Positions 1 through 32,000 of a DNA stretch of 32,000 nt are shown here, in pieces. The stretch is from Acaryochloris marina S15 (GTDB taxonomy: Bacteria > Cyanobacteriota > Cyanobacteriia > Thermosynechococcales > Thermosynechococcaceae): assembly GCF_018336915.1 (NCBI RefSeq), contig NZ_CP064923.1:4980001-5012000 (forward strand), given 5' to 3'. Each line of letters opens with the position of its first letter. Positions within the stretch are counted from its first letter, which is position 1. Under the pieces are notes generated by a model, which had not been told where the DNA came from, ran no database searches, and was given only the letters and a program-made list of their open reading frames with translations. The position numbers and the translations under genes are program-made.

Positions 1-295
1 CGTACTAGGATATGGCCCATATTCACATCCAGAACCTTACAAGTTCCGACTATTCCAAAGTTTAGGATCAGCAGATTGTCCAGATTCCCCCAGTCTTTCT
101 GGCCCCTAGTGATCAACAGCGGAGTGAATCAACGATTTGCTGCCGCATGGCCTGATTAGAACTGATCACCCTGTCACCAAATAGCTCTCATTATTTCTGA
201 GGCCTTGCTTGAGAAGCGTTAAAAGCTTAGCGCCATTCGGAGGCTCATCCACTAGAGTAGAGGTGGACGCCTTTGCTAATGGATTCGGGCAAGCT

Positions 296-2479
296 GTGGC
301 ATACGAACCGCTGCATCATAAATATCGTCCCCAAGTATTTGCGGACTTAGTGGGACAAGATGCGATCGCAACCACGTTGACCAATGCGATCGAGTCCGAA
401 CGGATTGCCCCTGCCTACCTATTTACTGGTCCCCGAGGCACGGGAAAAACATCCAGTGCCAGGATCCTAGCCAAATCTCTTAACTGTCTAAATAGCCAGC
501 AACCCACACCCAGCCCCTGCGGTACCTGTTCCGTTTGCCAGGAAGTGGCCCTCGGTTCATCTCTCGATGTCATCGAAATTGATGCGGCCAGCAATACGGG
601 TGTAGATAATATTCGCGACTTAATCGAACGGGCACAATTCGCACCTGTTCAGTGCCGGTTTAAAATCTATTGCCTTGATGAAGTCCATATGCTCAGCACG
701 GCAGCATTTAATGCCCTGCTAAAGACCTTAGAAGAACCCCCAGATCGGGTGGTTTTCATCCTAGCGACGACGGATCCACAGCGGGTTTTACCGACGATTA
801 TTTCTCGCTGCCAACGATTTGACTTTCGACGAATTGCCCTAGATCCGATGATTCAGCATCTGACCTATATTGCTGAACAAGAATCGATTGCCATTACCTC
901 CACGGCTGTAGAGCTAATTGCTCAAGTCGCTCAAGGCGGGTTACGAGATGCGGAAAGTTTACTGGATCAGCTCAGCTTACTCGCGGGTGAAATTGATAAC
1001 ACTCAAGTCTGGGATTTAGTTGGTTCCGTCCCCGAACAGGCTCTCTTAGCCTTACTGCAAGCCATTATTGCGCAACAGCCCGCTTTGATGGTCGAGCGCA
1101 CCCATGCCTTGCTCGATCGCGGTCGAGAGCCCTTAACAGTCCTCCAAAATCTGGCTGGATTTTATCGGGATTTATTAATTGCCAAAACAGCTCCCGACCG
1201 TCGAGATTTAGTGGCCATCACGGCCCCGACTTGGACGGAACTCTGCCAAGTAGCTCAACAGTTTGAAGTCGAAGACATTCTGGCGAACCAACAACATCTG
1301 AGAAGTTGTGAAGGACAGATCAAAAATTCAACTCAACCTCGACTCTGGCTGGAAGTCTCTCTCCTCGGACTCCTGCCGAGAAAGGCATTACCCGAGGAGT
1401 CTCAACCCGTACAGCGTCCCCAGATTGAGGTCGGAACTGTACCTGCGATCGCAAGTTCTCCGGTCCCCATTGCTGCCCCAGTTTCAACTCCTAATCCTCT
1501 TCCAGTTCCGTCTCTACCAGAACCTGCGATCGCAACGACTCCAGTCCCCACTGCTGAAACCGTTTCAGCCCCTCATCCTCCTTCAGTTTCAGGAGAGACG
1601 GAATCTGCGATCGCAAATTCACTCCTCCCCGCGCCTCTCCCCACCCCAGATCCGCCTCCTTCTGTCATTCCGTCAACACCTGCCGCTGCTGTCCCCCCAG
1701 CTCCTGCCACCTCCTATCCAGACATTGAGTTTGACACACTCCAAGAACTAGAAAGCGCTATCCCCACCGTAGATGAAGAAAAAGAGGCTGAGGAGAGTCG
1801 ATCAGCACTGGATAATATTGCACCAGAGCCTCCCAGTAATCGTTCTGAGTCCTCCAAACTATCGATTACGCCTAGCGTACGAGAGCAACCTGGGCCAACA
1901 CCTATTCCTCAGCCCCCTTCACAAAAACCTACTGAGGCAGCCCCTCAAAGAGACCTCACAGACACTTGGCAGCAAGTATTACAGAACCTCAACTTACCGA
2001 GTCGAGCCTTATTAAAAGAACATGGTCAACTGTTGTATTGGCAGGGGCGAGAAGTTCGGGTCGGCATCCGCAAAACGCTACTGCGCTTGGCCCAAGGCAA
2101 AGTAACAGAACTGGAAGAAACCTTTGAGAAATGCTTTAATCTCAAAGTTAAAGTCACCTTGAAAGTACTCACAGAAGAGCAAATACGGACTCAGCCACAG
2201 GTCTCTGTATCTTTCAAATCCAATGCCCCCGTAACGTCACCCAAGCCTCCATCCACACCTCCCCCCCATAACCGAGAATCCCCAGTCGTAGCCCCCAGCC
2301 GAGAGGTGACAGAGGCTCCCTCTGCGACCGAACCACCCAGCTGGCAAACAACAACAGAAGATGATATGACATCAGCAGCTCGAAGCTTTGCCCAGTTTTT
2401 TAACGGTGCTTTTGTCGACCCAGAGCCGAAAGCCGTTGAAACCAAGGAGACCTCTGCCCCCCTTGAGAAAGACTCATAA
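296..2479 (+). CDS. dnaX: DNA polymerase III subunit tau/gamma (DnaX)
   Basis: Walker A GPRGTGKTS, DEVH box (CLDEVHML), SRC motif (IISRCQRF) and a Cys cluster (CLNS..CGTCSVC). The typical DnaX N-terminus AYEPLHHKYRPQ begins at an in-frame GTG at 296; the ORF is open from TTG 209. A long P/S/T-rich linker precedes a conserved C-terminal tau-like region. The ATPase core is uninterrupted, so there is no intein. Confidence 0.95.
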   Translation: MAYEPLHHKYRPQVFADLVGQDAIATTLTNAIESERIAPAYLFTGPRGTGKTSSARILAKSLNCLNSQQPTPSPCGTCSVCQEVALGSSLDVIEIDAASNTGVDNIRDLIERAQFAPVQCRFKIYCLDEVHMLSTAAFNALLKTLEEPPDRVVFILATTDPQRVLPTIISRCQRFDFRRIALDPMIQHLTYIAEQESIAITSTAVELIAQVAQGGLRDAESLLDQLSLLAGEIDNTQVWDLVGSVPEQALLALLQAIIAQQPALMVERTHALLDRGREPLTVLQNLAGFYRDLLIAKTAPDRRDLVAITAPTWTELCQVAQQFEVEDILANQQHLRSCEGQIKNSTQPRLWLEVSLLGLLPRKALPEESQPVQRPQIEVGTVPAIASSPVPIAAPVSTPNPLPVPSLPEPAIATTPVPTAETVSAPHPPSVSGETESAIANSLLPAPLPTPDPPPSVIPSTPAAAVPPAPATSYPDIEFDTLQELESAIPTVDEEKEAEESRSALDNIAPEPPSNRSESSKLSITPSVREQPGPTPIPQPPSQKPTEAAPQRDLTDTWQQVLQNLNLPSRALLKEHGQLLYWQGREVRVGIRKTLLRLAQGKVTELEETFEKCFNLKVKVTLKVLTEEQIRTQPQVSVSFKSNAPVTSPKPPSTPPPHNRESPVVAPSREVTEAPSATEPPSWQTTTEDDMTSAARSFAQFFNGAFVDPEPKAVETKETSAPLEKDS
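1442..1640 (+). repeat. In-frame tandem repeat, period 81 bp (27 aa), about 2.3 copies, each copy starting with a HIP1 site
   Basis: The G of HIP1 (cTGCGATCGCAa) falls at 1445, 1526 and 1607, exactly 81 bp apart. An ungapped hand alignment of copy 1 (1442-1522) against copy 2 (1523-1603) gives 57/81 identical positions. The copies encode PAIASSPVP.. / PAIATTPVP.. / SAIANSLLP.. Confidence 0.8.
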
Positions 2480-2484
2480 ATGGG

Positions 2485-3963
2485 TCAAGGTTGCGGCACC
2501 CATACAGAAACAGATCCAGCCTTGCAACAAAACTCCGCCCATCCCTCTTCATTCGTAGTCACAGGCTCTGGAATATGTTCCGTTACATCGACATAAGTTT
2601 GCAGTGGATTGCCCACCTCCATCCATTTGCGGCCAGCATCACCATTACTGATCACCACTGCCATGCCCCCCGGATGGTCCTGATCACCTAAGCGACTCCA
2701 ACCTATACAGTTAGCATGATCAAAATAATCATATTGATCGCCATAGGCATAGGTTCGACGGGCAGCCAAAAACTTATCAATTAACCATTGATGGCTATCC
2801 AACCAAATTTCATAGTCATTGCCATCCCGACCTTTATCCTGGTAGTGGGCTCCATAATAATCCGCATAAAAAATGCAGGGATAGCCATCCCGACGCAACA
2901 AAATTAGCGCATAAGCAAGGGGCTTGAACCAAGGCTCAACCACAGATTCTAGAGCTTGGAGAGGTTGAGAATCATGATTGTCGACAAGGGTGACAGCTAG
3001 GGCAGGCTGTTGTTTAATCAGGGTATCGTCAAAGATTTGGCGGAGGTCATAGTCACACCCCCGATTACTCGCAACAGTGAAGTTGTAATGCAAAGGGGCA
3101 TCAAAGAGCATGACATCACCCCCCGTCACTTTGACAAAGTGATGGAGCGCTTCAATTTCATCTGACCAATATTCACCGACGGCGAAGATCCGTTTCTCCG
3201 AATGTTGACGACAATGCTGGAGCCATTCTGGGAAAAAGTCAGCTTTCACATGCTTAACGGCATCAAAACGAAACCCATCAATATGGGTTTCGTTAATCAC
3301 CCATTCTCCCCAATGCTTGAGGGCATCCTTGACTTCAGGATGTTGCATATCTAGGTCACACCCCATTAGATAATCAAAGACCCCTTTTTCTAAGTCCACA
3401 TTGTTGTCAAATTTTTTATCTTTAAACAGATAAACCGCTTGCTGGTCATTGTTATAAGCGTTATAGTCCACTGCATCAAAGTGCCACCAATGCCACTCGA
3501 GGTCCGAGTACTTGCCTTGCCGACCTGGAAAGGTGAAATGGGTCCAGACTTTGACCGTTTGCATATCGCCAATGGGCTGGTACCGATTATCAGGATTCAT
3601 GGGTCGAGCCTGGGCTTCTTCTTCACCGTCAGCCCCCATCATGTGATTGAACACAACATCGGCATAGACATGAATTCCGGCTGCCTGGGCAGCCTCAATG
3701 GCTGCAATATATTCCTCTTTTGTCCCGTACTTAGTCCGAACAGACCCTTTTTGATCAAATTCACCCAAATCATAGACATCGTAAACGCCATAGCCCACGT
3801 CATACCCTCCTGATTGGCCCTTATAAGCAGGCGGCAGCCACACCGATGTGACGCCAACATGGGCAAGATCGCAGGCTTTAGTCTTCAACTCATTCCACAG
3901 ACTGCCATCAGCAGGGTTATACCAGTGAAAAAATTGCATCATTACGCCGTTGGGGTCGGACAT
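2485..3963 (-). CDS. Cytoplasmic alpha-amylase, glycoside hydrolase family 13
   Basis: All four GH13 conserved regions are present: DVVFNH, GFRFDAVKH, GEYW and VDNHD. The N-terminus (MQFFHWY..DGSLWNEL) resembles the AmyA / Bacillus licheniformis type. There is no signal peptide. Confidence 0.9.
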   Translation of the reverse strand: MSDPNGVMMQFFHWYNPADGSLWNELKTKACDLAHVGVTSVWLPPAYKGQSGGYDVGYGVYDVYDLGEFDQKGSVRTKYGTKEEYIAAIEAAQAAGIHVYADVVFNHMMGADGEEEAQARPMNPDNRYQPIGDMQTVKVWTHFTFPGRQGKYSDLEWHWWHFDAVDYNAYNNDQQAVYLFKDKKFDNNVDLEKGVFDYLMGCDLDMQHPEVKDALKHWGEWVINETHIDGFRFDAVKHVKADFFPEWLQHCRQHSEKRIFAVGEYWSDEIEALHHFVKVTGGDVMLFDAPLHYNFTVASNRGCDYDLRQIFDDTLIKQQPALAVTLVDNHDSQPLQALESVVEPWFKPLAYALILLRRDGYPCIFYADYYGAHYQDKGRDGNDYEIWLDSHQWLIDKFLAARRTYAYGDQYDYFDHANCIGWSRLGDQDHPGGMAVVISNGDAGRKWMEVGNPLQTYVDVTEHIPEPVTTNEEGWAEFCCKAGSVSVWVPQP

Positions 3964-4119
3964 AAGCGGTTAAATCCTCATTCAGAAGGCAATTTGCAGA
4001 TTTTCATCCCTAGATTCCAGGGAAAAATGTATCTGCATCCTAGCGTCAAAAATATTGTGAAGAGAGTAATGACATCAAGGCTCCGTCCGATCTCACGGTT
4101 GGCCGCTTATTTCCCAACT

Positions 4120-4158
4120 AAAAACCACCAAAGAAAAGCGTCTGCTTTGGTGGTTTTT
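4120..4158 (-). terminator. Rho-independent terminator downstream of acsF (symmetric, potentially bidirectional)
   Basis: Perfect 14-bp inverted repeat AAAAACCACCAAAG (4120-4133) / CTTTGGTGGTTTTT (4145-4158) with an 11-nt loop. It gives a U-run on either strand and lies 35 bp beyond the acsF stop. Confidence 0.7.
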
Positions 4159-4192
4159 GAAAGGATTTCAGGCTAGAGAAAACTACTGCACT

Positions 4193-5269
4193 CTAGCGAA
4201 TAGTGCCTTCTAGCTGTTCGGTAGGAATGGGCTTCATCAAATACAAACGTAAGAAGTTGAATCCGTTGGAGAGGAAGATAGGAAGCTTACGCAGAGTCTT
4301 GATGGCGTTAGGTTGCTCAGTAGCATCAATGGCTCGCAACTTCACACAGTTGTCCACACACTCTTCCAGATGACCATAGAAGCTAGGATGCTGGACATTC
4401 AGTACCAAAGGAAAGACACGACCTGCACTATCATTGGTTTTCTCAATCACATGCTTGTCGTACTCACGGGCATCTAGACCAATCGTGGCATAGAATCCAG
4501 AGCGCTGCAGGTCATTGAGGTACATGGTCACGAAGACAGACAGCAAGAAGAACCTTGCCCAAAGTCTGGCTTTCCAATCGTTGAGCAGCTGAGGCTGTGA
4601 CCGCATCAAGGCATCAAAGAAGTCGCCGTGACGGTTCTCGTCTTGGCACCAATTCTCGAAAAATTCGAAAATGGGATAAACGCAATCGTCTGGATTAGCA
4701 GCCAAGTGACGATAGATGGTGATGTAGCGCCAGTAACCGATCTTTTCAGAGAGGTAGGTGGCGTAGAAAATAAATTTAGGCTTAAAGAAGGTATAGCTAC
4801 GACTCTTGGTCAAAAAGCCCAAGTCTAAGGACAATTTGAAGTCCGTCATGGCCTTGTTGAGGAAACCAGCATGACGGGCTTCATCCCGAGACATGAGGTT
4901 AAACCCTTCAGCCAACAGAGGATTAATGGTCTTGAGACGACGGCCCAATTCTTTGTAGAGGAGGAAGCCGGAGAACTCCGCAGTACAAGACCGCTCTAGA
5001 AATTCGATAAACAAGCGTCGGGTTTCACCATCAATGTGATCCCAAGACTTGTCAAAGCGCTCATCACGAGTAAAGTGCTTTTGATTATAGTCAGCCTTAA
5101 ATTCGGCAATGATGGCTCGAATCTCATCTTCATTGACGGTGAGATCCATCTTGGCCATCTCGTCAAAATCAGTGGTGTAGAAACGAGGGGTAAGAACCGT
5201 TTCTTTGGCAGGAACTTTAATCCCGTCACGCAGTTCTTGGGGTTCTGGCTTTTTGAGGGTATCTACCAT
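4193..5269 (-). CDS. acsF: Mg-protoporphyrin IX monomethyl ester (oxidative) cyclase, AcsF/ChlA type
   Basis: Di-iron carboxylate motifs are present (..[10 protein letters not shown].., ..QDENRHGDF..) and the full length resembles AcsF/CHL27. The likely start is ATG 5269 (MVDTLKKPE), preceded by GAGG. The ORF track extends 14 codons further, to 5311. Confidence 0.95.
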
Positions 5270-5455
5270 GGGTGCCTCAATGACTATAATTTGAACAAAT
5301 TTATCCCACAACAGAAGGGGGGAAACCCTTTGAGCGAAGAAGCTGCAATTGTTAAGAAACCACTATCCTAGCAGTTATTACTCTCAACTTAAATGCTAAC
5401 TCTGTAAGCAATATTACCTGAATGCCCGGTTGATGCAGGGCGCGAAGGCACCAAG

Positions 5456-5499
5456 CGTTACATTTCGCAAAAAGACTCGTTACATTTTGAAAAACATTA
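5456..5499 (+). promoter_or_regulatory. Two direct repeats (22-bp period) upstream of bioF; candidate operator or promoter element
   Basis: CGTTACATTTCGCAAAA (5456) and CGTTACATTTTGAAAAA (5478) match at 15 of the first 17 positions. They end 49 bp upstream of the bioF ATG. Confidence 0.3.
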
Positions 5500-5547
5500 C
5501 GAAGGACCACTCCTAATGTTGAACAACCTATTTCCAGAGGAGCTGTA

Positions 5548-6732
5548 ATGGCTCCTTACGATTGGATTGATTCAGCGTTAACCACGATTCATAAAGCCCA
5601 TTGGTATCGCTCTGTCAAAACCATGAGCAGTCCAGGTCCAACGACTGTACTAAACGGCCAGGAGGTAATCAATTTTGCCAGTAATGATTATCTCGGTTTA
5701 GCTGGAGATTCCAGGTTAGCGGCAGCTGCGATCGCAGCTATCAATACCTGGGGAACCGGCAGTACGGGTTCGCGGTTACTCAGCGGTCATCGGGTCATTC
5801 ATGAGCAGTTGGAAGGTGCGATCGCAACCTGGAAACAAACTGAAGCTGCCATTGTTTATAGCTCAGGCTATCTCGCCAATATCGGCACCATTACGGCCTT
5901 AGTCAGTGGACGAGATTTGGTCCTGGCGGATGCCTACAACCATGCCAGCCTCAAAAATGGCGCACGTCTAAGTGGGGCCACCATCCATGAATTTGGCCAT
6001 GCCAATGTAGCAGAGTTGCGATCGCTCCTAGAAACCCATCGCTCCCACCATCGTCGCTGCCTTTTGGTGACCGATAGCGTCTTTAGTATGGATGGCGATT
6101 TATGCCCATTGCCGGAACTGATTGCCCTGGCTGAAGCCTATGACTGTATGCTCCTGATTGATGAAGCCCATGGGACTGGCGTTCTAGGGGCAACAGGGGC
6201 AGGCTGTGTAGAGCATTTTGGTTGTCGTGATACTGAACTCATCCAAATGGGGACGTTGAGTAAGGCATTAGGCAGTTTAGGAGGCTATGTGGCGGGTTCC
6301 GCCAAGCTGATTGATTACCTGCGCAATCGATCTACAAGCTGGATTTATACGACGGGACTCTCACCCGCAGATACGGCAGCAGCGTTGGCGGCGGTAGAGA
6401 TTATTCGAGAGGGGAATGAGTTGCGATCGCAACTTTGGCAACGGGTCAATCAGCTCAAGCAAGCCCTCTCCACCCAGCTTGCCCCTGAAGACGAACATCT
6501 AAACATGCAGCTCTTGCCCTCAAAGTCACCGATTCTTTGCGTGCAAATGCCCACACCTGCAGCCGTTTTGGCGGCCAGCCAGCAACTCCTTGATCAAGGG
6601 ATTTTTGCCCCAGCCATTCGCCCACCCACAGTCCCCACTAGTCGAATTCGGGTTTCGGTAATGGCCACCCATCAGCCGGAACAGATTGATCAGCTTATCG
6701 TTGCCTTAGGTGAGATAGCTCAGGGCAGCTAA
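5548..6732 (+). CDS. bioF: 8-amino-7-oxononanoate synthase
   Basis: Class II aminotransferase fold with the PLP-lysine motif GTLSKALGS, plus DEAHGTG and SNDYLGL motifs typical of BioF/KBL. The length is 394 aa. Confidence 0.92.
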
Positions 6733-6783
6733 ATCAGGTTAAGCAATAACTCTTGTCCTCAGTGATAGAAAGTATTTTCCCGA

Positions 6784-7203
6784 CTAGAGCTGGCTTAAGA
6801 GTTCAGTAGGGGAGTAAATGGGAAGCTGGCTGCTAATGAAATCTTTTGAATCACGGGTAACGATGCCATCCAATTGATTGAGGAGTGCGCAGGCAAGTTG
6901 AATACTGTCTTCAAAGTCTTTTAGCCCAAGACCGAGAGCAGTTTCGACTGTCTGGCGATCAACAGCACAAAATTGGAGACCGATCAGGAGTCGATGGACA
7001 GCAGAGATGGCAGCTTCACGACTTTCTGATTTACGGATGATGTAGAAAATATTGGTCAGGGTTGTTGCAGCAATTGCACCTACTACGTGACCGAGTTCAA
7101 TTTGCTCAAAGAGAGCAATTGCATTCTCGACAAAGGGGTCGCGTTCCAGGAGTACATCTAGGACAACATTGGTATCGATGAGAACTTTCACACGAAGGCT
7201 CAC
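6784..7203 (-). CDS. vapC: PIN-domain ribonuclease toxin (VapC family)
   Basis: The N-terminus VLIDTNVVLDVLL carries the PIN acidic residue, and there is a C-terminal VTRDSKDF motif. The GTG start overlaps the upstream antitoxin stop by 4 nt (GTGA). Confidence 0.85.
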   Translation of the reverse strand: MSLRVKVLIDTNVVLDVLLERDPFVENAIALFEQIELGHVVGAIAATTLTNIFYIIRKSESREAAISAVHRLLIGLQFCAVDRQTVETALGLGLKDFEDSIQLACALLNQLDGIVTRDSKDFISSQLPIYSPTELLSQL

Positions 7204-7439
7204 TGATATTTTTGGGTGAGATAATCTGTGTATTCTGCTTGCAATTCATGATCGCTAGAAGCTGCTTTAGGCCCCTTGGCGATACCCCGCAGTCCGGTAA
7301 GCGTCCCAGGCGGGATAGCCTGCGATTGAGAACTATTGAGCTGCTTATGATGGAGAAATTCGGCGAAGTTGAGGACTTCGTTGACTTGGCTTTCTGGGAG
7401 AGATTGAATAAGTTCGTAGAGCTTTTCTGCGGCTGTCAT
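7200..7439 (-). CDS. Antitoxin of the VapBC pair (DUF2281-like)
   Basis: A 79-aa protein whose N-terminus (KLYELIQSLPESQVNEVLNFAEFLHHKQ) resembles DUF2281 antitoxins. It is translationally coupled to the PIN gene. Confidence 0.7.
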   Translation of the reverse strand: MTAAEKLYELIQSLPESQVNEVLNFAEFLHHKQLNSSQSQAIPPGTLTGLRGIAKGPKAASSDHELQAEYTDYLTQKYQ

Positions 7440-7481
7440 GATGCTCGGCAGGTAGGTGGGGTAGTACTCATAATTATGGCT

Positions 7482-7505
7482 AAAGTTTTATGGATGGAAA
7501 ACTTT
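7482..7505 (-). promoter_or_regulatory. Inverted repeat upstream of the vapBC pair; candidate autoregulatory operator
   Basis: AAAGTTTT (7482-7489) and AAAACTTT (7498-7505) form 8-bp arms with an 8-bp spacer, 43-66 bp upstream of the antitoxin start. A separate 10-bp palindrome CGAAATTTCG lies at 7551-7560. Confidence 0.25.
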
Positions 7506-7583
7506 TATAGGAGCATTGCGCTGTTTTCAAGAGAGATCGTTCAGTATTTACGAAATTTCGAAACACTCCAAGTACAATATTGC

Positions 7584-7883
7584 TCATGATCCGGAGCTTT
7601 CGTTAGCTTTCGAGGCTCCACGATAATATTTTTGCCCAGAAATAATGAATTTCTCTACTTTACGCCAACCTTGTTTGTCAGATCTTTTTGGAGCTTTAAA
7701 GTCTAAACCCATTGAATAGGTCTGACCTCCACAATCAGGGCACTTGTACAAGCGGGAATTAGTTTGCTCTGCTTCCTTCCACTGCCCATTCTGCTGGTCA
7801 TTAGTCATGTAACGATTCGTCGCACCACTAGCTTGTGGACGCTTAAACGATTTTCGACATGTAAAACAAGCAAACTGCAACAA
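7584..7883 (-). CDS. Small basic zinc-ribbon protein, function unknown
   Basis: 99 aa with a TTG start. Two CxxC pairs (CFTC near the N-terminus, CPDC at about residue 48) are followed by a K/R-rich segment (DFKAPKRSDKQGWRKVEKF). I recognise no enzymatic motif. Confidence 0.55.
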   Translation of the reverse strand: MLQFACFTCRKSFKRPQASGATNRYMTNDQQNGQWKEAEQTNSRLYKCPDCGGQTYSMGLDFKAPKRSDKQGWRKVEKFIISGQKYYRGASKANESSGS

Positions 7884-8049
7884 ACTATCCTTTCCTAGAA
7901 TAAAAGCCTAAGGATTGAGAACATCTAACAGTCATTCAATGATATTGAGTGAACTTATGCAGATAACGTCACCGTTAAGCTGCACTCTTAGACAAATAGC
8001 TCTCACTTCACCGGAAAATCTCAAACAACATTCATATCAATCCAGATCC

Positions 8050-8301
8050 TCAAAAGAGATACTTATCCATCCGCCGCTGTTCTAGCAACATAGCCACATC
8101 TTGGTCAGTTGGTGCCAGTTTCTCTGTTTGAAGCAAACCTCGCATTCTTTGAGCAGCAGCGGCACGCTCAGGAGTAGAAACAAGGGAGTCATGAAGGGAT
8201 TCGACGATTGCCGTAACTAGTGCAAGGCGGTCGCTCGGTGGCAATTTGAAGACTTCGGCTTTTAATTCGGATAACAACATCGGCTTCAAAGCTTCAATCA
8301 T
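8050..8301 (-). CDS. Putative addiction-module antitoxin component (TIGR02574-like), with no adjacent toxin
   Basis: The N-terminal segment LLSELKAEVFKLPPSDRLALVTAIVESLHDS matches the Lxx..R..L...L..SL pattern of this antitoxin family. The 166 bp downstream have stops in all minus-strand frames. Confidence 0.55.
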   Translation of the reverse strand: MIEALKPMLLSELKAEVFKLPPSDRLALVTAIVESLHDSLVSTPERAAAAQRMRGLLQTEKLAPTDQDVAMLLEQRRMDKYLF

Positions 8302-8447
8302 GCAGGCTTATAGTCCATGATATTGCTGAATAGCCTTACCGATCCAGCCTTGCTTTCATATTGGATATCACGGGAAAATAAGCAAGGAAGTCTGTTATGA
8401 CCAGCTTAATGAAGCTCTGAAAGACAAAAAACTTGGGAGACAACGTT

Positions 8448-8900
8448 CTAAGGACGTTTTTTGACAAATTTCATCTCTCCTTGGAAATCACCCTCGGACT
8501 CAACGCCGATTGGAATCCAGTTGAGATGTAGATAAAAACCATAGGCTCTGAAATTCGGGTTATTGCCTGTGACTAACCAAATCTCTTCAATTTCTTTTGC
8601 CCAGAACCAAGTTTCAGTAACTTGCATTAGGGTACGTCCAGCTCCCCGCCCTTCAAAAGTAGGGCGGACGAACATGCCAACTATCGTTTTTTCTGTGGCA
8701 CTGGCAATGGAGAAGCCAATCGCTTGATCATCAATCTCAGCAATCCATGCACAACAGTCCGTCTCTAACATTTTGGTGACTGACTCTGGCGTAATACCCA
8801 GTTCAGCAATCTCTTCTCGGGATTGATAATTTTCGACAACGCTGGTTCGAATCTCAAACAGCGTCTCGACATCCTTCGGTTGAGCAATGCGGATATTCAT
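8448..8900 (-). CDS. GNAT family N-acetyltransferase
   Basis: 150 aa with an acetyl-CoA binding motif (VRPTFEGRGAGRTLM) in a GNAT-like beta-alpha arrangement. Confidence 0.85.
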   Translation of the reverse strand: MNIRIAQPKDVETLFEIRTSVVENYQSREEIAELGITPESVTKMLETDCCAWIAEIDDQAIGFSIASATEKTIVGMFVRPTFEGRGAGRTLMQVTETWFWAKEIEEIWLVTGNNPNFRAYGFYLHLNWIPIGVESEGDFQGEMKFVKKRP

Positions 8901-9050
8901 ATTGTCTTTCCTGGCTTTTGCCCTAGCCTCGGCCTAGCAGTATAGCGATTGAATTCAGCGTTGATTAACAGCTTTAGCGTTCAATTCCTTGATTCCTAAT
9001 CCTGATCTCATTGCTTCAATCTTGCATCACTCTGCACGTGCAGGGCCAAG

Positions 9051-9437
9051 CTAAGCTTTAGCATCACCAAAGTTATCTGAGATCACAACCAAGTAACCAT
9101 CAGGATCGCGAAACCAAATTTCATGCTGCTGGGCATTGGGATTGACATGGGGTTCGGTAACGATTTCTGGACTGAGTGCCTGAACCTTAGCGACACTGGC
9201 GTCAAAATCATCCGTGCGAAACCATAAAATCACCCCATTCCCAGGCGGTATTTCAGGATTCCACATCCCTGGATGCTCATGCACATCCTGGCGATGCAGT
9301 TGCAGCAGCAGTTTCCCCTCAAACGTCAGCATTTCATATTCATCACCCCCATGAGCACTTTCACAACCCAAGAGTGTTTGGTAGAACTGGCTACTCGCTG
9401 CAACATCTTTAACGGTAATGAGCGGCTCTATTTTCAT
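9051..9437 (-). CDS. VOC (glyoxalase / bleomycin-resistance / dioxygenase) family protein
   Basis: 128 aa with the VOC-like pattern: PLITVKDVAASSQFYQTLLG at the N-terminus and WFRDPDGYLV near the C-terminus. Its start lies 5 bp after the stop of the upstream ABC gene. Confidence 0.8.
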   Translation of the reverse strand: MKIEPLITVKDVAASSQFYQTLLGCESAHGGDEYEMLTFEGKLLLQLHRQDVHEHPGMWNPEIPPGNGVILWFRTDDFDASVAKVQALSPEIVTEPHVNPNAQQHEIWFRDPDGYLVVISDNFGDAKA

Positions 9438-9442
9438 GGTGA

Positions 9443-11122
9443 TTAACCTTCCTGCAGACGAGCTAGTAAGGGGGCAGCCCCGAGTAGCGTTTGGGTATAG
9501 GGGTGTTGAGGATTGGTGAAGATCTCTTCCGTGGGACCGATTTCGACGATCTTGCCCTTATTCATGACGGCGATGCGATCGCAAAAGAATCGCGCCACCC
9601 ACAAATCATGGGTAATAAATAGGTACGTTAAGTTGAAATCATCTTTCAAAGACTGCATCAACTCCAGCACCTGAGTTTGAATACTGGCATCCAGCATGCT
9701 CACGGGTTCGTCACAGATCACCAGTTTGGGTTGGGTAATGAGCGCTCTGGCGATAGCAACTCGCTGTTGCTGCCCTCCAGAAATATCGCTGGGGAACCGT
9801 TGGGCATAGTCCGTGGTGGGAGTCAGGCCGACCCGCTCCAACATGGCATGCATTTGTGACTGGGCCTCAGCCGGGGTTGCCAACTCATGAATCAGGAGCG
9901 GTTCAGCCACACTCTGGCCAATCTTCATCCGGGGATTCAGGCAGGCCCGTGGATCTTGGAAGATCATTTGAATTTGGCGGCGACATTGCCGCAGTGCCCG
10001 TCCCTCTAGCGTGGTCAACTCCCGCTTATCAAACTGAACGCTCCCCGCCGTCGGCCGCACAAGCTGCAAAATACTACGAGATAAAGTGCTCTTGCCACAG
10101 CCGGATTCTCCCACCAAGCCCAGGGTTTCGCCTGCATGAATATTTAAGGTAATCCCGTCTACGGCTTTGATGGCATCCGCAGGTTTAGAGAGGAGACGGG
10201 CAATAAAATTGGTTTCTAAGGAGTAATGTTGCTGCACATCTTGGAGCTGCAGCAGCACTGATTGTTCAGGTGGACTTTCTTCTATTTCAGGAGCTTCAGC
10301 GGCACTGGTTTGTAGATGGAGAGCCGCCTGCAGCAATGATTGGGTATAAGAGTGTTGTGGGTTGGTGAGGATTTCTTGAGCTGGGCCTAACTCGACCATT
10401 TTGCCTTGGTACATGACGGCAACGCGATCGCAATATTCACTCACCAATGCCAAATCATGGGAAATCAGCAGCAGTCCCATCTGACGCTCTTCACAGAGAC
10501 GCGTCACCTCTTTCAGAATTTGGGCCGCAACCGTAACATCCAAGCTGGTGGTAGGTTCATCGGCAATCAGCATTTTGGGGTCGAGGAGGAGCGCTAACGC
10601 AATCGCTACCCGCTGTCGCATCCCACCACTAAACTCATGGGGATATTGCGTCCATCGTTCTGCAGGGATATTAACGGCGCCCAGGGTATCTAAGACCTTA
10701 GTTTTAGCTTCCTCAGCCGAAAGCTTGGGTTGATGGACTTTCAGAGTCTCAAGGCAATGCTTTTTTACCGTCAACAACGGATTGAGGCGAGTCATCGGGT
10801 CCTGAAAGACCAGGGCAATTTCCTCACCTCGGAATCGCTGCAAATCTTTTCCCGTCAGGGTTAAAACCGATCGACCCGCAAAGTTAATCTCGCCTTCTAG
10901 TTGAGTTCCGGGGGGCAGCAACTGCATCAAGCCTCGCCCTATGGTGGACTTGCCGCAACCCGACTCTCCCACTAATCCCAGCCGTTCTCCAGCTCCCAGG
11001 GCAAAGGAGACTTGATTGACGGCCCAACTCTGGGTCTCGGCTCCCCGCTGCTGAGCATAGGCAATCTTCAGATCGTTAACATGCAGCAAGCCTGCGGAAG
11101 AACTCATATCCTGTGGGCGCAT
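9443..11122 (-). CDS. ABC transporter ATP-binding protein with two fused ATPase domains (Dpp/Opp/Nik peptide-nickel class, YejF/GsiA-like)
   Basis: Two Walker A motifs (GESGCGKST twice), two signature motifs (FSGGMRQR, ISGGQQQR) and two Walker B motifs (LIADEPTT, VICDEPVS). The first ATG is at 11122 and another is at 11107; the ORF is open to TTG 11191. Confidence 0.9.
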   Translation of the reverse strand: MRPQDMSSSAGLLHVNDLKIAYAQQRGAETQSWAVNQVSFALGAGERLGLVGESGCGKSTIGRGLMQLLPPGTQLEGEINFAGRSVLTLTGKDLQRFRGEEIALVFQDPMTRLNPLLTVKKHCLETLKVHQPKLSAEEAKTKVLDTLGAVNIPAERWTQYPHEFSGGMRQRVAIALALLLDPKMLIADEPTTSLDVTVAAQILKEVTRLCEERQMGLLLISHDLALVSEYCDRVAVMYQGKMVELGPAQEILTNPQHSYTQSLLQAALHLQTSAAEAPEIEESPPEQSVLLQLQDVQQHYSLETNFIARLLSKPADAIKAVDGITLNIHAGETLGLVGESGCGKSTLSRSILQLVRPTAGSVQFDKRELTTLEGRALRQCRRQIQMIFQDPRACLNPRMKIGQSVAEPLLIHELATPAEAQSQMHAMLERVGLTPTTDYAQRFPSDISGGQQQRVAIARALITQPKLVICDEPVSMLDASIQTQVLELMQSLKDDFNLTYLFITHDLWVARFFCDRIAVMNKGKIVEIGPTEEIFTNPQHPYTQTLLGAAPLLARLQEG

Positions 11123-11265
11123 AACGTTTACGTCAAGGCTGTTTACGTCGGCAGAGACTCTAAAATCACCAGTATAGCCAGCAACCCTCAACCGGGTCTG
11201 ATTTTTGCACGCAGGGTCAAATACTGTCTATGATGAGAGTATATTGAAAAGTTTTGTGAAGACCT

Positions 11266-11898
11266 TTGTTAGCAAACGCTGATACCAATAATCAAGTTCC
11301 CCTCACCTCCACCTGGCATCATTTAGATGTCTTATGGCAAGCCGATCAGGCTCGCATTCAGCCCGGCCTTCCTTACTATCAACTCTCTCCCACCTGGCAA
11401 ATGTTGATTTTGGGAGATGGCTCTCCCACCCGCCATTTGCAGCTCCTCACGGGTGAGCCGACGGAAGTTGACGTGATTGATATGTCCTTTGTCGGGGCTG
11501 AGCAAGACAATGCCCCTGACTTAATCAAAGCGGTTCCTGGTCCTCGATTACGCCGCCAGGTCTGGCTACGGACCCCTTCGGGTCAGCGCTTAGCCTATGC
11601 GACCTCTTGGTGGGAAGCCAGCCATGTGGATGAGTATTTACAAAACCGCTCTCTACCGATTTGGGCTAGCTTGTCCCAGTCTCGTACTGAATTGTTCAGA
11701 GATATTCGCCAAGTTTTGTGTGGTCAATCCGAGGCGTTATCTAAAGCTTTCGATCATCCAGGACCGTTTTGGGGCCGTTACTATCTATTTTGGCATGATG
11801 GTCAGCCCTTGACCTTGATTTATGAGGTTTTCTCTCCCCATCTCAATCAGTACTTAGGACCTGTATCCAGCAATCTCCAGTCTACTCAGGTGTCATAG
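11266..11898 (+). CDS. Chorismate lyase family protein (UbiC-like / DUF98)
   Basis: The core LILGDGSPTRHLQLLTGEPTEVDVI and the C-terminal RRQVWL...YATSWW pattern resemble cyanobacterial chorismate pyruvate-lyase-like proteins. The start is TTG and is uncertain. Confidence 0.6.
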   Translation: MLANADTNNQVPLTSTWHHLDVLWQADQARIQPGLPYYQLSPTWQMLILGDGSPTRHLQLLTGEPTEVDVIDMSFVGAEQDNAPDLIKAVPGPRLRRQVWLRTPSGQRLAYATSWWEASHVDEYLQNRSLPIWASLSQSRTELFRDIRQVLCGQSEALSKAFDHPGPFWGRYYLFWHDGQPLTLIYEVFSPHLNQYLGPVSSNLQSTQVS

Positions 11899-12012
11899 TC
11901 AGGGCTTAGTGTCCCGAGCACGTCTCAACAGAACAGTGCCCATAATTTATATGTTGACAACTACTACATATAAATACACTCAGTAGATTAAGAAAACCCT
12001 CTCATGTCAGGT

Positions 12013-12609
12013 TTACTCTGTAGGTTTTGGTGGCTGCCAAGACAATAAAATTTCCAGAGTCATCAACAACCCAAGAGATATGATTGGGATACTCGTCATG
12101 ATGGCTCCCCAAATACCTGGTGCTTTAATAAATAAGCCTGATCTATATTGAAACAATCCTAAAGCACCTCCTACAAAGTAGAAGATGGCTAGTAGAAAGC
12201 CAAATTTCGAGCGTGTACTTCGACTTGCTGCAAGGAACCCCCACCCTAAACAAAAATAACTAACTTCTGGGTTGAGAACGGTAAATGGTAGAGCTGGAGC
12301 AATAGCAAAAAACTGACCAGAAAAAGCTATTTTTATACCAAAAAATATTGTGAAGCTACCAACAACTATGCTGTAAATTTTGCATAGTATAGGGAAGGCA
12401 AAAAACAATATAACCAACAATATAGAGAAGTCTAAATTTTCCGTAAATATAATCCACCCCAACAGAAACAAAACAGATATATATCGCAGCCCATCGAAGA
12501 GTCTCCGATATAAATCCTCATACTTCTGTAAGTTTGTTTCCTGTATTCGCTTGTCTAGTTCTATTTCTGCTTGTTTAACTCTCTCGTAATTTTTAATATT
12601 TCCAGGCAT
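12013..12609 (-). CDS. Polytopic membrane protein, function unknown (low-GC island gene 3)
   Basis: 198 aa. About 40 N-terminal charged, helix-prone residues (NYERVKQAEIELDKRIQETNLQKYEDLYRR) are followed by roughly 6 hydrophobic segments. A strong SD-like GAGGTGAGAGG lies upstream of the ATG. I recognise no family motif. Confidence 0.6.
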   Translation of the reverse strand: MPGNIKNYERVKQAEIELDKRIQETNLQKYEDLYRRLFDGLRYISVLFLLGWIIFTENLDFSILLVILFFAFPILCKIYSIVVGSFTIFFGIKIAFSGQFFAIAPALPFTVLNPEVSYFCLGWGFLAASRSTRSKFGFLLAIFYFVGGALGLFQYRSGLFIKAPGIWGAIMTSIPIISLGLLMTLEILLSWQPPKPTE

Positions 12610-12699
12610 ATATCTTACCTCTCACCTCTAATTCTGAATAAGATATTATTTCTTTTAAAAATCTTTATTCGTGATGATTATATTTTTTATATAGCTATA

Positions 12700-13230
12700 C
12701 TATGGTATCGGCTCATCAGCCCATGGGTCTAGATAATATTTGTAGCCTGTGTGAGTATCAATAACAGAACCATCATCGTTATTGCCACGCGCATAGAAGT
12801 AGAAAAACTCATATTGATACCTTCTCAAAATTGCTGCTAATTCTATCCATCCCTCCAATTGGTAGAAGTCAAAATCAATTCCTAAGACAAATCCCAATCC
12901 AGCTGATTGTCGTAGAATATCTATGAAATCAGATTTTTCTAGTTCTTTGTCTAATAAAATATCTTTATCGATCACTCCAAAATTCACAATTTTTTTGAAT
13001 CGGTCAATCGTAACTCGACCTACTGTATCTCGTTCCACTTCTATCGTAATCTTGTTATTCAGCGGCGTGAATCTCAGCACATAATCTGGCCATGGATTAC
13101 TTGCTGCTTGTAGAGATGCAAGCTGCCTAGAAGTTAATACAATACTTCTATTCCACTCATATATTTCTTGACATAGAAATTTATCTATATAAAATCTAAT
13201 CCACTTTTTTTCATGGCAGGAATAAATCAT
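12700..13230 (-). CDS. Hypothetical soluble protein, acidic and rich in aromatic residues (low-GC island gene 2)
   Basis: 176 aa, with AAGAGG 5 nt upstream of the ATG. There are no TM segments and no motif I can assign. The C-terminus is YQYEFFYFYARGNNDDGSVIDTHTGYKYYLDPWADEPIP. Confidence 0.6.
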   Translation of the reverse strand: MIYSCHEKKWIRFYIDKFLCQEIYEWNRSIVLTSRQLASLQAASNPWPDYVLRFTPLNNKITIEVERDTVGRVTIDRFKKIVNFGVIDKDILLDKELEKSDFIDILRQSAGLGFVLGIDFDFYQLEGWIELAAILRRYQYEFFYFYARGNNDDGSVIDTHTGYKYYLDPWADEPIP

Positions 13231-13290
13231 TATTGCCTCTTAAAAGTGTTTACGGATAAAACTTTTTACGGCTCTCACCAAGAATGTATT

Positions 13291-14184
13291 TCATTGTGAT
13301 TTATCTATTTGAAACTGTTTCTTTTGAGTTAGGCACATTGCTACCCCTTTCTCGTAATAAGCTGATTCATTAATAAAAATAGGGTAAGCAATTGATTTAC
13401 CTTGATAGATAATCGTTTTTCCATCAAAGGTCAGAAAGAGAGGGTTACCAGGATGTAGAGCTGCATAATCTTGAAACTGAATCTGAGGATGAATCATAGC
13501 TTTAATTTCGCCTTCTTGATTTCTGGGATAGTCAATAGAGTCACAATATTCGTAAAGGGTGAGTGACTTATTTTTAGATCTAATTTTGTTGCGATTATAC
13601 TGCTCTACATAATTTAGAATTAAATGTACTAATGATTCAGTTTTTTGTAGTAACTCCGCATCAAGTGTTCCATGAGAAAGTGGACCTACCTCAATACAAA
13701 TTCTATGCTTAGCAATTGATCGTAATGAATCTTTCCCACGACCTGACTTCTCAGAGCTATAAATTTTAATTTCTGGAAATAAGAAGCTTAAGTAAGCAGA
13801 TAAATCTAAAATAAAAGGATCAAGATGATCCAGAATTATCATCAGCCCGACATTAGAAGTGGTGGAATGTTGATCAACAACTAGATCTATAGGTGTATTC
13901 CCAGACAGCCCAAATTGATTACTGATTTCTTGGGCTCGTTGATTTTCATAAAAGCTATTATTCTTTTCATAATCCAGTGCTTGAAAGTTAAAACAACGAT
14001 TCAAATCTTTATCGATATAGCGTACACATTTATCTATTGCCTTCGGATTACCAAATAGTGTCAATGTTTCAAAACTAGATCTATTAATAAGCTGAGGAGA
14101 TTGCTCAAATTTTTTAATAAGATATACCCCAATCAGTTCATTCCCGTGAGTCCCACCCACCAGCAAAACACGTTGGATATTCAT
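13291..14184 (-). CDS. Aspartoacylase family zinc amidohydrolase (AstE/AspA superfamily; low-GC island gene 1)
   Basis: The protein is collinear with aspartoacylase along its full length. Matching segments are VGGTHGNELIG (Zn His/Glu), RYIDKDLNR, DQHSTTSN (third Zn ligand), CIEVGP (catalytic Glu), DYPRNQEGEI, LHPGNPLFLTFDGK and INESAYYEKG. Confidence 0.88.
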   Translation of the reverse strand: MNIQRVLLVGGTHGNELIGVYLIKKFEQSPQLINRSSFETLTLFGNPKAIDKCVRYIDKDLNRCFNFQALDYEKNNSFYENQRAQEISNQFGLSGNTPIDLVVDQHSTTSNVGLMIILDHLDPFILDLSAYLSFLFPEIKIYSSEKSGRGKDSLRSIAKHRICIEVGPLSHGTLDAELLQKTESLVHLILNYVEQYNRNKIRSKNKSLTLYEYCDSIDYPRNQEGEIKAMIHPQIQFQDYAALHPGNPLFLTFDGKTIIYQGKSIAYPIFINESAYYEKGVAMCLTQKKQFQIDKSQ

Positions 14185-14287
14185 ATCTTTCTCTTTATCG
14201 TTTAGCTTGCGTCACTAAGCTTTTTGCTTTGATGACAACAGCATATAGAAAAACACTATGATAGAATCACTGTTATTGACATTGTTA

Positions 14288-14305
14288 TATGACTAATTCG
14301 TCATA
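14288..14305. promoter_or_regulatory. Dyad TATGAC-N6-GTCATA in the divergent LysR / island-operon intergenic region
   Basis: Perfect 6-bp arms sit 8 bp upstream of the LysR ATG. A second dyad, AGCTT-N8-AAGCT, lies at 14204-14221, closer to the aspartoacylase-family gene. Both are candidate LTTR sites. I could not fit a clean T-N11-A spacing. Confidence 0.25.
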
Positions 14306-14312
14306 ACAAGAG

Positions 14313-15245
14313 ATGAAGCCTCCAAAATGGCATGAACTAGAATTTCGACATCTTGAATATGCGATCGCACTCAAGCAACACAAAGGATTTGTTCAAGCCG
14401 CCATTGCTCTGGAGTTAGACCAAGGCTTTTTAAGTAAGCAGATTCAACGACTAGAAAGAAGGCTGGGCTTTACCCTCTTTGATCGCACAACCCGTCCCCT
14501 AGGACTCACCCATGAGGGACAGGCTTTCTTAACGCGAGCAGAGCAAATCATTGAACAAGCCCAAAGTGCCGTTGAATTGTCTCAGGATATTCAGGCAGGG
14601 AACCGTGGGCGATTAGATGTAGGAATCAATACATCCATTGCCAATAGCCAATTACCCCGCATTATCAAAACTTTTCGTCAGCAGTTCCCATTTGTAAATC
14701 TAGCCCTTCATGAATTAGCGTCCTATGACCAGATTGAACAATTACGAAATCATCAAATCGATGTAGGTTTCTTCCATCAACACAATTTACAAAGTTTGAG
14801 CCCAGAAGATAACGAGATTTTTGCAGATACTTTAGTCCTCCAGGAGTCCCTCGTTCTTGTTCTACCTGAACAACATCCCTGTGCTAAAAAGTTAACTGTT
14901 GCTCTTGCAGAGCTTAACGGCCAAGATTTTGTACTCCCCCCACAGGCTTTGCTCTATAGTTTGCGAGATCAGATTGATCAGCTTTGTCTGAGAGCAAACT
15001 GTAAGCCCATCATTGTCCAAGAAGCAAGCTGGATTACAACTGTGCTGAGTTTGGTGGCTGGTGGTATGGGGGTGTCACTCTTACCCGCAAATGTCAGAAA
15101 CCTGCAGCGTTCTGGGGTAGTTTATCGCAATATCCAAGAGCCCTCTCCCCTATTGGACATTGTTGCCGTTCGGCGCACAAACAATCCATCAACGACGCTG
15201 GGAAATTTCCTCAAAGTGATTGAAGGTTTATTGAAGATCGAGTGA
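14313..15245 (+). CDS. LysR family transcriptional regulator
   Basis: N-terminal wHTH (LEYAIALKQHKGFVQAAIALELDQGFLSKQIQRLERRLGFTLFDR) followed by a LysR substrate-binding domain; 310 aa. It is divergent from the three-gene low-GC cluster. Confidence 0.92.
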   Translation: MKPPKWHELEFRHLEYAIALKQHKGFVQAAIALELDQGFLSKQIQRLERRLGFTLFDRTTRPLGLTHEGQAFLTRAEQIIEQAQSAVELSQDIQAGNRGRLDVGINTSIANSQLPRIIKTFRQQFPFVNLALHELASYDQIEQLRNHQIDVGFFHQHNLQSLSPEDNEIFADTLVLQESLVLVLPEQHPCAKKLTVALAELNGQDFVLPPQALLYSLRDQIDQLCLRANCKPIIVQEASWITTVLSLVAGGMGVSLLPANVRNLQRSGVVYRNIQEPSPLLDIVAVRRTNNPSTTLGNFLKVIEGLLKIE

Positions 15246-15478
15246 GAATATCGAAGCTGGACAGACAAAAGACCCCAGTCATCGGCTTAGTCTCCGTCTC
15301 ATCATGATGCTTTTTGAGATTGTCTACATACCAGGTTATCGATCCCATATCCCAGACTATTGCTTTTCGGGGTTTGATCGTTCTGGGCCAAGATTGGCAC
15401 TCGTAAAATATTATTTGCGTTTCAAGGTGCTGATATGCGCTTAAATAAGTGAGGATTCTTTACGTTACTTATAAATTT

Positions 15479-17062
15479 GTGGCCGACTCAGCTCCCAAAC
15501 GCCGTCGCTCCCTAGCGAGTATTGCAACCATTGTTGCGATCGCAACCCTGATCAGCAAGGTCGTCGGTCTAGTGCGACAGCAATCAATTGCGGCTGAATT
15601 TGGGGTCGGTCCCGAAGTAGATGCCTATAACTTTGCCTACGTTATCCCTAGCTTTCTGTTTATTCTGCTGGGAGGAGTGAATGGCCCCTTTCACAGTTCC
15701 GTCGTCAGCGTCCTTGCCAAACATCCCAAAAAGGATGCCGCAGCCTTAATTGAAACCGTCAATACCTTAGTTGGCATCTTGCTGTTGCTGCTGACCGCAG
15801 GGTTAATGCTAACTGCTGATCCACTGATCACCATGCTAGCGCCAGGGGTCTCCACCGATGTCCACACCATGGCGGTGGAACAGCTCAGAATTATGGCTCC
15901 CCTAGCCTTCTTATCAGGACTGATTGGTATCGGCTTCGGCACCCTAGTAGCGTCCGATCAATATTGGCTCCCATCCATTAGTCCTTTGCTATCTAGCGTC
16001 ACCGTCATCATTGGTGTGTTGTTTCTCACGGATCATGTGGGGGCCTCCGTTATGGCCTGGGGAACGCTAGCGGGTGGGTTACTGCAATGGTTAGTCCAAA
16101 TCCCTGCTCAGTGGGGATCCGGCATGGGAACTCTGAGGCTTCGCTTCGATTTCAACCGACCGGGTGTGAAAGAAATCGGTAAGCTCATGGGGCCGGCCAC
16201 CCTCTCCTCTGGGATGCTGCTGATTAGCGTCGCTATTAGCTTATTCTTTGCCTCTCAATTAAAGGAAGGCTCCGCCTCTGCCTTAACCTACGCTCAGCTC
16301 TTATTCCTAACGCCTTTGGGCATTCTTTCCAACGTCATCCTGGTTCCCTACATGCCGATTTTTTCCCAATTGGCAGCCCCAGAAAGTTGGACTGATCTAA
16401 AAGACCGGATTCGCCAAAGCCTAGTGCTCACCGCCATGAGTATGATGCCTACAGGTGCGCTGATGTCCGTCTTAGCATTGCCTGCTGTACGAATTGTCTA
16501 TCAAAGGGGAGCCTTCGATGATTCCGCCTCCCAACTAGTGGCCTCTCTCTTAGTGGTTTATGCCTTTGGCATGTTCTTTTACCTAGGCCGAGATATTTTC
16601 GTCCGGGTGTTCTACGCCCTGGGAGATGGCAATGTTCCCCTGCTGATTAGTTTATTGGGCTTATTCTTTAATGCCATTTTTTGTTTCTTCTTCACCAAAA
16701 CCTTTGGTGCACCGGGGTTAGCTATGGCCACCGTCGGAGTCCAGGTCTTCTCCATGGCCGCTCTCGTCTGGATTCTGAATAAACGCTTGCATGGGCTACC
16801 TTGGGCGACCACAGGAGGTCCAATTTTGGCCTTGGCTGTCAGCAGCCTGATCTGTGGCTTCACAGCCTGGATAGCCTTATATGGCTGTCAGCTAATCCTG
16901 GGAACAGAAGGAATCATCAGACAGCTCGTGACCCTAAGTGTATCGGCAGGTGCAGGGTTATTGGTCTTTGCCGGACTCGTGATTCAACTCAAGTTACCGG
17001 AGATGGATTTCTTTGTGGATCGGTTGCGTCAAAAGCTTCCCTTTCTAGCCCGTAAGTCTTAG
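15479..17062 (+). CDS. murJ: Lipid II flippase MurJ (MviN)
   Basis: Polytopic protein with a MurJ-type N-terminus (IATLISKVVGLVRQQSIAAEFGVGPEVDAYNFAYVIP). The likely start is GTG 15479; the ORF is open from GTG 15449. Confidence 0.92.
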   Translation: MADSAPKRRRSLASIATIVAIATLISKVVGLVRQQSIAAEFGVGPEVDAYNFAYVIPSFLFILLGGVNGPFHSSVVSVLAKHPKKDAAALIETVNTLVGILLLLLTAGLMLTADPLITMLAPGVSTDVHTMAVEQLRIMAPLAFLSGLIGIGFGTLVASDQYWLPSISPLLSSVTVIIGVLFLTDHVGASVMAWGTLAGGLLQWLVQIPAQWGSGMGTLRLRFDFNRPGVKEIGKLMGPATLSSGMLLISVAISLFFASQLKEGSASALTYAQLLFLTPLGILSNVILVPYMPIFSQLAAPESWTDLKDRIRQSLVLTAMSMMPTGALMSVLALPAVRIVYQRGAFDDSASQLVASLLVVYAFGMFFYLGRDIFVRVFYALGDGNVPLLISLLGLFFNAIFCFFFTKTFGAPGLAMATVGVQVFSMAALVWILNKRLHGLPWATTGGPILALAVSSLICGFTAWIALYGCQLILGTEGIIRQLVTLSVSAGAGLLVFAGLVIQLKLPEMDFFVDRLRQKLPFLARKS

Positions 17063-17147
17063 TACCATCCTGCTCCGCCCAGATACAGGGTGGAAACCAT
17101 CGTTAGGCTATAGGATAATGCTGAGTACTGTTTTCCTAGCAAGCCCT

Positions 17148-17384
17148 ATGGATAATTCCTATAACCCATGGAACTACAAACCTTGGTGGTGTCAGCCTTG
17201 GTCCATTTTGGTAACGGGAATCACGCTAATTGCAGGGACCTGGTTAGTGACCAAAATTATTTGGCTGACCATACTCGTGGCTCTACCGGTTTTGGCCTGG
17301 ATGGGGCTATTTTTGATACTTTGGCCTCAGGCCATGAAACAAGCCCAGACTGAACAGCCATTGACCGATGAACCAGAAGCATGA
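17148..17384 (+). CDS. Small two-TM membrane protein, function unknown
   Basis: MDNSYNPWNYKPWWCQPWS followed by two hydrophobic helices. It is followed by a strong terminator. An alternative ATG lies at 17118. Confidence 0.55.
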   Translation: MDNSYNPWNYKPWWCQPWSILVTGITLIAGTWLVTKIIWLTILVALPVLAWMGLFLILWPQAMKQAQTEQPLTDEPEA

Positions 17385-17420
17385 TGAACCTTGGCTTACC
17401 CAGCTTGAACACTGTTGAGA

Positions 17421-17467
17421 AGGCTGCAGGGGCAATCTCATTCCTCGCCCCTGCAGCCTTTAAGTTT
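17421..17467 (+). terminator. Rho-independent terminator
   Basis: Perfect 13-bp GC-rich stem AGGCTGCAGGGGC (17421-17433) / GCCCCTGCAGCCT (17447-17459) with a 13-nt loop, followed by TTAAGTTT. Confidence 0.6.
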
Positions 17468-17916
17468 CAATTTATATTGATAAATTTGCTGCCCTAAATA
17501 TCTTGCCTCTTACCCATTACGCTAGTAATAGTTCGCTCAAATATTTATGCTTTTAGCATGAGAGAAATAAAATATTTATCTCTATAAAAAAATAAATATT
17601 TCACACGTCACTTGTATTAGAGATTACATTTTGGGGCTGTTCTTTTTTCTATCTTGTCTAAGGAATAGAGGAATGTCCCAGGTAAAACCAGCGGACAACC
17701 TCCCAGCCAAACCTCATTTACGAAAAAGCGTAAAGTTATTGCACGCCAAGGCTTTGTCATGGATTGACGCCCACGATGCTGATGGCATCTTAGCGAAGAT
17801 GTAATCTCAATATAAGATTTGTCCCAAACATCGAATAGTAGAATGTAGCCATAGCCCTAAAAGATTACTTAAAGCCATCATTCAAATTTTTGAATGTGAC
17901 TGTCCTGAGTCTAAAA

Positions 17917-19635
17917 ATGCCAAAAATTTTAATCATTGAGGATGAACCTCAAATCCGCGACATCATTCAAGAAATTTTAGAGTGTGAAGGGTATCGAACT
18001 CTGGAAGCAGACAATGGCCTAACGGGGTTACAACTGGCCCAGCAAAACCCTCCAGACCTCATTGTTTGTGATGTCATGATGCCGGAGTTAGACGGTTTTG
18101 ATGTTTTAAAGGGGTTGAGAGAGAATCCAGGCATTGGCAGCATTCCGATGATCTTTTTAACAGCTAAAACAGATCGGGCCAGTGTGCGGAAGGGGATGAA
18201 TTTAGGGGCAGATGACTACATCACCAAGCCATTTACCCATTTAGAACTGTTAAGCGCGATTGACGCACGACTCAAGAAACAAGCGCTAGTCACTCAACAG
18301 TACACGCAAACCATTCAAGGGCTAGAAGCAGGGCTAAATGCTCTAACCTACTATGACCATTTAACCCAGTTACCCAATCGTCGCTTACTCGAAGAGCAGT
18401 TCCACCATATTCAGGCAGAGAAACAAATAGCTGATACCTTAGATGCTCTAGTTTTAGTCGGTATCGATCGATTTGAGTGGCTTAAAAGTACCCTGGGCAA
18501 CTCTTTCAGTGATCAACTCGTTCAAGCGATCACCCAGCAATTGTCCGCCCATCGCTATATGGGCAACTACGCCATGGCGATGGTGGCTCGTATTGAGGCG
18601 GATCAGTTCGCCATCATTCCCCGAAACATTAAGTCTCGCCAAGATCTCGACCAGTTTGCGAAACAAATTTTGGACATCTTAGCCACACCTTTCTATGTGG
18701 TGGATCAGGAGTTATGTATTACACCTAGCATTGGCATGACCTGCTATCCCAAAGGCAGTAGTGATATTGGCACCTTGATTAGCAATGCCGAAATAGCGAT
18801 GTATCAGTCCAAACAACAAACCGGACCGAGTGCAGCGTTTTATCTACCGACGATGCGATCGCAATGTTCTCAAGCCCTCACCATGGCAGCGCGATTACGT
18901 CATGCCCTAGACAAAAACGAATTGCGCCTTTACTACCAACCCCATATTGACTTGCAGACAAGCCAAGTCATAGGAGCCGAAGCCCTGCTGCGCTGGCATC
19001 ATCCGGAGTGGGGAGTATTATCGCCTAATGTCTTTATCCCCATTGCCGAAGAAACAGACTTAATTTTAGCCATTGGCGAGTGGGTGCTGCGAACCTCCTG
19101 CCAGCAAGTCAAGCGGTGGCAGAAAACCTGTGGGCGGCCGTTGCAAATACTAGTCAATTTGTCTCCTCGACAGCTGATGCAGCCCGCTTTACCTCAGATG
19201 CTCCATGAACTACTGTCAGAGGCTGCTTTAGACCCAAGCAGTTTAGTTTTAGAGTTAACGGAAAGCACATTGATGCAAGATCCAGATCTTGCCCTCAAAG
19301 TGATGCATCAAATTAAGGCAGCAGGGATACGTCTATCCGTCGATGATTTTGGCACCGGCTACTCTTCCTTAAGCTATTTACAGCGTTTTCCCTTGGATAC
19401 CCTGAAAATTGATCGAGGCTTTATCCATGAAATTGATTGTCAACCTGCCAATGCAGCGATCACGACGGCCATTATCCAAATGGGCCATAACCTGGGATTA
19501 TCATTGATTGGCGAAGGGGTAGAAACCCTGGCTGAACGAAAATTTTTACTAGACCACCAATGTGATGGCATCCAAGGCTATTTGATCAGTCCTCCCTTAC
19601 CGGCAGCTGAACTCTTAAGGTACTTCCCAGAATAA
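17917..19635 (+). CDS. Response regulator with REC, degenerate GGDEF and EAL domains (probable c-di-GMP phosphodiesterase)
   Basis: REC domain: DLIVCDVMMP, LTAK, ITKPF. GGDEF domain: the signature is replaced by EADQF, and DxD is replaced by GID in VGIDRF. EAL domain: EALLRW, NLSPRQ, ELTES, DDFGTGYSSL, KIDRGF, EGVET and QGY are all present. The likely start is ATG 17917 (MPKILIIEDEP). Confidence 0.92.
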   Translation: MPKILIIEDEPQIRDIIQEILECEGYRTLEADNGLTGLQLAQQNPPDLIVCDVMMPELDGFDVLKGLRENPGIGSIPMIFLTAKTDRASVRKGMNLGADDYITKPFTHLELLSAIDARLKKQALVTQQYTQTIQGLEAGLNALTYYDHLTQLPNRRLLEEQFHHIQAEKQIADTLDALVLVGIDRFEWLKSTLGNSFSDQLVQAITQQLSAHRYMGNYAMAMVARIEADQFAIIPRNIKSRQDLDQFAKQILDILATPFYVVDQELCITPSIGMTCYPKGSSDIGTLISNAEIAMYQSKQQTGPSAAFYLPTMRSQCSQALTMAARLRHALDKNELRLYYQPHIDLQTSQVIGAEALLRWHHPEWGVLSPNVFIPIAEETDLILAIGEWVLRTSCQQVKRWQKTCGRPLQILVNLSPRQLMQPALPQMLHELLSEAALDPSSLVLELTESTLMQDPDLALKVMHQIKAAGIRLSVDDFGTGYSSLSYLQRFPLDTLKIDRGFIHEIDCQPANAAITTAIIQMGHNLGLSLIGEGVETLAERKFLLDHQCDGIQGYLISPPLPAAELLRYFPE

Positions 19636-19649
19636 AATCAGGATGTCAG

Positions 19650-20423
19650 TCAAGACTGTCGATGGACTAGGGTTGCTCCAGATTGGGCCGTGGGCAAGAC
19701 CAAGAGTTCACTGATATTGACGTGGGGCGGGCGAGTCGCACAAAACACCACCACATCAGCAATATCTTCTGGAGTCAGGGGAGCAGTATCGGCATAAACA
19801 GCCTTGGCTCGCTCTGTATCGCCATGAAAGCGGACATCACTAAACTCCGTTTCCACCAGACCTGGATCCACAGAACTGACGCGAACAGGGGTTCCCAGTA
19901 AATCTTGCTTTAACCCTTCAGAAATAGCCCTTACCGCCGCTTTAGACCCACAGTAGACATTTCCCTTGGGATAAGTCTGATGTCCAGCAATAGAGCCAAT
20001 ATTAATCACATGACCCTGGTGACGGTGCACCATACCGGGAACAATCGCCCGCGTCATGTACAGCAAGCCCTTGATATTGGTATCAATCATTTCTTCCCAG
20101 TCTTGAATACTGCCCTCATAGAGTTTGTCCAGACCTCGACTAAGACCAGCATTATTCACCAAGACATCAATGGCCGACCATTCTTCAGGGAGCCCTTGCA
20201 GTTGAGATTCGACTTGAGTGGGATCGCGAACATCCAGTTGAAAAGTATGGGTATGAACGCCAAATTCATCCTTTAGCTGAGTCCCTAAGGTTTGCAAGCG
20301 TGAAAGCCGTCGAGCGGTTAGCAACAACTTCACCCCCAACGGGGCAAAGGCTCGCGCACAGGCTGCTCCGATGCCGCTACTCGCCCCTGTGATCAATACA
20401 ACTTGGTTTTGAATCGATACCAT
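19650..20423 (-). CDS. SDR family NAD(P)-dependent oxidoreductase (YdfG / serine 3-dehydrogenase-like)
   Basis: TGASSGIGAA cofactor motif, NNAG, and the catalytic YCGSK (YxxxK). Confidence 0.9.
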   Translation of the reverse strand: MVSIQNQVVLITGASSGIGAACARAFAPLGVKLLLTARRLSRLQTLGTQLKDEFGVHTHTFQLDVRDPTQVESQLQGLPEEWSAIDVLVNNAGLSRGLDKLYEGSIQDWEEMIDTNIKGLLYMTRAIVPGMVHRHQGHVINIGSIAGHQTYPKGNVYCGSKAAVRAISEGLKQDLLGTPVRVSSVDPGLVETEFSDVRFHGDTERAKAVYADTAPLTPEDIADVVVFCATRPPHVNISELLVLPTAQSGATLVHRQS

Positions 20424-20454
20424 CACGGCTTTCCTTTTTTAGCTAAGGGGCAGA

Positions 20455-20504
20455 CTCTCGTATCGACTGATACGAGAGCAGGAGAGATACAAGGCTCGTA
20501 TCTC
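20455..20504 (-). promoter_or_regulatory. Cluster of hairpins built from a reiterated octamer (CTCGTATC / GATACGAG) in the ppa-SDR spacer
   Basis: CTCGTATC occurs at 20457 and 20495, and its complement GATACGAG at 20469. There is a perfect 10-bp stem with a 4-nt loop (20455-20478) and a 7-bp stem with a 7-nt loop (20484-20504). Confidence 0.4.
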
Positions 20505-20512
20505 GGGCGTTT

Positions 20513-20551
20513 TATTACACCTAAAAAAAGGTTGTATTACACCTAAAAAAA
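20513..20551. repeat. Perfect 17-bp direct repeat TATTACACCTAAAAAAA x2, period 22 bp
   Basis: The copies are at 20513-20529 and 20535-20551, located 23 bp beyond the ppa stop and about 90-125 bp upstream of the SDR start (both genes on the minus strand). Confidence 0.7.
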
Positions 20552-20573
20552 CAAGCCTTGGAATTCTTTCAAC

Positions 20574-21086
20574 CTACTTTTGGCCCGCTTTAATGCATTC
20601 GGCAACCAAAGGATTGACCTTTTCCACATCTTGCCACCCTAAAATTTCAGTGACCTTTTTCTCCAGATTTTTATAGGTGCGGAAAAACTCAGCGATTTCA
20701 TCTAGACGATGGGAGGACACATCCGCCAGGGATTTGACATCCACATAGCGAGGATCTTCTTCAGGGACACAGAGAATTTTCTCATCGCGATCACCACCGT
20801 CGATCATCTCCAACATGCCAATTGGGCGGGCGGTAATCACACAGCCAGGGAAGGTCGGCTGATCCATAATCACCATGCCATCAAGGGGATCACCATCATC
20901 CGCCAGGGTGTTGGGAATAAATCCATAGTCATAGGGATACTGCACAGAGGCAAACAGCACACGATCTAGGGCAAATGCTTGCAAATCTTTATCAAATTCG
21001 TATTTGTTCTTGCTGCCTGCAGGAATTTCAATCAAGACATTGATTAAACCTGGCTTAGGCTGAGCGGGAATTAAGGATAAATCCAC
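20574..21086 (-). CDS. ppa: Inorganic pyrophosphatase (family I)
   Basis: [33 protein letters not shown] plus the DGDPLD and YPYDYGFIP motifs. The start is GTG at 21086, preceded by GGAGAA. The 45-codon upstream extension in the ORF track has no similarity to Ppa. Confidence 0.95.
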
Positions 21087-21599
21087 AATTGTTCTCCAGA
21101 TGTAAGGGTGGGATGGCCTGCAAGACCTTTGTTTCCGGCGCAGATTTCCTAAAATATCGTTCGTAATAGAAAACGACAACGCCGTATGTTGAAAACAATA
21201 GTGATTGAGACCCCGAAACACACTCTAGGAAATTGCGAGTTGTGCCGTCAATATCCTCTTGAAAAACAGATGCCTTTGCAGGCACGTTCCCCTAACTATG
21301 GGAGCAGCCTCCCTGTTTTAAGTCACCAGAAGTTTAGGCCCAACACCACACTCTGCGCGGGGTTGCCCACTGAGTGATGGTGGCCCCCAAGTATGAGGGC
21401 TGATTCTGACCTTATGGGAGGGTTGATCGATGCCCATTTCAAAGCAGCCTTTAGAATTTCTGGTGCGGTCGATATCTACTGCGGACTGCCACTGGGCTAT
21501 GCAGTGAGTCAAAACCTATGGAGTGAGATAAGCCAGATTATTTGCAGCACAGCAAACAGCCCTCATTCACGCGCCATCGACCTCACACACAACTAGACC

Positions 21600-21791
21600 T
21601 CACAAGGGGGCTGAAGAGGGCGCACTCTCGGACGGCAAAATCTCTAAATCAGGTCGCTGCTGCTCAAAACCTTGCAAACTGAGGTTAACAGCAACAGACA
21701 AGGCTAATCCAAATCCAAGGGTCAGCAAAATACAGGCTACTGTGACCCACAATAATTGTTTTTTAAGAGAAGGTTGCATTGGATTGCTCAT
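21600..21791 (-). CDS. Possible small single-TM protein
   Basis: 63 aa with a positive-inside KK followed by the hydrophobic helix LLWVTVACILLTLGFGLALSVAV. No SD and no recognisable family, so the coding status is unproven. Confidence 0.3.
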   Translation of the reverse strand: MSNPMQPSLKKQLLWVTVACILLTLGFGLALSVAVNLSLQGFEQQRPDLEILPSESAPSSAPL

Positions 21792-21885
21792 CGTCTACTG
21801 ACATTGTAGAAGCGATCCAGGCCGCAGCCAATCCCTCTAAACGCGATAGGATGGCGATTGGCTGTTCCTCGGGATTGTAAAGTCT

Positions 21886-23226
21886 ATGCCTACTGATGTG
21901 TTGACCGTCTGCCCTTCCCCTACAGAAACGACCTGGGTGATCCAGTCTCAAGGTCGTCTTCAGGGTAAAACTACGATCCCTGGCGATAAATCCATTTCCC
22001 ACCGCGCCCTAATGCTGGGAGCCTTGGCCTCGGGAGAAACAACCATTCAAGGGCTACTGCTAGGTGAAGATCCCCGCAGCACAGCCCATTGCTTCCGGGC
22101 CATAGGGGCTGAAATCTCGGAATTGAATACAGAACATGTCCGGGTACAGGGGATTGGCCTAGGCCAGTTACAAGAACCCACCGTGGTTTTAGATGCCGGG
22201 AATTCAGGTACAACCCTCCGGCTAATGTTAGGAATTCTAGCCTCCCACCCAGATCGCTTATTTACAGTCACTGGGGATACTTCTCTCTGCAGCCGTCCCA
22301 TGGGCCGTGTCATTAAACCGCTACAGCAAATGGGCGCTCATATTTGGGGCCGTCAAAGCGATACCCTAGCCCCGTTAGCCATTCGAGGACAGCAGTTAAA
22401 GCCCATCCACTACCACTCACCCATCGCCTCGGCTCAGGTAAAATCTTGCATCATGTTTGCCGGATTAATGGCTGAGGGTCAAACGACCATTACTGAACCT
22501 GCCTTATCCCGCGATCATTCGGAGCGGATGTTTGCCGCGTTTGGGGCTGATATCGCCATTGATCCTGAGACCTGTAGCGTTACGGTCACAGGTCCTGCTC
22601 AACTCCAAGGTCAAGCCATCATCGTACCGGGAGATATCAGCTCAGCCGCTTTCTGGCTGGTAGCAGCGGCAATTGTGCCGGGTTCAGATGTCTGGATTGA
22701 GAATGTCGGGGTTAACCCCACTCGAACCGGCATCCTCGAAGTATTAGAGCAGATGGGAGCCAAGATGACCCTTGCGAATCAACGGACGGTAGCAGGGGAG
22801 CCTGTGGCCGATATCCATATCCAGCATAGCCAGCTTCACGGCACCGTCATTGAGGGAGCCGTGATTCCTCGATTAGTGGATGAAGTCCCGATTCTAGCGG
22901 TTGCAGCATTGTTTGCCCAAGGGCCTACCACCATCCGAGATGCTGCAGAATTACGAGTAAAGGAAAGCGATCGCTTAACCGCAATGGCGACGCAACTCCA
23001 AAAAATGGGAGCCAATTTAACCGAGCAACCCGATGGCCTTGAGATCCAAGGCGGAGCCAGTTTACAGGGAGCGGAAGTGGAGAGTTTTGGTGATCACCGC
23101 GTGGGTATGAGCCTTGCGATCGCAGCCCTAAACGCAACGGGATCAACCACCATTCATCGAGCTGAAGCCGCCGCTATTTCTTATCCCAATTTTGTCGCTA
23201 CCCTGCAGCAGTTGTGGCAATCCTAA
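21886..23226 (+). CDS. aroA: 3-phosphoshikimate 1-carboxyvinyltransferase (EPSP synthase), class II-type signature
   Basis: [55 protein letters not shown] and GDHR motifs; 446 aa. Confidence 0.95.
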
Positions 23227-23284
23227 TCCGGTCTTCCCCCTCCCAAAGGGAGACCGACAGCAGCCATTCAGTATCAGTAAAGCG

Positions 23285-24550
23285 TTAGGACAAGTCGGCT
23301 AAGAGTGAGTCCAGCTCCGACATTCTATCCTGCATACCGACCTCATCAGCCTGGGGAACAGTCTGTTCCCGCAGCTCACCTACTCGGTTCTGAACCTGCT
23401 CATCCACCATATTGGGAAGGTTCGCCATCTCTGTTGAGAATTGACTAGAAATCGTCTCCAAGCGATTGCTTAAGTCTTGGAGATGATGTTGCAAACCTTG
23501 GAGCTGTTCTTCTTGACCTTGGGTGACGTTGGCATCAATGGTGGGTAGCGCCGTAATCCGGCTTTCTAATTGGCCAATTTGGTCTTGCAAGGGGCCCATC
23601 GCTGCCTGTACTTGTTGGTGGAGATCATCTGGGTTGATACCAGAGGGCGTATTCGCTGTTTCTTCTCGCACCACAGTCAGTTGATGTTGGACTTCATTCA
23701 CTTGATGCTGGGTATTTTCCATGGCCCCTCGGGCAATTTCCATCTCCTCAGAGATGTTCGACAACATCGCGTCCATCTTGACTTTGACTTCTTCAATTTG
23801 GCCAAAGACAGGCGCTAATTGCTCTTCCGAGGCCGTTGCCGGGGCTGACTGTTGGCTCTGCTCTGACAGATCAACCACTTGTTGTTGCACGGGGGCTAGC
23901 ATCGCCTGCAGTTCGGCTCGTAAGGGCTCTAGGTCAGCAGATCCAGATCCCTGCTGGGAGAGTTGGGATACGGCATCTTGGAGGGCAGAAAGTTCTTGCT
24001 GATAGCTATCAGCCACATTGGCCGATTCAGCATCGCTGGGAATCTGGCCTTGTAAGGCTTCAATGGAATGGGTCAGATCAATTTGATGTTCTCGCAGTTG
24101 GTTCAGTTCCGCTTCAATAGCGCTAATCGCCTCAATCGGCTGGCCCCCTGATGTTTCCATCATTTGTTGCTCTAAGGTGGCTACACTGGCAGATAAAGAG
24201 GTAATAGAGACCTTAACGTCGTTGTAATCAGCTCGATCTTGGAATGCAGGTAAGTCTTCGATTTGCGATCGCACCCTTTGAATTTCTGCTCGCAAATCCC
24301 GCTTGACTAATGCCATATCTCCGTCAGCATGCTGACGGGTCAGTTGATCGAGTTTCCGGCGATTGAACAAATTGAGACAAACGGACAAGGTAAGAGGAGC
24401 TGCTGCAAAAGTAGCCTCTTTCAAGATAAAGGTTGCCACCGTTCCGGCAATGGATAAGCCTGCCACCCCATATTCAACTGCCTGGAGCATTACATTTTGT
24501 TTGATGGAATTCTCCAGGGTGTTATCTGAAATGCTATTCAACTCTTGCAT
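23285..24550 (-). CDS. Membrane-anchored coiled-coil protein, Q/E/L-rich, function unknown
   Basis: An N-terminal hydrophobic pair (VEYGVAGLSIAGTVATFIL.., AAAPLTLSVCLNLF) is followed by about 340 aa of heptad-like Q/E/L-rich sequence. There are no enzymatic motifs. Confidence 0.75.
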   Translation of the reverse strand: MQELNSISDNTLENSIKQNVMLQAVEYGVAGLSIAGTVATFILKEATFAAAPLTLSVCLNLFNRRKLDQLTRQHADGDMALVKRDLRAEIQRVRSQIEDLPAFQDRADYNDVKVSITSLSASVATLEQQMMETSGGQPIEAISAIEAELNQLREHQIDLTHSIEALQGQIPSDAESANVADSYQQELSALQDAVSQLSQQGSGSADLEPLRAELQAMLAPVQQQVVDLSEQSQQSAPATASEEQLAPVFGQIEEVKVKMDAMLSNISEEMEIARGAMENTQHQVNEVQHQLTVVREETANTPSGINPDDLHQQVQAAMGPLQDQIGQLESRITALPTIDANVTQGQEEQLQGLQHHLQDLSNRLETISSQFSTEMANLPNMVDEQVQNRVGELREQTVPQADEVGMQDRMSELDSLLADLS

Positions 24551-24967
24551 ACAACCTCCTATCTCAGGATGCTCAACATACCGTTCCCTACACTTAACCG
24601 CTTAGCATCAATATTGATCATCCCAAACTGAGATGCAATATTAATAGGCTGGGTAGAAAATTGTTTTTTTATTGTAATTGAGGTAAAACCCTTCTTCCGA
24701 GAAAAACTGCCCACCCTTTATCCAAAATCCCCCCTCCATAGCCGACTGAATACCTTACCGCTGCATCCAGTCCTGCCCCTGCCAAGTGGATGGATGCCAA
24801 TTCTCATCAGGATTTGACGTACAAACCATCTACTACACTCCCATCAGCCTCCTGGACGTCAATTCGTCAAACTTGATGATCTATCAGTCCCAGACTTACT
24901 TTCACAAAAATTCATTATTTAAGCACAATACAACTACTGCCCCTTGATACTTGCGGTGAGAGAAACC

Positions 24968-26251
24968 ATGTTGCAACTGTTCAGTACGGGTCTGATCCCC
25001 TTGTGGTTAAACACGATAGGGGTGTTATCAAATCAACCAGCATCTCCTCTTACTTCGTTCGATCTGCTCCACATCAACTCTCCTGACGTTGACATTGCCG
25101 AGATTTGGCATGATTCTTTGAATCGCTTTTCATCTCAAGGGTTTGCTCCCGCTGCCCAGGGATTTTGGTTACAGACCCAAGATCAGTTATTAGTCAACCA
25201 CAATGCCCAACAACCCCTTCCTGCCGCTTCTTTAACCAAAGTGGCCACCACCCTAGCTGCTTTAAAAACCTGGGGACCACACCATACTTTCCTGACCGAA
25301 GTTAAAGCAACCGGGCCTGTGGTGAATGGCGTGTTGCAGGGAGATTTAGTCGTGGTAGGAGGTGGAGATCCTCTCTTTGTGGGCCCTGAAGCCACGAGTC
25401 TGGGCTATAGCCTCAATCAGATGGGCATTCAAACCGTCTCCGGCAACTTGATTATCTCCGGCAACTTCTGGATGGACTTTCTGACCGCCCCCATGCAAGC
25501 GGGAGAACGGTTGCGCCAAGGATTGAACGGGGAAGTTTATCAGACCACCGAAGAGAGTCGCTATACGCCACCTAAAACAACTCAACTAACGACCCAGTTA
25601 GCTATTTCTGGAACAGTACAATGGCGTCCATATCCCCCTCAATCCAGACTGCTATTGCGGCATCAGTCTCTCCCCATCTTTGCCTTACTCAAACAGATGA
25701 ACGTCAATAGTAATAATGCCTTGGCAGAATCCCTTGCCTCTGGCATCGGTAATGGCCCCACCCTAATGGCCCAAGTAACGGCAGCCACTGGTGTGTCTAC
25801 GAATGAGATCCGTTTACAGAACGGTTCAGGACTAGGGCAGGATAATCGTCTCTCTCCTCGGGCTGTGGTGGCCTTACTCCAAGGAATTCAACGGGAGTTA
25901 AAGCCCCATAAGCTCACCCTTGCCGATGTCTTTCCGGTTGCCAAACGTGACCTGGGTACCATTAAAGACCGTCAACTCCCCACTGCAACGATTGTTAAAA
26001 CTGGAACTCTTTGGAATGTCAGTGCCCTAGCCGGCGTCATTCCGACTCAAAAATTGGGGCCTGTGTGGTTTGCGATTATCAATCGAGGTGAGAATATTGA
26101 CGGCTTTCGGCAAGATCAAGACCGTATTCTCCAACAACTCACTCAACGCTTAGGCACGGATGCTAAAAGTATGGGGGAACTACGGCCGAGCCGCCCTATG
26201 CCTGCCTTGGGTGATCCCCAGCGCAACCAAGTCGCTGCTCGCCGCCAGTAA
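24968..26251 (+). CDS. dacB: D-alanyl-D-alanine carboxypeptidase/endopeptidase (PBP4, peptidase S13)
   Basis: SxxK (ASLTK), SxN (NSNN) and KTG (VKTGT) motifs in the correct order. The likely start is ATG 24968, followed by a hydrophobic leader; the ORF is open from TTG 24944. Confidence 0.85.
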   Translation: MLQLFSTGLIPLWLNTIGVLSNQPASPLTSFDLLHINSPDVDIAEIWHDSLNRFSSQGFAPAAQGFWLQTQDQLLVNHNAQQPLPAASLTKVATTLAALKTWGPHHTFLTEVKATGPVVNGVLQGDLVVVGGGDPLFVGPEATSLGYSLNQMGIQTVSGNLIISGNFWMDFLTAPMQAGERLRQGLNGEVYQTTEESRYTPPKTTQLTTQLAISGTVQWRPYPPQSRLLLRHQSLPIFALLKQMNVNSNNALAESLASGIGNGPTLMAQVTAATGVSTNEIRLQNGSGLGQDNRLSPRAVVALLQGIQRELKPHKLTLADVFPVAKRDLGTIKDRQLPTATIVKTGTLWNVSALAGVIPTQKLGPVWFAIINRGENIDGFRQDQDRILQQLTQRLGTDAKSMGELRPSRPMPALGDPQRNQVAARRQ

Positions 26252-26263
26252 TATAGCGTTGCC

Positions 26264-27397
26264 TTAGGGAACGATTTCAACTACAGCTTCTCCCCCTTCA
26301 ACTTCTAAGGTTTGCTCCCGTAAATTACCAGCAGCCTTCGTACCCGTCATGCGCATCCAAGGTTGCAGCTGTTGGTACACAAGCTGGCCTCGGGCCTGGA
26401 CCGTCTGAGTTGCCATATTCCAGGTAAGCGCCTGGGCTCGCAACTGAGCTTGCTGAGGTAACCCTTGAACCTGGACCTGATCTTGTAGATGGAGCGTTTG
26501 AGACGCTTCTAACCTGCCCTGTTTCGCTTGAGCAGAAATACCTTGATATTGAACGTGCAGGCCTCGGGGACTATGCCACTTATCTTCTGTCAGACTCATC
26601 ACTAATCGGGGACTCTTGATGTGCATCTTAGACTCTGAGGAGCGGATCTCGACGGCTTCATCGAACACAAGCTGTTGAGACGGCAAAAGCCAATTAACGC
26701 GTTGAGCTTGGACGTGCTGCCACTTGTTCGATGTGAGGGGCTGATCCGCACTGGGCTGCACCGTCACCCTGGCGGGGATCATGCTGTGAGCAGACAGGGT
26801 CTTTTGGCGCGGAAGCCAATTAATTTCCTGAGCTTGCAACTGTAGATTTCGATTGAGCCAAGTGACAGTAACAGCACCTGATAAACGAGATTGCCGGGTC
26901 TGGGTAGACGCCTGAAACCGCTGCCCCTTCATTTCAAACTGGGGATGCTGCAGGAGGACCTGCTGTTGAGCCATAAGCTGCCCCGTTTTCGGGTGCCACT
27001 GAATACGTTGGCTTCGCAGAGTTGTGCGATCTCGCACATTCTCGACAACGATAGGTCCCTGAAGCTGGATAAAGTGAGAGTATTGATGAACCTGACCATG
27101 AGGAGCCTGCAGCGAATAGATCGGTTCTTGCTTGTGATAGAAGGTCCCCTGAATCTGCTTGAGTTGAACTACCTCACCAGCGACCTCAACTTCTTCGGCC
27201 CGTAACTGCCATAAGAGCTGCCCAGCAGGATCAGTGCGCTTGAAGATAGCCTGATGCAGAGACGTTTGAGGTTGCTTGGGGACAGGACGCCTAAATATTA
27301 CAGGTGCACAGCCTGAAAGGATAAGACCAAGCAGGCCAACAAGATAAATATAGGCTCCATATCCAGCGTTAGCACTGACAAAAAAGAGTCTTGTCAA
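26264..27397 (-). CDS. LptC/OstA-like periplasmic lipoprotein (long cyanobacterial form)
   Basis: Lipobox LILSGC after a hydrophobic leader. It contains repeated OstA/LptC-like strands (LWQLRAEEVEV..VQLKQIQGTFY, QRIQWHPKTGQL, QEINWLPRQKTL, QRVNWLLPSQQL, QALTWNMATQTV). The start is TTG. Confidence 0.6.
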   Translation of the reverse strand: MTRLFFVSANAGYGAYIYLVGLLGLILSGCAPVIFRRPVPKQPQTSLHQAIFKRTDPAGQLLWQLRAEEVEVAGEVVQLKQIQGTFYHKQEPIYSLQAPHGQVHQYSHFIQLQGPIVVENVRDRTTLRSQRIQWHPKTGQLMAQQQVLLQHPQFEMKGQRFQASTQTRQSRLSGAVTVTWLNRNLQLQAQEINWLPRQKTLSAHSMIPARVTVQPSADQPLTSNKWQHVQAQRVNWLLPSQQLVFDEAVEIRSSESKMHIKSPRLVMSLTEDKWHSPRGLHVQYQGISAQAKQGRLEASQTLHLQDQVQVQGLPQQAQLRAQALTWNMATQTVQARGQLVYQQLQPWMRMTGTKAAGNLREQTLEVEGGEAVVEIVP

Positions 27398-27418
27398 AAC
27401 ACTTGGAGCACATGAGTA

Positions 27419-28051
27419 TTAGTCAAAAGCGGGATCAGCAACTTCTTCCGTCTCGGGCTCTGAAATTGCAATCCCTGATAAAGGACGATACGTATAGCCG
27501 GAGCGAGAGGCTTTTTGAATATCGCCTTTAATTCCTTCTAAATCGATGTAGCGATCGGCAACGTTGATCAAACTATCGCTGGTCATAGAGCGTAAGCTAA
27601 CAACTTCTACTCGAATCCCGCGATAGCTGACGGCATCCACAGCATAAGCTAGGTCGCCATCTCCACTCACTAGGATCGCTGTATCGTAGCAACCCACTAA
27701 CGACATCATGTCTACGGCGATTTCAACATCCAAATTAGCTTTCTTAGAGCCATCTGGAAGTTGAACCAGTTCTTTCGTAATAACGCGATAACCATTGCGT
27801 CGCATCCACAGCAAAAAACCTTGCTGTTTTTCATTCGTCGGATCCACTCCGGTATAAAAGAAGGACCGCAACAAGCGTGAGCCACAGGTCAAACGACACA
27901 ACAATTTGGTGTAGTCAATCTCAATGCCTAACTGCAGAGCAGCATAAAAAAGGTTAGACCCATCAATAAAAATAGCAATACGCCCACGGTTTTCGAGCAC
28001 TTGCTCTGCCGAGAACACAGGGTTCTGATCCATATTTGGATTGATAATCAT
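27419..28051 (-). CDS. NYN-domain protein (LabA/DUF88 family)
   Basis: RIAIFIDGSNLFYAA, a DVEIAVDM motif and ILVSGDGDLAYAV are typical of NYN/LabA-like ribonuclease-fold proteins. Confidence 0.85.
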   Translation of the reverse strand: MIINPNMDQNPVFSAEQVLENRGRIAIFIDGSNLFYAALQLGIEIDYTKLLCRLTCGSRLLRSFFYTGVDPTNEKQQGFLLWMRRNGYRVITKELVQLPDGSKKANLDVEIAVDMMSLVGCYDTAILVSGDGDLAYAVDAVSYRGIRVEVVSLRSMTSDSLINVADRYIDLEGIKGDIQKASRSGYTYRPLSGIAISEPETEEVADPAFD

Positions 28052-28167
28052 GGAAATTAAAGCCTCGGATATCTAAATAATGCAGGTTTCTAAAATAGAT
28101 TGACTAAAGTGATGCAGCACCCTTAAAAAAATTTCAAGTGTGAAGAGTAAGTCTAGATAGCAAAACG

Positions 28168-29766
28168 CTAGGGTGCTGCAGCTTGTAAAGGCTCTAATTT
28201 TTGGAACACAGGTTGAGGAGTGCCTAACACTTGATTGGTGGGTAACCCCCCCCATCTGCTATGAATAGCATGTAAGGCTGCCCCATCCTCACCATGGTTA
28301 ACATTCAAATCAAGCTTGAACCCTAGCTGTTGATAAATCTGTGTACTCAAGTTAGGGGTAACTGGAGTAAGCAGATATGCTGACAGTCTAACTGATTCTA
28401 AAACTGTGTAAAGGATCTCATTCACCAAACCCTGCTCACCTTGTTTATAGAGAGACCAAGGCGCTTGCTCGTCTATGAACTGGTTTCCAGCTTTGACAAG
28501 ACTCAGAGAAATATTACAGGCTTGACTAAAACTTAAGCTTTGGTATGCTTTTGCAACTTGATCTGCCGCATCCCGACCCAGTTGAGCTAAAGGATGATCA
28601 TCAGGTAAATGTTGAATATTAATCTCGGGAACCCGGCCATCACAATATTTAACTGCCATTTTGAGGGTGCGATTGAGTAGATTGCCTAAGCTGTTGGCGA
28701 GATCAGCATTGACTACATCAATAAATCGAGTTTCATTAAAATCACCATCACGACCGAACTCTAGCGCTTTCAGAAAATAGTAGCGAACTGCATCAGCACT
28801 ATAGCGATCGACCAAGTCGACTGGATCGAGGGTATTTCCCAGACTTTTCCCCATTTTTTGACCATCTTTGGTTAAGAAACCATGACCGAAGACACGATCA
28901 GGTAAGGGAAGATCCGCTGACATCAACATGGCCGGCCAATACACCGCATGAAACCGAAGGATATCTTTGCCGATTAAGTGGAGATTGATCGGCCACCATT
29001 GACTGAATGCGTTCTCTAAAGTAGCTTCTGCATCTTCTTCGAGCAACGCCGTGACATAACCGAGTAAGGCATCGAACCAGACATATAAAGTATGCTGATC
29101 ATCAGTCGGGACAGGAAATCCCCAATCTAGGTTGACCCGAGAGATGGAAAAGTCTTGTAGTCCTCGCTCAACAAAGCTGAGGACTTCGTTGCGGCGGCTG
29201 GTGGGTTGAATAAAATCAGGATGATCGGCAAAAAATTTAATTAGGTCATCTTGATACTTCGATAGACGGAAGAAATAATTCTGCTCGTCTCGCCACTCCA
29301 CTGGACGCTTATGGATGGGACAATGCTTTTCTTCTAGAAGATCTCGTTCTTCTTTAAATTCTTCACAACCGACGCAATACCAGCCCTGCTGATGCCCTTG
29401 ATAAATATCCCCTTTATCCCATACGCGCTGGAAAAACTCGTTGACAATCTGAGCATGGCGAGAACTGGTGGTGCGACTGAAACGATCGTATTGAATATTG
29501 AGGCGTTGCCATAGATCTTCGAATCCAGCAACGATTTCGTCACAGTGGTCTTGTGGTGCTTTATCCCTCTGTTCGGCAGTCCGCTGAATCTTTTGGCCAT
29601 GCTCATCCGTACCCGTGATCAGCAATACCTCATGCCCTTGTAAGCGATGAAATCTTGCGATCGCATCTGCCGCCATCGTGGTGTAGGCACTACCAATATG
29701 GGGTAAATCATTAACGTAATAGAGCGGTGTAGTCAGCGCAAAACGCTGGGTTTGGCCGGAAGTCAT
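28168..29766 (-). CDS. metG: Methionine--tRNA ligase
   Basis: HIGH-type motif (LPHIGSAYT), KMSKS-type motif (KMGKSLGN), a zinc knuckle (CVGCEEF..CPIH) and an anticodon-binding helical domain. At 532 aa it lacks the C-terminal dimerisation/tRNA-binding extension. Confidence 0.95.
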   Translation of the reverse strand: MTSGQTQRFALTTPLYYVNDLPHIGSAYTTMAADAIARFHRLQGHEVLLITGTDEHGQKIQRTAEQRDKAPQDHCDEIVAGFEDLWQRLNIQYDRFSRTTSSRHAQIVNEFFQRVWDKGDIYQGHQQGWYCVGCEEFKEERDLLEEKHCPIHKRPVEWRDEQNYFFRLSKYQDDLIKFFADHPDFIQPTSRRNEVLSFVERGLQDFSISRVNLDWGFPVPTDDQHTLYVWFDALLGYVTALLEEDAEATLENAFSQWWPINLHLIGKDILRFHAVYWPAMLMSADLPLPDRVFGHGFLTKDGQKMGKSLGNTLDPVDLVDRYSADAVRYYFLKALEFGRDGDFNETRFIDVVNADLANSLGNLLNRTLKMAVKYCDGRVPEINIQHLPDDHPLAQLGRDAADQVAKAYQSLSFSQACNISLSLVKAGNQFIDEQAPWSLYKQGEQGLVNEILYTVLESVRLSAYLLTPVTPNLSTQIYQQLGFKLDLNVNHGEDGAALHAIHSRWGGLPTNQVLGTPQPVFQKLEPLQAAAP

Positions 29767-29932
29767 AGGCTAAGAATAAAAGCATTGTGGTTGCCGACCT
29801 CCATCATACATGAGCTATTTATGAACGGAGTTTATACCTAATTATGACGGTTTTAATAGGTATAAGCACATCCTCACCAAGGCAGAGGATCGCCAAACCA
29901 CCTTCAGGACTCAAGCGTCTTGAGAGAAAGGC

Positions 29933-30391
29933 TCAATTCTGCCATGCGAGCTGTTTATCAGCTTCAGATTTTATTGCTTTGAACAACCTAAGCTCCGTCC
30001 CATCACCGTTCCAATACACCTGATCAAAAATCTGGTGGAGAATGTATAAACCTCGTCCACATTCGCAGCCTGCATCAGGAATATTTTGTGGGGGCGGGGG
30101 CATCTTGCACTGATCCGGAGGAGTAAACCCTGCACCTTGATCAGAAATAATCCACCAACCCTGAGAACGGCTGATTGAAAAATGCACAAAGATGGTCTTG
30201 TAAGGATCCAACTTGTTACCATGCTTCGCCGCGTTAACTAACGCCTCTTGCAGGCCTAACCTGAGTTCTGCCTCTTCGGCAACAGGAATATCCGCAAGGA
30301 GGCAGTCTAAGATTGGACAAAGATATAGAGTTGATGCGAAGCTGACTTGCTGCCATCGATGGGCACTGGGCGGAAGCGAAGAAGCAATCAC
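29933..30391 (-). CDS. Anti-sigma regulatory factor, Ser/Thr kinase of the RsbW/SpoIIAB (HATPase_c) type
   Basis: N-box EALVNAAKHGN plus the G-boxes DQGAGF and GRGLYIL; 152 aa. No anti-anti-sigma (STAS) partner is adjacent. Confidence 0.75.
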   Translation of the reverse strand: MIASSLPPSAHRWQQVSFASTLYLCPILDCLLADIPVAEEAELRLGLQEALVNAAKHGNKLDPYKTIFVHFSISRSQGWWIISDQGAGFTPPDQCKMPPPPQNIPDAGCECGRGLYILHQIFDQVYWNGDGTELRLFKAIKSEADKQLAWQN

Positions 30392-30550
30392 TCAATTAAT
30401 CCCATAGCTATGTTCTAGATTGTCTAATGGGGGATACGCCACTGCACAAATTAGATAGATTGAAAAATCGGATTAATGAAGTTAAAAAGCTGCTAATTAA
30501 TTATTTAGAGATATCTCACCTACTACTAATATAGCTAATAGCCTTAGGAT

Positions 30551-30751
30551 TTACAATATCCGGCCGCTACTACCCCAGCAAGAAATCCAGTGAGAACAAG
30601 CATCCCAGCCCAGCTGAAGCGTACTAATCGGGGCTGGCAACATCTCCCCCCGAGAATCTAGCACCTGGACCAATACCAGATAGCCAATTCCTAACAGCAG
30701 TGCGATCGCACCGGTAATAACGGCAGTCCACTGGGAGCGATCAAAAGACAT
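30551..30751 (-). CDS. Possible small membrane protein downstream of the MCE gene
   Basis: 66 aa with one clear TM helix (WTAVITGAIALLLGIGYLVLVQV). It is on the same strand as the MCE gene and 75 bp after it. No recognisable family. Confidence 0.4.
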   Translation of the reverse strand: MSFDRSQWTAVITGAIALLLGIGYLVLVQVLDSRGEMLPAPISTLQLGWDACSHWISCWGSSGRIL

Positions 30752-30826
30752 AGAAATAGGTTGCCTGCAACTGAGAGGAATCGTTTACCCCCTTCACCGT
30801 AACATTCGCAGGCTGGCAGGAAACAG

Positions 30827-32000
30827 TCAATTCTGAGGGAGCGTCGATTGAGGTTCCGATCGAGGAAAAGCAGACGTGAGCGGAGCCTTCTGAGACCCTT
30901 GCATTTGTTGTTCCAAGTCCTGGCTAGAAGATAGCAGCTTGCCCAACCCGTTAATTAAGCGAATTAAATTTTGCCTCACCTCTTCATTGCCGGTAATGTC
31001 TTTAAGATCCGAGGTGATTTGGCTGGCATTATCCAAAGTCTCTCGAGCCGATTTCAATGTTTGGCGCAACTCCGACACAGTGGCAGGATTATTCACATCC
31101 GTCGTCAAAAGTTTGAGAGTTTCAGAGGCTTGAGCACCATTAGCCGCCAAGGTTTCTAGGTTATCTAACAGCTTGCCTTGTTCAACCCGGCTGAGCAAAG
31201 GACTCAAACGAGTCACCACAACCTTCAGCTCTTGGCTCGTCTCTTGCAAGTTCTGCAGGGAGGTAACTAAGGTGCCTTTATTCCCCTTCACCAGGGTATT
31301 CACTTCACCCCCTAATTGATTGAATTGTTGCGCTGCTGCCGTCACCGATTCAGCAGCAACACCAAACTGTCGCAGCTGTTTACGGGTATCCAAACTGAGC
31401 TGGGTCACACTGCGGGCAGCACGAGACACATCCGTTAGGGCAACCTTCGTATCTTTACTGAGTTGGCTAATATCTTTGGACGCCTGAGATAAATTATTGA
31501 GGGTAGCCTTTAAATCTGTACCTCCTAATTGCGTCGCGATTTGCATCGTGGCACGAATGAGTTCCTCCAAGTTATTACCGGAATCCCCTGTCAGACGATC
31601 CCCTTGACATAGAATCATTCGAGGATCACAGTCTGGCTCAAATGGACTTAAATCTTCTAAAGAGGCATCACTGAACTCAACTTCAATCGGTCGAAACTCT
31701 AAGGCAGCCTGTCCCACAAACCCTGACTGGCTCGTCTCAACTTTTGTTTGTCGAGGAATCAATACGGTACTAGACGTGATTTCTACTTCAACCACCACCC
31801 GATTTGCCTGGGGCCGCATTCGCGTAATATGCCCTACCTTTACCCCTCTAAACTTAGCCGGACTACCAATGCTTAACCCTAAAGCATCCGCTAACTCCAC
31901 TTGCAAAGTGTAAGCTTTACCGCCAAAGTTAAAACCACGCACCCAAAAAATTAAACTCGTTACGAGCCCTAGGCCAAAGATTACTAGCAATCCCACTGTC
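30827..32000 (-). CDS. MCE/MlaD family protein (TGD2-like), N-terminus outside the window
   Basis: N-terminal TM helix, then an MCE domain (YTLQVELADALGLSIGSPAKFRGVKVGHITRMRP..VVVEVEI), then about 250 aa of helical repeats. The ORF is still open at the window edge. Confidence 0.85.
   Translation of the reverse strand, partial: TVGLLVIFGLGLVTSLIFWVRGFNFGGKAYTLQVELADALGLSIGSPAKFRGVKVGHITRMRPQANRVVVEVEITSSTVLIPRQTKVETSQSGFVGQAALEFRPIEVEFSDASLEDLSPFEPDCDPRMILCQGDRLTGDSGNNLEELIRATMQIATQLGGTDLKATLNNLSQASKDISQLSKDTKVALTDVSRAARSVTQLSLDTRKQLRQFGVAAESVTAAAQQFNQLGGEVNTLVKGNKGTLVTSLQNLQETSQELKVVVTRLSPLLSRVEQGKLLDNLETLAANGAQASETLKLLTTDVNNPATVSELRQTLKSARETLDNASQITSDLKDITGNEEVRQNLIRLINGLGKLLSSSQDLEQQMQGSQKAPLTSAFPRSEPQSTLPQN

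Follow-up and report, generated by a model that had tools for sequence, protein, structure and literature searches.

The AT-rich block lying between a ubiC-like gene and a divergent LysR-type regulator in Acaryochloris marina S15 raises the question of whether its three genes form a regulated, horizontally acquired unit, and of what such a unit would do. The block sits in a stretch of 32,000 nt (the window), and reading its letters alone had suggested an imported, LysR-controlled operon that couples a zinc deacylase to a membrane component and an acidic accessory protein. The features on which the following analysis draws are these.

11899-15390, no strand: segment without a counterpart at the syntenic site of MBIC11017 (blastn of the window against L014)
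11945-11975, no strand: A/T-only hairpin between the convergent ubiC-like gene and gene 3, with 10-nt perfect arms
12013-12609, minus strand: gene 3, 198 aa (QUY42002); basic (pI 9.1) membrane protein of an unnamed family
12700-13230, minus strand: gene 2, 176 aa (QUY42003); acidic (pI 5.0), soluble protein of an unnamed rare family
13291-14184, minus strand: gene 1 (aspA), 297 aa (QUY42004); aspartoacylase, ASPA type
13790-13850, no strand: recombination breakpoint within aspA relative to Acaryochloris sp. 'Moss Beach', from identity per 60 columns
14185-14312, no strand: divergent control region, 128 nt, between aspA and the LysR gene
14313-15245, plus strand: LysR-type transcriptional regulator, 310 aa (GenBank QUY42005), divergent from aspA

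Composition and Organization of the Block

Between 11940 and 14312 the GC content is 34.5%, against 48.3% in the remainder of the window. Same-sized windows outside the block have a mean GC of 0.481 (sd 0.021, minimum 0.443), so that the block, at 0.345, lies about 6.5 sd low. Each of the 500-nt windows from 12001 to 14500 has a GC of 0.32-0.38, with both flanks at about 0.45-0.53, and in tetranucleotide usage the block is the strongest outlier of the window. The sliding-window and tetranucleotide checks therefore bear out the abrupt change that had been counted by hand. Third-position GC is 0.25 in aspA, 0.30 in gene 2 and 0.33 in gene 3, compared with 0.51-0.56 in the flanking ABC, ubiC and murJ genes and 0.40 in the LysR gene, and the same dip in GC is found at locus L186, whose host has a GC of 0.50-0.55. 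HIP1 sites (GCGATCGC) are missing from 10424 to 14361, which had been offered as weak support and is indeed not significant, because the block would be expected to hold only 1.44 of them (Poisson P = 0.24).

The three genes share the minus strand and are separated by 60 and 90 nt, spacings that agree with the original prediction, and the purine-rich, Shine-Dalgarno-like motifs reported there (AAAGAGAAAG, AAGAGG and GAGGTGAGAGG) sit immediately 5' of the three start codons. An operon layout is supported by these short same-strand gaps and ribosome-binding-like motifs. No convincing terminator was found between aspA, gene 2 and gene 3, and scans for promoters and terminators gave matches no more numerous than in shuffled sequence. 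From this arrangement we infer that the three genes are probably co-transcribed and dependent on LysR. The hairpin that had been noted at the left edge does exist, with perfect 10-nt arms at 11945-11954 and 11966-11975, but its energy is unremarkable: the A/U-only stem, at -7 to -11 kcal/mol, has a z of about -0.8 against shuffles and is thus not distinctive, possibly serving as a weak two-way terminator. An Rfam scan returned only a sub-threshold match to His_leader (E = 0.69), which was dismissed.

Gene 1 Encodes an ASPA-Type Aspartoacylase

The product of gene 1 had been taken for an aspartoacylase-family zinc deacylase, and every comparison agrees. It scores 373.2 bits against the NCBIfam aspartoacylase equivalog NF002601 (cut-off 180; residues 1-293 covered), carries both AstE/AspA domains of Pfam, catalytic and barrel-sandwich hybrid (PF24827, 3.6e-37; PF04952, 4.9e-24), and matches human ASPA with E = 1e-65. 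Against the human structure (2o4h), H13/E16/H106 align with H21/E24/H116, E165 with E178, and R55/N62/R63, R155 and Y276 with R63/N70/R71, R168 and Y288. We take these residues of the human enzyme to be, in turn, the His/Glu/His zinc ligands, the catalytic Glu and the carboxylate-binding Arg63, Asn70, Arg71, Arg168 and Tyr288. Among 30 cyanobacterial homologues the active-site residues are invariant or nearly so. Sequence matches in the PDB at E <= 1e-5 are to ASPA and ACY3 only, and the homology to ASPA is full-length, with no secretion or delivery domain. The dN/dS of gene 1 is about 0.2. By these sequence criteria its product is an ASPA-type zinc amidohydrolase with an intact N-acyl-aspartate binding site.

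In the literature searched, no substrate has been demonstrated for any bacterial aspartoacylase of the ASPA type, and no paper establishes the substrate or role of the cyanobacterial enzymes. Identity of gene 1 with the cyanophycin dipeptidase CphZ was rejected on subfamily grounds. No cyanophycin genes were found adjoining gene 1.

The LysR Regulator and the Divergent Control Region

The regulator has the two domains of its class, an N-terminal HTH_1 (PF00126, 1.3e-16) and a C-terminal LysR_substrate domain (PF03466, 5.3e-41), and its dN/dS is 0.11. A LysR gene stands divergent from aspA in all five close relatives that were scored, namely those having upstream sequence (L100, L101, L102, L186 and L187), in at least 22 of 80 metagenomic cyanobacterial aspA loci, and on two Nostoc plasmids (L104 and L105). 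The regulators are 99% identical in 'Moss Beach', 77% in NIES-2412, 73% in L186 and 71% in L187, and 37-65% identical in 22 metagenome loci and the two Nostoc plasmids; outside near-identical strains, identity thus reaches at most 77%. Taken together, these observations indicate that LysR and aspA are an old and widespread cyanobacterial pair, in which LysR is the conserved divergent neighbor of aspA. Some plasmid-borne LysR-aspA pairs lie near relaxase or integrase genes.

The 128-nt region facing the LysR gene contains the two dyads described for it, TATGAC-N6-GTCATA at 14288-14305 and ATAG-N7-CTAT at 14245-14259, the latter of the T-N11-A form, and a third, AGCTT-N8-AAGCT, was found at 14204-14221. 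The blocks AGTCAT and GGTGATTCTATCAT(A/G)G recur in NIES-2412 and in two LysR-aspA pairs from metagenomes, in which LysR identity is no more than 53-56%. Dyad elements of the region are thus preserved in diverged pairs. No NtcA-like GTA-N8-TAC site occurs in the control region (14185-14312).

Genes 2 and 3 and the Slot Downstream of aspA

Neither of the downstream genes had a motif that could be placed, and searches of Pfam, NCBIfam, PADLOC and PHROGs likewise returned no family for either. PDB profile searches with each protein gave nothing credible, and neither has relatives in 72,556 plasmids or in IMG/VR viral contigs. Both are, judging from their dN/dS (0.36-0.43 for gene 2 and 0.29-0.50 for gene 3), under purifying selection.

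Gene 2 belongs to a very small family, with only three clusters among 5.8 billion proteins and eight representatives among 1.84 billion. When nine relatives were scanned against Pfam, the sole domain recognized was WG_beta_rep, in one fusion protein. AlphaFold2 gave an unusable model from three sequences (pLDDT 40) and a usable one from nine (pLDDT 77.7, pTM 0.76), for which Foldseek found no confident match in the PDB or BFVD; the best PDB match (E = 0.14, TM 0.25) and the best BFVD match, to sliding-clamp-like proteins (E = 8e-3, TM 0.18), were judged meaningless. Away from aspA, relatives of gene 2 adjoin a GNAT gene, follow GmrSD/HNH genes or a TauE gene, or are fused to WG repeats.

The product of gene 3 has a charged N-terminal helix and five or six hydrophobic segments, and Pfam, NCBIfam and PDB profile searches revealed no known transporter resembling it. 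Homologues occupy the position one slot downstream of aspA in L011 (70% identity), 'Moss Beach' (L100; 54%), L186 (38%) and L106 (26-32%). The family lies next to aspA in five of the six distinct loci that contain it, and these five have diverged considerably (63-87% identity for aspA and 26-70% for gene 3); 79 aspA loci of more distant relationship lack the family, as do 80 control loci. One branch has no aspA and lies in a mobile-element-like context, adjoining a YdjM hydrolase gene.

In the nearest clade the slot between aspA and gene 3 is taken by a small acidic protein, which is gene 2 here and a member of an unrelated family, 'X', in other strains. A common origin of gene 2 with the 142-aa slot protein of 'Moss Beach' was rejected (hhalign probability 0.2%), as was one with the 172-aa protein downstream of aspA in NIES-2412 (0.1%). 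There is also no sign of co-evolution of aspA with the slot protein: the alleles do not group by slot type, and all are about equally distant (59-66%). Across cyanobacteria generally the downstream neighbors of aspA are not conserved: NIES-2412 has a lipoprotein-like gene there, and Leptothoe a PLA2-like one. The recurrent link to aspA is therefore that of gene 3 only, and gene 2 occupies an interchangeable slot and has relatives in unrelated contexts. Of the three-gene unit that had been proposed, the pairing of aspA with gene 3 survives, but gene 2 does not belong to it as a fixed member.

Strain Variability and Mode of Exchange

At the syntenic site of MBIC11017, the segment 11899-15390 is absent and a second murJ paralogue is found instead (ORFs at 10634-12540 of L014); the cassette is also absent from the same site in IP29b. 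Since the missing segment includes the LysR gene, the picture of a 2.4-kb trio inserted beside a resident regulator had to be abandoned. 'Moss Beach' carries LysR-aspA at the same site beside murJ, together with the second murJ and the abhydrolase gene kept in other strains. Its LysR and the first approximately 112 codons of its aspA are 98-100% identical to those of the window, and the remainder of aspA and the downstream genes have been swapped. Per 60 columns, 57-60 positions are identical from 13848 rightwards through LysR and murJ and 36-50 between about 13790 and the aspA stop to its left, beyond which the sequences cannot be aligned. Amino-acid identity over the C-terminal two-thirds of aspA is only 59-66% between strains that share about 98% of their flanking sequence. 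This swap of alleles inside a gene shows that exchange occurred by homologous recombination. NIES-2412 has a LysR-aspA pair at a different locus; between these Acaryochloris strains aspA is 70% and LysR 77% identical, compared with 96% for the neighboring core gene ubiC.

Among close strains, then, the cassette is present, absent or replaced, with a breakpoint inside aspA. The foreign composition and patchy presence fit the horizontal acquisition put forward originally, but the breakpoint inside aspA points to homologous recombination as the mode; there is no tRNA in the window, no flanking direct repeat was found around the cassette, and the ORFs of 9500-16500 include no integrase.

Interpretation and Alternative Explanations

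On balance, we favor the explanation that the locus is a LysR-controlled aspartoacylase module, exchanged among Acaryochloris strains as a compositionally foreign allelic cassette. An alternative, which we regard as unlikely though worth serious consideration, is that LysR and aspA are functional on their own and that genes 2 and 3 are lineage-specific cargo in a recombination-prone, AT-rich slot. The turnover of downstream neighbors (lipoprotein-like in NIES-2412, PLA2-like in Leptothoe), the unrelated proteins that fill the slot in other strains, the at least four unrelated contexts of the gene 2 family, the gene 3 branch without aspA, and dN/dS values of 0.3-0.5 in genes 2 and 3, higher than the 0.2 of aspA, would all be expected of such cargo. 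However, chance hitch-hiking does not easily explain why gene 3 follows aspA in five diverged loci, and the common strand, the short gaps and the lack of a convincing terminator between the genes also count against it. A further possibility is that the cassette is ancestral at this site and was lost from MBIC11017-type strains, its AT-richness being intrinsic to the genes. Differential deletion would fit 'Moss Beach', which retains LysR-aspA as well as the second murJ and the abhydrolase gene; integrase, tRNA and direct repeats are lacking; and in most cyanobacteria aspA is slightly AT-richer than its flanks (mean of about -0.03). The deficit here, however, is -0.11 to -0.14, about four times the usual one, the NIES-2412 pair lies elsewhere, aspA and LysR differ far more between strains than ubiC does, and the mosaic breakpoint indicates import of a foreign allele, all of which makes ancestry at the site highly improbable.

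The depth of the allelic divergence in aspA (59-66%) despite flanks of about 98% identity, with a breakpoint within the gene, could also result from diversifying selection in a conflict-type module, whether for toxin and immunity, antimetabolite resistance or phage defense; gene 3 would then serve as a membrane effector or as an immunity protein. The exchange of the slot protein between strains, the persistence of the AT-rich composition, the relaxase or integrase genes near plasmid-borne LysR-aspA pairs, and one gene 2 homologue placed directly after GmrSD_N and HNH genes point in the same direction. Yet for the three proteins PADLOC gave no matches, PHROGs only one at E = 0.36, and Pfam no toxin or immunity match, nor did the Pfam scan of the nine gene 2 relatives; viral contigs hold no relatives, dN/dS is below 1 for all genes, and aspA is homologous over its full length, with a metabolic-type active site and nothing that would serve secretion or delivery. 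A conflict role thus seems improbable, and the toxin-processing or immunity function entertained in the original prediction gained no positive support from Pfam, PADLOC or PHROGs.

For the exchanged, LysR-controlled aspartoacylase module, the best reading of the sequences is that it would act as an inducible deacylase of N-acyl-aspartate, paired with a membrane protein of its own; the assignments of a substrate and of functions for genes 2 and 3 are provisional. LysR would bind TATGAC-N6-GTCATA and ATAG-N7-CTAT; with a transcription start placed 30-40 nt before the aspA ATG, these two sites would lie near -75 and -35, respectively. When it detects a ligand of the N-acyl-aspartate type, or the product of that ligand, LysR would activate transcription of aspA, gene 2 and gene 3. 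The aspA enzyme would then release aspartate and a carboxylic acid, gene 3 could mediate uptake or efflux of the substrate or of the product at the membrane, and gene 2 may be an accessory or adaptor protein. With considerable doubt, a more far-reaching proposal can be made, namely that LysR, divergent aspA, an interchangeable small acidic protein and gene 3 form an undescribed, horizontally exchanged cyanobacterial module, in which a deacylase is combined with a new membrane-protein family and alternative adaptors (gene 2 or 'X') for the uptake, processing or neutralization of an N-acyl-aspartate-like metabolite, signal or antimetabolite. If so, the allelic diversity would reflect different ligands.

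Significance

Close relatives of aspartoacylase, an enzyme of the human brain, occur in bacteria and above all in cyanobacteria, and in one clade the enzyme also has a dedicated membrane partner. A dedicated, conserved LysR with conserved operator-like dyads could be used as a ligand sensor that leads to the substrate, and the presence or absence of the cassette among near-identical Acaryochloris strains provides natural knock-outs. The analysis also defines two or three small protein families, those of gene 2, gene 3 and 'X', for which neither Pfam nor NCBIfam has a model, and documents the replacement of an allele by homologous recombination inside a metabolic gene of Acaryochloris. If the downstream genes are mere cargo, the finding shrinks to an ordinary accessory gene pair.

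Comparison with Known Systems

Classical LysR-type regulators such as CbbR, BenM/CatM and AlsR have a divergent target operon. The locus resembles these in its HTH_1/LysR_substrate architecture, its 128-nt divergent region, its T-N11-A dyads and a pairing conserved across genomes; unlike them, the regulator reaches the cut-off of none of the named NCBIfam LysR equivalogs, its highest score being that for AlsR (215 bits vs. 430). With the aspartoacylase family, represented by human ASPA, mouse ACY3 and Synechocystis slr1705 ('aspA'), gene 1 shares the two-domain architecture, the zinc ligands, the catalytic Glu and the Arg/Asn/Arg/Arg/Tyr substrate cage, but the gene here is AT-rich and strain-variable, has a dedicated LysR and is followed by two unnamed genes. 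For slr1705, only NtcA binding at the promoter and annotation are reported (PMC5714215, PMC5318462). The cyanophycin dipeptide hydrolases CphZ/AotO are, like gene 1, zinc amidohydrolases of the AstE/AspA-M14 superfamily acting on an aspartyl amide (PMC9974463); CphZ, however, belongs to the M14_PaAOTO_like subfamily, with about 22% identity to AstE (PMC9974463), whereas the window protein is of the ASPA/ACY3 subtype.

The plasmid pVFBJ07-1 of Vibrio furnissii offers a parallel in layout, since there, too, a LysR gene is divergent from an operon of a membrane protein and an aspartoacylase, in the order LysR, NhaC-family transporter, aspartoacylase. Its LysR is only 24% and its aspA 36% identical to those of the window, and its membrane protein is a recognized transporter encoded upstream of aspA, unlike the unnamed protein with five or six hydrophobic segments encoded downstream of aspA here. 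By analogy, the shared logic of regulator, membrane transporter and enzyme would favor reading the Acaryochloris locus as a module.

The LysR-aspA Pair and Its Control Region

The AT-rich block at window positions 11940-14312 holds three genes and is bordered by a divergent LysR gene, with the following features:

13291-14184, minus strand: gene 1 (aspA), aspartoacylase of the ASPA/ACY3 type
12700-13230, minus strand: gene 2, acidic product (pI 5.0)
12013-12609, minus strand: gene 3, basic product (pI 9.1)
14288-14305: dyad TATGAC-N6-GTCATA, 128-nt control region
14245-14259: dyad ATAG-N7-CTAT, 128-nt control region
14204-14221: third dyad, 128-nt control region

The assignment of gene 1 to the aspartoacylase-family zinc deacylases in the original prediction is borne out. 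The protein carries both AstE/AspA domains, scores 373 bits against the NCBIfam aspartoacylase equivalog (cut-off 180) and matches human ASPA with E = 1e-65. It aligns with the human enzyme at the zinc ligands, at the catalytic Glu and at 5/5 substrate-binding residues, and these active-site residues are kept across 30 cyanobacterial homologues. More than 2,300 homologues were found, mostly cyanobacterial and 55-65% identical. Membership of the CphZ cyanophycin-dipeptidase subfamily was considered and rejected, as the sequence type is ASPA/ACY3. Shared annotation and family membership place gene 1 with Synechocystis slr1705 in one aspartoacylase family that is widely conserved in cyanobacteria; for slr1705, the literature found offers just NtcA binding at the promoter and annotation (PMC5714215, PMC5318462).

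LysR and aspA form a widespread pair. Of 80 metagenomic aspA loci, 22 have a divergent LysR gene at a distance of 23-260 nt upstream, with a product 37-65% identical to that of the window, and the same arrangement occurs on two Nostoc plasmids, adjoining relaxase or integrase genes. It is also present in the two closest relatives outside Acaryochloris, locus L186 (LysR 73%, aspA 66% identical) and Leptothoe spongobia L187 (71 and 64%). Genes downstream of aspA are not conserved across cyanobacteria in general. The conserved core is most likely a LysR regulator with an N-acyl-aspartate-type deacylase.

The divergent region facing LysR contains the two predicted dyads and a third in addition. 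The blocks AGTCAT and GGTGATTCTATCAT(A/G)G are kept between Acaryochloris and metagenome pairs with LysR only 53-56% identical. A putative transcription start 30-40 nt ahead of the aspA ATG would place the two main dyads near -35 and -75, the usual spacing of LysR activation and recognition sites, and LysR may bind them. The locus reads as a probable LysR-controlled enzyme operon.

Composition and Strain Variation

The sharp compositional change claimed at ~11940 is real: block GC is 0.345 vs. 0.483 in the rest of the window (~6.5 sd below same-sized windows elsewhere), no other part of the window deviates as strongly in tetranucleotide composition, and third-position GC is 0.25-0.33 in its genes, 0.40 in LysR and 0.51-0.56 in flanking genes. 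All 500-nt windows within 12001-14500 have a GC of 0.32-0.38, with about 0.45-0.53 in the surroundings. The three minus-strand ORFs, with gaps of 60 and 90 nt and a purine-rich motif before every start codon, are also as described. The block does lack HIP1 sites, but not significantly so (1.44 expected, P = 0.24), and the left-edge hairpin exists, but its stem consists of A and U only and is not more stable than those of shuffled sequence (z about -0.8). The four locus proteins are identical to GenBank QUY42002-QUY42005 (5.88-Mb A. marina chromosome), annotated in order as two hypothetical proteins, an aspartoacylase and a LysR family regulator.

Elsewhere in the window, a second, short GC dip (0.364; 17501-18000) lies near the 3′ end of a GGDEF/EAL response-regulator gene and the intergenic stretch that leads to a DUF6737 gene. 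Three HIP1 sites (1445, 1526, 1607) are spaced by exactly 81 nt where the GC skew is strongly negative (-0.34 at 1501-2000); Tandem Repeats Finder reported no array there. A 22-nt unit, GTTGTATTACACCTAAAAAAAG, occurs in two tandem copies (20509-20551, 95% matches).

Synteny with A. marina MBIC11017 extends as far as the stop codon of ubiC (window 11898) and is regained at 15391; between these blocks, a second murJ paralogue replaces gene 3, gene 2, aspA and LysR. Because LysR as well as the trio is missing there, the strain-variable segment includes LysR and reaches beyond the predicted trio. Acaryochloris sp. IP29b has yet other genes after ubiC. The order in Acaryochloris sp. ‘Moss Beach’ is murJ, LysR, aspA, a 142-aa protein of no assigned family, a gene 3 homologue, a second murJ, IS66 remnants, an abhydrolase and ubiC, with LysR 99% and the gene 3 homologue 54% identical to the window. 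Column-by-column alignment gives 98-100% identity from 13848 rightwards, only ~70% between about 13790 and the aspA stop to its left, and no similarity beyond, a drop that marks a recombination breakpoint within aspA. In A. marina NIES-2412, LysR (77%) and aspA (70%) are found elsewhere in the genome together with a 172-aa lipoprotein-like gene, adjoining bpMoxR and VWA genes. In all three Acaryochloris versions, aspA GC is ~0.11-0.12 under the flanks, compared with a mean deficit of ~0.03 in other cyanobacteria; L186 shows a similar dip (0.35-0.40 in a 0.50-0.55 background). A rival, less likely account has an ancestral cassette that other strains have simply lost. Since no tRNA, integrase or flanking repeats were found at the variable segment, cassette exchange appears to have proceeded by homologous recombination.

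The second, divergent murJ paralogue (MBIC11017, L014 10716-12437, 573 aa; ‘Moss Beach’, L100 10666-12336, 556 aa) sits between ubiC and the conserved murJ and is absent from the window strain. The ‘Moss Beach’ aspA (L100 7949-8864) is called as a 26-aa ORF and an overlapping 287-aa ORF; a 1-nt gap opposite window 14088-14146 reveals a frameshift, which could reflect a pseudogene or an assembly error. Another lower-GC stretch of ~1.7 kb (window 6729-8455; 0.40-0.44), with a DUF2281 and PIN toxin-antitoxin-like pair (~7459-8114, minus strand), has almost no counterpart at the syntenic site of MBIC11017 and varies among the near-identical strains L001-L004, with extra small ORFs in some and a truncated PIN gene in others.

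Genes 2 and 3

The original prediction could place no motif in genes 2 and 3, and family scans agree: gene 2 had no match in any library scanned, and gene 3 none in the libraries scanned or the PDB. Gene 2 is very rare (3 clusters in 5.8 billion proteins; 8 representatives, one probably spurious, in a profile search of 1.84 billion), and its dN/dS of 0.36-0.43 indicates a real gene. An AlphaFold2 model from nine sequences (pLDDT 77.7, pTM 0.76) predicts, fairly confidently, a mixed alpha/beta fold, and Foldseek comparison with PDB and BFVD gave nothing credible for it. Gene 3 (dN/dS 0.29-0.50) encodes a protein with a charged helix at the N terminus and then five or six hydrophobic segments. 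Within the closest aspA clade, five loci have this gene one position beyond aspA on the downstream side.

Gene 3 identity to the window and content of the slot between aspA and gene 3
Locus; gene 3 identity; slot
Window-type strains; 97-100%; gene 2
L011; 70%; gene 2 homologue
‘Moss Beach’ L100; 54%; 142-aa ‘X’ protein
L186; 38%; 149-aa ‘X’ protein
L106; 26-32%; 63-aa ORF only

The 149-aa L186 protein is a homologue of the 142-aa ‘Moss Beach’ protein (E = 7e-6) and is unrelated to gene 2. Gene 2 and the ‘X’ family are alternative small acidic proteins in one slot. The trio is conserved in part: gene 3 recurs near aspA, but gene 2 is replaced by ‘X’ in some loci, and its relatives are scattered elsewhere.

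Since gene 3 encodes a membrane protein repeatedly adjacent to aspA, it may handle the deacylase substrate or product at the membrane. Alternatively, genes 2 and 3 could be unrelated cargo. The gene 3 family was found in none of 79 more distant aspA loci and none of 80 control loci, and one branch lies away from aspA, in a mobile-element-like region adjoining a YdjM hydrolase. Gene 2 relatives are spread over several contexts. One lies beside a GNAT acetyltransferase gene that is broken into two ORFs (L012, 234-1341), others (L093, L094) follow GmrSD_N and HNH genes with a different LysR gene alongside, L095 has one behind a TauE gene, and in P0011 the relative makes up the C-terminal half of a fusion with WG_beta_rep. 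A conflict-type module is a further, less likely alternative, but no family match supports it and no relatives were present in the viral contigs searched.

The aspA-free gene 3 branch lies in JGI metagenome 3300079091 (L005, 847-9419), with a Gp49/HTH toxin-antitoxin pair, a tyrosine integrase, several genes without family and the YdjM membrane hydrolase directly upstream; a ParA-like gene is nearby in L006. The gene 2 relatives described above include those in L094 491-2777, directly after the GmrSD_N and HNH nuclease genes, and in L096 1896-2903.

Relation to Known Systems

Both the enzyme family and the regulator family are established and carry annotation. No paper describing the LysR-aspA pairing, the aspA-slot-gene 3 layout or the two or three small families turned up in our literature search. 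The main value of the locus is as a handle on the bacterial role of aspartoacylase. Vibrio furnissii plasmid pVFBJ07-1 (L189, 57963-61419) offers an analogy to an aspartoacylase with a membrane partner: an NhaC-family transporter gene and, after it, an aspartoacylase gene are transcribed away from a LysR gene, adjoining IS5 transposase and ParAB genes. However, its LysR is not orthologous to that of the window (24% identity), and it represents an independent arrangement of regulator, membrane protein and aspartoacylase.
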